A DNA stretch of 64,000 bases from Promethearchaeia archaeon (GCA_029856155.1 JAHQWL010000072.1:1-64000); one strand, 5' to 3'; counted from the stretch's first letter, positions 1 through 64,000 are shown. Notes: generated by a model from the letters alone, not told the origin. Made by a program: numbers and translations.

Positions 1-184
1 GACATTAATGGTTTTTTGAAAATCATAGTATTGAAATTTTGATGATTGAGAAAAGTAAAATCCTTAAATCTTTTAAATTTTGTTAGATTTAATTTCTAAA
101 CAAATAACCCAATATAATTTTTATAGGGATGCTAATGGTATAACATAAAAATTATAAAAAACAAATTGATAAAGATCTTAACTT

Positions 185-1141
185 ATGTCTTCCCCTAAAG
201 AGCTAATAATCAAAATTCAAGGTTTGACAAAAGAATATTATAATAAAGTAGTTGTGGATAATATTAATTTGGAAATCCCTGATTCGTGTTTTGCTTTTTT
301 AGGTCCTAATGGGGCGGGAAAAACAACACTAATGTTAATGCTCTTAGGTATGGTGAAACCATCAAATGGGACAGCATTCATTCTCGAAACTAATATCCTA
401 AATAGCTCAGGTAAAATAAGGAGAAAGATTGGATTTCTACCTGAAAATGTGGGGTTCTACCCTAACCTCACAGGAAGACAGTTTCTTAAATTAATTTTTG
501 GCTTGAGAAATAATAGGGGAGGGGACAAAAATCAAATTAAATCATATTTAGAGTGGAGCGGTATAGATAAAAACTATTGGGATAAGTTTATTAAATCATA
601 TTCAAGGGGAATGCGGCAGCGTTTAGGATTGGCTCAAGCATTTGCTGGAGAACCTAAAATAGTTTTTCTTGATGAACCCTTATCTAATATTGATCCATTA
701 GGTAGAGAGGAATTTATTCAAAAAATCCACATGAAAAGAAAAGAAGGAATCACAGTTATTATTTCAAGCCATATTGTTCTTGAAATAGAACAACTAGCCG
801 ATTATGCAGCGTTTATTGATAACGGCATAGTAAAAGCTTCGGATAAAATATATAATCTTGCTCAATTTTACGGATTTAATGAATATGAAATAACTAGAAT
901 CAATTATGATGATAATGTGACTCTTAAAGAACTTTCTGAGTTGCTATCTACTGAAAAAGTCCTATTTTCTGACGTACCAAAAATATTAAGTGATAAAATT
1001 ATTTTCAGAACCAACATTCCAGAAAAAGTAGATAAAATAATAGTGGATTATAAAGATTTTAATTTCACTCCTATTAGTGGAACTTTAAATAAATTATATA
1101 AACAAATAATAAAAGGAAAATCTTATGAAAAGAGAGAATAA
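185..1141 (+). CDS. ABC transporter ATP-binding protein (ABC-2/multidrug type)
   Basis: Walker A GPNGAGKTT, signature YSRGMRQ, Walker B/D-loop VFLDEP, H-loop SSH. Confidence 0.95.
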   Translation: MSSPKELIIKIQGLTKEYYNKVVVDNINLEIPDSCFAFLGPNGAGKTTLMLMLLGMVKPSNGTAFILETNILNSSGKIRRKIGFLPENVGFYPNLTGRQFLKLIFGLRNNRGGDKNQIKSYLEWSGIDKNYWDKFIKSYSRGMRQRLGLAQAFAGEPKIVFLDEPLSNIDPLGREEFIQKIHMKRKEGITVIISSHIVLEIEQLADYAAFIDNGIVKASDKIYNLAQFYGFNEYEITRINYDDNVTLKELSELLSTEKVLFSDVPKILSDKIIFRTNIPEKVDKIIVDYKDFNFTPISGTLNKLYKQIIKGKSYEKRE

Positions 1142-1916
1142 GATAAAACCCTCCTTATTTTATGAAAGACATTTGTTCTCTTTTTATTTGAAACACAAGA
1201 TTCTCTCAATAAAGTTCGCTGTATGCATAATGTTGTCATTGCTCATTCTATTCGATATCTTTAATACGTTTAATTTTGAATATGTAAACAGTCAAATTTT
1301 AGATGAGACGTTATATTGGAATGAATTTATAGTTCGATTTAGTATAGGTTTTTCATTTCTCCGATTTATTCCTGTTATAATTACTGGTGATATTATTTCG
1401 GGAGAATTTTCTAATAAGTCTGCTATGATAATTTATGCTACGGAATCTAGAAATAAAATTCTTGCCATAAAGTTATTGTGTATGGTGATAAGCATTTTTC
1501 TTTTGATGTTATTTTATTTTTTAACTTTTCTTATTATAATTTTCAATAAAACCGATTTATTAGTTTCAATCCACATTTTTCTAATGGGTTTTTTAATTAT
1601 ATTGATACAATTAATATTTTATGTATCATTAACTTTTATGATTTCGGCGTTAACTCGGAATGTAGTACTTTCTTTCATTTTACCTGTTTTTTATATAATT
1701 ATAGAGACATTTTTAGAAGGTTTTGATTTAAGCCTTTTTTCATACAGCTCTTACACAGTAAAAGTTATCTACTTTTTTGAAAATTTAATTTTTCATGAAC
1801 AAATTATCTTCAGTAGTGTAACAATCATTTGTATAATTACTTTTTTCGGATTACCTATATTGATTATGTTAATAACTTTTTATACTTTCAAACAATTAGA
1901 TATCAGGATTGATTAA
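1125..1916 (+). CDS. ABC-2 type transporter permease
   Basis: ~6 hydrophobic helices, 'DIISGEFSNKS' ABC2_membrane-like motif; overlaps the ATPase stop. Confidence 0.85.
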   Translation: MKRENKIKPSLFYERHLFSFYLKHKILSIKFAVCIMLSLLILFDIFNTFNFEYVNSQILDETLYWNEFIVRFSIGFSFLRFIPVIITGDIISGEFSNKSAMIIYATESRNKILAIKLLCMVISIFLLMLFYFLTFLIIIFNKTDLLVSIHIFLMGFLIILIQLIFYVSLTFMISALTRNVVLSFILPVFYIIIETFLEGFDLSLFSYSSYTVKVIYFFENLIFHEQIIFSSVTIICIITFFGLPILIMLITFYTFKQLDIRID

Positions 1917-1962
1917 GATAAAATTAAATTGAACAGTAAAAAAAATTGAAAAGAGAGATTAG

Positions 1963-2508
1963 GTGATTATGCCTCGAAAGTTTTCATGGTTTATCTTTTT
2001 TATAATATTATCTAGCATCTCCAGTGTATGCCTTTTATTTATACCTTATCCTGAAACTAAAACTTTAGATCCTGGGTACCCTTATATTGGGCATGGTCTT
2101 TCTAGCCATAATTCTTATTATATAGATCGGTTTGAATTTCCATGGAGATCACACACTCAAGAAATCTTTCTAAACATTTCTGTTGAGCAGGGAACAATTT
2201 CTCTTCAGATATTAAAAAGAAAAGATTTTAACTGTTATCTTAAGGGAGAACCTTATATACCTTACTGGGAAGTTGAAAATATAACTGAGTTTACAACAAC
2301 TATTCAAATATCTCCACCCTTTCAAGGTAATATATTTATTTTGTTTTATGCTGAAGAATTTCCTGTTGCTGAAGAAGATTATATTTTATATTATAGTGAG
2401 ATAATAGTAAGTTATATTCGCTATGCCTCAAGTTATGGACTCGTTTTTCTTGGCGTTGCGATTATATTGATTTCTTCCTATGGATACCGTAGATATAAAT
2501 TTTTATAG
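1963..2508 (+). CDS. hypothetical membrane-anchored protein (N- and C-terminal TM helices)
   Basis: Hydrophobic ends flanking a beta-rich soluble part; GTG lies inside AGGTGA so the real start may be ATG 1969. Confidence 0.7.
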   Translation: MIMPRKFSWFIFFIILSSISSVCLLFIPYPETKTLDPGYPYIGHGLSSHNSYYIDRFEFPWRSHTQEIFLNISVEQGTISLQILKRKDFNCYLKGEPYIPYWEVENITEFTTTIQISPPFQGNIFILFYAEEFPVAEEDYILYYSEIIVSYIRYASSYGLVFLGVAIILISSYGYRRYKFL

Positions 2509-2569
2509 CTAAAAAATATTAAAAAAAAAATAAAAAAATGCTGGAAATATTGAAATCGCAATTAACGAC

Positions 2570-2776
2570 TTAAATTAAACCGATAGCGATTTTCATATCT
2601 GCAGCAGTAACTTTCTTTCTGCCGGAGTGTTTGGCAATATCAAGCGCACAGCCAGTTAAGGTTTTTGCATATTCTTCTAAATAATCCATTAATTTATCAA
2701 CTGCGGCTCGACTTACGATTTCAGCACCAGCTTTCTTCATTAGAGCCCGTAGCGGACTCCATGCAAATGCAGCCAT
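2570..2776 (-). CDS. archaeal histone (HMf family, tailless)
   Basis: 68 aa histone fold: 'LMKKAGAEIVS...AKHSGRKKVTAADM'; GGAGG upstream. Confidence 0.95.
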   Translation of the reverse strand: MAAFAWSPLRALMKKAGAEIVSRAAVDKLMDYLEEYAKTLTGCALDIAKHSGRKKVTAADMKIAIGLI

Positions 2777-2870
2777 TTTTTATTCCTCCACTTATTTTTT
2801 ATTAATTTCTATTAATTTTATTTAAAGGTATTTACATTTTAATTAGTATTTCTTATATTTAAATGTGTTG

Positions 2871-3033
2871 GTTGATCATCATGAATCCGATAAATGTGAT
2901 CAATCAAATTCAGTCGACAAAAAAAATTCATGGAAAAAATTAACAAATTTTTTACTAGTGAATTCAATTAATCAGAATTGATCAATTTTTGATTTCAGAT
3001 GATGCAGTTGTCAAAGTTGATCATATAACTTTG
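2871..3033. promoter_or_regulatory. cluster of four TGATCA palindromes upstream of the histone gene
   Basis: TGATCA at 2873, 2897, 2979 (inside perfect AATTGATCAATT 2976-2987) and 3018. Confidence 0.35.
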
Positions 3034-3286
3034 TTACGTTTGGGTGAAATCTATAAGCCAAAATATCTAAAATCTTATATAAGGTAAAAGATTGAAAATA
3101 ATTTATTGAGTTATTTTACAATATAACACTTTTGAATTAGAATTAAGTACTTTTCTGAAATATTTATGCTTTATATATAATTTTTCTTTACATTAATTTA
3201 AAAGTTAGGCAAATTCCTTATTAATTCTAATACATACTAATTTAATTAGATCAGTATAAAATTATGCGAAACCGGAGCAGTAGAAA

Positions 3287-4360
3287 ATGAGTGAAAATAA
3301 ACCAAAAATTTTAGTAGCTTCAGATGTACATTTAGGTTCATTAGATTGTGAAAGAGACTTATTTATTCAATTTTTAAAGCGTATTATTAATGGAGAATTT
3401 GGAAATGAACTACAAGCGTTTATATTATTAGGAGATTTCATTGATTTATGTACTGATCTTCCTAGAACTCTTTTAAAAAGGCAAAAAGTTCAAGAAATTT
3501 TTACACTTTTACTTGAGATTAAAAAGAAAATGAAACTTTTATTTTTATTAGGAAATCATGAAATTCCCGTGACAGGAGACTATGATGAGAAATTTGAACG
3601 TCGAAAAAAGAAATTTTTAATCAAATTTAGAAATAGTAAATTCAGGGAATTGTTTAATGATGAATTATACTATCAATTTATATTATTAAAAAAGTGGAAC
3701 AATGAGGACATGCTCTTGATGTATAATTCGCGAGAGCAACTTGAAAATAATCCTATTAACAAAGTAAAAATTGAAGGCCTTGATTTAGACAGCGACTATA
3801 GATGTTTTATGGCGCATGGTTTTCAATTTGAAAGTGAGATATATCGATTTTTTGTAGGACAATTATGGAAATCATTAATCTCGAATAGTAAATTTGAAGT
3901 GAAAGAAACTTACGATTATTTCTGGAATGAAATAATTAAGAATGGGAGGAAAATTAAGCCTATACGATTTAGTGCTATGAAAGAAGAATTAGCTAAGTTT
4001 AAAAATAAGTCAATTGAAGAAATGGATGAACTTTTTTCAGAATTAAATATTTTAGAATTTAACTTAATTAAAGCAAATATGCGTGTAATGAAGAAATGGC
4101 AACGTGCAAGCAAACCTGATTATTATTTAGATGAAATAAAAGAGTTTTTAGAGGATGATAAATATGATTTTTCAAAAATTAATCATCTAATATATGGGCA
4201 CTCTCATCATAAGGAAACATCTTATGCAACTATCAATAACCAACAAGTAGAAGTAATAAATGATGGCTCGTGGCAACATATGGAACCTTCTTACCTAGAG
4301 ATTTACAATAAGGGGAAACTATATTTAAAAAATTTTTCACCTAGTAATAATACACTATAA
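3287..4360 (+). CDS. calcineurin-like metallophosphoesterase
   Basis: Motifs SDVHLG, GDFID, GNHE, AHG, GHSH, NDGSW. Confidence 0.9.
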   Translation: MSENKPKILVASDVHLGSLDCERDLFIQFLKRIINGEFGNELQAFILLGDFIDLCTDLPRTLLKRQKVQEIFTLLLEIKKKMKLLFLLGNHEIPVTGDYDEKFERRKKKFLIKFRNSKFRELFNDELYYQFILLKKWNNEDMLLMYNSREQLENNPINKVKIEGLDLDSDYRCFMAHGFQFESEIYRFFVGQLWKSLISNSKFEVKETYDYFWNEIIKNGRKIKPIRFSAMKEELAKFKNKSIEEMDELFSELNILEFNLIKANMRVMKKWQRASKPDYYLDEIKEFLEDDKYDFSKINHLIYGHSHHKETSYATINNQQVEVINDGSWQHMEPSYLEIYNKGKLYLKNFSPSNNTL

Positions 4361-4384
4361 AAGTTTTCAAGAATAGTATTTTTA

Positions 4385-4849
4385 TTACAATCTTATTTCA
4401 ATTTCGGGTTGTTTTTTCTCAGCATAGAAAAATCGACCAGAACCCATTATATCTACATGTTGGAAAAATATTTCGTAGTATACTACTCTTTGAGAAAGAA
4501 TTCCTTCTTTTATTTTAGTATTCTTAATTGCTTTTTTTGAGTTAGAGGTTATAATATCATTTATCATTTTACCTAATTCAGAGACCAGTATCTCCTCTTC
4601 TGAGGGGTAATACTGATCTTGGTCACCTCCTAATAGTATATTGCCATCTCGACACCTACCAGGATTTATTTCTACTCCTACCTTGTATTTATTAAAATAA
4701 TCTAAAATGAGTTTTAAGTTCTCAAGACTAGGTTGCCCAATTTCCTCAAGAATCTTAAAAATTAATGAATCTGGTTTTCTTAAATAATCATGAATGGTAT
4801 CTGGAGTTGTTTTTGGCTCATAATCTGGAAATAAATCTTTTTTATTCAA
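4385..4849 (-). CDS. hypothetical protein
   Basis: 154 aa ORF, TTG start after a GGAG SD-like motif; no recognisable motif. Confidence 0.7.
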   Translation of the reverse strand: MNKKDLFPDYEPKTTPDTIHDYLRKPDSLIFKILEEIGQPSLENLKLILDYFNKYKVGVEINPGRCRDGNILLGGDQDQYYPSEEEILVSELGKMINDIITSNSKKAIKNTKIKEGILSQRVVYYEIFFQHVDIMGSGRFFYAEKKQPEIEIRL

Positions 4850-4961
4850 AACTTATTCAACTCCGATTTATCCATTATATCATCAAAATTTATAAATCCC
4901 AACTTTAATTTTAAATTATTAGATTTAGATTTTTTAAATTTAAAAATATACAATTATACTC

Positions 4962-5570
4962 ATGAGTAATCAAATAAAACCCCTCTCTGAGATGAAAGAT
5001 GACGAAAAACCAATTTATATTTTCAAGATTTGCATTTTAGGTCAGGAAAGAGTCGGTAAAACATGTATCGCTAAGAGATTGTGTTTTGATACATTTGATG
5101 TAAATACAAAAGAAACACTAGGAATTGAATTCTACACAAAAGACATTCCCGTTGTTGTTAATGATGATGATACATTTGTTCGAATCAGTATATGGGATTT
5201 TGGTGGACGTGAACAATTCAAAAAACTATTTCCATATTACATCAATGGGGCTAATGGAATTTTTATGGTATTTAATTTAGTAGATATTCAAACATTACTA
5301 AGATTAGACTGGTGGTATGAAAGACTTGGTGAGTATCATCAAGCAAATACGCCAAGGATGGTTATAGGAGCTAAAAGTGATCTTGTAAAAACTGCGGAAG
5401 AAAAGGCGAGGGTTGACGGTTTAGTAATTGATAGGTTCATGAAAAGGCATGCAGAACTTGATTTTTATAAGACATCTTCAAAAGAAAACTATAATATTGA
5501 ACCGATCTTTAAAGAACTTGTTATTAAAATATTAGAAAGAAATGGATTAGATTATGATAAGCTTACTTAA
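4962..5570 (+). CDS. Rab-like small GTPase (Ras superfamily)
   Basis: G1 GQERVGKT, G2 TLGIEF, G3 WDFGG, G4 GAKSD, G5 TSSK; no C-terminal Cys prenylation motif. Confidence 0.92.
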   Translation: MSNQIKPLSEMKDDEKPIYIFKICILGQERVGKTCIAKRLCFDTFDVNTKETLGIEFYTKDIPVVVNDDDTFVRISIWDFGGREQFKKLFPYYINGANGIFMVFNLVDIQTLLRLDWWYERLGEYHQANTPRMVIGAKSDLVKTAEEKARVDGLVIDRFMKRHAELDFYKTSSKENYNIEPIFKELVIKILERNGLDYDKLT

Positions 5571-5632
5571 AGAGATGTAATTTATCTATTCACTGATTCA
5601 GAAATAAAACTTTTTTTTGAGGTAGAATTAAT

Positions 5633-6712
5633 TTGGTTGAGATTTTTCATGAAAAAGATGGAGATCTTTCAATTTTAAACGATAAGAAAATTTCTATAAT
5701 TGGCTACGGTAACCAAGGGAGAGCTCAAGCTCTTAACTTAAGAGACTCGGGTTTAAATATAATTGTGGGCAATATTGAGGATAAATATAAAAATATTGCT
5801 CTTAAAGATGATTTTTCAGTTTATACAATTGAAGAAGCTACGAAAAAATCAGATGTAATCTTTATACTCATCCCTGATGAGATAATGAATGAGATTTTTG
5901 AAAAGAGAATTAAACCTTATTTGAGAGCTAATTCAGTTATTGTATTTGCGAGTGGATATAATATTGGTTTTAATCTATTAAAACCCCCTGAGAATATAGA
6001 TGTATTGCTGATTGCACCTAGAATGATCGGTGTTGGTGTGAGAGAGAATTTTCTCAAAAATGAAGGATTTTTCAGTTTCATCGCAATTGAACAAGATGCT
6101 TCTGGGAACGCAAAAGAAATCTTACTTGCTTTAGCTAAAGGAATTGGTACATTAAAAAAAAATGCAATAATGCTTTCCTTCAAACAAGAAGCTGAATTAG
6201 ATTTATTTAATGAACAAGGATTTGGACCTGCCTTTGGAAGGGTTTTATTATCAAGTATTTACACGTTAATTGATGCAGGTTATCCCCCTGAAGCAGTATT
6301 AATTGAAATGTACATGAGTAATGAGATGTCTTATACATATAAGAAGATGGCAGATGTTGGGTTAATTAAACAAGTAGATTTTCATTCCCAAACAAGTCAA
6401 TATGGAGCTATGAGCAGGGGTATACGATTCCGAAAACTCCCTTTAAAAGATAATATGAAACAAATATTAAAAGAAATTCAAGATGGAGACTTTACCAAGG
6501 AGTGGGAAAAGAGCCTTACAAAACTAAAATTTAAACTGATAAAATATTTTGCTACAAAGCAGAAAATCAATAAATTAGAAAAACAAGTAAGAAATAATCT
6601 TAAGTTAAAACTTTATGATATCTATGAAGAAGAACCTCCAACAGAAGAGGAGATAGCTAAATTAAAAAGTATTTCGGATGAATTAAAGCTGTTTGAGCAA
6701 TACTATGAATAG
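5633..6712 (+). CDS. ilvC: ketol-acid reductoisomerase
   Basis: IIGYGNQGRAQALNLRDSG, LIPDE, APRM, DLFNEQ, SQTSQYG. Confidence 0.9.
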   Translation: MVEIFHEKDGDLSILNDKKISIIGYGNQGRAQALNLRDSGLNIIVGNIEDKYKNIALKDDFSVYTIEEATKKSDVIFILIPDEIMNEIFEKRIKPYLRANSVIVFASGYNIGFNLLKPPENIDVLLIAPRMIGVGVRENFLKNEGFFSFIAIEQDASGNAKEILLALAKGIGTLKKNAIMLSFKQEAELDLFNEQGFGPAFGRVLLSSIYTLIDAGYPPEAVLIEMYMSNEMSYTYKKMADVGLIKQVDFHSQTSQYGAMSRGIRFRKLPLKDNMKQILKEIQDGDFTKEWEKSLTKLKFKLIKYFATKQKINKLEKQVRNNLKLKLYDIYEEEPPTEEEIAKLKSISDELKLFEQYYE

Positions 6713-6763
6713 GTTTAAAATTAATAATTATGGATTTCTTTAAACATTCATACTAATTTTTAT

Positions 6764-7816
6764 CTACTTTTTTCTCCTTTTTTTACTAATATCTTCAATC
6801 CTTATTCTTTCTATTTCTTTCTGTGTCAATTTAACTGGTTTAGATTCATCAAAGGGTGTATTACAAACCCAACATGCATTCTCCAAATTACTTAAAGCTT
6901 CAGAACAGTTAATACAATAAATGGCATCGCAATTTGGACAGGTATACATCAATCTTGATAAAGTTCCTTTACACACTAAGCAAATTTTTTTTTCTTTATG
7001 AAAACTAATTTCTTCTTCAGAAATGTGATCAGGTCTTTCAATTAATCTAAAAAGACCTTCTTTAACTTTTACTTCCCTTTTAGGAGGAATCATTTGAATT
7101 TCCTTAGGTTCTTCTCGCAATCCTAAATAAAAAAAGAAAAAACTAATAAAAATACCTAATTTATAGTAAACTGAAAAGCCTGGTTCCGAAAATCCGTCCA
7201 CCATTACAAAAAAATGTATTAAAAACCAAGCTAGCGATAAAAATAAAAATTTTTTTCTTATCACTCCCTTTGTGTGAATTCCCTTAATTAATGTACCCAC
7301 TACACAAAAACTTATTGATAAAATTGCTATGAGCACAATTAATATACTTGCAGGTGAACCTATTATGGCATGAGACTCCATTAATTCTTCACCTGGGTTT
7401 ATAGGGTATAGATTTTCTACATTTCCTTCTGGATCAATTAAAAAATATATGAAAAGAAGAATAAGCAGAACTAAGAAAATAAATCTAAAATACCATTTTC
7501 TTCTTGGTATTAAAAGTTCAGTAGCGATATAAAGACTAATTCCTGCAGAGAGAGGTGCCCATATCCAACCAATAAAAAATTGTAAAATATAAGGAAAATT
7601 TGAATTTTTATCCGTTAAAAGTACAACTATAAATTCCAAACTCACTGGTAAATAAAAACCTGCGGTAACAATAAGCATTATTGCTAAATAAAAAAGAAGT
7701 TTAACATCACTCTTTTTTGATTTAGAAATAAAAAGGAATCCAAAAAATATATAGGCTAGAAATACAGTGATTGACACTATTCCGTGTATCCAACCACTAG
7801 TAGAAAGTAAAAGCAT
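6764..7816 (-). CDS. 7TM membrane protein with C-terminal C4C4 (RING-like) zinc finger
   Basis: Seven hydrophobic helices followed by CX2C-X10-CX2C-X4-CX2C-X10-CX2C. Confidence 0.85.
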   Translation of the reverse strand: MLLLSTSGWIHGIVSITVFLAYIFFGFLFISKSKKSDVKLLFYLAIMLIVTAGFYLPVSLEFIVVLLTDKNSNFPYILQFFIGWIWAPLSAGISLYIATELLIPRRKWYFRFIFLVLLILLFIYFLIDPEGNVENLYPINPGEELMESHAIIGSPASILIVLIAILSISFCVVGTLIKGIHTKGVIRKKFLFLSLAWFLIHFFVMVDGFSEPGFSVYYKLGIFISFFFFYLGLREEPKEIQMIPPKREVKVKEGLFRLIERPDHISEEEISFHKEKKICLVCKGTLSRLMYTCPNCDAIYCINCSEALSNLENACWVCNTPFDESKPVKLTQKEIERIRIEDISKKRRKK

Positions 7817-8106
7817 TTTATTCTTTCACTAAAACATTTAATATTTATTAAAAGCTCTTAAAATGAATTTCTTTTATTTTTTTAAAATCTTGATCAAATA
7901 AACTTATTGAACAGGAGTAAGAAGTACTTAAATTTATTATTAATATGTATTATATGCTAAAGAAGATATTTGGGTATTTAACGGTTTTGTAAAAGAAGAT
8001 GCTATTTCATATCTTTCTAACAAATTAATGAAAAAATCTATAATCAAAAATTTAGGAAATTAAATTTAACAAACATTGCTAATCATAATGTGAATATTAG
8101 GATTTT

Positions 8107-9147
8107 TCAATTATTTTTGCTTTTTTTCTTTCCCTGTTTTACTCCTGCATCTTTGATTATCTTATATGGTTTAGTAGGCTTAGAATCATCAAATGGTGTA
8201 TTACAAACCCAACATGCATTTTCCAAATTGCTCAATGAATCAGAACATTTAATACAATATAGTGCATCACATTTCGGACATGTGTACATTACTCTTGATA
8301 CATTTGCTTTACATACCAAACAAATTTTTTTTTCTTTATGAAATGTAACGTCCTCTTCAGTAATATTGTCGGGCCTTATAGAAAACCTGAAAAGAGATTC
8401 AGCAACTTCAATCTCCCTTACAACAACTTTTTGAGGTTTCTCTGGTTCTTCTCTTAAACCTAAATACCAAAACCATGTACTGCTTATCATACCAATCCTT
8501 ACTATGAATAAATATATACCTGGAGATACTAAAACTTCTAGTATCGTAGATATGATAAATATATTAAAACCTATTGATAGTAAATAATATTTTTTTCTAA
8601 TTACCCCTTCTGAATGAATCCCTTTGTAATAAAAGCCAAATCCGTTTAATATCCAACCACCAAGAAGAAATATAACCATTATTATAAATGCTGGTGATGG
8701 TATAATAATGCTGGCATCTATTACGTTTTCACCAGGATAATCAGGCAACGAAAAATTAAATGAATCCATTGTATATAAGAAAACTAAAAGTTCAAAGATG
8801 ATACCTAAAATTATAAAAATTGATTCTAAATACCATTTATACTTAGGTATTATTAGTTCAATACCAATGTACATAGCTAAACAAGTGATTGTTGGAGCCC
8901 ACATATAACCTAAAATACCATATAGTCCTTTATTTAGATTTTCTCCCGTTATAAGAATTTTTAAAAAATCTAAACATGGAGCTAACCATACAAGACCTAC
9001 AGAAAAAATAAATAAACCTAAATAAGAGAGTAGTCTGATTTCTAATTTTTTTGATTGGTAATAAAAGATTAATCCACAAATAATGCATAAAATAAATTCA
9101 CATAATGTTGTGCAACCAGTAATCCAACCTTCAAACGAAAGCGTTAT
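8107..9147 (-). CDS. paralogous 7TM + C4C4 zinc-finger protein (N-terminus extended to an ATA start)
   Basis: Frame stays open 81 codons upstream of ATG 8904 (ITLSFEGWITG... aligns with paralog MLLLSTSGWIHG...); ATA at 9147 lies 7 nt after AGGTGA; near-identical finger. Confidence 0.8.
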   Translation of the reverse strand: MTLSFEGWITGCTTLCEFILCIICGLIFYYQSKKLEIRLLSYLGLFIFSVGLVWLAPCLDFLKILITGENLNKGLYGILGYMWAPTITCLAMYIGIELIIPKYKWYLESIFIILGIIFELLVFLYTMDSFNFSLPDYPGENVIDASIIIPSPAFIIMVIFLLGGWILNGFGFYYKGIHSEGVIRKKYYLLSIGFNIFIISTILEVLVSPGIYLFIVRIGMISSTWFWYLGLREEPEKPQKVVVREIEVAESLFRFSIRPDNITEEDVTFHKEKKICLVCKANVSRVMYTCPKCDALYCIKCSDSLSNLENACWVCNTPFDDSKPTKPYKIIKDAGVKQGKKKSKNN

Positions 9148-9313
9148 AAAATTTCACCTAATATATGAAAATCCTCTTTAATATTTAACTCTTTAGCGGA
9201 AATATATATCTATAAATTGCAGATAAATTTGAAGAAAAAATTTAGCAAAAATTAGATCTTGTTAATGAATTATAATTATATGAACAATATTATGAACAAG
9301 ATTAAATTATTAT

Positions 9314-10291
9314 TTAGAATAGAATAATAACGACTCCTATAATAGTTAAAATTATCCCTAAAAATCCATATTTTGTTATTTTTTCTTTATTAATAAAATA
9401 AGTTAATGGAAGAGCAAATAAAGGGGCTGCACTTGCAATTAAGGATACAATATTTGCCCCAGCTATATGCACGGATTCAGTATATAGATATGCGCCTAGT
9501 GAAGTACCTATTATAGAAGCAATTAATAGGAATATCCATGAATGAAGAGATATCTTTTGATTGAACGAATTATCATTTTTATTCTTTAAATGATTTTCTC
9601 TCAACACCATTGAACCTAAAATCAATAACGCAAATGGAAATCTGATTACGTTTCCTATAGTAGAACTGAGTTCTTTAATAAGTATAATTTGATCTATTCG
9701 AATAGTCGCATATTCAATTAAAACAGCTCCGATAGCCCACCCAATAGCTGCGGTAAAACAAAACCCTAAAGCCTTCACAAAATCCTTATTAAAAACTTCC
9801 TGAAAACTGATTTTTATTGGTGATTTTAAGGTTGTACCTTTTTCTAACTTTGAATTATCAGAGTTTATTTTAGATTTTCCAATAATTGTAATTCCAATTC
9901 CAATCAAAATTAGAGATAAAAACAAATTAAATGTAAAAGGCTGTTTAAGAAAGATTAGAGATAATATAAAAGTAAAGAGAGGAAATGTCATTGAAATAGC
10001 GAGAGCAATGGTGGTACCCAGTTCCTTTTGAGCGGTAAAGTAAGCAGTATCACCAATTACTTGACCAAAAACGAAACTCAGAATTAATATTATCCACAAT
10101 TCCCATGGTATTATAAACAAGAGATTAAATTTATTTAGAATTAATATAATTAGAATAAAAGTTAAAGTCCCTATACCTGTTCGAAAGAAATTGATAAAAA
10201 TCGGGCTAGCTTCATGTTCTGTTTTTCGAAAAATTGCATTTGACCCTACAAATGTTAGGACGGCAAATATTGCAATTAATTCACCTAGCAT
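9314..10291 (-). CDS. EamA/DMT family transporter
   Basis: Two 5-TM repeats, 'GDTAYF', 'PLFALPL...KEKIT'. Confidence 0.9.
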   Translation of the reverse strand: MLGELIAIFAVLTFVGSNAIFRKTEHEASPIFINFFRTGIGTLTFILIILILNKFNLLFIIPWELWIILILSFVFGQVIGDTAYFTAQKELGTTIALAISMTFPLFTFILSLIFLKQPFTFNLFLSLILIGIGITIIGKSKINSDNSKLEKGTTLKSPIKISFQEVFNKDFVKALGFCFTAAIGWAIGAVLIEYATIRIDQIILIKELSSTIGNVIRFPFALLILGSMVLRENHLKNKNDNSFNQKISLHSWIFLLIASIIGTSLGAYLYTESVHIAGANIVSLIASAAPLFALPLTYFINKEKITKYGFLGIILTIIGVVIILF

Positions 10292-10374
10292 TGCGTATGA
10301 AAATCAAAGGATACATAAATTGTTACGTATTATAATGTACCTTAAATTTAAAAAAAAATTTAAATTATTTATCG

Positions 10375-11838
10375 CTACATCCTTTCCAGTTTTTTACCAA
10401 ATTCAAATAACTTTAAAAATGCTTTAGCAGCAGCTTCAATAGTAGAATAAACTATAAATTTATCATTCATTAATTTTTGGTGAAACATTTCCAGAGATTT
10501 GCTCGGATATTGATGTAAAATAATAATAAAAATTTTATTTAATGATTCAACATACTCTCTTAGCTCTAGCAAATTTTTATAATAACCTTTAAACCGTTCG
10601 TTTTCCATATCTCTCCAAGTGTCAGTTTCGATTATTACTAAGTCAATATTTTCATCAATAGCAGATTTACAAATGTCAACAACTTCTTTTCTATGAGTAA
10701 TCCATGGAATATCAAAAGGATTAGATAAACTCCCAACTCTTATTGGGAATATGGTTTTTAATTTTTCTAAAGCTTTACCTTCAAAAAGAGGTAATTCAAT
10801 CCCTAATTCTGTTAAACTATCTGTAGCTAAAATACCAAAGCCCCCAGACCATAGTATTACTAATGCTTTTTTGTTTTTAGGGAAAGTTACTTCTATGTTT
10901 AATTTATGAAATCGTGAAATATATCTAGAAAAAAGATACGTATAATCAATTAATTCTTCTAATGAAGAAGGCACTTCAATGATCGAGGTTTGTTTGTAAA
11001 TCGCTTGCCAAATATCACTCTTAGTTGCTAAAGCCCCAGTATGAGTTAAAACTGCTTTTTGCCCTCTTGAAGTTTTTCCCCCTCTCATAAATAATACTGG
11101 TTTTCTCATTTTTTTCAAAACCTTAAACAATTTTTTCCCTTCATTTATATGGAGTGGTGAAATGCCTTCAAAATAAATACAAATAACATCAGTTTCAATA
11201 TCTTCATTTAAATATTCTAAGATTTCTGAGATCTGGATATCAATGCAATTTCCAATACTAATCCCAATTGAAAATCTAAGATCATACTTTTTTGAACTAA
11301 ACTTAATCATTTTTGAATGTAAATCTCCGGATTGGAAAATTAAACCAATATTTCCTCTTTCAACAGGAAAAGAGGAATAGTAAGCTATTTTTCCACGAGG
11401 ACTATATAATCCCATACAATTAGGACCTATTGCTCGTGTATCTTTGTAATTATCTAATACCACTTTTAACTTTCGCTCAATATCCATTCCTAAATCATCG
11501 AATTCACCAGTCCCTGCAGTAAAGATGTGGACAAATCGTACTTTTTTTTTCGATAAAATGCGTTTTAATGATTCTATAAGCAAATCTCTCCTTATTGATA
11601 AAATTAAAAGATCAATTTCATCTTCTGGAATGTCCTCAATTACATTATAGCATCTTACACCCAAAATCTCTTTCTCAGTAGTTGAGATTAAAAATAATTT
11701 TTCTAAATCATAACCTTGTCTAATAAATCCTTCTACAAAAAAAGAAATTTTTTGATTTGCTTTAAAAATTACTATATTTTTTGGTTTAAACAGTATGTCT
11801 AATGGAGAGTTGTTAATTTTCATTTCTATCTTGACCAT
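10375..11838 (-). CDS. NDP-forming acyl-CoA synthetase alpha-like (CoA-binding) protein
   Basis: LFKPKNIV, IGPNCMG, FQSG, SIGNCID, phospho-His motif HTGALA, NPFD. Confidence 0.85.
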   Translation of the reverse strand: MVKIEMKINNSPLDILFKPKNIVIFKANQKISFFVEGFIRQGYDLEKLFLISTTEKEILGVRCYNVIEDIPEDEIDLLILSIRRDLLIESLKRILSKKKVRFVHIFTAGTGEFDDLGMDIERKLKVVLDNYKDTRAIGPNCMGLYSPRGKIAYYSSFPVERGNIGLIFQSGDLHSKMIKFSSKKYDLRFSIGISIGNCIDIQISEILEYLNEDIETDVICIYFEGISPLHINEGKKLFKVLKKMRKPVLFMRGGKTSRGQKAVLTHTGALATKSDIWQAIYKQTSIIEVPSSLEELIDYTYLFSRYISRFHKLNIEVTFPKNKKALVILWSGGFGILATDSLTELGIELPLFEGKALEKLKTIFPIRVGSLSNPFDIPWITHRKEVVDICKSAIDENIDLVIIETDTWRDMENERFKGYYKNLLELREYVESLNKIFIIILHQYPSKSLEMFHQKLMNDKFIVYSTIEAAAKAFLKLFEFGKKLERM

Positions 11839-12421
11839 TGGTTCTTATTGTTAAATTTGTATTACAATTATAACAGAATCGTGGGATAGAGTTAAATTCA
11901 GTTCCGCAATTGGGACATATTATTCTATTTTGATTAGCAATATCGTGTAAATCTTCAATTTGAGTCTCCATTTTTGATTTCATCATTTTTTTTAATAATA
12001 ATGATAATCCTATTGAAAAACTAATGAGTAAAACCCCAAGTAAAATGGTATGTAAGAAATGAAATGGAAATTTCGAATCAAAATAATATGGCGAATAATT
12101 CCATAAAAATACATACAGAAAGAAATTTGGAAAGAAAAATGTCATTAGATTCATCGAATATGCTTTTTTAAAATTATTATAAACGAAGATTGGAATTAAT
12201 GATACTAAAATCCAACTTATAAATGTAAAATATAACCCTGATAAGTCATCAAACAAAACATAATTCGCTAAGAACTGTATAATCACTTCTCGCTCTTTTA
12301 AAATACCGATATCAAAAATAATATTAAATTTATAATTGAAGCTATAAATTAAAAGACTTAGAAGTAGTATTTGAATTAGAAATAATATTATTCTGCTTCG
12401 AAAAAAGTCAATTAGCTTCAT
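11813..12421 (-). CDS. 4-TM membrane protein with C-terminal zinc ribbon
   Basis: Hydrophobic helices then CPNCG...CYNC. Confidence 0.75.
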   Translation of the reverse strand: MKLIDFFRSRIILFLIQILLLSLLIYSFNYKFNIIFDIGILKEREVIIQFLANYVLFDDLSGLYFTFISWILVSLIPIFVYNNFKKAYSMNLMTFFFPNFFLYVFLWNYSPYYFDSKFPFHFLHTILLGVLLISFSIGLSLLLKKMMKSKMETQIEDLHDIANQNRIICPNCGTEFNSIPRFCYNCNTNLTIRTNGQDRNEN

Positions 12422-12448
12422 TTATAGTTAGTTAAATACAGCAATAAA

Positions 12449-12899
12449 TTAAACTCTTATAATAATAATTTGATTATTAGAGATTTTTGTTAAAATAAAA
12501 AAAAAGAAATAAGTAATTTTATACAATTTATTTTTAAATTACTTTCTTTAATTTCTTCTTTGATATTATTACAACGATTATTCCAACCATTAAAGCTACA
12601 GTTAGAATTTCAAAGTAATATCCAGGGATACCGGGTTTTTCTTCAACTGTATCAAAATATGCTGTAAATATTGGATCGTGAACGAGTGTACCCCCCCACT
12701 CTCACCGTACTTAGGATAACATGTAATAAAGAAAGCTGCTGTTTTATTAGGATGAAACGCCTCCCAGGCGTCATCAAATGGAATTCCATATGTGAATTGA
12801 TTTGTTTGATTAACAGCATAACTTATAACTAATCGAGCGAAATATGAGAATAGTTCCAAAAATTATAGCAAATATTCTATTTTTATGGAAATTTTTCAA
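12449..12899 (-). pseudogene. frameshifted, internally deleted surface-protein relic with Loki-CTERM-like tail
   Basis: Three consecutive frames: signal-peptide-like MKNFHKNRIFAIIFGTILIF; SYAVNQ...CYPKYGE; GTLVHDPIFTAYF...PGIPGY-TM-KKKLK; break at C7 tract 12691-12697. Confidence 0.65.
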
Positions 12900-13164
12900 T
12901 TTTACCACTCTATTATTTTAAAGTTAAGTATATTTAAAAGATTAAAAGCAAATTTATTTATTTAAATCTATTCGAAAATTTAAAAAGCCCAAAACAATAA
13001 AATTTTTAATATTTGGTATCTTTATTTACTTACAGTGGAAGACTCGTATTCTTATTTTTTAAGATTAACATTATATAACTGTTATAGAGGATGTTTTCTC
13101 CTATGAGTTGCACTTCTTCTTCAAAATTTATGATTAACATTTGTTTTTTGGAGGTAATTAGTAT

Positions 13165-16092
13165 ATGAGTTATACTTTTTCAAGAACAAAAATGATTGAA
13201 AAAATTAAGTTTGGGCTGTTAAGTCCAAATGAAATTCGTAAGATGTCAGCAGCACGTATAATCACCGCAGACACATATGATGAAGACGGACTACCAATAC
13301 CAAGTGGTCTTATGGATCAAAGGTTAGGTACTATTGAACCAGGACAACGATGCCAAACTTGTGGTAATTTAGTAAGCAATTGTATGGGACATTTCGGCCA
13401 TATTGAATTAGCACGTCCGGTAATTCACGTAGGCTACGCAAAAAAAGTCTTAAAAGTGTTAAGAAGTATTTGTCCGGAATGTAGCAAGTTAATGCTAACT
13501 GAAGATGAAAAAGAGAAATTCAGACAAGAACAATTAACACACAGAAAAATCTTTTTTGAGGGTGATGAGGATGCTGCTAAAATTGTTTTTAAAAGAGCAA
13601 GGAAAGCAAAAATTTGCCCTCATTGTGGTGCTATAAAAAAAAAAATTATTATTGAAAAACCAACTACCTTTTATGAAGAAGAAGAAGGCAAGGGCTCACG
13701 GAGAATAACACCCATTGAGATATTAGAACGTCTAAAGAAAATCGGGGACGTAGATCTAAGGATCCTTGGTATTTCTCCTGAAAATGCAAGACTTGAATGG
13801 GTAATATTTACAGTATTACCAATCCCTCCTGTATGCGCAAGGCCATCAATTACTCTAGATAGTGGTATTCGGTCAGAAGATGATTTAACACATAAGTTGG
13901 TTGATGTCATCCGAATTAACCAAAGATTACGAGAAAATATTGACGCAGGAGCACCTCATTTAATAGTTGAAGATCTATGGGAATTATTACAATACCATAT
14001 TACAACATATTTTGATAATCAAGTTTCTGGTATACCTCCTGCTAGACATCGTTCTGGTAGAGCACTTAGAACTTTAACTCAGAGGTTAAAGGGTAAGGAG
14101 GGTAGATTTAGAAGTAACTTAAGTGGTAAGAGAGTTGATTTTTCTGCTCGCAGTGTTATATCACCTAATCCATATATTAGCATAAATGATGTTGGCGTTC
14201 CAATAGAAATTGCGAAAATTTTGACAATTCCTACGAATGTTAATGATTGGAATATTGAGGAGATGAAACAAATGGTCTTAAATGGACCTTTTAGACATCC
14301 GGGTGCGAATTACATCATACGTAATGATCGAAGAAGGATTGACTTACGCTATGTAAAAAACCGAAAAATTATAGCTGATATGCTCGCACCAGGGTTTACA
14401 ATTGAGCGGCACTTAAATGATGGAGATTTAGTATTGTTCAATCGACAACCTTCGCTTCATAGAATGAGTATAATGGCTCATGAAGTAAAAATAATGACAG
14501 GAAGAACTTTTCGACTAAATTTAACTGTTTGTCCACCGTATAATGCTGACTTCGATGGAGATGAAATGAATTTACATGTACCCCAAAGTGAAGAAGCGCG
14601 TACGGAAGCAGAATTACTTCTTAAGGTTCAAAACCACATACTCTCTCCACGATTTGGTGGACCAATATTAGGCGGAATTCAAGATTTTATATCAAGTGTC
14701 TTTCAATTTACTAGTAAAGATTCATTATATGATAAGAAGGACACGTTAAAGTTATTATATTTTGGAGATGTTTATAAAAATAATCCTGATTTTAGTTTAG
14801 ACCAACTCACTCCCGTAGTTACTAATCCGGAACCAATGTATTCAGGAAAATCAATTTTCAGTACCTTGTTTCCAGATGATCTGAATCTTAAAGTAAAATC
14901 TAAATTTTGCAAAAAATGTGAAGTTTGCGAAGAGGAAAATTGTTCTTATGATGCGTACGTTGTAATTAAAAATGGTCATCTGATAACTGGCACTATTGAT
15001 GAAAATTCCTTTGGAGCAATGCAATCAAATAGTATATTACAACGTATTATTAAAGATCATGGCAATGCACTTGGAAGGCAATTTCTAGACAGTGCAACTA
15101 AAATGCTCTTATATGTCATTCGACAGAATGGAATGACAATGGGTTTAGATGAAGTATATGTGCATGGACATGCATATGAAGAAATCGAAAAAATATTAAA
15201 AGATGCAAATATCGAGTCTGAGAAATTGATTAACGCTTTCTTAGAAAATAATACTACTGTTCTTAGAAGAGCCCCTGGACGATCAATGAGAGAAACATTG
15301 GAATTAAGAATCAGACAAGTATTAGCAGAAGCTAGAAAACAAGCAGAAGAAACTGCTGCAGATTTCATAGGAGATGAAGCCCATTCAGTTATTATGACTA
15401 AATCTGGAGCTCGAGGAAATATATTAAATTTAGGACAAATGTCTGCGGTTGTTGGGCAACAAGCAATTAGAGGAGAAAGAATTAATCGAGGATATAGCAT
15501 GAGAACATTGCCTCATTTTAAAGTTAATGATCTTTCACCCAAATCCAGAGGTTTTGTATCTTCTTCCTACAGAAATGGATTAAAACCAGTGGAATTTTTC
15601 TTTCATGCAATGGGAGGAAGAGAAGGACTAGTAGATACAGCAGTTAGAACATCTACATCTGGATATATGCAGCGTAGGTTAGTAAATGCATTACAAGATA
15701 TGGTTGTTGAAAATGATGGTACTGTCAGAAATTCAGATAAAAATGTCATCCAATTCCGTTTTGGTGATGATGGTATAGATCCAATGCATACAGATCATGG
15801 TGCTGCTGTAAATTTAGATGTTTTATTATTAAAAGCTAAAGCTCTAAATGCTGAAGAATTACGTGAAGAAATTAAGAAAGGGACTACAAGAAGATCATCC
15901 ACACCGAAGGAAAAAAAATTATCTGAAAAAAAACCTACTAAAACTCCTACAGAAAAACCGCAACCAAAGAAAAAAACAGATGATAGTGAATCATTAATAC
16001 AAGAATTCGAAGAAGAAACAGGTAAAAAGGCAATTTGGAGAGGTAAAGAAACTAAAGCTTATTTAGATTGGAAAGAAGAAAAATTAGGATAA
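13165..16092 (+). CDS. rpoA1: DNA-directed RNA polymerase subunit A' (Rpo1N)
   Basis: Catalytic [40 protein letters not shown]; GGAGG SD. Confidence 0.99.
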
Positions 16093-16123
16093 AAAAATTG
16101 TTTTAAAAAGAAGGGAATTAATA

Positions 16124-17320
16124 ATGGTAAAAGTAAATTCAGAATATTTAGAAGAACAGTTGAAAGAACTAGAAGAGGATGGTATTCCCGAAGATTTAAT
16201 AAACAGAATTAGAGAAAAACTTAGCGAAGAGGAATTAGAAAAGGAGCAACTTGAATATCTATTAAACAAAATTTATATTAATTTTACTAATGCTCTTGTA
16301 GAAACTTCAGAACCAGTAGGTACCGTAGCAGCTCAGTCGATTGGTGAACCTGGAACTCAAATGACATTGAGAACATTCCATTATGCAGGAGTAGAGGAAT
16401 TCTCTGTAACCCAAGGATTACCCAGACTCATTGAAATAGTTGATGCTAGACGTTTTCCTAGTACCCCCCAAATGACAATCTACCTTGAAAAACCCTATAA
16501 TGAAAGCGAAGATAAAGCAATTGATGTTCATAATCGCATTGAACAGATACGCATAGAACAAATAACTCATGATGTTGATTTAGATTTTGTGAATTGGAAT
16601 ATCGTCATTAATTTGATACCAGAAATTTGTGAGAAAAAAGGAATTGAAATTAACGAAATTCCTGAAATTTTAAAGCGTTATAAAAAGAAAGGAACGATAA
16701 AACGTGAAGGAACATCTATAATTATCGATCCGGGAATAGAAGACCTACAGAGTTTACAAAAATTAAGAGAAAAAATACTTAAAAAGGTTGTAAAAGGGAT
16801 TAGAGGAGTTAAGAGAGGATTATTGACTCCTTCAGATGATGGTAAAGAATGGATAATTAAAACTGAAGGTACTAACATGCAAAGTGTAATACAAATTGAA
16901 GGAGTAGACATAACCAGAACAGTTTCAAACCACATTCACGAAATAGAAAAATTATATGGCGTAGAAGCAGCACGTCAAATGATAATAATAGAAGCTCAAA
17001 AAGTCTTAGAACAACAAGGATTAGATGTAGATTTAAGGCATCTTTTGATTTTATCAGATCTAATGTGTTATTCTGGATCAATTCAATCTATTGGAAGACA
17101 CGGAATATCAGGTTCAAAATCGAGTGTATTTGCTCGTGCAGCATTTGAAGTCACAGTTAATCAATTACTCGATGCTGGGCTTTACGGAGAGGAGGAACGT
17201 TTACTTGGAATCCCTGAAAATGTAATCGTAGGTCAAATAAGCCCGATAGGCACAGGGAGAGTTTCAGTTATGTTTGACTTAGACGCTAACTTGGATATTC
17301 TAAGAAAGAAGAAAAAATAA
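16124..17320 (+). CDS. rpoA2: DNA-directed RNA polymerase subunit A'' (Rpo1C)
   Basis: [34 protein letters not shown]. Confidence 0.99.
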
Positions 17321-17590
17321 CTTAAATGCTAATCTGGCTTACGTTATAATAATGTTTCCAAAGTCCATCCTCAATTTCCTTCGCAAATGATTTAGAAATG
17401 TCTAAAAATTATTGAAAAAAAAGAAAGAAAAAAAGTAATTAATTGACAAGGATTACATTAGGTCCATGTGAAAACCTTGTATATTAATATTCACGCTTCC
17501 GCAATTCTTACACTTATTATAATCATCCTTACAATATGAACAATATAATTTTTCACCATATAATTGAGAAAAAAGGTTGTCAAGAAAAAC

Positions 17591-17722
17591 ATGTATCCGT
17601 TATACGATTACTCCAGATATTGCTATATTTGAAATTATAATCAATACTCTCATCGAATGTATCCGTTATACGATTACTCCAGATATTGCTATATTTGAAA
17701 TTATAATCAATACTCTCATCGA
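17591..17722 (+). repeat. perfect tandem duplication, 2 x 66 bp
   Basis: 17591-17656 = 17657-17722 (ATGTATCCGTTATACG...CTCTCATCGA). Confidence 0.95.
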
Positions 17723-20143
17723 ATCGAGTTATATGGTTTCCCTGTCGAAATTATCGGAATTGAAAAAGAATATAAAATTATAAAAAACGCTTTAATTACC
17801 GGCTCTGATAATCTAAGACTATATAATAGGGTTTCCTTTAGAAATAAAGAGTTAGTAGACTTAGGAGCAAATTGGTATCATAGAATCGATGAAATTCTTT
17901 CGCAAAATATATTAGGAGAGGAGGATCACGAATATGGGCTTAGTGCTGCCGTTTCCTATATTTCTAAGACGGGTAGTGATTATAAAATTATAAGATTTAA
18001 TGCTGAGCTGATTAATCCTTTCTTAGAATTCGGTGTCGAGTTTGATTATGCTACTGAGCGATGGTTAGAACTAAAAGGGTCACCACGATCTTCGACTGTG
18101 GATATAGAGGATCGCCTAAGTTTCCTAAATTTAGAAAGCGGGTATGATCTTGGAAGATTAAGCCAGTCAGAAATTCTCAGAAATGATTTATTCCTTGTAA
18201 ATCGATTTCAAGTCAATGCTTATGGTCAAACATCTTTTTTACCAATATCTGAAAAATTATTAAAGGCTTTGAACGCTCGGGAAGTTGGAGGTGAGTTAAT
18301 TGAAGGTTTTGGCTTTGCAGAAATAGAATATATTCTAAAAAGAATTGTAGGAACTGATAATCAAAAAATCTATGAATTATGCAGAAATGCCTTTAAAGCC
18401 GTTGGTTCTGTACAGCCTGAATCAATTCAGCTTTCCTTCTTTAGGGGTTTAGACGATAACAATCCTCAGACTGAAAAACAATGGTTTAAAGCAGTTTTAC
18501 AAATATTAAAAGATTATACTTCTACTACACATGATCCTAAGTTTGGTCATCTGGACACCTTACTCGATAATGCATTAATTAATAATAAAGGAGAGTCAGT
18601 ATTTGAAAATGATAAGTTTACTGATGGTATAAAGTTTACTAAAGATGATTTGAAATTAGCTAAGCAAGTTTGGAATATACTTGAAAGATTATTTGGAAGT
18701 TATACCGTTTCTAAAATGGTCACAGGAAATATTTTCGCTAAAGACGGAGTTGTCCGATTTACAACCTATACTTGGGAATCTTTCCACGGAGTTTTGAAGA
18801 AAATTAACTTATACTTAAGACATAAATCAGCTCCCCATAATTTTTTGCCTACTCATGAAGCGCGTGGAACGGTAGGAAATGTCTATAGTTACTTATTAGA
18901 TTCCATGATCATGGATAAATTACTTACTTTACCTGCTGACCCAAGTATAGATACTGAATCTAGACAGATTAAAATCCAAGGTGCACCATTAGACCAATTC
19001 TCGCCTTATTTCAAAAATCCTGAAAATCTAGATAATGCACAATACCAGCTCTTTAGTGAAGTGATATCGAGTGATCATCTGGACGCATTTGAGGAATGGC
19101 TTGTTGATAATCCTCACACTACACGAAAGAAAGGAAGTTTTAAATTATATGATATTCTTAAAGAAATCTACTTTAAAAATATAGATTACGGCAAAGAAGA
19201 ACAAATCGATTCGGGAATAAGCAGAGAGCAAGCAAAACTATGGAGAACGCTAGGATTACAATCTATACATCATAATATATATGGTCTTGATTTCAAAAAA
19301 GACCACCCCAGATGGGTAGTATATGATTTCCTTACTACTCAAGGTCGTGGTCAGTCTGAATACGTTATTTCTTTCAAACCTAGTACCCTTGCTTTAGTGA
19401 ATCAACTCAAGGACGGCAAATTCGATGAATTCTATACAATAAGCTTAACTGCGGATGATTATCATTTATTTGAACCTTATGCTGCTGATATACTTGCTTC
19501 ATTAGACCCATTATCAGTTAGAGGTCTTGAAGAATATAAATATGATAAAATACTTGAAACACAAAAAGAACAAATTGAGCAAATAGTTACTTATCTAAAG
19601 AAGCTTGCTAAAGAATATGGCAAAATTATCATTTATCCTTTTAAAACCTTTAGCAATGGATTCGGGTATCGTAGAGCCGAGACTGGAAGTATTAAGATAA
19701 GCCCATTCTTCCCTCAAGCCTGGGATAACGACCTTACTACAATGCCTGGTAATGAAAAATATTACATACTTGATTCAAATACCGAATTTGGTGAGTTTCA
19801 AGATGATTTCGTCTATTTCCTTGGCGGTTTACTCCTCGATAACCACATGTTTATCATCAAGACTGAAAGTATGAATGAAAATGAGATGATTACCGCTTTT
19901 AGCTTACTGGATGGGGCGCTCAGTCCTTCTGAAATTATTCCAAGCTCAGACAGACATAATATAAGACCACCGCTCATCAAACATCATAACACTGATAAGT
20001 TTAAAGAAATCAATAAATTAATTTCTGATTTCGTAAACAGCCATAATATGATAGGCTATCAACGTTCTAAGACTCTCGACGATCAATTCATAATTTGGAA
20101 AATAGCGTTCGAGGTTGTTTCATACCTTAAATTTTTAATTTAA
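17699..20143 (+). CDS. large orphan protein of unknown function (start uncertain; first canonical start GTG 18098)
   Basis: Stop-free frame from 17699 to 20143, 133 codons longer than the 681-aa track call; no recognisable motif. Confidence 0.7.
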   Translation, partial: NYNQYSHRIELYGFPVEIIGIEKEYKIIKNALITGSDNLRLYNRVSFRNKELVDLGANWYHRIDEILSQNILGEEDHEYGLSAAVSYISKTGSDYKIIRFNAELINPFLEFGVEFDYATERWLELKGSPRSSTVDIEDRLSFLNLESGYDLGRLSQSEILRNDLFLVNRFQVNAYGQTSFLPISEKLLKALNAREVGGELIEGFGFAEIEYILKRIVGTDNQKIYELCRNAFKAVGSVQPESIQLSFFRGLDDNNPQTEKQWFKAVLQILKDYTSTTHDPKFGHLDTLLDNALINNKGESVFENDKFTDGIKFTKDDLKLAKQVWNILERLFGSYTVSKMVTGNIFAKDGVVRFTTYTWESFHGVLKKINLYLRHKSAPHNFLPTHEARGTVGNVYSYLLDSMIMDKLLTLPADPSIDTESRQIKIQGAPLDQFSPYFKNPENLDNAQYQLFSEVISSDHLDAFEEWLVDNPHTTRKKGSFKLYDILKEIYFKNIDYGKEEQIDSGISREQAKLWRTLGLQSIHHNIYGLDFKKDHPRWVVYDFLTTQGRGQSEYVISFKPSTLALVNQLKDGKFDEFYTISLTADDYHLFEPYAADILASLDPLSVRGLEEYKYDKILETQKEQIEQIVTYLKKLAKEYGKIIIYPFKTFSNGFGYRRAETGSIKISPFFPQAWDNDLTTMPGNEKYYILDSNTEFGEFQDDFVYFLGGLLLDNHMFIIKTESMNENEMITAFSLLDGALSPSEIIPSSDRHNIRPPLIKHHNTDKFKEINKLISDFVNSHNMIGYQRSKTLDDQFIIWKIAFEVVSYLKFLI

Positions 20144-20156
20144 TACTCAAATTTTT

Positions 20157-21686
20157 TTATTTTTTCTTAGCCCTTTTATTAATTTTGGTGAGGTCGTTGC
20201 CGTTTAAAGTAACATACTGTAATGACACTAATTTTTTCAGATGGCTTTTTTCTTTGATTTTATTATAATCTAAGTATAGTTCTTGCAAATTGTTTAATTT
20301 TTCTAAATTTTCAATTTTAGAAATATTATTGAAGCCTAAATTTAATATTTTTAATTTGTTCAATTGAGTTAAATTCTCGATTTTCGATATTTTATTAAAT
20401 GCTAAATCAAGTTCAAATAGATTTGTAAGAGATTTGATTTCACTTATATTTTGTATTGAATTACTATTTAGGATTAATTTTTTTAATTTCTTAAGTGAGT
20501 CGAGACCCTTAATGTTAGCAATCTGATTACTTGTTAAGTTTAGAATCTCTAGACTGTTCAGACCTTTTAATCCCATTATTTCAGTTATGTTACAATTGAC
20601 AATTTCAAGTTCAGTTAACTTTTGAAGCTTGCTAAAATCATAAGTTTTTGGGAAGGAGCAACTAATAATTCTAATTGATTTTAGATTTTCAAGTTTTTCA
20701 ATACCACTAATGCTATCAATTTCGCAGGCTTTTATTTCCAATCTTTCCAATTCTACACAATTTTCGAAATAAGAGAAATCAGATATATGAAAATTACCTA
20801 ATTTGATATCTTTTAGCCCACCAAGGAATTTCCATCCAAAGACTTCTTTTATGTCCATATTATTTTTTTTTTGCTTACCAGATAACCTTAGATGTTTAAT
20901 ACACCTAATGCCTTTTTCTTCATCAATCCAGAGGATAGATTTATCTTTATCAACGGGGAATTGTTTTTGGAGTTCAATACTGATAATTTTTTTAATGATA
21001 TTCCAGCAAATTACTTCTAAATTGTGATTATTTTGGTTGATTACATCTTCATATAACTTCAATAGCAAATTTTCATAATTTTTTCTTTTGATATACTTAG
21101 TCAGATTTGAATAATGACCTCTAACAAGGGCTTGAAGAGCGTATATTAATCGTGCTGTGAAAAGCTCATCGATTAATAAGTCTAACTCTTCATGGTCCAT
21201 AAGATTTAGATAACCCTCTTTCACTAAGAAGGTTACTACCGAAGGAAAGCCAATTGAGAATCTTGTAGCAATTTCATTTTTAAATATTTTTTTAGCCTTT
21301 AGGTCTCCAATTTCGGTTAACTTTTTTAAAAGTGGAAATGCTAAATTTCTATGAAGCAACCGTGTATCATAATCATGGTCCACCCATACTTGAAGGTTAG
21401 AACAATGCCCCCAAAATTCATCTTCAGGAAGAATATCACTTCTATACCCAGATCGTAATATTCCTTCGAATTCATCAATGGAGTCAATTTCATTAAAAGA
21501 ATTTATCTTAGATTCATGAATTTGAAAAAGTAGATGTTTACATTGTCTAAATTTATTATCTCCTATATAGATAAAAGTATTGTCATTCTCTAATTTAACA
21601 GTAATATAATCGTTAATCCTAAATTCTTTCAAATCGTTCATTCTCATATAAAAATATGCTTTAATAATTTTTAAATTTAATCTCAT
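20157..21686 (-). CDS. leucine-rich repeat protein with Lokiarchaeia-type N-terminal domain
   Basis: 'EFWGHCSNLQVW...YDTRLLHRNLAFPLLKKL' domain plus SDS22-like LxxLxLxxNxIxxIxxL repeats; start may be a later Met. Confidence 0.9.
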   Translation of the reverse strand: MRLNLKIIKAYFYMRMNDLKEFRINDYITVKLENDNTFIYIGDNKFRQCKHLLFQIHESKINSFNEIDSIDEFEGILRSGYRSDILPEDEFWGHCSNLQVWVDHDYDTRLLHRNLAFPLLKKLTEIGDLKAKKIFKNEIATRFSIGFPSVVTFLVKEGYLNLMDHEELDLLIDELFTARLIYALQALVRGHYSNLTKYIKRKNYENLLLKLYEDVINQNNHNLEVICWNIIKKIISIELQKQFPVDKDKSILWIDEEKGIRCIKHLRLSGKQKKNNMDIKEVFGWKFLGGLKDIKLGNFHISDFSYFENCVELERLEIKACEIDSISGIEKLENLKSIRIISCSFPKTYDFSKLQKLTELEIVNCNITEIMGLKGLNSLEILNLTSNQIANIKGLDSLKKLKKLILNSNSIQNISEIKSLTNLFELDLAFNKISKIENLTQLNKLKILNLGFNNISKIENLEKLNNLQELYLDYNKIKEKSHLKKLVSLQYVTLNGNDLTKINKRAKKK

Positions 21687-22174
21687 TAATGACTTATTGA
21701 TTTCTCTATTTACATTTTGAAAGTAAGCCGTCTTTTTTTAGGATCACCAGAATTTTTCAAGATGTCAACTATGAAATTTTTATTCTATTCGCGTGCTTAA
21801 AGGCTATTCTTGTTTTGGGAAAAAAAGCAGATTTCCAAAACATTTTACATTCCCTCGAGGAATTCCTTCAAATCTAAATTTTTAATTATTTTTTTTGTAT
21901 GACAATTTTTATAGGAATTTTTTCCTTTTAGGACATATTAACAATAATTATGGAAATTCGGTAAATTTAAGTCGTCTATTTCATTAATTTTAGCATGAAG
22001 TAGTATATTAAGAATTTATTACAAATGGAAATACTAAAAAAGAAGGAACAATGATATCTTCAAGCAAAAACTTTTAATTAGAGTGTAAAAACATAAATGT
22101 TTCTAAAAAAAAAATTAAAAATTAAAAAAGCATTATTCTTATTACTTATTATATAGATATTGATTGAAATTATC

Positions 22175-22549
22175 ATGGCAAAGGGAAAGAGTAAAACCGT
22201 TACTGAAAAAGTCGATCTAAGTAGAAAAAAAACTAAGGAGTTTGATGTTGATACCAATATCAAAGTTGCTTATAAAACGGGTAAAATAGTCTATGGTAAA
22301 AATCAAGTTCTGAGGAACATAAAAAGAGCAAATTCTTTTAAAATGCTCATCGTGAGTAATAATTGCCCTACAGAATTGATCAATCAATTAAATTATTATA
22401 ATTCTCTTTTAAAAGATCAAATCTTTATCTATAAATATAAAGGTTCAAGTTGGGATTTAGGTCTAGCTTGTGCTAAGCCATACATGATTTCTATTATAGG
22501 AATAATTGATTTTGGAGATTCAGCTTTGATCTCTTTAAAAACTAAATGA
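22175..22549 (+). CDS. rpl30e: 50S ribosomal protein L30e
   Basis: KTGKIVYG, NNCP, GSSWDLGLACAKPY, DFGDS; ATG 22175 preferred over TTG 22160. Confidence 0.95.
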   Translation: MAKGKSKTVTEKVDLSRKKTKEFDVDTNIKVAYKTGKIVYGKNQVLRNIKRANSFKMLIVSNNCPTELINQLNYYNSLLKDQIFIYKYKGSSWDLGLACAKPYMISIIGIIDFGDSALISLKTK

Positions 22550-22577
22550 TTTTAACAACGCATAACAAGTTTTTTCT

Positions 22578-23054
22578 ATGTTAAAAAAGAACATTAAAAT
22601 TGATCGGGAAGCAATGGAGCTTATTTCGCTATTTAATAACATATCTGGGGCAATTATTAAAGATTGTCTGACTTTTAAATCACCTGAGAATAGATCCGAA
22701 ATTATTATTTTTTTAGTAAAAGAAGAGGATGTAGGAAAAGCTATTGGAAAAGCGGGCGAACATGTCAAAGATTTAAAATCAAAACTCCAAAAAAAAATAG
22801 ATGTTATTGCCTTCTCTGAGAATCTTAACAGATTCATTCAAAACATTTTACAAACTACAAAAAATTCTATAAAGGTTCAAAATATAGAAGTTAAAGAAAG
22901 TAGAAATCTAAAAAAAACCGTTATTATTACGGTAAGACCTCAAGATCGAGGAAAAGCAATTGGTAAAGAAGGCTCAATGATAAGAAAGATTAAAGAACTG
23001 GTTCTAAGGTATTTTGAAGTCGATAATGTAATTATTAATACGAAAAATATCTAA
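22578..23054 (+). CDS. nusA: archaeal NusA (two KH domains)
   Basis: Two GKAIGKxG loops; canonical position after L30e. Confidence 0.95.
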   Translation: MLKKNIKIDREAMELISLFNNISGAIIKDCLTFKSPENRSEIIIFLVKEEDVGKAIGKAGEHVKDLKSKLQKKIDVIAFSENLNRFIQNILQTTKNSIKVQNIEVKESRNLKKTVIITVRPQDRGKAIGKEGSMIRKIKELVLRYFEVDNVIINTKNI

Positions 23055-23095
23055 TTTTTATTACCTAAAAATTATACTTAATAATTATAATTAAT

Positions 23096-24376
23096 TTGAT
23101 CACAAAATTACCATTTATAGTGATTAAAATTTCAAAATTGAATCTCTATGATGAGCAGGCTGCTATCAATCATGTTAAATCGCTAGATTTTACACGACAC
23201 GCAGCAACTGATGGTGAAACAAAAACTATAAACTATATCCTAAAAGAACTAGATACAATGAATCTTGATACTAAAGTTGAGTCTTTTGAGTGGACTGCTT
23301 CATTATATAAATTCAGGAAATTATTGTTTTTATGGATATTCATCTTTATTTTGAGTAGTGAGATATTATTACTGTATCCAACTAATACGTGGCTAATCTT
23401 TCCTCTTGATGCTCTCTTTTTATTGGTATTAATCTTAGGAATCAAATATGCTTTTGATCATTCAAAACTAATGTTCATAGGGAAGAAAAGAGAGTCAAAA
23501 AATGTTATCGCAACCATTCAAGCGAAAGATATATATCCGAAAAGACCTGTTATATTTTTTTCAGCTCATCATGATTCAGTTTCGCATAATTTTCCACACA
23601 ATCTAACAAAATTATTACTTCTTTCAGCAGTATTTTTACTCCTCTCATATCTATTAATTAACTTGATCCTCGCAATTTGGTCAACAATAACATTATTTAC
23701 AGCAATTCAAATTGAAATTATTTATTTATGGATAAGAAATGTTTCCCTAATTATCGGGAGCATTCTACTTATAGAAATATTTATTACTTTTTTCATGAAA
23801 AGAACCAATGAATCTATTGGTTCAGTTGACAATGCTTCAGGAGTTGCAATTCTATTAGAATTAGCGAAGTTAATCCAAAAAAAACCACTTGAAAAAACTG
23901 ACGTGATTTTTTTATGGTGTGGAGCAGAAGAGATGGGTATATGGGGGTCTAAACAATACTGTTCTAAACATTTCGAAGAATTAGATACTGATTATGACTT
24001 GAATAAATCATATAATATTAACATAGACATGGTGGGTAGTTATATAGGGTTAATTGATGAAACTGGATTAATTAAGAAAAAAAAAATAAATGATAATCTC
24101 AATAATATCTTAAAAGCATCAGATACACAGCATAAAATCCCCACTGAGAAATCAAAATTATCATTAGGTTCTGGAAGTGATCATTTAGCTTTTCGAGCAT
24201 TTACAAAAAAAGCAGAGAAGAAAGGGTTCCAAGTAACTTGCTTTATATCAATAAAAGACGCAAAATATATACATTCTAAAAAGGATATTCCTGAATTGTG
24301 CTCTGCTGAAAATCTAAATGGATGCATAGATATTTGTTATAATGCTATTAAAAGTCTCGATCTGAGAGTAGAATAG
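23096..24376 (+). CDS. membrane-inserted M28-family metallopeptidase
   Basis: SAHHDS, DNASG, AEEMG, NIDMVG, SDH, HSKKD with internal TM helices. Confidence 0.88.
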   Translation: MITKLPFIVIKISKLNLYDEQAAINHVKSLDFTRHAATDGETKTINYILKELDTMNLDTKVESFEWTASLYKFRKLLFLWIFIFILSSEILLLYPTNTWLIFPLDALFLLVLILGIKYAFDHSKLMFIGKKRESKNVIATIQAKDIYPKRPVIFFSAHHDSVSHNFPHNLTKLLLLSAVFLLLSYLLINLILAIWSTITLFTAIQIEIIYLWIRNVSLIIGSILLIEIFITFFMKRTNESIGSVDNASGVAILLELAKLIQKKPLEKTDVIFLWCGAEEMGIWGSKQYCSKHFEELDTDYDLNKSYNINIDMVGSYIGLIDETGLIKKKKINDNLNNILKASDTQHKIPTEKSKLSLGSGSDHLAFRAFTKKAEKKGFQVTCFISIKDAKYIHSKKDIPELCSAENLNGCIDICYNAIKSLDLRVE

Positions 24377-24474
24377 GATATTCAAAAGTAGCATTTTTTC
24401 ATTATATACATAAATTTTAAGTTTAAAGAAACATTTTTTCTACTACTAAAGTACTATCAATTAATAATTATTAG

Positions 24475-24915
24475 GTGTTATCAATAGCTCCCAAAGGGTT
24501 ATATGCCGCAAGAAAACTTAAAACTAATCGAAAAAAGTTTAAATGGTCCAAAACAAAATATAAAAGAAGAATACTAAAATTAAAACAAAAAGTTGATCCA
24601 TTAGAAGGAAGTCCTCAAGCTCTTGGTATCGTTCTTCAAAAAGTTGGTCGAGAAAGTAAACAACCAAACTCAGCGATAAGGAAGTGCGTAAGAATCCAAT
24701 TGAAAAAAAATGGGAAAGGAGTAACAGCGTTCCTTCCAGGAGATGGAGCACTTAACTTCATAGAAGAACATGATAGAGTAATAGTTGAAGGAATTGGAGG
24801 TGCTAAAGGACGATCTATTGGAGATCTCCCTGGAGTACGTTATAGGGTCGTGAAAGTGAATGGTGTAAGTTTAGAAGCTCTTTTAGCAGGAAAGAAAGAA
24901 AAGCCGTTGCGGTGA
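24475..24915 (+). CDS. rps12: 30S ribosomal protein S12 (uS12)
   Basis: [26 protein letters not shown]; start may be ATA 24484. Confidence 0.98.
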
Positions 24916-24929
24916 AGAGGTTAAAAGTT

Positions 24930-25547
24930 ATGAGTAAAGTAAAGAAAGAAGTAAAATTATTTAATAATTGGTCTTTTTCGGACATACATATAAGGGATAT
25001 AACTCTTGAGAACTATATTAATTTGAAACTTATCATCGTACCTCATTCTGCTGGTAGACATGAGCATAAAAGATTCTGGAAAACCTCAAAAGTCTCGGTT
25101 ATTGAGCGTTTTTCCAATAGATTACTGTCTCCTGGTTTCATCGGTAGTAAGATTAGAGGTCATAAGAGTTCTTATCATTCTGGCAAGAAAGCTAAACTAC
25201 TGAAGTGTATAAAAAATGCATTTACATTAATAGAATTACTCACCGAGCAAAATCCTATCCAGATTTTAGTAGATGCAATCTGTAATTCTGCACCCAGAGA
25301 AGAAACCACTAAAATAGCAATGGGAGGCATCTCATACGCGTCAGCAGTAGATATCGCGCCACAACGTCGAGTTGACCTTGCTATCAAGTATCTCGTTCAG
25401 GCAATTGGTGCTCGTTCACATGGAAATGAAAAGATGTTTGAAGAAAATATAGCTCAAGAATTAATACTAGCAGCAAGTAATAGTCAAGAATCTAGAGCTG
25501 TAAAACGCAAGGATGAAATAGAAAGAATAGCGGTCTCGGCAAGATAA
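24930..25547 (+). CDS. rps7: 30S ribosomal protein S7 (uS7)
   Basis: PHSAGRH, NPIQILVDAI..SAPREE, VDIAPQRRVD, ERIAVSAR; ATG after GAGG. Confidence 0.98.
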   Translation: MSKVKKEVKLFNNWSFSDIHIRDITLENYINLKLIIVPHSAGRHEHKRFWKTSKVSVIERFSNRLLSPGFIGSKIRGHKSSYHSGKKAKLLKCIKNAFTLIELLTEQNPIQILVDAICNSAPREETTKIAMGGISYASAVDIAPQRRVDLAIKYLVQAIGARSHGNEKMFEENIAQELILAASNSQESRAVKRKDEIERIAVSAR

Positions 25548-25804
25548 ATTGTTTTAAAATTTTTTAAAAAATCACTTTTTCTAAAAAATTAACCCTTTTA
25601 TCAATGTTTACAGCACAATTCTCCAATTTTTAGAGTTTCTTATTCCTAACTTTTATTTAAACTATGTTTGAAAAATTTAATACTTCAAAAATTTATCATT
25701 TCCTTTTAAATAACATTGAAGAACTAGAGAATATAGGGTTATAACAGTTCTATTTCTATACGTTATGATGTTATATTTAACCTAATTTAAGGAGGTTAAG
25801 CAAA

Positions 25805-25960
25805 ATAAAGACTCTTAAAAAACGTGAATGGTTAATTAAAAATGAAAAACAACTAGAAATGAGTCCAAAACACTATTATAAAGAGAGATTTAAAAAAGTT
25901 GTACATGAAATTGAAAGTAATGCCAAGAAGAAGAATTTTCATTGTCTGGACAATTTATAA
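25805..25960 (+). CDS. putative 51-aa basic small protein with ATA start
   Basis: AAGGAGGT at 25789-25796, ATA 8 nt later, open frame IKTLKKREW...LDNL*. Confidence 0.35.
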   Translation: MKTLKKREWLIKNEKQLEMSPKHYYKERFKKVVHEIESNAKKKNFHCLDNL

Positions 25961-26064
25961 AGCGGAATAATGAAATAGAGGGAATTCTGTTCAGTAAGTT
26001 AAATTTTAATGAATTTTCTAATAAATAACTTATATAAATATAAAAAAAATAGAAGTTATTGATA

Positions 26065-27567
26065 TTATCTATTTTGAATTGAATCTAGAATGGTACCAGT
26101 CATCGCAATTGTTAGTGTCCCCCCAATAGAAAGCATTGTTATCAAATACTCATGAGTTTGAAATAAAACTACTTGAAGTATCATCATTGTAAATGTTGTT
26201 ACTAAAACTAAACTCCAGAAACCTAAAAGTCTTGTATTAAAGGATCTCTTTATTATATACCGAGTAATTAAAGCTCCAATCGCATACGCAAGAATGATAA
26301 AAAGAGGTATTGGTACCCAAAACTCTTGCAACCAAAAAGTAAAAAGCAATACTGAAGAGAAAACTATGAAGAAATTGATGTAATAAAGCACCCGTCTAAG
26401 TATGTTTTTATTTTGATCTATTTTATACCAGAGAATTCCGAATGAAATGAATAGGATCCATAAAGCAACTAGGTTTACAACCGCATTGAGTATTTCTGCT
26501 ATATCATTTTGGGAAAAAGGGAATGTAACAAGAGTGTATATAGCATAATGATCTCCCCAAAAAGCGTAAATCATCCCATATCCTAGTATTTGAGTAAGTA
26601 AAATATGATATGTGGATTTGCTAATCAAAGAAATTCCTCTTGAAAGCCGTCCTTTTGGGTTCTGAGGTAAAAACTTCATTGCTAGTAGAAATAAAAATGC
26701 AGAATATGGAATAATTAAGAAATGATAATCTCCTCTTAGAAGTGGTACACCATCAACCCTGATTCTATAGGAGAAGAACTGATGTGCTGTAATAAAAGCT
26801 AAACTTATTGGATAAATAATCCACATAAAGAAGTTTCGATTATCATTAAGTTTATATCCAAAGGAAAACCACATTCCTAAGCCAATAGCAGGAAGGTAAA
26901 ATAATACAGAGGTCATAAAAATCGTCACGATATACCCTTCTTCATATGAGGTAATGTTTCCAATCAAGAAAAACAGTGTTAACTGCAATGCTATCTCTAC
27001 CACGAAACATAGAATTAATGTTATAATTGGCTTTTTTGTAAATGCCCAATAGAGTAAAGGAAAGATTAAAATAGATTGGAATAGTAATGGGAGAAACCAA
27101 TTTCCTGGGCCCCAAAATGGTAAGAATCCTAGAAATAAGTGTATAAATCCATGATCTGGATAATATTGCCCATTCCACATGGCAGTAATATTAAATCCAT
27201 ACATAAACAAACCTATAAATGTTGATGCCGCATATAAAACTAGGAATGGTACAATATACCGTAAAATTTTAGTTTTGAAATAACTCCAAGAATACATTTC
27301 CCTTAATGCCTTTGCTTCACTTTTTTGTATTGAGCAACCCATATTAAAGCCCAATATCACTAGAAACACTGGTATTGAGATTCTCTCCCAAAGAGTGACA
27401 GCAATATAAGATTTTACAGTCCAATAAACTATATGATCGAATATAACTAAAAAGATCATTGCTGCTTTTAAGAAATCAACTTGGAAATAATGCGCCCCTG
27501 ATTCAACTAAAGTCTCTTTTTCAGCTTCTTCTAATACTACTTCACTAACTTGTTTTTTAGATGTCAT
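26065..27567 (-). CDS. acyltransferase-3 (OafA-like) membrane O-acyltransferase with extra C-terminal TM helices
   Basis: DFLKAAMIFLVIFDH, IPVFLVILG, RYIVPF, WFLPLLFQ, TYHILLTQ. Confidence 0.85.
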   Translation of the reverse strand: MTSKKQVSEVVLEEAEKETLVESGAHYFQVDFLKAAMIFLVIFDHIVYWTVKSYIAVTLWERISIPVFLVILGFNMGCSIQKSEAKALREMYSWSYFKTKILRYIVPFLVLYAASTFIGLFMYGFNITAMWNGQYYPDHGFIHLFLGFLPFWGPGNWFLPLLFQSILIFPLLYWAFTKKPIITLILCFVVEIALQLTLFFLIGNITSYEEGYIVTIFMTSVLFYLPAIGLGMWFSFGYKLNDNRNFFMWIIYPISLAFITAHQFFSYRIRVDGVPLLRGDYHFLIIPYSAFLFLLAMKFLPQNPKGRLSRGISLISKSTYHILLTQILGYGMIYAFWGDHYAIYTLVTFPFSQNDIAEILNAVVNLVALWILFISFGILWYKIDQNKNILRRVLYYINFFIVFSSVLLFTFWLQEFWVPIPLFIILAYAIGALITRYIIKRSFNTRLLGFWSLVLVTTFTMMILQVVLFQTHEYLITMLSIGGTLTIAMTGTILDSIQNR

Positions 27568-27640
27568 TATTATCTGTTTATTTTTTTTTAAAATTTAAGA
27601 TTCAATTATAATCTTATTGAACTTTTTGAAAAATATAACG

Positions 27641-27662
27641 AAATAGGAGTCCAATTTTTATT
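27641..27662. promoter_or_regulatory. putative operator, copy 1 (AAATAGGAGTCCAATTTTTATT)
   Basis: Identical to 28510-28531; 74 bp upstream of ATG 27567; near-palindromic core AAATAGGA-G-TCCAATTT. Confidence 0.7.
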
Positions 27663-27764
27663 TTTGAAATATTAAAATAGGGTTTTCTATAGATAAACTT
27701 TCAATCTTTAGTGCTTGAATATATTTTTAAAAAAATCTTAATAAAAAAAGAAAGAGTGTAATTT

Positions 27765-28436
27765 TTATTGTTGAGCACCACAGAACACACAATACCTAGC
27801 ATCTGGTTTAGCTGGGGATCCACATTGAATACATGTTTCTGTATATCCTTCAGATTTAAATTTAATATTGGAAGAATGAGTTTGAACAACTTCCCTTTCA
27901 CTTAAATTAATTCCACATTTTACGCAAAATTTAGGATTTCCTTTTACTTTCGTTCCACAGGAAGGACAATTCATAAGAATTCTTGTACCACAATCTTGGC
28001 AAAAACCACCTTTTCTAGCAAATAATTTTCCGCATTTAGGGCAAAATCTTACTTTTCCGGCTGTATATTCTAGAATTGTGGGGACAATGGCCAAGACCAG
28101 TAAACTTCCGATAGGGATGATCGGAATCCAATATTCATCAGGTTGAAAAACCTCACCTATTATAAGAGCAACAAATACGATAAGAGTTAATGCAAATAAT
28201 GTCCAGATTCCAACAATTCCCATTTTTATCTTCCTTTCAGACAGAATATCTACAATCGTGGCAGCTATAGATAAAACTAATAAAGTACCAATAGGAATTA
28301 TAGGAATCCAAATCTCATCATAAGAAAAAACATCTCCCAATATAAGAGCTATCATTACAATAGTAGTCATTCCAAAAATAATCCATAATCCGATAGTTCC
28401 TATCCTTAATTTTTTTCTAATTCCATGCCATGCCAT
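27765..28436 (-). CDS. membrane protein with duplicated TM hairpin and multiple zinc ribbons (DZR-like)
   Basis: Two 'WIPIIPIG' hairpin repeats followed by six CxxC pairs. Confidence 0.85.
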   Translation of the reverse strand: MAWHGIRKKLRIGTIGLWIIFGMTTIVMIALILGDVFSYDEIWIPIIPIGTLLVLSIAATIVDILSERKIKMGIVGIWTLFALTLIVFVALIIGEVFQPDEYWIPIIPIGSLLVLAIVPTILEYTAGKVRFCPKCGKLFARKGGFCQDCGTRILMNCPSCGTKVKGNPKFCVKCGINLSEREVVQTHSSNIKFKSEGYTETCIQCGSPAKPDARYCVFCGAQQ

Positions 28437-28509
28437 ATTATAACCATGCTATTTTTTTATTCCCATAAATTAACTGATGATAAAATTAGTATTTTTTTCT
28501 TATTAAATT

Positions 28510-28531
28510 AAATAGGAGTCCAATTTTTATT
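28510..28531. promoter_or_regulatory. putative operator, copy 2
   Basis: Identical to 27641-27662; 74 bp upstream of ATG 28436. Confidence 0.7.
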
Positions 28532-28747
28532 ATTAAAATTAAGCATAGATAAGATTTGATAATAGTATTACCATGAAATTAAAAAAGTTTGAATATGAAA
28601 TAAAATCTTTTAAATTCAAGTTTGATATCACCCACATATTATTCAAATTCATTGACGGATTAGAAGATTCCTAAATTTTTATATAATTGATACGTATATT
28701 ATTTAGTTAAGCAGAATTAAAGAAACCGTATAGGGTCAATAAGAAAA

Positions 28748-30730
28748 GTGGATGCCGACAAAAATCAAAATATTTTAGAAAAGCAACTGAAAACGTTGGG
28801 TCAGAAGATTAGGATTGATATTTTAAAAAAACTAAAACATGCTCATACTCCATTATCATTTTCAAAGCTTCAAAAGGAGATTTTTGGAAATGATCTTACT
28901 TCTATAAATTTATCATTCCATCTAAATACATTAAAGAAGAGTGATTTAATTCTATCGTCGGATAATGGATATTCAATTACGTTTTTAGGGGAGCAAATAA
29001 TAGAAAAGATTTTATCTATTGAACAAATTTTAAATAGACAAAATAAGGCGTTAATGATCCGTACTTCGAAATATTCTAAGGAAGTATTTGATATAAATAA
29101 AATTGAGGAATATTTAGTGAAAGAAGGTGAATTGGAAAGATATTTAGCAAGACAAGTTGCCCATGAGGTAGAGGAGCGTTTATCAAAAACAAATATAGAA
29201 TACATGACTGCTCCATTAATGCGAGAGTATACAAATGCAATATTATTAGAGAATGGTTTAGAAGAAGTAAGACACAAGTTAACTCGACTAGGAACTCCTC
29301 CATTTGAGGTATTTAAACTATTTAATTCAAATAATGTGAAGATAACACCAGAAAAATTTATTAAGAAGTTAGGTTCTGACGTTTCAGAGCAATTTTTACT
29401 TTTAAATCTCCTGCCAAAAAACTTAGCTGACTTATATTTATCGGGAGAAATTGCTTTACTTCATTTAAATTACTGGGGGTTAAGACCATTAAGTTTGTAT
29501 ATAAATACTAAAACAATTATCAATTATCTCTTTAGTATTGATTCAAATATTCCGCAGAGAGATAAAAACACTACAGGATATACGCATTTTATTATTAATT
29601 TTATAGATCTTTTGCAACGGCTAAAACAATTTTATTCTGAAGATTTAATTCTAGGCAATTTTAACAATGAATTAATTTCTTATTTAGAATTACCAAAAAT
29701 AAGATCAGCCAATTTTAATTTCTTTATTTCTCAAATTTCCCAATTTAATACTTTTATTAATAATGGTAAATCTCATTTATCTTTAGAATTTAATTACAAT
29801 GAAAAAACAAAAGAACAATTTTCAAATCAGATCCATAATGATATAAATTTTCTAAATTCCTTAGATATGCAGAGTAAAGATCGCATAAAACCATTCCTTA
29901 TTTTTGAAGGCTCTAAGATTTTTACATCAGATCTAGGAAATGGTTTCATAAAAAATCTCATTAAAGGATCCAATAAAAATAGTCTTATTTTTTATAATAA
30001 AGATTTTTCAAATTTAATAAATTCATCTCTTATTCAAATACCGGACCCTAATGAAGATAAAATTATTTTAGATAAGATTTTAATAAATTTGCATATGATT
30101 TCTGTAGAAGCGAACCAAAATGACGACTTATTTTTCGATTTATTACAAAAAAAATTAATTTCTGTCTTTGAATTATTTAATTTTAAGGAGAAATTAGTGC
30201 AACAAAAATTAAATTCTCTTCAGCAATGGGACTCGATAGTCACACAGATTTTTAACAGAAACAAGAGTAAAGCATTTGAAAACTCTGTTAAGTCCATAAG
30301 TTTTTTCGGGTTGAATCAAGCGATTTTAAACCATTGCGGAATAGAACTTGATAGAACCGAAAATAGCGAAGAATTTGCTCTAAAAATCTTGGTATTAATG
30401 AAAAAAATTATTAATGAAAAAAATGAAACAAAAAATGATACTTTTATTCTTAGCTCGCCTCATAGAGATTCATACTTAAGAGATTCTTGGTATAATGGCA
30501 TTGTACCACACACACAAGACATAAATGAATATTCTGCCAGATTAATTAGAACAGCATCAAACCTTTCCCTGAGTAAGAAAATCATATTATTCAAAAAATT
30601 TCAAAAAATCATTGATGGTGGGTGTTTATTTATTGAAAAAAAGGCAAATGATATGTCATTTCAAAAGTTTTTAAAGACTTTATTACAATCCGAAATCGGT
30701 ACAATATCTTTAAGAGATTGCGCATTCTAA
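28748..30730 (+). CDS. ArsR-type wHTH + ATP-cone + degenerate class III ribonucleotide reductase (NrdD-like) fusion
   Basis: 'RIDILKKL...LSFHLNTLKKSDLI...YSIT..G' wHTH; 'IRTS..KEVFDINKI...TAPLMRE' ATP cone; NrdD-like 'RLG', 'INLHMIS', 'SISFFGLNQ', 'DGG'; no C-terminal RxxGY loop. Confidence 0.8.
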   Translation: MDADKNQNILEKQLKTLGQKIRIDILKKLKHAHTPLSFSKLQKEIFGNDLTSINLSFHLNTLKKSDLILSSDNGYSITFLGEQIIEKILSIEQILNRQNKALMIRTSKYSKEVFDINKIEEYLVKEGELERYLARQVAHEVEERLSKTNIEYMTAPLMREYTNAILLENGLEEVRHKLTRLGTPPFEVFKLFNSNNVKITPEKFIKKLGSDVSEQFLLLNLLPKNLADLYLSGEIALLHLNYWGLRPLSLYINTKTIINYLFSIDSNIPQRDKNTTGYTHFIINFIDLLQRLKQFYSEDLILGNFNNELISYLELPKIRSANFNFFISQISQFNTFINNGKSHLSLEFNYNEKTKEQFSNQIHNDINFLNSLDMQSKDRIKPFLIFEGSKIFTSDLGNGFIKNLIKGSNKNSLIFYNKDFSNLINSSLIQIPDPNEDKIILDKILINLHMISVEANQNDDLFFDLLQKKLISVFELFNFKEKLVQQKLNSLQQWDSIVTQIFNRNKSKAFENSVKSISFFGLNQAILNHCGIELDRTENSEEFALKILVLMKKIINEKNETKNDTFILSSPHRDSYLRDSWYNGIVPHTQDINEYSARLIRTASNLSLSKKIILFKKFQKIIDGGCLFIEKKANDMSFQKFLKTLLQSEIGTISLRDCAF

Positions 30731-30767
30731 GAAACAAAGATTTGAAGAAGAATGAACATTTTAAAAA

Positions 30768-31685
30768 TTAATTAGTCATTAATTCTGCTAAGAGGGCTTT
30801 TCTCATTGGGATCCCGTAATAAGTTTGTTTAAAGTAAATTGCTTTTTCTGAATTATCAACTTCTGGAGAAATTTCTGTGATTCTCGGAAGCGGGTGCATT
30901 AATTTAAAATTGTCTTTTGTTTGTTTAAGATCTTCTTGTCGAAATATGTAAAATCCTTTAATTCTTTCGTACTCTTCTGAATCAACAAACCTTTCTTTTT
31001 GGACCCGAGTCATATAAAGAATATCTAGAATACTTAAAATTTTTCGGAAATCTGTAATTTCTTTATATTTCACTTGTCTTTGTTGTAGAAAATCTTTATC
31101 ACGGTTTCTCATTCTTAATTCTAAAGGGCTTATAAAGTAAACATTTACATTAAAATTTGATAACAAAATTGAGAGTGAATGTGCGGTTCTCCCATATTTG
31201 AGATCACCCATTAACCCTATATTCAACCCATCTAGAAAACCTACTTCTTCACTTATGGTTAATAAATCTAGTAATGCTTGAGTGGGATGTTCTCCACTTC
31301 CAGAACCGGCATTAATAATTGGAATTTTAGCAAATTTTGCGGCCATTATAGCAGCTCCTTCAAGTGAATGTCTCATTACTATGCAATCACTATAATTTTC
31401 AACAGTTCGTATTGTATCTGCAATGCTTTCTCCTTTTTTAATGGAAGACATATCTCCAGAATGGAATCCAATAACACTCCCCCCTAATCTACACATAGCT
31501 GATTCAAAACTAAGACGGGTTCGAGTAGAAGGTTCAAAAAATAATGTAGCTAAGATTTTACCGTGGAGGAGATTTGAATTCTTGATTTCAATCATTTCTT
31601 TACCTTTCTTTATTATATATTCAATATCTTCTCTATCAAACTGCTTAGCACTTATTACTCCTTCACTAAATTTCTCTTTGAACAT
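30768..31685 (-). CDS. pyrB: aspartate carbamoyltransferase catalytic subunit
   Basis: FFEPSTRTRLSF, HPTQALLD, GDLKYGRT, MHPLPR. Confidence 0.98.
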   Translation of the reverse strand: MFKEKFSEGVISAKQFDREDIEYIIKKGKEMIEIKNSNLLHGKILATLFFEPSTRTRLSFESAMCRLGGSVIGFHSGDMSSIKKGESIADTIRTVENYSDCIVMRHSLEGAAIMAAKFAKIPIINAGSGSGEHPTQALLDLLTISEEVGFLDGLNIGLMGDLKYGRTAHSLSILLSNFNVNVYFISPLELRMRNRDKDFLQQRQVKYKEITDFRKILSILDILYMTRVQKERFVDSEEYERIKGFYIFRQEDLKQTKDNFKLMHPLPRITEISPEVDNSEKAIYFKQTYYGIPMRKALLAELMTN

Positions 31686-31846
31686 TTAAAATCTCATTCA
31701 AAATGTTTTTATTAACATTATGTAAATAAGATTTAAATTATTTTTTATTACATTATAGTTTTTCAAAAAGAACCATCAGAACTAATAAAATTTAAAATTT
31801 ATAAATAATTACTATATTTATTCTTAATACTAACGGTCACTAATAA

Positions 31847-32128
31847 ATGAAATACCCTAGAACTATTAACCGCTATTGTCCAACTTGTGGATCACATAAG
31901 AAGCATACAGTTGTTCTTTATAAAAAAGGGAAGGAAAGGATGCTTAATCAAGGAAGGAGAAGAGTAGAAAGGAAAAAAGCGGGCTATGGCTCATTTCCTA
32001 AAGAAATTTTCCATAAAAACGCAAAATTAAATAAGAGGACCACCCCATTATTAGAATGTACTGAATGTGGGAAAAAACAATATGCCAAATCATATCGTGT
32101 TAAGCGGTTTGAAGTCCAGGAAGTATAA
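31847..32128 (+). CDS. rpl44e: 50S ribosomal protein L44e (eL42)
   Basis: [33 protein letters not shown]. Confidence 0.95.
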
Positions 32129-32142
32129 AAGAAGTGAAAGAT

Positions 32143-32349
32143 ATGGTACATAAAAGAAAAAAAAAAGAGCTTATTCCACAACCAAAAAGCAGGTTTTTAC
32201 GCGTAAAGTGTTTGAATTGTGGAAATCAACAGATCATATTTGGTTGTTCAGCAACAGATGTGGAATGTTTAGTGTGTGGAAAAAAATTGCTTCAATCAAC
32301 AGGTGGGAAAGCAAGAATTCTTACCAAGATTTTAGAAGTTCTTTCTTAA
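32143..32349 (+). CDS. rps27e: 30S ribosomal protein S27e
   Basis: [28 protein letters not shown]; ATG 32143 after AAGTGA. Confidence 0.96.
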
Positions 32350-32479
32350 AGAAATTTTTAGCACATTACATCTTAGTTAAGTAAAATCTCATCTTAGCTA
32401 TTCTTTTAATCGTAAAATAATGAATGGAAATGTTAGACTGAAAAAATAATCTATTGAATCTATTCATTTTTTATTTTTT

Positions 32480-32499
32480 CGTGAAACTGTTCTTTCACG
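32480..32499. terminator. possible bidirectional hairpin terminator
   Basis: CGTGAAA-ctgttc-TTTCACG flanked by T and A runs between convergent genes. Confidence 0.3.
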
Positions 32500-32558
32500 T
32501 AAAAATCTCAATACCCAAGTAATATAATTATTTAATTTGAATTCAGAAAATGCTAACG

Positions 32559-33677
32559 TTATTTATAATTAGATTTATTCATAACCCATTTTGTCGCTCC
32601 CGCTGCTAATCTTCCGATCTGTATCTTTAGAGATAATTTTGGTCCCCATTTATTATAGGAAAACCTCAAAAAAAGATAATAGATTATAACCATTATAAGA
32701 ATAAAAAACCAAATATTATAAAAATGTAAAGATTGATAGAAAAAGAAATAATTAATATTCTGCAATAAAAAAACTGTTAGGGAATAGTAAGAAAAATAAT
32801 ATAAGAACTTATAGCTCTTTTCTGGTTTAAAAAATTCATATATATCAATAGTTATAAACACAGAAATTAGAATTACTTCAATACCTAAGGAATACATTAA
32901 CCACCATATATTTGATTTTATTGACAACATTGCTTCTGTAAATAATAAAGGTAACAAAAAATTAAATCCAACCACAATAAGAATAGTACCTATTAACAAC
33001 GAGGGTATCAATAATTTACTTTTTACTGTTTTCCTCTTCTCTAAATCATTATCAATAAGAGAGATGTCATAGATTACATCACCTATAACTGTTCCTATTA
33101 AAAAAAACGTGAAAAATGATAATATAATATTTTGGTCTATAGGATTATACAAAATATGATATAAGATTCCAAATAAGTTAAACTGTCCTTTATATGGTAT
33201 TAACACAATTAACAATATTTGATTAATTATCCAAATTAATACTCCCACTAGTATTCTAAATATCTTTGATCTTTTTAATAGTGGCCATGACATTAAAAGA
33301 CATACACCTAAAGTTAATAAAATGAACCACCCCCAAATTTCTGAAGGATCCATATACAATATCGCCACAAATATATTATAGATTAAACCAAGAATTACAA
33401 TAAACACCGCTCTAAATAAATATTCATATTTAACTTGAGTAAATCTATAATTTTCATTTTTATCTACTTTTATGAGCCGATTTCTATAAGATATCATAGT
33501 ACTTATTCCTGATATAAAAGTAAATCCGACGGCACCTAAAGTAGAAAGAATGGATATATAACTACTCATCAAAATCAATTTTATTTCAGGAACAGGCCAC
33601 CATGTAATCATGTGGCCTACAATCATATATAACATTGCTAATCCTCGAAACGTATCTAGGCTTTTTAACCGTTTCAT
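32559..33677 (-). CDS. DUF1624/HGSNAT-like membrane acyltransferase-domain protein
   Basis: RLKSLDTFRGLAMLYMIVGH, FTFISGIS, ~10 TM, YSLTVFLLQ. Confidence 0.8.
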   Translation of the reverse strand: MKRLKSLDTFRGLAMLYMIVGHMITWWPVPEIKLILMSSYISILSTLGAVGFTFISGISTMISYRNRLIKVDKNENYRFTQVKYEYLFRAVFIVILGLIYNIFVAILYMDPSEIWGWFILLTLGVCLLMSWPLLKRSKIFRILVGVLIWIINQILLIVLIPYKGQFNLFGILYHILYNPIDQNIILSFFTFFLIGTVIGDVIYDISLIDNDLEKRKTVKSKLLIPSLLIGTILIVVGFNFLLPLLFTEAMLSIKSNIWWLMYSLGIEVILISVFITIDIYEFFKPEKSYKFLYYFSYYSLTVFLLQNINYFFFYQSLHFYNIWFFILIMVIIYYLFLRFSYNKWGPKLSLKIQIGRLAAGATKWVMNKSNYK

Positions 33678-33812
33678 ATAATTCTGGTGAAAATTAGAGA
33701 TTATCTGATAAATTTAATGTTAAATACCAGAACTAGTACAATTTTTTATTTTTTTTAAATTGTAAGGTTTTAATTAATTTAAAGGAAATTCTATTCCTTA
33801 TATAATGAGAAA

Positions 33813-34148
33813 TTATTCCCGCCATGTATATCTGCAATTAGTACATTTAAAAAAGTGAGTACTTGGTTCATCAGAACTCCTTATTTGCACTTGCCAGGTT
33901 TCGGCTTCAAGATTCCCACATTTAGGACATTCTTTTCTTGTCCTAGGGTTTGCTGAGATTTTATCTTCTTCAGAAAGTATAACTAGGTTCTTTTTTAAAT
34001 ATTTTTTCTTTTTATGGATACTTTCTTTTATTTTATTAGTATCAGACTCCATCTCCCTTTCATAACCACACTTACATGCTAAAAATGACTTTTCATTTAC
34101 TTTTTTTTTGCGTAAGAGGTTTGAGCATTCGGGGCAAAATTCAACCAT
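33813..34148 (-). CDS. tfs: transcription factor S (TFS/RpoM family)
   Basis: FCPECSNLL zinc ribbon; QIRSSDEP acidic cleavage motif; CTNCRYTWRE. Confidence 0.92.
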   Translation of the reverse strand: MVEFCPECSNLLRKKKVNEKSFLACKCGYEREMESDTNKIKESIHKKKKYLKKNLVILSEEDKISANPRTRKECPKCGNLEAETWQVQIRSSDEPSTHFFKCTNCRYTWRE

Positions 34149-34271
34149 ATCAATTACTCTAAGATAAAATATTAAATATATAGATTAAAAATAATAATAT
34201 TTAAAAAATCTTACCTTATCTATTAATGTACACAAAAAAGTGAATTATTTGAAATAATCAATTACGTAAAA

Positions 34272-34637
34272 ATGAATTTTATGAAGTTTAAGGAATTTAT
34301 TACTTTTTTAGGAACAAAGGATCTTATTAAAACATCACATTTTTATCAAAATATCCTAGGAATGACTATATATAAAGATCAAGATGTTTGTTTAATTTTT
34401 AATATTAATAATCAGAGTAAAATCGGCTTTTGCAAACATATGGCAGTTATTCATGAAGATAAAAATCCAATCCTCACTTTTGTTACAGAAAAGGTTGATG
34501 AAATATATCACAAATTGATTAAATTTAGGGTGGAGAGCGTAGAACAACCTAAAATTAATGAAAAATTTAATATTTATCACTTTTTCTTTAAAGATCCTAA
34601 CGGATATACGATTGAGATACAAAAATTTTTGGATTAA
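34272..34637 (+). CDS. VOC/glyoxalase family protein
   Basis: FYQNILGM ... FFFKDPNGYTIEI. Confidence 0.9.
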   Translation: MNFMKFKEFITFLGTKDLIKTSHFYQNILGMTIYKDQDVCLIFNINNQSKIGFCKHMAVIHEDKNPILTFVTEKVDEIYHKLIKFRVESVEQPKINEKFNIYHFFFKDPNGYTIEIQKFLD

Positions 34638-34668
34638 AAGAAGGATATTAAAAAATAGATTATTAAAT

Positions 34669-34989
34669 CTAATCTAATTCTTTCTTCATTTGATATAATT
34701 TTTGATAATATTTAAAATTCAATTTCTTCATATCTTGGATAATATCTGCATTAATCCGTTTTTCTCCCGTAGATTGAAACTCTAAGTCGCCAATTACATT
34801 AATTAAATCATTCTCTTTAAAATTAAAATCATCGATTTTAATAATGCTAACATTAATTTGGTCTGTTTGATCATCTAAAACAAAAAGCTCATCATTGATT
34901 CTGCTTTTTATATATCCTGTAACTTGGATTCGCTCATCATCGATAGTGATATCTTTAATCATTCTTTGTTTTGCGTGCTGAAATGACAT
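34669..34989 (-). CDS. single OB-fold protein, RPA14/RPA3-like ssDNA-binding subunit
   Basis: RIQVTGYI, LDDQTDQI, LINVIG, INADIIQD + C-terminal helix, matching the small archaeal RPA subunit pattern; divergent from PCNA. Confidence 0.7.
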   Translation of the reverse strand: MSFQHAKQRMIKDITIDDERIQVTGYIKSRINDELFVLDDQTDQINVSIIKIDDFNFKENDLINVIGDLEFQSTGEKRINADIIQDMKKLNFKYYQKLYQMKKELD

Positions 34990-35168
34990 TTTTTTTTAAA
35001 TAAGAATCATTTAATTATCTAGTACAAATTTGAAAATTTAAGATAAGTATAAATAATTAATTTAAAACCTAAAATTGATATTATTAAAAGACTAATATCA
35101 ACCATTATTAATAATGCGAATTACACAATATTATCTTATTTATAATTGAATAATTGTACTGAAAGATT

Positions 35169-35972
35169 ATGACCTTCAAATTAAAATTAGAAAATAGTCG
35201 GATATTGAAAGGAATTGTTGAAACTCTTTCAAGCATTATCGATGAAACAGAGTTTCGAGTCACTCCTAAAGAGTTTACAATTTCAGCGATGGATCCTAGT
35301 AGAATTTGTTTATTAAAATTATCTGTTAAAAAGGATAATTTTGATGAATATCAATGTGCCAAAGAATCAAAAGTTGGACTGAATTTAGATGATTTAGATA
35401 AAATTTTAAAAAGATGCGCGGCGACTGATTCTGTTGAAATTGATTTTAATGAAGCTGATCAGAAAATAAAAATCAAAATGCAACGTGAGGGCATGACTCG
35501 CACTAGAACTTTTAGCTTAGCTTTATTAGATATTGATATTGAAGAAATTCCTATGGATAATTTATTAAAGATAGAATATCCTTCAAAATGGGTTATTGAG
35601 CCAGATTTTTTAGTTGAAGCAATAAAGGATGCTGAAATTTATTCCGAAATCCTTAACATGATTTCAACAGAAGGACAAGGATTAATTTTTAGTTCTACGG
35701 GGCAAATTGGTGAAATGGAATATAATCTTAGTGAAGATGATTTAATAGAAACAGATCTTAATGGAACTAGTAGTGGTGCATATTCCTTAACATTTTTAAA
35801 AGCAATTTTAAAAATAGCTTCAATCACAGAAAAGCTAGAAATATCTCTAAAAACTGATCATCCCTTAAAAATGATATTCAATCTTCTTGAAGGTGGCGAA
35901 TTAAGTTACTTCTTAGCTCCTAGAGTCGAAGAAGCTGAATTTGAAGAAGATGAAGATATGGATGAATTTTAA
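35169..35972 (+). CDS. pcn: DNA polymerase sliding clamp PCNA
   Basis: SAMDPSRI, YSLTFL, DHPLKM, SYFLAPRVE. Confidence 0.97.
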   Translation: MTFKLKLENSRILKGIVETLSSIIDETEFRVTPKEFTISAMDPSRICLLKLSVKKDNFDEYQCAKESKVGLNLDDLDKILKRCAATDSVEIDFNEADQKIKIKMQREGMTRTRTFSLALLDIDIEEIPMDNLLKIEYPSKWVIEPDFLVEAIKDAEIYSEILNMISTEGQGLIFSSTGQIGEMEYNLSEDDLIETDLNGTSSGAYSLTFLKAILKIASITEKLEISLKTDHPLKMIFNLLEGGELSYFLAPRVEEAEFEEDEDMDEF

Positions 35973-36469
35973 TCAATTAAATGTAATTTTTGTAACTACG
36001 ATGAAATAATTAAAAATACGATTAAATAATGAAAAAACATTTTATAATTTTAAATTATTTAATCATCCATTTTTAATGTTTCTTGAATCTCCTCAACTCC
36101 CTTTCTTATTAAATTCAAAATTTCCGATATATCATAGACTCGAATTATTTCTTAAATAAATCTCGAAAAATTAATGATTTCTTTATAGATAGGGAACTTT
36201 TTTTCATTTATTTTCCAATCTTTTTTTAATTTAATTATCGTATAAAAATTATAGATTATCAGAGAATGCTTGGATCATCGAAATTTCAAAGATAAATTTT
36301 TCATTAATTCGTCGTAGTTACATACCTCTTTTCTTATTATTTATTATTTTATTAATAGAATAATTAAAATTATCAGTAAATTAATTTACTCTTAATCTAT
36401 TAAAATATAGTCCCATCATTTTTTTTAGACTTATATTATTTAGATTTAAATGAAGAGAACTTTTGAGCT

Positions 36470-37657
36470 ATGAGCGACATCTATGACTTGGTAAAGCGGT
36501 ATCCATGGCTTCCTTCTTTAAAAACATACTATTCGGATATGGCTTCAAAGGATCCTTTAAATTTTATTAAAGAAATCTTTACCTCAGATAATTTTAAAAA
36601 TCTGAAGATTAAAACATTAAATATATTCAATGATGCGTTTAATAACATTGAGGAGATATCAGATTATGATTTTGATGAAACCAATATTTATATATATCTA
36701 ATATTAAGAATTTTGCTTTATATTTTGAATAACAAAATTCTCTCCAATCGTGTTGCTAACATATACTCTAAAACCACCTACAATGAATTAAATAAAGAAA
36801 ATGAATATAACTTATATTATATTTATAAGGATTTAGATTTAGAGGTATTATATGAAGATTTTCAAACAATATATAAGAAGATAGTTGTAAAAGGTCAACA
36901 AGAAATATATAAAACAAATTTTAAGATTTCTTATATAGATTATTTAAAATTAGCATCTAACTTGAAGGATGATTATAGAAAATTAGTGAATAATGCTCTT
37001 CGGCAGGGCTATGTATATATTAAACCAGAAAATCTAAATAGATTGTTACAAGAACATGTACGGATGAAATTGTTGGCTCAAAAAATCGTTGACTCTACTA
37101 ATTTAAACAAATTTAAAGAGAAATTATTTGAAGTTCAAGAATTTAAAGATTTATATGATTCTATATCAGAGATTTGGGAATCAAAAAAAGAAGAATTTGA
37201 ATACTCATTAGATATCACCTATAAAGAAGGAAAAGATATTTCGAAATCATTCCCTCCCTGTATTAAAGAAGTTATAACTAAAGCACAAGAAGGCCAGAAT
37301 TTAATACATACTGAGAGATTGTTTATTTTATGGGTTTTAAATGCACTTAAATATCCTGAAGAGAAAATAGTCAATGTTTTTTCAACTTTGCCTGATTTTG
37401 ATAGAGAAAAAACTGCTTATCAAGTCAAATATGCAATTAAAAAAGGATATACTCCTTATTCATGTAAATCATTAAAATCTTACACTTTATGCATGGCGAA
37501 TAAATATAAAGATAAGTTATGTTTAGAGGGTTATTTTTCTAAGAAATTGCAAGAACAACGACAAATAACTCATCCAATGTTTTATATTAATCTTAAGCAA
37601 AATAAATCTACAACAAAAAAAAATCCAGAAAAAAAATTGAATGAAAAAGATGGCTGA
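36470..37657 (+). CDS. priL: DNA primase large subunit
   Basis: KLVNNALRQGYV, FPPCIK, PDFDREKT.YQV, YTPYSC and downstream Fe-S Cys. Confidence 0.92.
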   Translation: MSDIYDLVKRYPWLPSLKTYYSDMASKDPLNFIKEIFTSDNFKNLKIKTLNIFNDAFNNIEEISDYDFDETNIYIYLILRILLYILNNKILSNRVANIYSKTTYNELNKENEYNLYYIYKDLDLEVLYEDFQTIYKKIVVKGQQEIYKTNFKISYIDYLKLASNLKDDYRKLVNNALRQGYVYIKPENLNRLLQEHVRMKLLAQKIVDSTNLNKFKEKLFEVQEFKDLYDSISEIWESKKEEFEYSLDITYKEGKDISKSFPPCIKEVITKAQEGQNLIHTERLFILWVLNALKYPEEKIVNVFSTLPDFDREKTAYQVKYAIKKGYTPYSCKSLKSYTLCMANKYKDKLCLEGYFSKKLQEQRQITHPMFYINLKQNKSTTKKNPEKKLNEKDG

Positions 37658-38930
37658 TGAGAAATATTTAAAAAGGATTTTCCAAGCATACTATAAAGAA
37701 AAACAATCTGAAATTCCATTAGTTAATCTTTATGAACAAAGAGAATTTGGATTCATTCCTTGGGAGAAATTAATAATGATAAGGCATATAGGATTTAATT
37801 CTTCTGTGAATTTGAAAAAATATTTCATAGCTAATACTCCAAAACATGCTTATGCGAGTGGTTCACTGTATCTTCAACCTGAAAATCAGGATATGCTAGG
37901 GAAAGGGTATCAAGGATGTGATTTGATTTTTGATATTGATGTTGATCACTTCTATACGCCTTGTAAAGAGGATCATGATATCTGGTATTGTAAAGAATGT
38001 GGAGAGAATGGAAGAGGTATGGTACAGAAGTGCCCAAAATGTGGTAAATTAAAATTAAAGAAAATTACTTGGATTTGTGAAGATTGTTTAGATGCTGCTA
38101 AAAATGAGATTATTAAGTTAATTTATAACTTTTTAATTCCCGATTTTAATATTGATATCGAAAAGATGAAAATTGCATTTTCAGGACACCGAGGGTATCA
38201 TTTGAAAATTGAAGATGAAAAAATGAGAACCCTGACTAGTGATGAAAGGAGGGAAATTGTTGATTATATGACAGGAGAGAATATTTCATTCGAGATCTTA
38301 GGTTTGCAGGAAAAAGGAGGAAATATATTTGGATTTTCAAGAAAAACAATTGGATGGCCTCAAAAAATAATTAATAAAATTGAAAACATATTAAAAAAAT
38401 CTAACATTGAAATAGAAACTCTGCTATCAGAAAAAAGAACATATAATTTAAGTCAAAATCTAATAGAAAATTTCTTAAACTTTAAGGAAAACTTCCTTAA
38501 AATAATTGAAAATAATAATAATAACAATTGGACCTTAGTCGGCTTTACTTTAAATGCTTGGATTAAATTTTTAAGAACAATAGTTACAGAACTTGGAATC
38601 GAAGTTGATATCCCTGTTACAATCGATACTCACAGATTAATTCGATATCCTGGATCATTACACGGTACTACAGGATTTAAAGTTCAAGAAATATATCATG
38701 ATGATCTCGATCTTTTCAATCCGTTAGACGAATCGAATGAAAAATTAGATCCAATCGTCTTTAAAAGTGAAAAGATAATTACTCAAAAAATCGAAATTAT
38801 TGAAACTAAGATACCAGCAACAAAAATTAAAGGAGAAACATTTGGACCTTACACCCAAGGAGAGAAAATTGAAGTACCTCACCATATTGCTGTTTTTTTA
38901 CTATGTAAAGGAGTAGCTAAAACCATTTAA
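37641..38930 (+). CDS. priS: DNA primase small (catalytic) subunit
   Basis: REFGF, LIFDIDVDH, FSGHRGYH, VTIDTHRLIRYPGSLH. Confidence 0.96.
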   Translation: MKKMADEKYLKRIFQAYYKEKQSEIPLVNLYEQREFGFIPWEKLIMIRHIGFNSSVNLKKYFIANTPKHAYASGSLYLQPENQDMLGKGYQGCDLIFDIDVDHFYTPCKEDHDIWYCKECGENGRGMVQKCPKCGKLKLKKITWICEDCLDAAKNEIIKLIYNFLIPDFNIDIEKMKIAFSGHRGYHLKIEDEKMRTLTSDERREIVDYMTGENISFEILGLQEKGGNIFGFSRKTIGWPQKIINKIENILKKSNIEIETLLSEKRTYNLSQNLIENFLNFKENFLKIIENNNNNNWTLVGFTLNAWIKFLRTIVTELGIEVDIPVTIDTHRLIRYPGSLHGTTGFKVQEIYHDDLDLFNPLDESNEKLDPIVFKSEKIITQKIEIIETKIPATKIKGETFGPYTQGEKIEVPHHIAVFLLCKGVAKTI

Positions 38931-38990
38931 GTTAAAAAATTTAAACTCACAACACTTTTTTATTATATAAATCTTAAAAATTCGATATTT

Positions 38991-39656
38991 ATGGAATTGC
39001 AAAAAGAATATGAAAAACTCTATCAACATTGGCTCAAAGAGTTCCAAAATACAGATATAACTGAATTAAGGCAAGAACATTTCAATGATTACATAAAGAT
39101 TTTGAATTTTATTAATGAGCATAAAGAAAAAGAAAGGGATGTAATAAAACAACAAATATTTGAATCCTACAAAGATAATATAAATTATTTATTTAATGAT
39201 CTATTGAAGATTAGAGAACTCAAGATAATAAACTCAGCATTAGCTCTAAATGAAATTAGTATTGATAATCTTATTGAATCTGAGAGATTGCTTTATGAAA
39301 ATTTAGTAAGTTCTATTAAAGGGTATAAAAAAGTAAAAGCTATATCAATATATAATGAACGCCAAGTTCCATCAGAGATCTTGATTGAACCAAAAGCAGA
39401 AGTACACTCTGTTGTTGAAGAGGAACCAATCTTGAAAGAAGAGAACCTTTCTAGAATTCTTGATTATAAAAATAAAGGTGACCTAGAAAAAATCAACTTT
39501 ACACTTATAAGATTTTTAAGGGCTACTCCTCCATTAGTAGGTGTTGACCTTATAAATTATGGACCTTTCGAAAAGGAAGATATTGCAAATCTCCCCCAAG
39601 AAAACGCCAAAATTCTAATAATTGAAAAATTTGCTGAAAAAATAGAGCTTCCTTAA
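38991..39656 (+). CDS. GINS complex subunit (Gins15/Gins51 type)
   Basis: Helical A domain with R..KI; B domain 'LIRFL..TPPLVGVDL.NYGPF.KEDIANLP.ENA'; follows priS. Confidence 0.85.
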   Translation: MELQKEYEKLYQHWLKEFQNTDITELRQEHFNDYIKILNFINEHKEKERDVIKQQIFESYKDNINYLFNDLLKIRELKIINSALALNEISIDNLIESERLLYENLVSSIKGYKKVKAISIYNERQVPSEILIEPKAEVHSVVEEEPILKEENLSRILDYKNKGDLEKINFTLIRFLRATPPLVGVDLINYGPFEKEDIANLPQENAKILIIEKFAEKIELP

Positions 39657-39658
39657 CT

Positions 39659-39862
39659 TTATTTAAACTTCTTATCAAAATCTTCTTTAAAATATTCTAA
39701 TCGATACTTTCCATATTTGTCTATCAAAGAAAACTTTGGAGGTCTTGGATTCATTAACATCCCTCCACAATAACGACACTTTGATTCAGGATTCTGTAAT
39801 CCATATTTATTACAATTATTACATTTTTGGAGGTATTTTGTCATTGTTAATAATACTTTCAT
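39659..39862 (-). CDS. nop10: H/ACA RNP protein Nop10
   Basis: CxxC...CxxCGG, PRPPKFSLIDKYGKYR; start may be ATG 39844. Confidence 0.92.
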   Translation of the reverse strand: MKVLLTMTKYLQKCNNCNKYGLQNPESKCRYCGGMLMNPRPPKFSLIDKYGKYRLEYFKEDFDKKFK

Positions 39863-39873
39863 ATTATAAATTT

Positions 39874-40695
39874 TTAATCTCGAATAAACTCAAACGTCCC
39901 ATTATATTTTTCTGCATTTTGTTCTATAATTTCTAATGCATCAGATAAAATATTTTCTGCATCAAGATAATCTTTTGAAACTATTTCTAATCGATAAAAT
40001 GGTGCTGCAATATAATGGATATTAATATTTCTTGTTTCCTTTGGTTGAATTATTTTTAAGGCTTTTATTAGGGATTCTTTGATATGGTCTACCCCATTTT
40101 CTGAAGTAAATGAAAGTTTTACCTTACCAGATATATTTACAGTTGAAATACTTACATTTTCATTAATGATTCTTATTAAAGCTTTCTTTGTATCCTCTGT
40201 AATTCCTTCTAAGTCAGATAAAATTTCCTCTCCATTTTCTTTAAGGCTTTCAATAGCTTCTTGATATGTCTCGAAACGATCTAAAACTGGAAACCCAATT
40301 AATTCATACGTTTCATCCAAAGTTATATCAATCCCTTCTGTTTCTGTTAGAAATTGTAGTAAATTTTCAAACTTTAAGGCATATTTCCATTCCTTCATTC
40401 GATTCTCTTTTTGAGCTGAATTTACTCTTCGCAAGGACAAGTCCACATGCCCTTTCTCTACATCTACTCTTAGTACTCGTAGAACTACTCTTTGACCGAT
40501 ACGAACATAATTACGTATATTTTTAATCCAACGAGAACTTATTTCAGAAATATGGATCATACCTCTAGCATATTCCTCAGAATCCAAACCCTCGAAATCA
40601 ATTAAATCAACATAAACATATTGGTTTTGAACCTCAGTTACTTTAGCAATTACAAATTTACCTTCCTTTGGAAACGCACTTTTACTTTTTACCAT
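39874..40695 (-). CDS. eif2a: translation initiation factor aIF2 alpha
   Basis: S1 domain IHISEISSRWIKNI, GHVDLSLRRV, AAPFYR. Confidence 0.96.
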   Translation of the reverse strand: MVKSKSAFPKEGKFVIAKVTEVQNQYVYVDLIDFEGLDSEEYARGMIHISEISSRWIKNIRNYVRIGQRVVLRVLRVDVEKGHVDLSLRRVNSAQKENRMKEWKYALKFENLLQFLTETEGIDITLDETYELIGFPVLDRFETYQEAIESLKENGEEILSDLEGITEDTKKALIRIINENVSISTVNISGKVKLSFTSENGVDHIKESLIKALKIIQPKETRNINIHYIAAPFYRLEIVSKDYLDAENILSDALEIIEQNAEKYNGTFEFIRD

Positions 40696-40818
40696 TGTTT
40701 TGACAAAACTTTAGTTAGTTATTTAATTTTTATGAATTCTTAATTTTATTTAACGAACTATAATTTTTTATTTTTATTATCTTTCAAGAAAAAAAAGTAT
40801 ATAAAAAGTGATTAAGAA

Positions 40819-41265
40819 ATTCCTAATTGGTTTATTCATAATAAGTGGGCAAAAAAAGCGGGAATTAAAAAAAATGTTTCAGATTTGGTAAATAGAGCCC
40901 TAGATTATGGATTTAATTGGGCTTATTATAAACAAGATCAAATAGAATTTGAAATAAACAACGAGAGTATAATTTTCCGTCAACTAAAATATTTTTATGA
41001 GAAAAATAAAAATAAAAAAGGCTATATTAAAGCACTTTATCTACATCATATTTTAGATTTCTTTAAGGAAACGCATGTTAATATCTATGATATCAATTTA
41101 GTTTTCGAAAAATTTCTACAAAATAAAGTTATACTTGAAATTCCCGATGCTGAAGGTAAGAAAATAAGCTTCCAAGAAGATTTGCAAGAAATATTCAAAC
41201 TATTAAAAGATAATAAAAAAGAATTGTATGAGGATTTAAAAGGAGAATATTTGGCTGATTTATAA
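40819..41265 (+). CDS. hypothetical protein, possible helical metal-binding hydrolase; extended to an ATT start
   Basis: Frame open from 40816; ATT-CCT-AAT-TGG gives (M)PNWFIHNKWA 7 nt after AAGTGA; 'LYLHHILD' His cluster. Confidence 0.6.
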   Translation: MPNWFIHNKWAKKAGIKKNVSDLVNRALDYGFNWAYYKQDQIEFEINNESIIFRQLKYFYEKNKNKKGYIKALYLHHILDFFKETHVNIYDINLVFEKFLQNKVILEIPDAEGKKISFQEDLQEIFKLLKDNKKELYEDLKGEYLADL

Positions 41266-41291
41266 AATGCTAAAATCATAAAATAATGAAT

Positions 41292-43157
41292 TCAAAGATA
41301 TTGAGAAACCCAATCTATATCTAATTCTTCTAATTTTGATTTTGTTGGGATTCCATCCTCATCCCAGCCCATCATCTTATAATAATTAATTATCGCATTT
41401 TTAAGCTCATCTGGTTTAATTGCTGTTTCTACGAGGGCTCCTGATGTATGAGGTTTGAAAAATCTTTCAGGTAACCAATCATCCTTTTTTGTAAGCCCTT
41501 CTCTCATATTAAAAACTCTTGCCATCGTTGTAATCCTCTCTCCTACTTTCATTAATTCCCAAGTTGAAGTATGCCATCCAGTCACAGCTCTTACAATTTC
41601 AGGTATATCCACATAATCCCACGGTACGAAATAGCACATTAATAAAGCATTCAACGAGTTCTGCCAATTAGTATAATAAACCAATGCTCGAACCTTCTTT
41701 ATTCCTAAATCATCGATCTTGAGAGGCTCTAAAATCCCAATAGCACTATGAGAAGCCATCGCTCTTTCACTAGCAATTGATGTATCATGCAAATTTGCCA
41801 TATGTTCTGCTCCTGTAGGTGAAACTGTATAACCAACCCCTAATCCCTGCTTTAATCGAGGTTCATGCATTGGAATCTCTTGTCCTTTAACATGCATAGC
41901 ATACTTATCTGCTCCATTTTTTATCTTTTCAGCAGCTCTTTTAACACCTTCTGCTAAAATATCCCCTAAACCTTCACGTTTCGCAATCATTTCAACCATC
42001 TTAACTACGGCTTCAGCGTTTCCAAAATTTAATTTTATTCCATTTGTATCCTCATCTGTTAAGATTCCATTCTCATAACATTCTATCGCAAACCCAATTG
42101 AAACACCAGTAGATATGACATCTAAAGAATATTTATTACAAAGTTCATTTGCTTTACACACAGCTTTTAAATCATCTACTCCACAATTTGAACCAAACGC
42201 ACCAATTGACTCATATTCCGGACCCCCATATATTGGATTTACATTCCATGGTTCTCCAATTTCTACTACTTTTTTACAACGAATTGAACAAGCATAACAC
42301 GCTTCCATTTTAAGACCAATTTCTTCTTTCATTATCCCAGGATCTAAAGCTTCTGCACCCTTAAAATCACCATCTCTAAAATTACGTGTTGGAAGATTGC
42401 CAGATGCCGCAAATGCTTTCATTATACCATATCCTGTGCCATACTTAAAATAACCCGAAACGGCTTTATAAGCAACTTCGTTAAATTCTTTTATTTTCGC
42501 TCTTAATTTTTCTTTATTACTAACCTCTAGTCTTTTATGACCTCTAACAGCAATAGCTTTTAAATTCTTGGATCCCATGACAGCACCCATCCCAGTACGA
42601 CCAGCAGCATTTCTTAAATCATTTATAATACAAGCATAACGTACTAAATGTTCTCCTCCCGGTCCAATTTGGGCTACTCGGATAAATTTATCTCCCAGCT
42701 CTTTTTTAATTATTGCCTCCGCTTCCCCTGTGACCTTGCCCCAAAGATGACTCGCATCCTTTATTTCTGCTTTACCATCATTTATCCATAGATAAACAGG
42801 ATTTTTAGCTTTTCCTTCTATTATTATCGCATCTAATCCTGCATGCTTTAACTCGGCACCCCAATGCCCACCAACTTCAGCTTCACCAAAACCCCCCGTT
42901 AAAGGGGATTTAGCACCAACACTATTTCTCCCCGTCCCAGGTATCGCAAACCCAGTTAATGGACCTGTAGCAAATATTAATTTATTTTCTGGACTTAATG
43001 GGTCAATACCTACTTTTAATTCCTTTAAGAGGTAATAGGCTACAAAACCCTCACCTCCAATATATCGACGGTAGAAAATTTCCTCAGGATTTTCTATTAA
43101 GGTCTTCCCATTTGTTAAATTTACTCTAAGAATATTTCCAGTATATCCATTTACCAT
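41292..43157 (-). CDS. aldehyde:ferredoxin oxidoreductase (W-AOR family)
   Basis: GYTGNILRVNL, KSPLTGG, AAGRTGMGAVMGSKNLKAIAVRG, CYACSIRC, GPEYE. Confidence 0.95.
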   Translation of the reverse strand: MVNGYTGNILRVNLTNGKTLIENPEEIFYRRYIGGEGFVAYYLLKELKVGIDPLSPENKLIFATGPLTGFAIPGTGRNSVGAKSPLTGGFGEAEVGGHWGAELKHAGLDAIIIEGKAKNPVYLWINDGKAEIKDASHLWGKVTGEAEAIIKKELGDKFIRVAQIGPGGEHLVRYACIINDLRNAAGRTGMGAVMGSKNLKAIAVRGHKRLEVSNKEKLRAKIKEFNEVAYKAVSGYFKYGTGYGIMKAFAASGNLPTRNFRDGDFKGAEALDPGIMKEEIGLKMEACYACSIRCKKVVEIGEPWNVNPIYGGPEYESIGAFGSNCGVDDLKAVCKANELCNKYSLDVISTGVSIGFAIECYENGILTDEDTNGIKLNFGNAEAVVKMVEMIAKREGLGDILAEGVKRAAEKIKNGADKYAMHVKGQEIPMHEPRLKQGLGVGYTVSPTGAEHMANLHDTSIASERAMASHSAIGILEPLKIDDLGIKKVRALVYYTNWQNSLNALLMCYFVPWDYVDIPEIVRAVTGWHTSTWELMKVGERITTMARVFNMREGLTKKDDWLPERFFKPHTSGALVETAIKPDELKNAIINYYKMMGWDEDGIPTKSKLEELDIDWVSQYL

Positions 43158-43317
43158 ATGAATCCCCTATTTTTTAAATAATTTTAATTGTTATTTAGTT
43201 AAATTTCATGTCATTTATATTTCTTATCTGAATCATATCTCTGTTTTCCAAATAATGTTTAAAATGATATTGGGTAATTTTCCAACGATTGAATAAAAAA
43301 TTATAAACTCAATAACT

Positions 43318-43391
43318 TTCCCACCAAGACTTTTTGGATTACTTTCCTCAAAAACACTTCCGAATTTTGTGGCAATCACAACATCATCCCT
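43318..43391 (-). pseudogene. short aldo/keto-reductase fragment
   Basis: Minus strand reads RDDVVIATKFGSVFEE, typical of the AKR catalytic-Lys strand, with no complete ORF. Confidence 0.45.
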
Positions 43392-43692
43392 ATATTGACC
43401 GTATACAAATATATGTTTTCCTTTTTATTTACATAGACCATAATTTATAATTTAATCGAATAAAAACAGTTTATAATCAGATGAAAATATTCGAACTCTT
43501 AAGTAATAATTATCAATCTAAGGATCGATATTTTATGATTACTATACTTATTAAAACACGATAATTTAGCTGAAATATAGTAAAAAATATAAACTCAACA
43601 ACATTTACAATTAACATCTAATAAAAATAATTTTATTTGATAATTAAAAATTAGAAAATTTTATTCAAAATAAATTAAAGAAATTGATGAAA

Positions 43693-44991
43693 ATGGCCGA
43701 TAAGGAACATTTAAATCTCGTAATAATAGGGCATATAGACCACGGAAAATCTACTATGATGGGAGCGATGCTCATTGAGACAGGAGCAGTAACCGATAGA
43801 GAAGCTCGTGAATTGGACAAACTCGCAAAAGAATACGACCGAGATTCATGGTCATACGCTTTTGTTTTTGACAGATTAAAAGAGGAGAGACAGCGAGGCA
43901 TTACAATTGACTTAGCATTTAGAAAATTTGAAACTAAATCAAAATACTTCACAATCATCGACGCACCAGGCCACGCAGATTTTGTCAAGAACATGATAAC
44001 TGGCGCGAGCCAAGCTGATGCTGCCATTTTAGTTGTTTCTGGCAAGAAAGGTGAAATGGAAGTTGGGATCGCCGCTAATGGACAAACTCGTGAACATGCT
44101 TATTTAGCTCAAACTTTAGGCGTAAAACAACTAGTTGTAGCTATCAATAAAGCTGATGTTTATGAGTATTCTGAGGCAAGATTTAATGAATGTAAGGAAT
44201 CAGTTGGAGATCTTCTAAAAAACATCGGTTTTAAGCTCAAAGATGTACCTTTTGTCCCTACTTCTGGCATGCAAATGGAAAATCTTTCAAAGAAAAGCGA
44301 TAAAATGCCATGGTATAATGGTCCAACCTTGATTGAAGCTATTGATCAATTCGTCCTTCCAGAAAAACCAACTGGTAAGCCTTTGAGATTACCTATCCAA
44401 GATTGCTATAAAATTAAGGGAACTGGTGTAGTCCCTGTTGGTCGAGTAGAGACTGGAATTTTAAAGAAAAATGATAAAATTATTATCATGCCATCTGGAT
44501 TTCAAGGTGAAATCCGAAGTATCGAAATGCATCATGAAGAAATTCCACAAGCTATCCCTGGAGATAACATAGGATTTAGTATTAGGGGTATTACAATGGC
44601 AGATGCAAGCAGAGGAGATTGTTTAGGACATCCTAAAGATCCACCAACTGTAATTACTCCAAAAGGAAAATGGACAGGACAAATCATTGTTATTTGGCAT
44701 CCTACAGCAATAGCACAAGGTTATACTCCGGTAATTCATGCACATACAGCACAAGTAGCTGCAAAGTTTTCGAGTTTACTTAAAAAATTAGACCAAAAGA
44801 CAGGTGCCGTGATTGAGGATAATCCTAAGTTTCTCAAGAAAAATGAATCGGCAATTGTTGAACTCACTCCAATCAAAAAAATGTGTCTTGAAAAATATGA
44901 GGCATTCCCTGAAATGGGCCGATTCGCAGTACGCGATATGGGTAGAACTGTTTGTGTAGGGATCGTAAAGGATATAGTTACAGGCGCATAA
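43693..44991 (+). CDS. tuf: translation elongation factor aEF-1A
   Basis: GHIDHGKST, RGITID, DAPGH, NKAD, GRFAVRDMG. Confidence 0.99.
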   Translation: MADKEHLNLVIIGHIDHGKSTMMGAMLIETGAVTDREARELDKLAKEYDRDSWSYAFVFDRLKEERQRGITIDLAFRKFETKSKYFTIIDAPGHADFVKNMITGASQADAAILVVSGKKGEMEVGIAANGQTREHAYLAQTLGVKQLVVAINKADVYEYSEARFNECKESVGDLLKNIGFKLKDVPFVPTSGMQMENLSKKSDKMPWYNGPTLIEAIDQFVLPEKPTGKPLRLPIQDCYKIKGTGVVPVGRVETGILKKNDKIIIMPSGFQGEIRSIEMHHEEIPQAIPGDNIGFSIRGITMADASRGDCLGHPKDPPTVITPKGKWTGQIIVIWHPTAIAQGYTPVIHAHTAQVAAKFSSLLKKLDQKTGAVIEDNPKFLKKNESAIVELTPIKKMCLEKYEAFPEMGRFAVRDMGRTVCVGIVKDIVTGA

Positions 44992-45201
44992 TACGCATAT
45001 ATTTTTGATTTTTTTTTCAATATAATTTATATCTTTATTTGTTTTTTTAAATACTCTATTTTTATTTAGAATCAATTTAGTTCAAAACTAAAATTTCTAT
45101 ATATTCTCATAGGATATTCCCATGATACACGAATAATATTTTCTTTTTTGAAGCTTAATTTGCCTTTTCTACTTAAGAAGGTTCTATTTAGAAAAGGTTG
45201 A

Positions 45202-45681
45202 TTTAAAGTTCTTTCGACTAAAACAAAAATTTGTGTATTAGGGTTGAGCAGTGTTGGAAAATCATCACTCTTAAGCTTACTTCAAGGTCGTGAAATAGCG
45301 AAAGGTGCAAATCCAACAGTAGGATTAGAAATCGAGGATTCAATTCTTAATGGGAAAAAGGTTAATATATGGGATTTTGGAGGACAGGAACGGTTTAGAT
45401 TCATGTGGGAGGACTTTCTAAGAGGAACGGGCTTGACTGTTTTAGTATGTGATTCTACAGAAGATAACATAACAAAAACAAAAGAAATTTACAAAAAATT
45501 TTCACGCTATATGAATACTAAAATTATTGCTATAGCAAATAAACAAGATCTTCCTTCTGCCTTAAGTGCAAAGAAAGTTCAAAAGAAGTTAGGTATTCAA
45601 ACATATGGAATGTCTGCGATAAGGCCAGATTTACGGGATAGAATTCGTGAAATTTTAGAGTATGAAATTGAAACCGAGTAA
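45202..45681 (+). CDS. small Ras-superfamily (Arf/Rab-like) GTPase; start non-canonical or uncertain
   Basis: KICVLGLSSVGKSS P-loop, PTVG, WDFGGQERF, NKQD, SA; track start TTG 45244 lies inside the P-loop; open frame begins 45202 after TGA. Confidence 0.85.
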   Translation, partial: FKVLSTKTKICVLGLSSVGKSSLLSLLQGREIAKGANPTVGLEIEDSILNGKKVNIWDFGGQERFRFMWEDFLRGTGLTVLVCDSTEDNITKTKEIYKKFSRYMNTKIIAIANKQDLPSALSAKKVQKKLGIQTYGMSAIRPDLRDRIREILEYEIETE

Positions 45682-45697
45682 AAAAGGATTTAAAATA

Positions 45698-46258
45698 TTA
45701 AAATAATTTTCCAATTAAATGTGCTAATCTTACAGATTCCGGTAATTTGGAATCTATACAGATTTTTTTTAAGAGAGATTGAACTTCTTTAATTTCAATT
45801 CCTTTACAATGGAAATATAATTTTGACATTCCCCCTGCGGTATCAATTTCTGTTTCATATAAATTTCCCGCACTGAGAATATTTTTCAGTTTATTTTTAT
45901 ATGTATTTGGGAATTTATTAATAAGAGCTTTCTTTACAGAGTCAAAATCTACTTCTCTTTCTGTTATAGCAATAATAGGTTTATGGATTTCTGAATATAT
46001 TTTATCTAAATTTACTAAATTAAACCCCCCAAAAGTTATTGAATGAGTAAGAACATATTGTACTTGCTTTTCGTTTTCTTTGACTAATTTTATTAATTTT
46101 TCAGTAGCATCCTCACCATCTATCATGATTTTATCTCGAGTAACACCTACCATTCTTGTTCCTTGACATATAACCCCAATTAGTTGGGTATGCTTTATCT
46201 CTGAGTGTAGTTCAAAAGCTGCATCATCGAATCCAATTGTTATGGGGTTATCTTTCAT
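45698..46258 (-). CDS. DUF99 family (endonuclease V-like) protein
   Basis: IGFDD, IDGEDAT, ITFGGFN, LPESVRLAHLI. Confidence 0.85.
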   Translation of the reverse strand: MKDNPITIGFDDAAFELHSEIKHTQLIGVICQGTRMVGVTRDKIMIDGEDATEKLIKLVKENEKQVQYVLTHSITFGGFNLVNLDKIYSEIHKPIIAITEREVDFDSVKKALINKFPNTYKNKLKNILSAGNLYETEIDTAGGMSKLYFHCKGIEIKEVQSLLKKICIDSKLPESVRLAHLIGKLF

Positions 46259-46262
46259 CTTT

Positions 46263-46715
46263 TTATTTTTCTGGTAAAAATTCTTTAATATAATTTAAAA
46301 GATTAGTAAATGCGATAGTTGCACTTTTAATTTCTTCGTTTCTATTATATAGATCCCCAGAAAGATTATCTGCTAAAAAATTAGCCAACTCCTTTAAAGT
46401 CATTTTGTTACTAAACCACACATAAGCTACTAGCGCTTCAACTGTATCCGCAAGATCATGAGCATCAGCTCTAGTTTTTGCGAAATTTTTCATATTTGCT
46501 TTTTTTAAAGCTGTTTCTAAGACAGTTTTACTTACTTTTTTTCCTGTTCTAATAATTTTTTCATTAGGATTATTTTTCGTTAAAAAAATAGATTTTGCAA
46601 CGGAATAAGCTAAGTTTACAATAGCATCTCCAATTTTAGCTAAACCTTTATCGGTTCCGATAATTTTTTGCGATTTATTAAGAATTAAATCTGAAATTAA
46701 AAACTCGTAATCCAT
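46263..46715 (-). CDS. archaeal RNase III-like domain protein
   Basis: DKGLAKIGDAIVN ... LADTVEALVAY. Confidence 0.75.
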   Translation of the reverse strand: MDYEFLISDLILNKSQKIIGTDKGLAKIGDAIVNLAYSVAKSIFLTKNNPNEKIIRTGKKVSKTVLETALKKANMKNFAKTRADAHDLADTVEALVAYVWFSNKMTLKELANFLADNLSGDLYNRNEEIKSATIAFTNLLNYIKEFLPEK

Positions 46716-46772
46716 TAAGATAAATATGAATTAAGACTTCTTTAAAGTTTTCATAAAAAAGAGAATAATGCC

Positions 46773-47267
46773 TTAGGTTAGTTTTTTGAATAATTTTTGA
46801 ACTTTGACTACTTCTTCTCTTAATAATTCAATTCCTTTATGTAAAACATCTTTAATTTGGTAATTTTTTTCAAGACGGATGTATATAGTTGCGGGTTCTA
46901 ATTTAGTATATTTATATGCCGCTATATTAACTCCCTCGATATTTAATAAATGCTTTACAAGTATATTGCATAATCCATGTGATTGTCCTTCAATAAATAA
47001 TTCATAATCATTTATACCTCGCCCTTTTTTTATTTTGATATTGAGATATTTATAGTCAGGAAATCTAGCTTCTTCTTCAAGTTCAAACTCAAATTCTTCC
47101 TCTTCTATAGGTTCTTCAAGCGACATGGGTTTTGTTTCCGTTTCATTTTTTTCTTTTAATTTAGGATAAATGCTCTCAATTTCATCATCTTCTAAAAATT
47201 CATCCCCAAAATCATCGATTTCATCTTCATCTGTTTCTTCTTTTTTGACCGCTTTTTTTTTTCCCAT
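46773..47267 (-). CDS. rpoL: RNA polymerase subunit L (Rpo11) with acidic N-terminal extension
   Basis: IEGQSHGLCNIL..L...EGV..AAYK; Csl4-X-RpoL context. Confidence 0.8.
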   Translation of the reverse strand: MGKKKAVKKEETDEDEIDDFGDEFLEDDEIESIYPKLKEKNETETKPMSLEEPIEEEEFEFELEEEARFPDYKYLNIKIKKGRGINDYELFIEGQSHGLCNILVKHLLNIEGVNIAAYKYTKLEPATIYIRLEKNYQIKDVLHKGIELLREEVVKVQKLFKKLT

Positions 47268-47362
47268 TCTTATTACTCCTACTGCTAAGGATTTGATAAC
47301 CTTAATAAAGAATATATAAAATATAATAAATTTTTTATGGTTTTATAAAAAAAACTGATTTC

Positions 47363-47581
47363 TTACAAATATTGATTTGCTAAATCTTTTAATCTTTCAG
47401 ACGCTAATTGTTGAAGGTCTCTTGAGCCGAAAAGGGTGACTTTTATGTTTTTTCCTTCAACAGAGACATTTAAATTAAGATAATTCACTTTTTTCTGAAT
47501 ATTTTCAAGAAATTGAACTACATTTTCCAGTGAACCACTATTATTATAGAAATGAATTACTTTTTTCCCGACTTTTCTCAC
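47363..47581 (-). CDS. small hypothetical protein (possibly related to the DUF2067 N-terminus)
   Basis: 72 aa alpha/beta ORF between csl4 and rpoL, where DUF2067 often sits. Confidence 0.6.
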   Translation of the reverse strand: MRKVGKKVIHFYNNSGSLENVVQFLENIQKKVNYLNLNVSVEGKNIKVTLFGSRDLQQLASERLKDLANQYL

Positions 47582-47620
47582 TAATACACACTTAAATTTG
47601 TCTAAAAATAAAAAATACTT

Positions 47621-48232
47621 TTAAAATCTTAGATTATTACTTACATTTCCATAATCATTAGCGAGTTTTCTGCTCTCTACGTTTCCACACCGTTCACACT
47701 TTAATTTATTATATCCTATTTTTATAAGGGGATTTCCACAGATTACACAATCTGCATAAATGACACCAAGATTTTTCCCAGTGGTGCTTAATTTATATTC
47801 ATTATACTCTTGTTCTACAACACGAGCGCGAACGATGTCTGTTATCTGAAAAGCATCATGTATCTTTTCAACATACTTATCTGAAATCTGTGATACATGG
47901 ATGTTTCCAAAATAATTTGAATTAAAATGTATTTTTTTATTTATTGTATAAAAACTAATCCCGACTGAATACAGACGTAAAAAAAGAATAGCTCCTATAA
48001 CAGTATCTCCAATTTTAACAACTTTACGATCTTTTTCTTGATGAGTGCTTATTTCAATTTTCCTTTCTTTATTATTGACAGTAATCATACCCGTTTTGGT
48101 TGCAAAAATTTTTCCGTCTTTAACAAATGTAGATTGTTTATCAGGGAGGAATTCCTCCACTACTCCGAGATATTGACCAGTCAAGACAATATCTTCATCA
48201 TCTAAAGACTTTTTACTCAATAATATCAACAA
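47621..48232 (-). CDS. csl4: exosome RNA-binding protein Csl4
   Basis: GQYLGVVEEF, IHVSQI, DIVRARV, LGVIYADC..CG...CERCGNVESRKLA. Confidence 0.93.
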   Translation of the reverse strand: MLILLSKKSLDDEDIVLTGQYLGVVEEFLPDKQSTFVKDGKIFATKTGMITVNNKERKIEISTHQEKDRKVVKIGDTVIGAILFLRLYSVGISFYTINKKIHFNSNYFGNIHVSQISDKYVEKIHDAFQITDIVRARVVEQEYNEYKLSTTGKNLGVIYADCVICGNPLIKIGYNKLKCERCGNVESRKLANDYGNVSNNLRF

Positions 48233-48334
48233 TAGTTTTTTAATTTCTCAAACTCTTTCTAACTTAAATATATATTATTAAATAAGATAAATAAATTTAA
48301 TGTATTAATTTTAAAAGAGTAAACATTTTTTCGG

Positions 48335-48979
48335 ATGAAATTTAGCAAAAAAAATTTGGTTTCTGTAATTCAAAACACCGAATCATATAGTAATCCTATA
48401 ATTGAATTAGAACAATACTGTATCGATGCATCTAGTGCAGTGGACATTATTTATTACGCAGGGTTTGAATATAATGATATCAAGAATGCATTTATTATTG
48501 ATTTAGGTGCCGGAACAGGAAGATTATCCATTGCAAGTGCTTTTTTCAATGCTAATTATGTTCTAAGTGTTGATATTGATATAAACGCGTTAAAAATCTT
48601 GAAAAGAAATGTTCTTACTCTAGATTTGAATCAGGTAATTTTTCCTATATGTGCTGATATTGAATATTTCGAAATTTCACACAAAAACATACCTACGAGT
48701 ATGAAAGTAACAACAATAATGAATCCTCCATTTGGAGTACAAACTAAATATGCAGATAGAATTTTTTTAGATAGAGCCTTTAATTTTTCAGATATTGTAT
48801 ATTCCATTCATCTAGCAAATGAGAAAACTCAAAATTTTATTTCAAACTACATTAAGAAACACAATTGGAAAATAGATAATATAATCCCCTTTAGTATGGT
48901 TCTAGAAAGAAATTTTCCTTTTCATACTCAAAAGACTAAAAAAATCAATGTTCACGTGTATAGATTTATTAAAAAATAA
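48335..48979 (+). CDS. METTL5-like N6-adenine RNA methyltransferase
   Basis: LEQY, DLGAGTGRL, MNPPFG, VYSIH. Confidence 0.9.
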   Translation: MKFSKKNLVSVIQNTESYSNPIIELEQYCIDASSAVDIIYYAGFEYNDIKNAFIIDLGAGTGRLSIASAFFNANYVLSVDIDINALKILKRNVLTLDLNQVIFPICADIEYFEISHKNIPTSMKVTTIMNPPFGVQTKYADRIFLDRAFNFSDIVYSIHLANEKTQNFISNYIKKHNWKIDNIIPFSMVLERNFPFHTQKTKKINVHVYRFIKK

Positions 48980-49001
48980 TAAAAGAAATTGAAAATTAGA
49001 A

Positions 49002-50306
49002 TTAGATATAATTTTTCCACGAATCAAAATTTTCTGGATATTTTGCATTTTCCCCTAGCACTTCTTCTATTCTTAGAAGTTGATTAAATTTAGCACAACG
49101 ATCACTTCTACATGTAGCACCAGTCTTCAGTTGACCTGTACATAATCCAACAGCTAAATCTGCGATAAATGTGTCTTCAGTTTCACCAGAACGATGTGAA
49201 ACCATAACATTAAACCCATTATCAAAAGACATTTTAGCAGCTTTAATAGCTTCAGTCAAAGAGCCGATTTGATTCACCTTTAGTAATAAAGCATTTCCTG
49301 CTTTTTCCTTTATAGCTTTTTCAAGAATTTTAATATTTGTTACTGTTATATCATCATCAACAATTTGAATAGATTTATCGATTTTAGCAGTTAAATTGGA
49401 GAAGTTCCTAAAATCTTTTTCATCAAAAGGATCCTCAATTGACTTGAAAGGATATTCATGGATTAGATCCATATAATACTCTAGTAATTCTTCTTCAGAG
49501 AGTCTTTTACCGTCAATATTGTAAGACTCTTCATCAAAAAATTCACTCGCAGCGGCATCCATACCCAATACAAAATCAGTACCTATTAGAAATCCCGCAG
49601 TTTCAATTGCTTCAATTATTATATCCACTGCTTCAGAGGTTAAAGATAAATTTGGAGCAAATCCTCCCTCATCACCTACATTAATCGCAGAAGGACCATA
49701 CTTTTTTCCTAATAATCTTTTTAGTGTTTGATATACTTCAGCAACATTTTGTATTGCTTGGGAAAAAGAGGTTGCCCCTACAGGTAAAACCATAAACTCT
49801 TGAATCGATAAATTATTTCCTGCGTGCTCCCCTCCATTTATAATGTTACAGCATGGAAGAGGTAGTAAATAATCGTCTCTTGATTTTTTATGTGCTAAAT
49901 TATAGAGGTGTTCAAACAAGGGTATCTCAGATAATTGAGAAGCTAATTTTGCTACAGCCAATGAAACAGATAAAATTGCATTAGCCCCTAAATTGCTTTT
50001 ATTTTCTGTTCCATCGATAGAAATCATTTCTTCATCTATTTTTGTCTGTTCTCTCACATCAAATCCTAATAATTTTTTTCCCAATATTTCGTTTACATTA
50101 GCTACAGCTTTTAATACATGTTTTCCCATGAATGCTTTTCCACCATCTCGTAGTTCAAGGGCCTCTAAAACACCTGTTGATGCGCCAGAAGGAACCGCTG
50201 CTCTGGAGAAGCTTTTTCCCGCAAATACATCAGATTCAACAGTAGGGTTTCCTCTTGAATCTAAAATCCATCTAGATTTTATTTTGGTAATTTTAAAATC
50301 AGTCAT
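49002..50306 (-). CDS. eno: enolase
   Basis: DSRGNPT, PSGASTG, GDEGGFAP, KVNQIG, SHRSGET. Confidence 0.98.
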   Translation of the reverse strand: MTDFKITKIKSRWILDSRGNPTVESDVFAGKSFSRAAVPSGASTGVLEALELRDGGKAFMGKHVLKAVANVNEILGKKLLGFDVREQTKIDEEMISIDGTENKSNLGANAILSVSLAVAKLASQLSEIPLFEHLYNLAHKKSRDDYLLPLPCCNIINGGEHAGNNLSIQEFMVLPVGATSFSQAIQNVAEVYQTLKRLLGKKYGPSAINVGDEGGFAPNLSLTSEAVDIIIEAIETAGFLIGTDFVLGMDAAASEFFDEESYNIDGKRLSEEELLEYYMDLIHEYPFKSIEDPFDEKDFRNFSNLTAKIDKSIQIVDDDITVTNIKILEKAIKEKAGNALLLKVNQIGSLTEAIKAAKMSFDNGFNVMVSHRSGETEDTFIADLAVGLCTGQLKTGATCRSDRCAKFNQLLRIEEVLGENAKYPENFDSWKNYI

Positions 50307-50405
50307 ATAAATCTTAATCTTTTTTATTAGATATGAATATTAATAAAGAATTAAGAAAATTTAATTCTTAATATAATTATAAAATCTAATTCACACTTTA
50401 AAAAT

Positions 50406-51377
50406 ATGTCCTATGAGAATAGACCTTGGGTAGAGAAATATCGACCAAGGGTATTAGCTGAAGTTGTAAATCAGAAGGGAATTCTAAGACGTTTAAAACA
50501 ATTTGTAAATAATGGATCTATGCCTCATCTCATCTTCGCAGGTCCTGCAGGAACAGGAAAAACAACTTCAGCGTTAGCAATGGTTAGAGAACTATACGGG
50601 CGAAACATGGCGGTTAATAGAACATATTTAGAATTAAATGCTAGTGACGCTAGGGGTATTGATGTTATTCGAACATATATAAAAGATTTTGCAAAAGCGC
50701 GTCCTCCCATGAATGTTCACTTCAAGGTATTGATTTTAGATGAAGCGGATAATATGACGGCACCCGCTCAACAAGCTTTAAGGAGAACCATGGAAAAATA
50801 TACTAAAAACTGTAGAATGATTTTAATTTGCAATTATTCTAATAAAATAATCCCTCCGATTCAATCAAGGTGTGTAGTATTTAGATTTGCTTTTCTAAAT
50901 AATGATGATATAAAAAGTAGAGTAAACTATGTAGCAAAGCAAGAAAATGTTGGTCTATCTCCTGGAGGTTTAAATGCTATAGTAGATGTTTCTCGTGGGG
51001 ATTGTAGAAGAGCGATCAATTATTTACAATCATGTGGCACAATATCTAAAAAAATTGATCAAGAGCTTGTTTTTCGCGTTGCTGGAGAAGTTCCTCCCGA
51101 TAAAATAAAAGATATTTTAAATACAGCAATTAAAGGACAATTGCAATTATCTATCAAGCTTTTAGATGACTTAATCATAGAATATGGTCTTTCTGGGCAA
51201 AACATTATTAAGAATTTGCATCGAGAGATCTATGATCTTAAAATTCCTGAAGAAATTAAAATTGAATTATCGAAATTATTAGCTGAATTTGAATATAGAT
51301 TAAGCCAAGGAGGAACAGAGATAATTCAACTTCAAGCTTTGCTAGCTAAAATTGTCTTGTTGCAAAGTTCTGAATAA
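50406..51377 (+). CDS. rfcS: replication factor C small subunit
   Basis: PWVEKYRP, GPAGTGKT, ELNASD, LDEAD, SRC; no intein. Confidence 0.97.
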   Translation: MSYENRPWVEKYRPRVLAEVVNQKGILRRLKQFVNNGSMPHLIFAGPAGTGKTTSALAMVRELYGRNMAVNRTYLELNASDARGIDVIRTYIKDFAKARPPMNVHFKVLILDEADNMTAPAQQALRRTMEKYTKNCRMILICNYSNKIIPPIQSRCVVFRFAFLNNDDIKSRVNYVAKQENVGLSPGGLNAIVDVSRGDCRRAINYLQSCGTISKKIDQELVFRVAGEVPPDKIKDILNTAIKGQLQLSIKLLDDLIIEYGLSGQNIIKNLHREIYDLKIPEEIKIELSKLLAEFEYRLSQGGTEIIQLQALLAKIVLLQSSE

Positions 51378-52187
51378 TTGATATCTTAGACCATAATCAA
51401 ACTCTTTTGTTAGGAAAAAATTATTTCTTCTTTCTTTAGCTTTTGGATCTTCTATAAACTTAATTTTATCATCAAATTTTATATCCCATAAAATTAATCC
51501 TCTAGGATCTGCTGGTTGATAGGAAATGACTTTTGATTTATCAAATAGATCTAAGAAATCATCATAAGTAATTTCATTTTTTCCTAACTCTAAAATCTTT
51601 TTAACCATTCGTCTGATCTGTTGTCTAAGAAACGATCTACTTTTAAATTGGAAAATTAAATAATCGTTTTGTATTGATAGTGTTGCAGAATCCATATCTC
51701 TTATCGACTTTATCAAATCCCCTTCTCTTTTAAAGAAATTTACAAAATCATGGCGACCTTCTAGCTGTTTACAAGCTTTCCTCATTACGTCTACGTTTAT
51801 ATCAGATATTTTTTGAAAATAGGACATTGGAGTAGAAACTATATATATATAATGACGAAAAATAGCATTATGCCTTGAAGAGAACTCTAATGGCACTTCA
51901 GTATATGCCCAAATACCTATTTCTCTTGGTAAAATACTATTAATTTCCATCAATATTGGTTCTTTTTGAGTTATACACGTAAAACAAGCTCCTCTTGCAG
52001 AAACAAATCGATCTGTTCGACTGGCAAATTCAAAATCACCATCTTTAAGTTTTTGAATGTAATTCCTTTTTTCTAACGCTTTTAGAATAGTATGCTCAAT
52101 TGTTAAAATATCCCCTTGCCGTTGAGATCCATAATACTTTTGGGTCCCAATATAATAGAATTTAAAGAGAAATTTTGATTTTGTCAT
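51342..52187 (-). CDS. truA: tRNA pseudouridine synthase A
   Basis: YYGSQRQ, ASRTDRFVSA, GRHDF, SFLRQQIRRMV. Confidence 0.92.
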   Translation of the reverse strand: MTKSKFLFKFYYIGTQKYYGSQRQGDILTIEHTILKALEKRNYIQKLKDGDFEFASRTDRFVSARGACFTCITQKEPILMEINSILPREIGIWAYTEVPLEFSSRHNAIFRHYIYIVSTPMSYFQKISDINVDVMRKACKQLEGRHDFVNFFKREGDLIKSIRDMDSATLSIQNDYLIFQFKSRSFLRQQIRRMVKKILELGKNEITYDDFLDLFDKSKVISYQPADPRGLILWDIKFDDKIKFIEDPKAKERRNNFFLTKEFDYGLRYQLFRTLQQDNFS

Positions 52188-52366
52188 ATATATGTAACTC
52201 CATTTTATTATTCATATCCAATTTTTACTATCTCTTTTCACATTATTTTGAATTTTACAAAATGTTAGATTAAAGAAAAACATTTTAATCTTAAGGATTT
52301 TTTTTATAAACAAAATTAAATTATGGTTATTAAATTAGTTAGTAATTAAGCTTTGATTGATAAATT

Positions 52367-55300
52367 ATGGTTAAGATCCTCACCTCAATAAGAAATTTCC
52401 GTGATCGTCTCAGAACATCAATATCTGTGAAAGTAAGTAATATTTTATTTTTTCTGGCAATTTTTTTACTTGTAACTCTAGCCATAATTATTAGATGCAG
52501 CCCTCTTATCAGAGGTGTAAATTTAATAAAAGCTTTTGATCCATGGATTCAATGGTATAATGCAGAATACTTAAATACTCATTCTCTTTATGAATATTTT
52601 AATTGGCACGATCTTAAAAGTTGGTATCCTCAAGGAGTCAATCGTGGAGGTTTACGACCGGGATTAACTTTTACTGTGGTAATACTCTATAATATTTTTC
52701 ACTTTTTTGGGTTACCTATTTCATTATATAATATCTGTTTTTTCTTCCCTGCATTTATGGGTGGGATAACGGTATTAGTGATATATTTTCTGGGAAAAGA
52801 AATCAATAATCGCGCAACTGGATTATTTGCAGCCTTTTTCCTAGCGTTTAACCCCGGTTATTTACAACGAACCACCGCAGGATTTTTTGATAATGAAACT
52901 ATTGGTGTTTTTGCGGCTTTAATGACATTCTTATTCTTTTTAAAGGCAATAAAGACGGGAAAATTTTCACATTCTGTAATTGGTGGAATTTTCCTTGGTT
53001 ATTTATCCCTCAGCTGGGGAGGATATCAATTTGTTTTCTTATTGATCCCTCTTATCTGTGTTATAGTAATTTTAACTAGCAAATATAATGAAAATATTTT
53101 AATTTCTTATGCGGGGATTGAAGGAACTGGTTTATTGATATTTTCTTTATATTTGAAATTTAACTATCAAAACTTCTTCTCAGATTTAGCTTTAGGGGGA
53201 ATTTTTCTTTTAACAATTATTTTGTTAGTTTTCCACATAATTTATACAAAAAAGAGTGAGCATCCCAACCTGTATAATAATTTGATAAATTTCATAAAGT
53301 GGGGTTTTATTCCAATTGTTTTAATAGTTGCTGTAATAATATGGGTCGCTCCTGAAATTATACCCTTTGGTTTTGGTTTACGGTTTTGGACAATACTAAA
53401 TCCTTTACTTCGTGGAGAAGTAGCTCTTGTTGCTTCAGTAGCAGAACAGATGCCCAGTGCATGGAGTGTTTTTTATTATAATACATTAATTCCGTTAATG
53501 CTTGTACCTTTAGGTATATATTTCTGTTTTAAGAGATTAAATGCCGCAGATATCTTTGTAATTGCGTTTATTATTCTGATGTATTATTTTACAGGAAGTA
53601 TGATTCGTATAATTTTAATTTTTGCTCCAGCAGCAGCATTAGCGGGAGCATATGGATTAGTTAATGTGTTAAAAATTTTCGGTAGTTTCATAGGGGAAAA
53701 AAAAGTTGGAGTCAGTAGAAAAAGAAGAAGACAGTTAAAGGGAACATTGGGAAGTTCAGAAGCTCTTGCTGTGTATCTTATTGTTGGGGTATTGTGTGTT
53801 GCTCAAGTTACTCATACTAGTCAGATTGCTATTTCACAGATGTCATTTGCACAAATGTCGCCTGGCGGCATAATTCATGATTGGGAGGAGACTTTAACTT
53901 GGATGAAATATAATTTAAAAGGAACAGACGTAGTGGTTTCATGGTGGGATTACGGTTATTGGCTTACTCCAGTGGGGAATGTCACAACGGTAAATGACAA
54001 TAATACGAAAAATGCAACAAGAATAGGTTTGACAGGAATGGCATTGATGCAGACCAATGAGATTTATAGTGCTAAAGCATTTCGTGCTTTAAAAGCTGAT
54101 TATGTATTAGTCTATTTTGGATTTCTTTATACAGGATTAGGTGGTGACGAAGGAAAGTGGACTTGGATGGTGGATATATGCAATGATAATTATGCGGGAT
54201 ATCTTAATATGGGATTGGAAGAAGATAATTGGGCAGAAAATGCGGTCTTTGATGTTAATGAATATCAAAATCAAAGCACTGGAGCTATGGGAGACAGTTG
54301 GTTTGACAGTCAATTAGTGAAGTTAATGTTTTGGGAAGAACCTACTTCAGATGATGGAAATTTAAACCAACTTGAGGAGAATTACGTTCGTGAGATAAAT
54401 AGGAGAACTGATGATGATGGTGACTTATGGAAAACTCATATTCCTGATAACGGTAAGTATAATTCTATCGTATTTATTCAAGAACATTACTCTATATCAA
54501 AATTAGTCAAGTTATACAGAATAGACTATACTGCCTTAGATTCTAGTTTTATAATTAAAAATCCAGAGGTTTTTGAAAATGGCTATGCTACATTTAAATT
54601 AGTAAACACTGGAACAAAGGATTTACTCATCAATAATGTAGATATCAATGGATTAGATTATCAATTTGCTATGGGTACTGAAGATTATACAGTTAAGGCG
54701 GGGAGTGAAGAATTAGTATGGGTAGATATGACAAACACAACTTTAAAAAAAGGGGATATCGCAAAATTAACCGCAACCGCTCAATCAAAAGCTTTATATG
54801 ACAGGACTTTTGAATTTACAAATTCGACGAGTAACTTATTTGTTAAAGAAGCAGTGGAAGGTGCCATTAAAATAAATAAGGAAAATAGTAGAGTTATTCA
54901 AAAAGATTCATCAAACGTCGATATATATCTTGAAGTGGAAAATGTTGGTAATTCAGTTGAAGTACTAGATAGATTTTACGCAATCGAAGATACTATAGAA
55001 AATAGATTTAGTCAAGAAACAATCACATATTTAGAAGGATCATCCATCCTTGGACCAACTGAGAAAGCTTATGTTATGATAGAAGATGCAGATATAAATT
55101 TCTTCCCTATTAAAAAATATAATAAATTAGGTGTGGCTACTCCAAATAATATATATGACGAAGTCTTATTCACATCAAATAAAGAAAACTTTTCTCTATC
55201 AATTTTAAGTGAAGATCGGATTGTATCACCTGAAGTCTTGGCCGCTCTTAATAATAATTTTAGGAACCATATTCCAATTGATTTCGATAACTCATATGCT

Positions 55301-56272
55301 TATACGTATGATAACGGGAGCACAATTTTAACTATAAAGGTAAAAAATACAGATGACTTCATATTTGGATTAGATTCTGTATATTTGAATGGTATTGATT
55401 CCGACCATGAAGTTGACTTCGAAGATTGGGATTATACTTCGATAAACTTAGAACCTAACACAGAAGAATTAATTATAATAGATGCAACTGATTATATAGT
55501 AGGAGATATAAACGAAGAAATATTGGTTTGCATCACTGGAAGTTTCGGAACAACAGTTGCTTCGGATATCGGATATATTTACACCATAAGAGATCAAGAG
55601 GATATTCAAATTATTGAAACTATTGACGGAACGGCAGTTTCATATATTAACGCAAATGAAACAGGCAGAATCTTGATTAAAAACACAGGAGATACTCCTA
55701 TAACGTTAGAAAATGTCATTCTTAATAATACTATTACGCTTGATTGCTCAAATCTTAATGAAATTGAATTTTTATATGGGGATACTTCACTAGATATTCA
55801 AGAATGTGCTTTGATTTCTTTTGATATTCCAACTTTTCAAATAAATAAATCCGATGATATTATGGTAAACATTACAACCATTTCCAATGTTTGGTATGCA
55901 ACAACACTTAGTGCAATAGTTGACAATGAATTTTTTAATATTACAATTAATCCTGACATAACTAGAATCGACCTTAGCGATGATGAAATCACAATAAAAA
56001 TAACAAATAATGGAAAGTTGAATGTGACGGTTGATTCAATTTATATAAATGATACTTATATTCCTCTTGACATTGGCACTTATTTTAGCTTTGAAGATGG
56101 AACATCGTATGAAATTGGTAATCTTGGAGGTTCGATTACCATTACTATGAGTGTTTCTGATCTAGAAACTTTCCCTGACATTGATCCTCTACTTGCTAAC
56201 GATAAATTAATAATTCTTGTACGTACTGTTGAAGGTGCTGAAGACATCCTAGAAGAATTGGTAAGAAACTAA
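52367..56272 (+). CDS. aglB: oligosaccharyltransferase AglB/STT3 with long Ig-like C-terminal extension
   Basis: FDPW, FDNE, SWGGY, SVAEQ, WWDYG, DNNT, DYVLVYFG, GDEGK; ~13 TM. Confidence 0.95.
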   Translation: MVKILTSIRNFRDRLRTSISVKVSNILFFLAIFLLVTLAIIIRCSPLIRGVNLIKAFDPWIQWYNAEYLNTHSLYEYFNWHDLKSWYPQGVNRGGLRPGLTFTVVILYNIFHFFGLPISLYNICFFFPAFMGGITVLVIYFLGKEINNRATGLFAAFFLAFNPGYLQRTTAGFFDNETIGVFAALMTFLFFLKAIKTGKFSHSVIGGIFLGYLSLSWGGYQFVFLLIPLICVIVILTSKYNENILISYAGIEGTGLLIFSLYLKFNYQNFFSDLALGGIFLLTIILLVFHIIYTKKSEHPNLYNNLINFIKWGFIPIVLIVAVIIWVAPEIIPFGFGLRFWTILNPLLRGEVALVASVAEQMPSAWSVFYYNTLIPLMLVPLGIYFCFKRLNAADIFVIAFIILMYYFTGSMIRIILIFAPAAALAGAYGLVNVLKIFGSFIGEKKVGVSRKRRRQLKGTLGSSEALAVYLIVGVLCVAQVTHTSQIAISQMSFAQMSPGGIIHDWEETLTWMKYNLKGTDVVVSWWDYGYWLTPVGNVTTVNDNNTKNATRIGLTGMALMQTNEIYSAKAFRALKADYVLVYFGFLYTGLGGDEGKWTWMVDICNDNYAGYLNMGLEEDNWAENAVFDVNEYQNQSTGAMGDSWFDSQLVKLMFWEEPTSDDGNLNQLEENYVREINRRTDDDGDLWKTHIPDNGKYNSIVFIQEHYSISKLVKLYRIDYTALDSSFIIKNPEVFENGYATFKLVNTGTKDLLINNVDINGLDYQFAMGTEDYTVKAGSEELVWVDMTNTTLKKGDIAKLTATAQSKALYDRTFEFTNSTSNLFVKEAVEGAIKINKENSRVIQKDSSNVDIYLEVENVGNSVEVLDRFYAIEDTIENRFSQETITYLEGSSILGPTEKAYVMIEDADINFFPIKKYNKLGVATPNNIYDEVLFTSNKENFSLSILSEDRIVSPEVLAALNNNFRNHIPIDFDNSYAYTYDNGSTILTIKVKNTDDFIFGLDSVYLNGIDSDHEVDFEDWDYTSINLEPNTEELIIIDATDYIVGDINEEILVCITGSFGTTVASDIGYIYTIRDQEDIQIIETIDGTAVSYINANETGRILIKNTGDTPITLENVILNNTITLDCSNLNEIEFLYGDTSLDIQECALISFDIPTFQINKSDDIMVNITTISNVWYATTLSAIVDNEFFNITINPDITRIDLSDDEITIKITNNGKLNVTVDSIYINDTYIPLDIGTYFSFEDGTSYEIGNLGGSITITMSVSDLETFPDIDPLLANDKLIILVRTVEGAEDILEELVRN

Positions 56273-56402
56273 TTTTCTTATTTTTGATTTAACTATTAAT
56301 AAAAATCTTAAGTTATAGAATATTAGAATATCATAAGTCTTATCTTTAATAAATTGACTTTATTTTTATGTTAAATAAGTGTAAAATTTATCGTTTATAT
56401 TT

Positions 56403-58409
56403 ATGATCGTTGAATTCAAATTAGAATCACAATTTGTCCCAGCGGGAGATCAACCCGAGGCTATACAAGCTCTATCAAATAATATATCGAAAGGAAAAAG
56501 ATTTCAAACACTTTTAGGAGCTACTGGCACGGGAAAAACTTTTTCGATTGCTAATTTAATTCAAAAAATCCAAAACCCAACTTTGGTGATGGCTCCAAAT
56601 AAGACACTAGCCGCTCAATTATATAATGAATTAAAAGAGCTTTTTCCTCATAACGCTGTTCATTATTTTGTATCTTATTATGACTATTACCAACCAGAAG
56701 CATATATGCCAATTTCTGGGTTATATATAGAGAAAGATTTTAGTGTCAATGAAGAAATTGAACGTTTAAGACTTGCAGCTGCTCATGCTGTAAGAACTCG
56801 AAGAGATGTTATAGTTGTTGCAACTGTATCTTGCATATATGGTTTAGGAAATCCAGATCTCTGGGAAAAAATCGCTCTATATATAGAAGTAAATACAAAC
56901 GTTAAACGTTCTGAAATTTTAAAGAACCTAGTAAAAATGAATTACGAACGAAGTGAAATCGAATTTAAGCCAGGAAATATGAGAGTAAAAGGTGATATTA
57001 TTGATGTCTATCCAGCGTACTTAAACAATGCTGTTCGAATCTCCCTATTTGGGGATGAAATTGAATCAATCACAGAAATCCATCCTGTATCCAATAATCC
57101 AATAAAAAAAGTACCTAATTATAGAATATTCCCTGCCACGCATTTTATCATACCAGATGAAAATAAAACAAGAGCTTTAGAGTTAATTAAAGAAGAATTG
57201 GAAGAACGAATTGAATTTTTTAAAAGTCGAAAAAAATTTGCTGAAGCGAAATGGATTGAGAGAAGGGTTAAGTTTGATTTAGAAATGATGAAAGAGATGG
57301 GGTGGTGTAAAGGTATAGAAAATTATTCGAGACCTTTAGATGGCAGACCACCAGGAACACCTCCCATGACTTTAATGGATTACTTTCCAGATGATTTTCT
57401 AATAGTAGTTGATGAATCTCATATAACAATACCACAAATCCATGGAATGATTGGTGGAGATCGGTCTCGTAAAAAAAATCTTATAGATTATGGATGGCGT
57501 TTACCTAGCGCTTATGATAATAGACCACTTACATTTGAAGAATGGGAAAGTAAAATAGATAACATAATCTTTATGAGTGCTACACCAGGAAATTATGAGT
57601 TAGAAAAAAGTGGAGGGATTTCCGCAGAACAGATAATCAGGCCAACTGGTCTTGTTGATCCAAGAATAGAAATAAGGCCGGCAAAAAATCAAATTGATGA
57701 TTTATTAGGAGAAATTCGAAAAGTTATTGAAAATAATGGAAGAACTCTTATAACTACTCTAACTAAAAGAATGGCTGAAGATATCTCAGAATATTATAAT
57801 GAGCTAGGATTGAAAATAACGTATTTGCACTCAGAAGTAGATACAGTCGAAAGATTTGAAATTCTACGTCAATTGAGGGATGGAACATATGATGTTTTAG
57901 TTGGAATAAATCTCTTAAGAGAAGGGTTAGATCTCCCAGAAGTTCAATTAGTTGCGATATTAGATGCTGATAAATTAGGATTTTTAAGAGATACTCGGTC
58001 TTTAATTCAAACTATTGGGAGAGCTTCTAGAAATGTTGAAGGAAAAGCTATTTTGTATGCTGATAGGATTTCTCCAGCAATGAAAGCAGCAATTAACGAA
58101 ACAAATAGAAGAAGAAATAAACAAATGAGACATAACGAACAGAATAATATTACACCTCAAACCATTAAAAAAAATATCTTAAAGTCTCTATCAGAGGAGC
58201 AGGAGTTTAAAAATAGAGAAATTAAAAAGCTAAAAAGAAAAGTAAAAGATAAAATTAATGAATTGGAAAAAAAAGGAGATCTTGAAATAGTTATTGAGTA
58301 TTTGGAAAATAAAATGTTTTTGGCAGCAAGAGAATTAAGATTTGAAGATGCTGCTTACTTAAGAGATAAAATCAAGGAGATAAAGGAAACGAATAAAATA
58401 AAAGCATGA
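56403..58409 (+). CDS. uvrB: excinuclease ABC subunit B
   Basis: GATGTGKT, YYDYYQPEAY, DESH, GINLLREGLD, C-terminal UVR domain. Confidence 0.99.
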   Translation: MIVEFKLESQFVPAGDQPEAIQALSNNISKGKRFQTLLGATGTGKTFSIANLIQKIQNPTLVMAPNKTLAAQLYNELKELFPHNAVHYFVSYYDYYQPEAYMPISGLYIEKDFSVNEEIERLRLAAAHAVRTRRDVIVVATVSCIYGLGNPDLWEKIALYIEVNTNVKRSEILKNLVKMNYERSEIEFKPGNMRVKGDIIDVYPAYLNNAVRISLFGDEIESITEIHPVSNNPIKKVPNYRIFPATHFIIPDENKTRALELIKEELEERIEFFKSRKKFAEAKWIERRVKFDLEMMKEMGWCKGIENYSRPLDGRPPGTPPMTLMDYFPDDFLIVVDESHITIPQIHGMIGGDRSRKKNLIDYGWRLPSAYDNRPLTFEEWESKIDNIIFMSATPGNYELEKSGGISAEQIIRPTGLVDPRIEIRPAKNQIDDLLGEIRKVIENNGRTLITTLTKRMAEDISEYYNELGLKITYLHSEVDTVERFEILRQLRDGTYDVLVGINLLREGLDLPEVQLVAILDADKLGFLRDTRSLIQTIGRASRNVEGKAILYADRISPAMKAAINETNRRRNKQMRHNEQNNITPQTIKKNILKSLSEEQEFKNREIKKLKRKVKDKINELEKKGDLEIVIEYLENKMFLAARELRFEDAAYLRDKIKEIKETNKIKA

Positions 58410-58451
58410 AGTTTTTGTAATATTTTTAATTGATAATATGTAGAATATAAG

Positions 58452-61325
58452 ATGAGCGATAACTCTATTATAATAAAAGGAGCAAGACAGAATAATCTTA
58501 AAAACATTGACGTAATTATTCCACGAAATAAATTAGTTGTTATTACAGGAATAAGTGGAAGTGGAAAGAGTAGTTTGGCAATGGATACATTATTCGCTGA
58601 AGGACAGCGAAGATTTCTTGAATCTTTATCAAGTTATGCAAGACAATTTTTAGGAGAGATGGATAAACCAGATGTAGATTCAATAGAAGGGTTATCTCCC
58701 GCAATCGCAATTGAGCAAAAACCACTTTCAAAGAACCCAAGAAGTACGGTTGGTACTGTAACTGAAATATACGATTACTACAGATTATTATATGCTAATA
58801 TTGGTATCCCTCATTGTCCTAATTGTAGGAAAGAAATAAGACCACAGACACCACAGCAAATCATTCAACAAGTATTAAATTCAATTGAAGAGAATAAAAA
58901 ATTTATGATTAAAGCTCCTGTTATACGAGATAGAAAAGGAGAATACAAAGAGCTTTTACAAGATTTAAAGAAGCAAGGATACGTAAGAGTAGAAGTCGAT
59001 GGGATTCAATATACATTAGATGAGGATATCTCTATGGAAAAAAACGTGAAGCACAATATCAATGTCATAATTGACAGATTAGTTATGCGCAAGGATATTA
59101 AGACACGACTAGCTGATTCTATAGAAAATGCATTAGAGTTAACAGATGGTTTAGTTATTGTTGATGTTATTGAAGATGAGCAGCATATTTTCTCCGAACA
59201 TCTCGCATGTATTGATTGTGGAATATCTTTTCCTCCCTTAGATCATAAAATGTTTTCATTTAACATTCCGCATGGAAGTTGTAAATATTGTAGTGGTTTA
59301 GGAAATGTTATGGAATTTGATTATGAATTACTTTTAGGAAATGATCTAGACATTCCACTTGAGGAGACCTCTATTAGAGATATTCCTGGTTTTGGATCTT
59401 CAAACGGCTATTCTTGGCAAACAATAGTGCAAGTTGCCAAACACTATGGATTTGACACGGATAAAACACCAATTAAAAATATCGACTCAACAAAACTTCA
59501 TAAAATATTATATGGTACTGAAAATGAATCAATTGATTTTCATTTTGAGAGTGAAAATAATGACTATAAAAACCATAATGGAGATTTCAAATCTTCTTGG
59601 CAAGTTGTAAGACCTTTCGAGGGAATAATTCCAATATTGCAAAGACGATACATGGAAACTCGTTCAGAGTGGGCTCGTGAAGTTTATGAAAGTTTTATGA
59701 ATAGGATAAATTGCCCACAGTGTGATGGACAAAGATTAAAACCAGAAAGTTTAGCAGTGACAATTAATAACCTCAATATTGCTGAATTATCTGCTTTATC
59801 TGTAAAAGATTCTTTAAAATTTTGTAAAGAATTAAATTTAACAGAAACTGAAAAGATAATCGTTAAAGAAGTGTTAAAAGAAATATTAGATAGATTATCT
59901 TTCCTTGAAAATGTAGGATTAGATTATATTTCATTAAACCGTCGATCTGATACATTATCCATTGGAGAAGCAGAAAGAATTCGACTAGCTACACAATTAG
60001 GGTCTAGCTTAGTAGGTGTATTATATGTTTTAGATGAACCTAGTATAGGACTTCATCAAAGAGATATTAATCGTCTTATCAATATGTTAAAAAAATTAAG
60101 AGATCTAGGGAATACTGTTATTGTAGTTGAACACGATGAGGCAATAATGCGTAGTGCAGATCATATTATTGATTTAGGGCCATTAGCAGGTGAGAAGGGG
60201 GGTGAAATAGTTGCTGAAGGACCAATTGATTTTATAATCAATTCCAGGACTTTAACTGGAGATTATCTATCAGGAAAAAAGAAAATAATAATTCCCAAAA
60301 ATAGACGGGAAATACACAAAGATTTTATTGAAATAAAAGGAGCAAACGAGAATAATTTAAAACATATCGATGTAAAAATTCCTTTAGGAGTATTTACTTG
60401 TATAACAGGAGTTTCTGGAGCAGGAAAAACTAGTCTAATTATTGATTGTTTATATAAAGGACTCCATAATCTAATAAATACACGGAGTTCAAAAATTAGT
60501 GAAGGAAAGTATGATAAGATTATAGGTTATGAAAAAATTGATAAAATTATTAATATAGACCAATCCCCAATAGGAAGAACTCCCAGATCGGTTCCAGCAA
60601 CATATACAAAAGCGTTAGACTATATTAGAGAAATCTTTGCTGGATTACCCGAAGCAAGAGAAAGAGGTTATAAAAAGGGGCGATTTAGTTTTAATACTAA
60701 AGATGGACATTGCAAAAAGTGTAAAGGAACGGGATATATACTTAAAGAAATGTATTTCTTACCTGATGTGTATATAAAATGTGATTTATGTAAAGGAAAA
60801 AGATATAATACTGAAACATTGGAGGTTAAATATCGAGGGAAATCAATCTATGAGATTTTGAGGATGACTTTTCATCAAGCATTAGAATTTTTTGATAGTT
60901 ATCCTAATTTAAAAAGAACTCTAAAGACAGTAGTAGATGTTGGATTGGGTTATTTAGAATTAGGGCAGTCGTCTACAACTTTAAGTGGAGGAGAATCTCA
61001 ACGCTTAAAGATTGCGAGGGAATTGAGAAAAACAAGCACGGGAAACACCCTTTATATCTTAGATGAACCAACTACGGGTTTATCTTCTTATGACATAAAT
61101 TTCTTGCTTAAAGTACTTCAAAAACTTGTAAATAAAGGAAATACTGCTATTATTATTGAACATAACATGGATATTATAAAGTCAGTTGATTATATTATTG
61201 ATCTTGGACCTGAAGGAGGAGAGAAAGGAGGAAATGTTATAGTAAAAGGAACTCCAGAAGAAATAATAAGCAATAATTCATCTTTCACAGCTAAATATTT
61301 AAAAAAATATCTTAATAATAATTAA
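58452..61325 (+). CDS. uvrA: excinuclease ABC subunit A
   Basis: Two ABC modules (GISGSGKS, GVSGAGKT, LSGGE) and zinc fingers. Confidence 0.99.
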   Translation: MSDNSIIIKGARQNNLKNIDVIIPRNKLVVITGISGSGKSSLAMDTLFAEGQRRFLESLSSYARQFLGEMDKPDVDSIEGLSPAIAIEQKPLSKNPRSTVGTVTEIYDYYRLLYANIGIPHCPNCRKEIRPQTPQQIIQQVLNSIEENKKFMIKAPVIRDRKGEYKELLQDLKKQGYVRVEVDGIQYTLDEDISMEKNVKHNINVIIDRLVMRKDIKTRLADSIENALELTDGLVIVDVIEDEQHIFSEHLACIDCGISFPPLDHKMFSFNIPHGSCKYCSGLGNVMEFDYELLLGNDLDIPLEETSIRDIPGFGSSNGYSWQTIVQVAKHYGFDTDKTPIKNIDSTKLHKILYGTENESIDFHFESENNDYKNHNGDFKSSWQVVRPFEGIIPILQRRYMETRSEWAREVYESFMNRINCPQCDGQRLKPESLAVTINNLNIAELSALSVKDSLKFCKELNLTETEKIIVKEVLKEILDRLSFLENVGLDYISLNRRSDTLSIGEAERIRLATQLGSSLVGVLYVLDEPSIGLHQRDINRLINMLKKLRDLGNTVIVVEHDEAIMRSADHIIDLGPLAGEKGGEIVAEGPIDFIINSRTLTGDYLSGKKKIIIPKNRREIHKDFIEIKGANENNLKHIDVKIPLGVFTCITGVSGAGKTSLIIDCLYKGLHNLINTRSSKISEGKYDKIIGYEKIDKIINIDQSPIGRTPRSVPATYTKALDYIREIFAGLPEARERGYKKGRFSFNTKDGHCKKCKGTGYILKEMYFLPDVYIKCDLCKGKRYNTETLEVKYRGKSIYEILRMTFHQALEFFDSYPNLKRTLKTVVDVGLGYLELGQSSTTLSGGESQRLKIARELRKTSTGNTLYILDEPTTGLSSYDINFLLKVLQKLVNKGNTAIIIEHNMDIIKSVDYIIDLGPEGGEKGGNVIVKGTPEEIISNNSSFTAKYLKKYLNNN

Positions 61326-61450
61326 TTCCTCTTTTGAATTCAAATATTACTATAATTTTAAAATAAAATTCTAAACCAAAGGAATATAATTTTATATTAA
61401 TAGTAATTATCAGATGGATTTAAATTTCTAAGTGAAATTCGTGATATAAA

Positions 61451-63256
61451 ATGACTGAAGTTGATAGTAAGATTATTCGAGCTCCAATTGTTTGTATTCT
61501 TGGTCATATAGACCACGGAAAAACCACTATACTAGATTATATAAGAGGTACAGTTGTACAACAAAGAGAAGCAGCAGGAATTACTCAACATATAGGTGCT
61601 TCTTATTTTCCAACTAAAGACATTAGAGAATTTTTAAGAAAATCTAGACAAGAATTCGCTGAAAAAGAAATTAAACTTCCAGGGATATTAGTTATAGATA
61701 CACCAGGTCATGCTGCTTTCTTGAACCTCCGAAGAAGAGGTGGTGCTGTTGCTGATATCGCAATTTTAGTAATAGATGTCACTGCTGGTACTATGCCTAT
61801 AACGTGGGAATCTGTGCGTATTTTAAAAGAGAGAAAAACACCCTTCGTGATTGCAGCCAATAAAATAGATAGAATTTCTGGATGGAAATCGACTAAAGAT
61901 GCTGATTTTTTAGATTCTTATAATTCTCAAAAGCCTCATGTTAAAGATTTCTTGGATGAGAAGATATTGCAAATAATAGGAAATTTCTTAGAAGAAGGGT
62001 TCAAAGGAATCGATCGCTATGATAAAATAAAAGATTTTACTAAGAAAATTGCAATTATACCGACAAGTGGTAAAACAGGAGAGGGTATTTCAACACTATT
62101 AATGATCTTGATGGGATTAGTTCAGCAATATTTAACCACAAATCTTCGATTCTCTGAGGGGGCTGCTAAAGGTGTTGTGCTTGAAGTTAAAAAGGAAAAA
62201 GGGCAAGGAAAGACCATGGATGTTCTTATATATGATGGCATAATTCATAAAGGAGATGAATTTATAGTAGGAGGGTTAGAAAAACCTATTAAATCGAAAG
62301 CAAGAGCTTTATTAATTCCAAAACCCTTAGATGAAATACGAGACCCTAGACAAAAATTTGATTCTGTTGATGTGATTAGTGCTGCAGCTGGTATTAAAAT
62401 CCTTGCTCCAAATATTGAGGATGTGGTAGCAGGGTCTCCATTCAGAGGTATTACAGATACTTCAGAAGTAGAATCAGTATTTAAGGAAATTGAATCTGAA
62501 GTAGAAAGTATTAGGATAAAAACTGATAAAGCGGGGGTAGTCTTAAAAGCAGATACTTTAGGTTCTCTTGAAGCCCTCGAAAACCACTTTACAAAAAGTG
62601 GTGTAAAAATCAGTATTGCAGATGTTGGACCAATAAAAAAAGAAGATATAATTAATGCTAACATCGTCAAACAATTGGACCCATATTCCGCCGCAGTCTT
62701 AGGTTTTAATGTTCCAATATTACCTGAAGCTAATGAACAAGCAATTAATGATAATATAAGAATTTTTACAAATAATGTTATATATCGTTTACTAGAAGAA
62801 TATATTGAGTATGCAGAAACAAGAAAAGCAGAAGATACTGCTAAAGGGTTAAGTGAACTAATTTTGCCGGCTAAGATGAAAATGTTTCCGGAATTTATAT
62901 TTCGAAATTCAGATCCCGCAGTATTTGGAGTACGTATTGAGGCAGGAACATTATATCCTAAAGTCCCACTAATTACAGACAAAGGCAAAAGAATCAGAAG
63001 GGTACATCAAATTCAAGATAAAGGTCAAACAATTGAGAAAGCCCCTAAAGATTCAGAAGTCGCAATTTCTATCCGTGGCATTGAGATAGGACGAGATTTA
63101 GAAAAAGATGAAACTCTTCATGTCAATATTCCAGAATCTCATGTTAGGCAATTAATGGGAAGATTTATTGATGAATTAACTTTAGATCAAAAACAAGCCT
63201 TAAAAGATTTTATTGATTTGATGCGAAAAATAAACCATCCCTGGTGGGGAATGTAG
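61451..63256 (+). CDS. infB: translation initiation factor aIF5B (IF-2)
   Basis: GHIDHGKT, GITQHIGA, DTPGH, NKID, DTLGSLEA. Confidence 0.98.
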   Translation: MTEVDSKIIRAPIVCILGHIDHGKTTILDYIRGTVVQQREAAGITQHIGASYFPTKDIREFLRKSRQEFAEKEIKLPGILVIDTPGHAAFLNLRRRGGAVADIAILVIDVTAGTMPITWESVRILKERKTPFVIAANKIDRISGWKSTKDADFLDSYNSQKPHVKDFLDEKILQIIGNFLEEGFKGIDRYDKIKDFTKKIAIIPTSGKTGEGISTLLMILMGLVQQYLTTNLRFSEGAAKGVVLEVKKEKGQGKTMDVLIYDGIIHKGDEFIVGGLEKPIKSKARALLIPKPLDEIRDPRQKFDSVDVISAAAGIKILAPNIEDVVAGSPFRGITDTSEVESVFKEIESEVESIRIKTDKAGVVLKADTLGSLEALENHFTKSGVKISIADVGPIKKEDIINANIVKQLDPYSAAVLGFNVPILPEANEQAINDNIRIFTNNVIYRLLEEYIEYAETRKAEDTAKGLSELILPAKMKMFPEFIFRNSDPAVFGVRIEAGTLYPKVPLITDKGKRIRRVHQIQDKGQTIEKAPKDSEVAISIRGIEIGRDLEKDETLHVNIPESHVRQLMGRFIDELTLDQKQALKDFIDLMRKINHPWWGM

Positions 63257-63264
63257 ACAATTTT

Positions 63265-64000
63265 ATGTCCTCAATTAATGAAATCTTTTTCGAAGTGTTA
63301 AAGGAAATTATTCCAACTCAAAAAGAAATAGCTTTAATTAATGGTATAACTGAAAAATTAAAAAATCTATTAACTAATAAAGCAAATGAATTACAAATTA
63401 AATATACAACAATAGAACCTCAAGGTTCAACTGGAATCAAACAAACACAATTAAAAGATGATTTCGATATTGATCTTTTCATAGGTTTAGATTACAACCA
63501 ATATAAACCAAATTATAAAGGTCTAAGCAAAAATAAATTAAAAAAGGAATCCAAAAAAGATTTTTTAAAGTTGTGTAATAATTGGATTCTTCCAAGTTTA
63601 ACCTTACACGAATTTTATAAACCACGTCTTTTATATGCTGAACATCCATATATTACTGTAAATTATCTTTTAGATGATATAAAAGTCAAGATCGATATTG
63701 TTATGTATTTTGAGTTAGATTTGGAATACATTAATAAGAATGGTCCTATTACTGCGGTTGATAGATCTCCATTACATGGCTGTTTTGTTAGAGATGAGTT
63801 AAATTCTACCCAGAAAAATGAAGTAAGGCTTTTAAAGCAGTTCTTTAAATCTTGTTATTGTTATGGTGATAAGAGCCCAGTAGGAAAGGTAGGATTCATA
63901 GGTTATAGCGCAGAACTATTAATTTATTATTTTAAAAACCTAATCAATCTCTTTAAAAATTTTAATAAATTAAATTCAAATCCACTTGATTATTTTAAAA
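63265..64000 (+). CDS. cca: CCA-adding tRNA nucleotidyltransferase (class I), truncated by window end
   Basis: Read directly: MSSINEIFF...QGSTGIKQTQLKDDFDIDLF...YAEHPY...AVDRSPLH...EVRLLKQF. Confidence 0.9.
   Translation, partial: MSSINEIFFEVLKEIIPTQKEIALINGITEKLKNLLTNKANELQIKYTTIEPQGSTGIKQTQLKDDFDIDLFIGLDYNQYKPNYKGLSKNKLKKESKKDFLKLCNNWILPSLTLHEFYKPRLLYAEHPYITVNYLLDDIKVKIDIVMYFELDLEYINKNGPITAVDRSPLHGCFVRDELNSTQKNEVRLLKQFFKSCYCYGDKSPVGKVGFIGYSAELLIYYFKNLINLFKNFNKLNSNPLDYFK

Follow-up and report, generated by a model that had tools for sequence, protein, structure and literature searches.

The gene located at positions 28748-30730 (plus strand) of the 64,000-nucleotide stretch of Promethearchaeia archaeon DNA analysed here (the window) encodes a 660-residue protein, P0001, which is predicted to be a catalytically dead descendant of the class III ribonucleotide reductase (RNR) NrdD, with a winged helix-turn-helix (wHTH) and an ATP-cone ahead of an NrdD-like body. 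The function that we favour, as reasonably probable, is that of a non-catalytic, nucleotide-sensing regulator of the genes for DNA precursors, an archaeal counterpart of NrdR, for which binding is inferred. The strongest evidence on the function of this family is provided by its genomic context.

The open reading frame starts at GTG and its translation ends in ...GTISLRDCAF. The three-part anatomy advanced in the original prediction (wHTH, ATP-cone and NrdD-like body) was confirmed with Pfam, AlphaFold2 and Foldseek, the match to the cone being below the cut-off. An ArsR-like winged helix assigned to DUF7347 (PF24038) occupies residues 14-88 (28787-29011, plus strand), with 39.6 bits against a cut-off of 27.6, and further matches to HTH_20 (residues 17-68) and to the NCBIfam ArsR/SmtB models were obtained below their cut-offs. 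In the AlphaFold2 model the N-terminal region follows the order helix-helix-helix-helix-strand-strand-long helix, which fits a wHTH. The ATP-cone-like domain comprises residues 103-174 (29054-29269, plus strand); PF03477 scored 20.4 bits, under its cut-off of 25.8, and reached 28-34 bits in four longer relatives. The hairpin of this cone (IRTSKY) has RT in place of the canonical KR, and the RT motif is common to the true NrdD of the same genome. No RNA-binding domain was found in P0001 with Pfam.

The following body (29300-30712, plus strand) has the fold of the ten-stranded alpha/beta barrel of NrdD, without the Cys loop, the bottom-face Cys, the Zn ribbon and the glycyl-radical domain. The NRDD profile (PF13597) aligned to residues 445-650 (profile positions 283-499 of 562) with 56.1 bits, and the NrdD equivalog TIGR02487 gave 55.6 bits, not reaching its cut-off of 326. 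The AlphaFold2 model, built from an alignment of 60 sequences, had a pLDDT of 86 and a pTM of 0.78, and the Foldseek check of the NrdD fold that had been suggested for it placed class III RNR structures at the top, the best matches being all of this class (8p28, E 9e-18; 9dca, 4col and 1h78; range to 1e-10). Class I RNRs came far behind among the matches of the model. A profile of the wHTH family matched the NrdD chains among the PDB sequences with an E value of 4e-25; a PDB search with the single sequence of P0001 returned nothing useful. The residues of the specificity site (Gln225 and Glu293 of StNrdD) could not be mapped reliably in P0001, the profile alignment being too uncertain in that region.

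The loss of the radical chemistry was analysed by aligning P0001 and 58 wHTH-bearing relatives with P0122, the true NrdD encoded by the same genome. The finger loop, HSQCCRKF in P0122, is replaced by gaps in 58/58 wHTH-family sequences. The bottom-face cysteine (RPFC in P0122) reads RPLS in P0001 and is missing in the aligned wHTH relatives (n=58) except P0130, in which a Cys is still present at that position. P0001 ends before the glycyl-radical tail (RVTGYY in P0122, motif RVxGY), which has been lost in all 58 relatives, and the CxxC...CxxC zinc site is missing from P0001 and from the whole 660-residue form, with many longer relatives keeping the zinc ribbon. The thiyl cysteine of the Streptococcus thermophilus NrdD (GCRSF), which is Cys400 of its finger loop (PMC12662201), falls in an insert relative to the wHTH-family profile. 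The longer wHTH forms often display an R-x-x-G-P-Y remnant and none of them has the Cys loop in the alignment, and many members from Bathyarchaeia end in ...SFSR followed by I, V, L or M, that is, they are cut off exactly at the radical glycine. The claim that the finger-loop Cys, the CxxC..CxxC site and the glycyl-radical loop are missing was borne out by these alignments with P0122 and with the S. thermophilus profile. Orthologues that kept the catalytic Cys and the glycyl loop would have refuted the original prediction; the same-length orthologues, 54-90% identical, lack both. As far as can be judged from sequence alone, P0001 is a catalytically dead NrdD, and not through chance truncation. 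To our knowledge, all known RNR chemistry requires the finger-loop Cys, and we know of no class III RNR pseudoenzyme before the P0001 family, which would be the first.

The 660-residue form was found in 64 of the 68 sampled genomes of the source GTDB family (301 genomes of the phylum were sampled), and more than 120 clusters with lengths of 650-665 residues share 54-90% identity with P0001. A set of 15 orthologues (54-74% identity) has 103 invariant columns, densest at residues 100-250; among orthologues the fused wHTH is near-invariant and the barrel blocks ILDKILINL and SISFFGLNxAILNHCGIELDRT are conserved. An exhaustive HMMER search retrieved 688 relatives, among them proteins of 700-890 residues with the same wHTH and ATP-cone, and the NRDD domain was confirmed by Pfam in 8 of the 10 longer relatives scanned. 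The longer forms checked came from other Asgard lineages (Jordarchaeia/Freyarchaeota and Atabeyarchaeia), and forms of 700-780 residues that likewise have no Cys loop are present in other Asgard lineages, Bathyarchaeia and Nitrososphaeria. When species-representative genomes were scanned, 299 loci were obtained, and the 80 best were all from Nitrososphaeria or Bathyarchaeia. All the wHTH proteins are parted from the true NrdDs by one branch (SH-aLRT 100) of a quick maximum-likelihood tree, in which the 660-residue form lies on a long branch beside order-level relatives. This topology fits a single ancient duplication and fusion, in which the ATP-cone is inferred to have been inherited with the parent NrdD and the ArsR-like winged helix to have been fused ahead of it, and the family is judged from these comparisons to be old and strongly constrained. 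No description of a family combining a wHTH, an ATP-cone and a dead NrdD was found in the literature, paywalled papers being outside the scope of the search. The architecture is undescribed and the task proposed for it, nucleotide-sensing regulation of RNR, is of a known kind; there are no binding data.

The source genome (G000; 4.1 Mb, 97% complete) was also inspected for a separate active RNR, a check proposed together with the prediction, and such a system was found. The true NrdD P0122 (711 residues, contig C83) scored 462 bits on PF13597 and contains the motifs SQCCRKF, CPSC...CPKC and RVTGYY, and an NrdG-type activase (158 bits) is encoded on contig C24. This activase is the only one in the genome over the cut-off, and its location on another contig agrees with the earlier remark that no activase gene lies near the wHTH gene. 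No match to the class I/II RNR barrel (PF02867) was obtained in this genome, and no match to NrdR (TIGR00244) in it or in any sampled genome of the source family. Of the 301 genomes sampled from the phylum, only 10 gave an NrdR match over the cut-off, and the wHTH dead-NrdD gene is missing from all ten. P0001 is 22-28% identical to P0122, over parts of the sequence.

The same genome contains a second dead NrdD paralogue, P0123 (contig C88, 601 residues), which has no wHTH and is 45% identical to the true NrdD. This protein reads RPFS at the bottom-face position and has lost both the finger loop and the tail. It is sister to P0122 in the tree, and it was therefore inactivated separately from the wHTH family and more recently.

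The neighbour of the wHTH gene in the window is pyrB, which encodes the catalytic chain of aspartate carbamoyltransferase (30768-31685, minus strand; TIGR00670, 359 bits) and is convergent with it at a distance of 37 bp; the PCNA gene lies in the window at 35169-35972. The gene had been described as convergent with pyrB and near replication genes, and both points hold. The convergent pyrB is adjacent in 21/21 loci of the source family, and it also adjoins the wHTH gene, in varied orientation, in other Asgard families. In two of these other families pyrB lies directly upstream of the wHTH gene, separated from it by 0-3 bp, and the two are inferred to form an operon. The wHTH gene is also found beside pyrB and/or pyrI in Bathyarchaeia and in some Nitrososphaeria (pyrB in 40 of the 102 clustered loci), so that the pyrB/pyrI adjacency spans three lineage groups. 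PyrI is still encoded in the source genome.

The second recurrent association is with RNR genes of the class that the host itself uses. In Nitrososphaeria a class II-type RNR gene (PF02867, PF00317 and TSCPD) follows on the same strand, 55-460 bp downstream, in 28 of the 39 loci, and at 1.2 kb in one further locus; the loci without this downstream gene are mostly on cut contigs. No true NrdD was found in the three tested Nitrososphaeria genomes that carry the wHTH gene. In Bathyarchaeia a true nrdD (with RVTGYY) is placed directly downstream of the wHTH gene in 12 of the 41 loci, and in one Asgard locus (L050) nrdD, the wHTH gene, pyrB and pyrI are found side by side. In the source genome the wHTH gene is not adjacent to any RNR gene. 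A glutaredoxin gene was observed to adjoin the wHTH gene in 12 Bathyarchaeia loci.

The 200 bp upstream of the wHTH gene were aligned across 21 orthologous loci. A conserved element, ATATCACCCACATATTAT (28625-28642, plus strand; consensus ATATCACCyACATATTAT), is located about 26 bp before a BRE/TATA-like box and is retained in 19 of the 21 loci, the flanks being otherwise unalignable. The box itself, TTCCTAAATTTTTATATA (28668-28685, plus strand), is inferred from its conservation to belong to the promoter of the gene, and a conserved block about 20 bp past it, ATTTAGTTAAGCAG (28701-28714, plus strand), probably corresponds to the transcription start region on the same grounds. As a regulon operator the upstream element was rejected: it has a single other exact copy in the genome, intergenic, between an enoyl-CoA hydratase gene and a 103-residue ORF, and with two mismatches allowed its count equals that of the control pattern.

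A 9-base word, CCGACAAAA (28755-28763, plus strand), is contained in codons 3-5 of the wHTH gene and is retained there in 17-19 of the 21 orthologues. Residue 3 of the protein varies (Ala, Thr or Ser) with its codon always being NCC, and the Asp codon is always GAC. In the same genes GAC accounts for only 15% of the Asp codons and NCC for 11% of the Ala/Thr/Ser codons, which indicates a constraint on CCGACAAAA at the nucleotide level. The word also occurs in the leader of the genome's own nrdD (G000:C83:32642, minus strand), and in 23 of 25 family genomes the nrdD leader contains a conservation island, CGACAAAA (usually CCGACAAAA), about 60 nt past a conserved TATA-like AAATAAATTTTTATATC. In both genes the word has the same orientation and lies about 60-70 nt after the TATA-like box. 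The 5' region of the wHTH gene thus contains two conserved candidate sites for DNA binding, putative in the absence of binding data.

CCGACAAAA is not enriched genome-wide, with 18 copies where shuffled words gave 22 +/- 12. None of the other copies lies at a gene of nucleotide metabolism, and the intergenic ones are followed by an MFS transporter gene, by a weak MULE-transposase-like ORF and by ORFs without a Pfam match. The word was found neither upstream of pyrB or nrdG nor in the Bathyarchaeia and Nitrososphaeria loci. Two additional words were discarded as sites. The copies of ATATCACC in nrdD and in the dead paralogue are merely coding sequence for YGDIH, and TTAGTTAAG, present in the start region of the wHTH gene and far upstream of nrdD, is a chance match that is kept in no other nrdD locus.

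A regulatory role is favoured for P0001 because the family adjoins RNR genes of the host's own class as well as pyrB/pyrI, and because CCGACAAAA is common to the nrdD leader and NrdR is found in no carrier genome. The earlier reading of an archaeal NrdR analogue gains support from the same observations, in the absence of ligand- or DNA-binding data. In the mechanism inferred, (d)NTPs would be bound at the ATP-cone and perhaps also at the sites that formerly served specificity and substrate; oligomeric state or winged-helix pose would change with the ligand; and the protein would then attach to the nrdD leader as well as to the 5' region of its own gene, tuning RNR expression. A co-ordination with pyrimidine synthesis is suggested by the conserved adjacency of pyrB alone. 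A more ambitious version, in which P0001 would retain all three ancestral nucleotide sites (ATP-cone, dimer-interface specificity site and former substrate site), read the whole (d)NTP pool as a multi-input allosteric sensor and co-ordinate ribonucleotide reduction (nrdD/nrdJ) with the first committed pyrimidine step (pyrBI) through the winged helix, is possible and can only be held tentatively.

The evidence on CCGACAAAA also admits a post-transcriptional function, in which P0001 or a partner would read the word as RNA, both in the nrdD leader and in the 5' part of the wHTH gene's mRNA, and exert a nucleotide-responsive control of translation or stability, the winged helix serving for another contact. 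The word is on the sense strand, past the inferred promoters and so probably transcribed in both genes, within codons 3-5 in the case of the wHTH gene, and it is not palindromic, unlike the typical operators of dimeric wHTH proteins; a role at the RNA level, or of another factor, is therefore not excluded. ArsR-like winged helices, however, are DNA binders as a rule, Pfam detected no RNA-binding domain in P0001, and binding past the start site is frequent among archaeal repressors, so that we regard control at the RNA level as rather unlikely. An action on a protein partner is improbable too. The dead subunit might form dimers with the true NrdD, or attach to aspartate carbamoyltransferase, with an allosteric or scaffolding effect: RNRs are dimers, which makes a heterodimer with a dead paralogue possible, pyrB is the most conserved neighbour and in some lineages belongs to the same operon as the gene, and the genome holds P0123, a second dead paralogue without a wHTH. 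Against such a partnership, the gene is kept in Nitrososphaeria without any true NrdD, PyrI is still present in the source genome, the identity to its own NrdD is very low (22-28% over parts) and the fused wHTH is near-invariant.

The good conservation of the barrel, including the blocks ILDKILINL and SISFFGLNxAILNHCGIELDRT, could be explained if the protein were still an enzyme, either with a chemistry that needs no glycyl or thiyl radical or binding nucleotides for storage or hydrolysis. This is very improbable, since the finger-loop Cys required in all known RNR chemistry is deleted in P0001, the sequence gives no hint of a novel catalytic centre and nucleic-acid binding is the function suggested by the fused wHTH. 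The missing C-terminal domain and the database name, anaerobic ribonucleoside-triphosphate reductase, would be expected from a decaying, truncated nrdD pseudogene or from an assembly artefact; this explanation has a negligible chance of being correct and the pseudogene was ruled out, because more than 120 clusters agree in length, the gene is present in 64/68 genomes of the family with open frames, and about 100 columns are invariant.

The regulator reading was compared with known systems. NrdR is the RNR-specific repressor of bacteria, composed of a Zn ribbon and an ATP-cone (PMC9110341, PMC12176259), and it is rare in archaea (PMC9110341); a survey of the N-terminal extensions of RNRs mentions no HTH fusion (PMC9669993). 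Like NrdR, P0001 combines a DNA-binding module with an ATP-cone (the cone being below the cut-off and DNA binding inferred) and has a genomic tie to RNR genes, and autoregulation is probable in both. Unlike NrdR, it has a winged helix and no Zn ribbon, there is no homology outside the cone, and an entire dead RNR barrel (about 470 residues) is attached to it. Moreover, CCGACAAAA is unrelated to the NrdR boxes, the P0001 gene is also linked to pyrB/pyrI, and TIGR00244 matches nothing in the source genome. With the NrdD proteins of Prevotella copri (8p28), S. thermophilus (9dca), Thermotoga maritima (4col) and phage T4 (1h78), P0001 shares the homologous barrel, the inherited N-terminal ATP-cone-like domain and the blocks NLPR/NLH and GLNEA, whereas it lacks their thiyl Cys loop, bottom-face Cys, Zn ribbon and RVxGY glycine and has the extra wHTH.

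Other RNR-derived or enzyme-derived proteins offer partial parallels. The homologues of the RNR large subunit in herpesviruses, such as M45 of murine cytomegalovirus, are catalytically inactive and, as in P0001, the fold of an RNR catalytic subunit survives in a pseudoenzyme with a task other than catalysis. Unlike P0001, these homologues derive from class I enzymes, act on cell-death proteins of the host and have no DNA-binding domain, and there is no evolutionary link between them and the P0001 family. BirA, NadR and PutA are enzyme-derived transcription factors with a fused HTH or wHTH in which, as proposed for P0001, the ligand pocket of an enzyme is the sensor for the DNA-binding domain; they remain active enzymes of unrelated fold, whereas the enzyme part of P0001 is predicted to be dead.

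The databases label these proteins as anaerobic ribonucleoside-triphosphate reductases, a name that wrongly gives a class III RNR to aerobic Nitrososphaeria and inflates the RNR counts of Asgard archaea. The family is large and strongly conserved, being distributed among Asgard archaea, Bathyarchaeia and ammonia-oxidising Nitrososphaeria, and it provides an instructive case of the allosteric machinery of an enzyme apparently reused as a sensor. Little is known of how archaea regulate RNR and dNTP supply at the level of genes, and the P0001 family is a concrete and testable candidate regulator. If the reading of the whole (d)NTP pool through three ancestral sites were true, the protein would represent a master switch for the supply of DNA precursors in archaea, constructed quite differently from NrdR and carried by the prokaryotes most closely related to eukaryotes.

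A second NrdD paralogue of 601 amino acids, which is catalytically dead, is encoded outside the window on another contig of the same genome (G000:C88:79634-81439, plus strand; L002:1192-2997). This protein is composed of an ATP-cone and an NRDD body, with no wHTH, and is 45% identical to the true NrdD, the active class III ribonucleotide reductase of this organism. The motif RPFC is replaced by RPFS, the finger loop is missing, and so is the Zn/Gly tail. In the tree, the paralogue was placed as sister of the genome's own NrdD, and ORFs of 600-650 amino acids resembling it were found in other genomes of the family.

The conserved element ATATCACCTACATATTAT, located upstream of the wHTH gene in the window, has only one other exact copy in the genome (G000:C68:11296-11313, minus strand; L068:4297-4314). 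This copy is flanked by an enoyl-CoA hydratase gene and a 103-amino-acid ORF without any Pfam match, and no target gene was evident for it. A 22-bp sequence, AAATAGGAGTCCAATTTTTATT, is present twice in the window, at 27641-27662 and 28510-28531, upstream of the minus-strand genes encoding an acyltransferase (26065-27567) and a zinc-ribbon membrane protein (27765-28436), respectively. Both copies are identical over the 22 bp and are located 74 bp before the corresponding ATG, and no such pair was obtained in 100 shuffles. The copy at 28510-28531 lies in the same intergenic region as the wHTH promoter; it belongs, nevertheless, to the divergent gene. Between pyrB and the divergently oriented L44e gene, the interval 31686-31846 includes long blocks, TAATTATTTATAAATTTTAAATTTTATTAGTTCTG and AATAAAAAATAATTTAAATCTTATTTACATAATGTTAATAAAAACAT, conserved throughout the family, which could be either promoters or a pyrB leader element.

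The 17-mer ACACTCACCCGACAAAA was found on two contigs (G000:C82:104903, plus strand, and G000:C86:92420, minus strand), where it precedes ORFs of about 550-565 amino acids at distances of 13 and 61 nt. These copies are probably mobile-element ends or leaders, because one of the ORFs shows a weak MULE-transposase match.

In Bathyarchaeia (loci L110-L150), words were compared in the first 600 bp downstream from the wHTH gene. Overlapping words forming TATACAGAATTT and CAGAATTTTATAC were conserved in 11-15 of 40 loci. They may represent an operator specific to this lineage, placed between the wHTH gene and nrdD. In f29, a GTDB family elsewhere in the Asgard phylum, nine genomes showed an NrdR-model match over the cut-off (for example, G232:C93:714-1154). 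The ninth match is in a 261-amino-acid frame starting 319 bases from its contig's start; the other eight, with scores of about 200 bits, lie inside open frames of 804-850 amino acids, which suggests that NrdR is fused to a long protein in this family.
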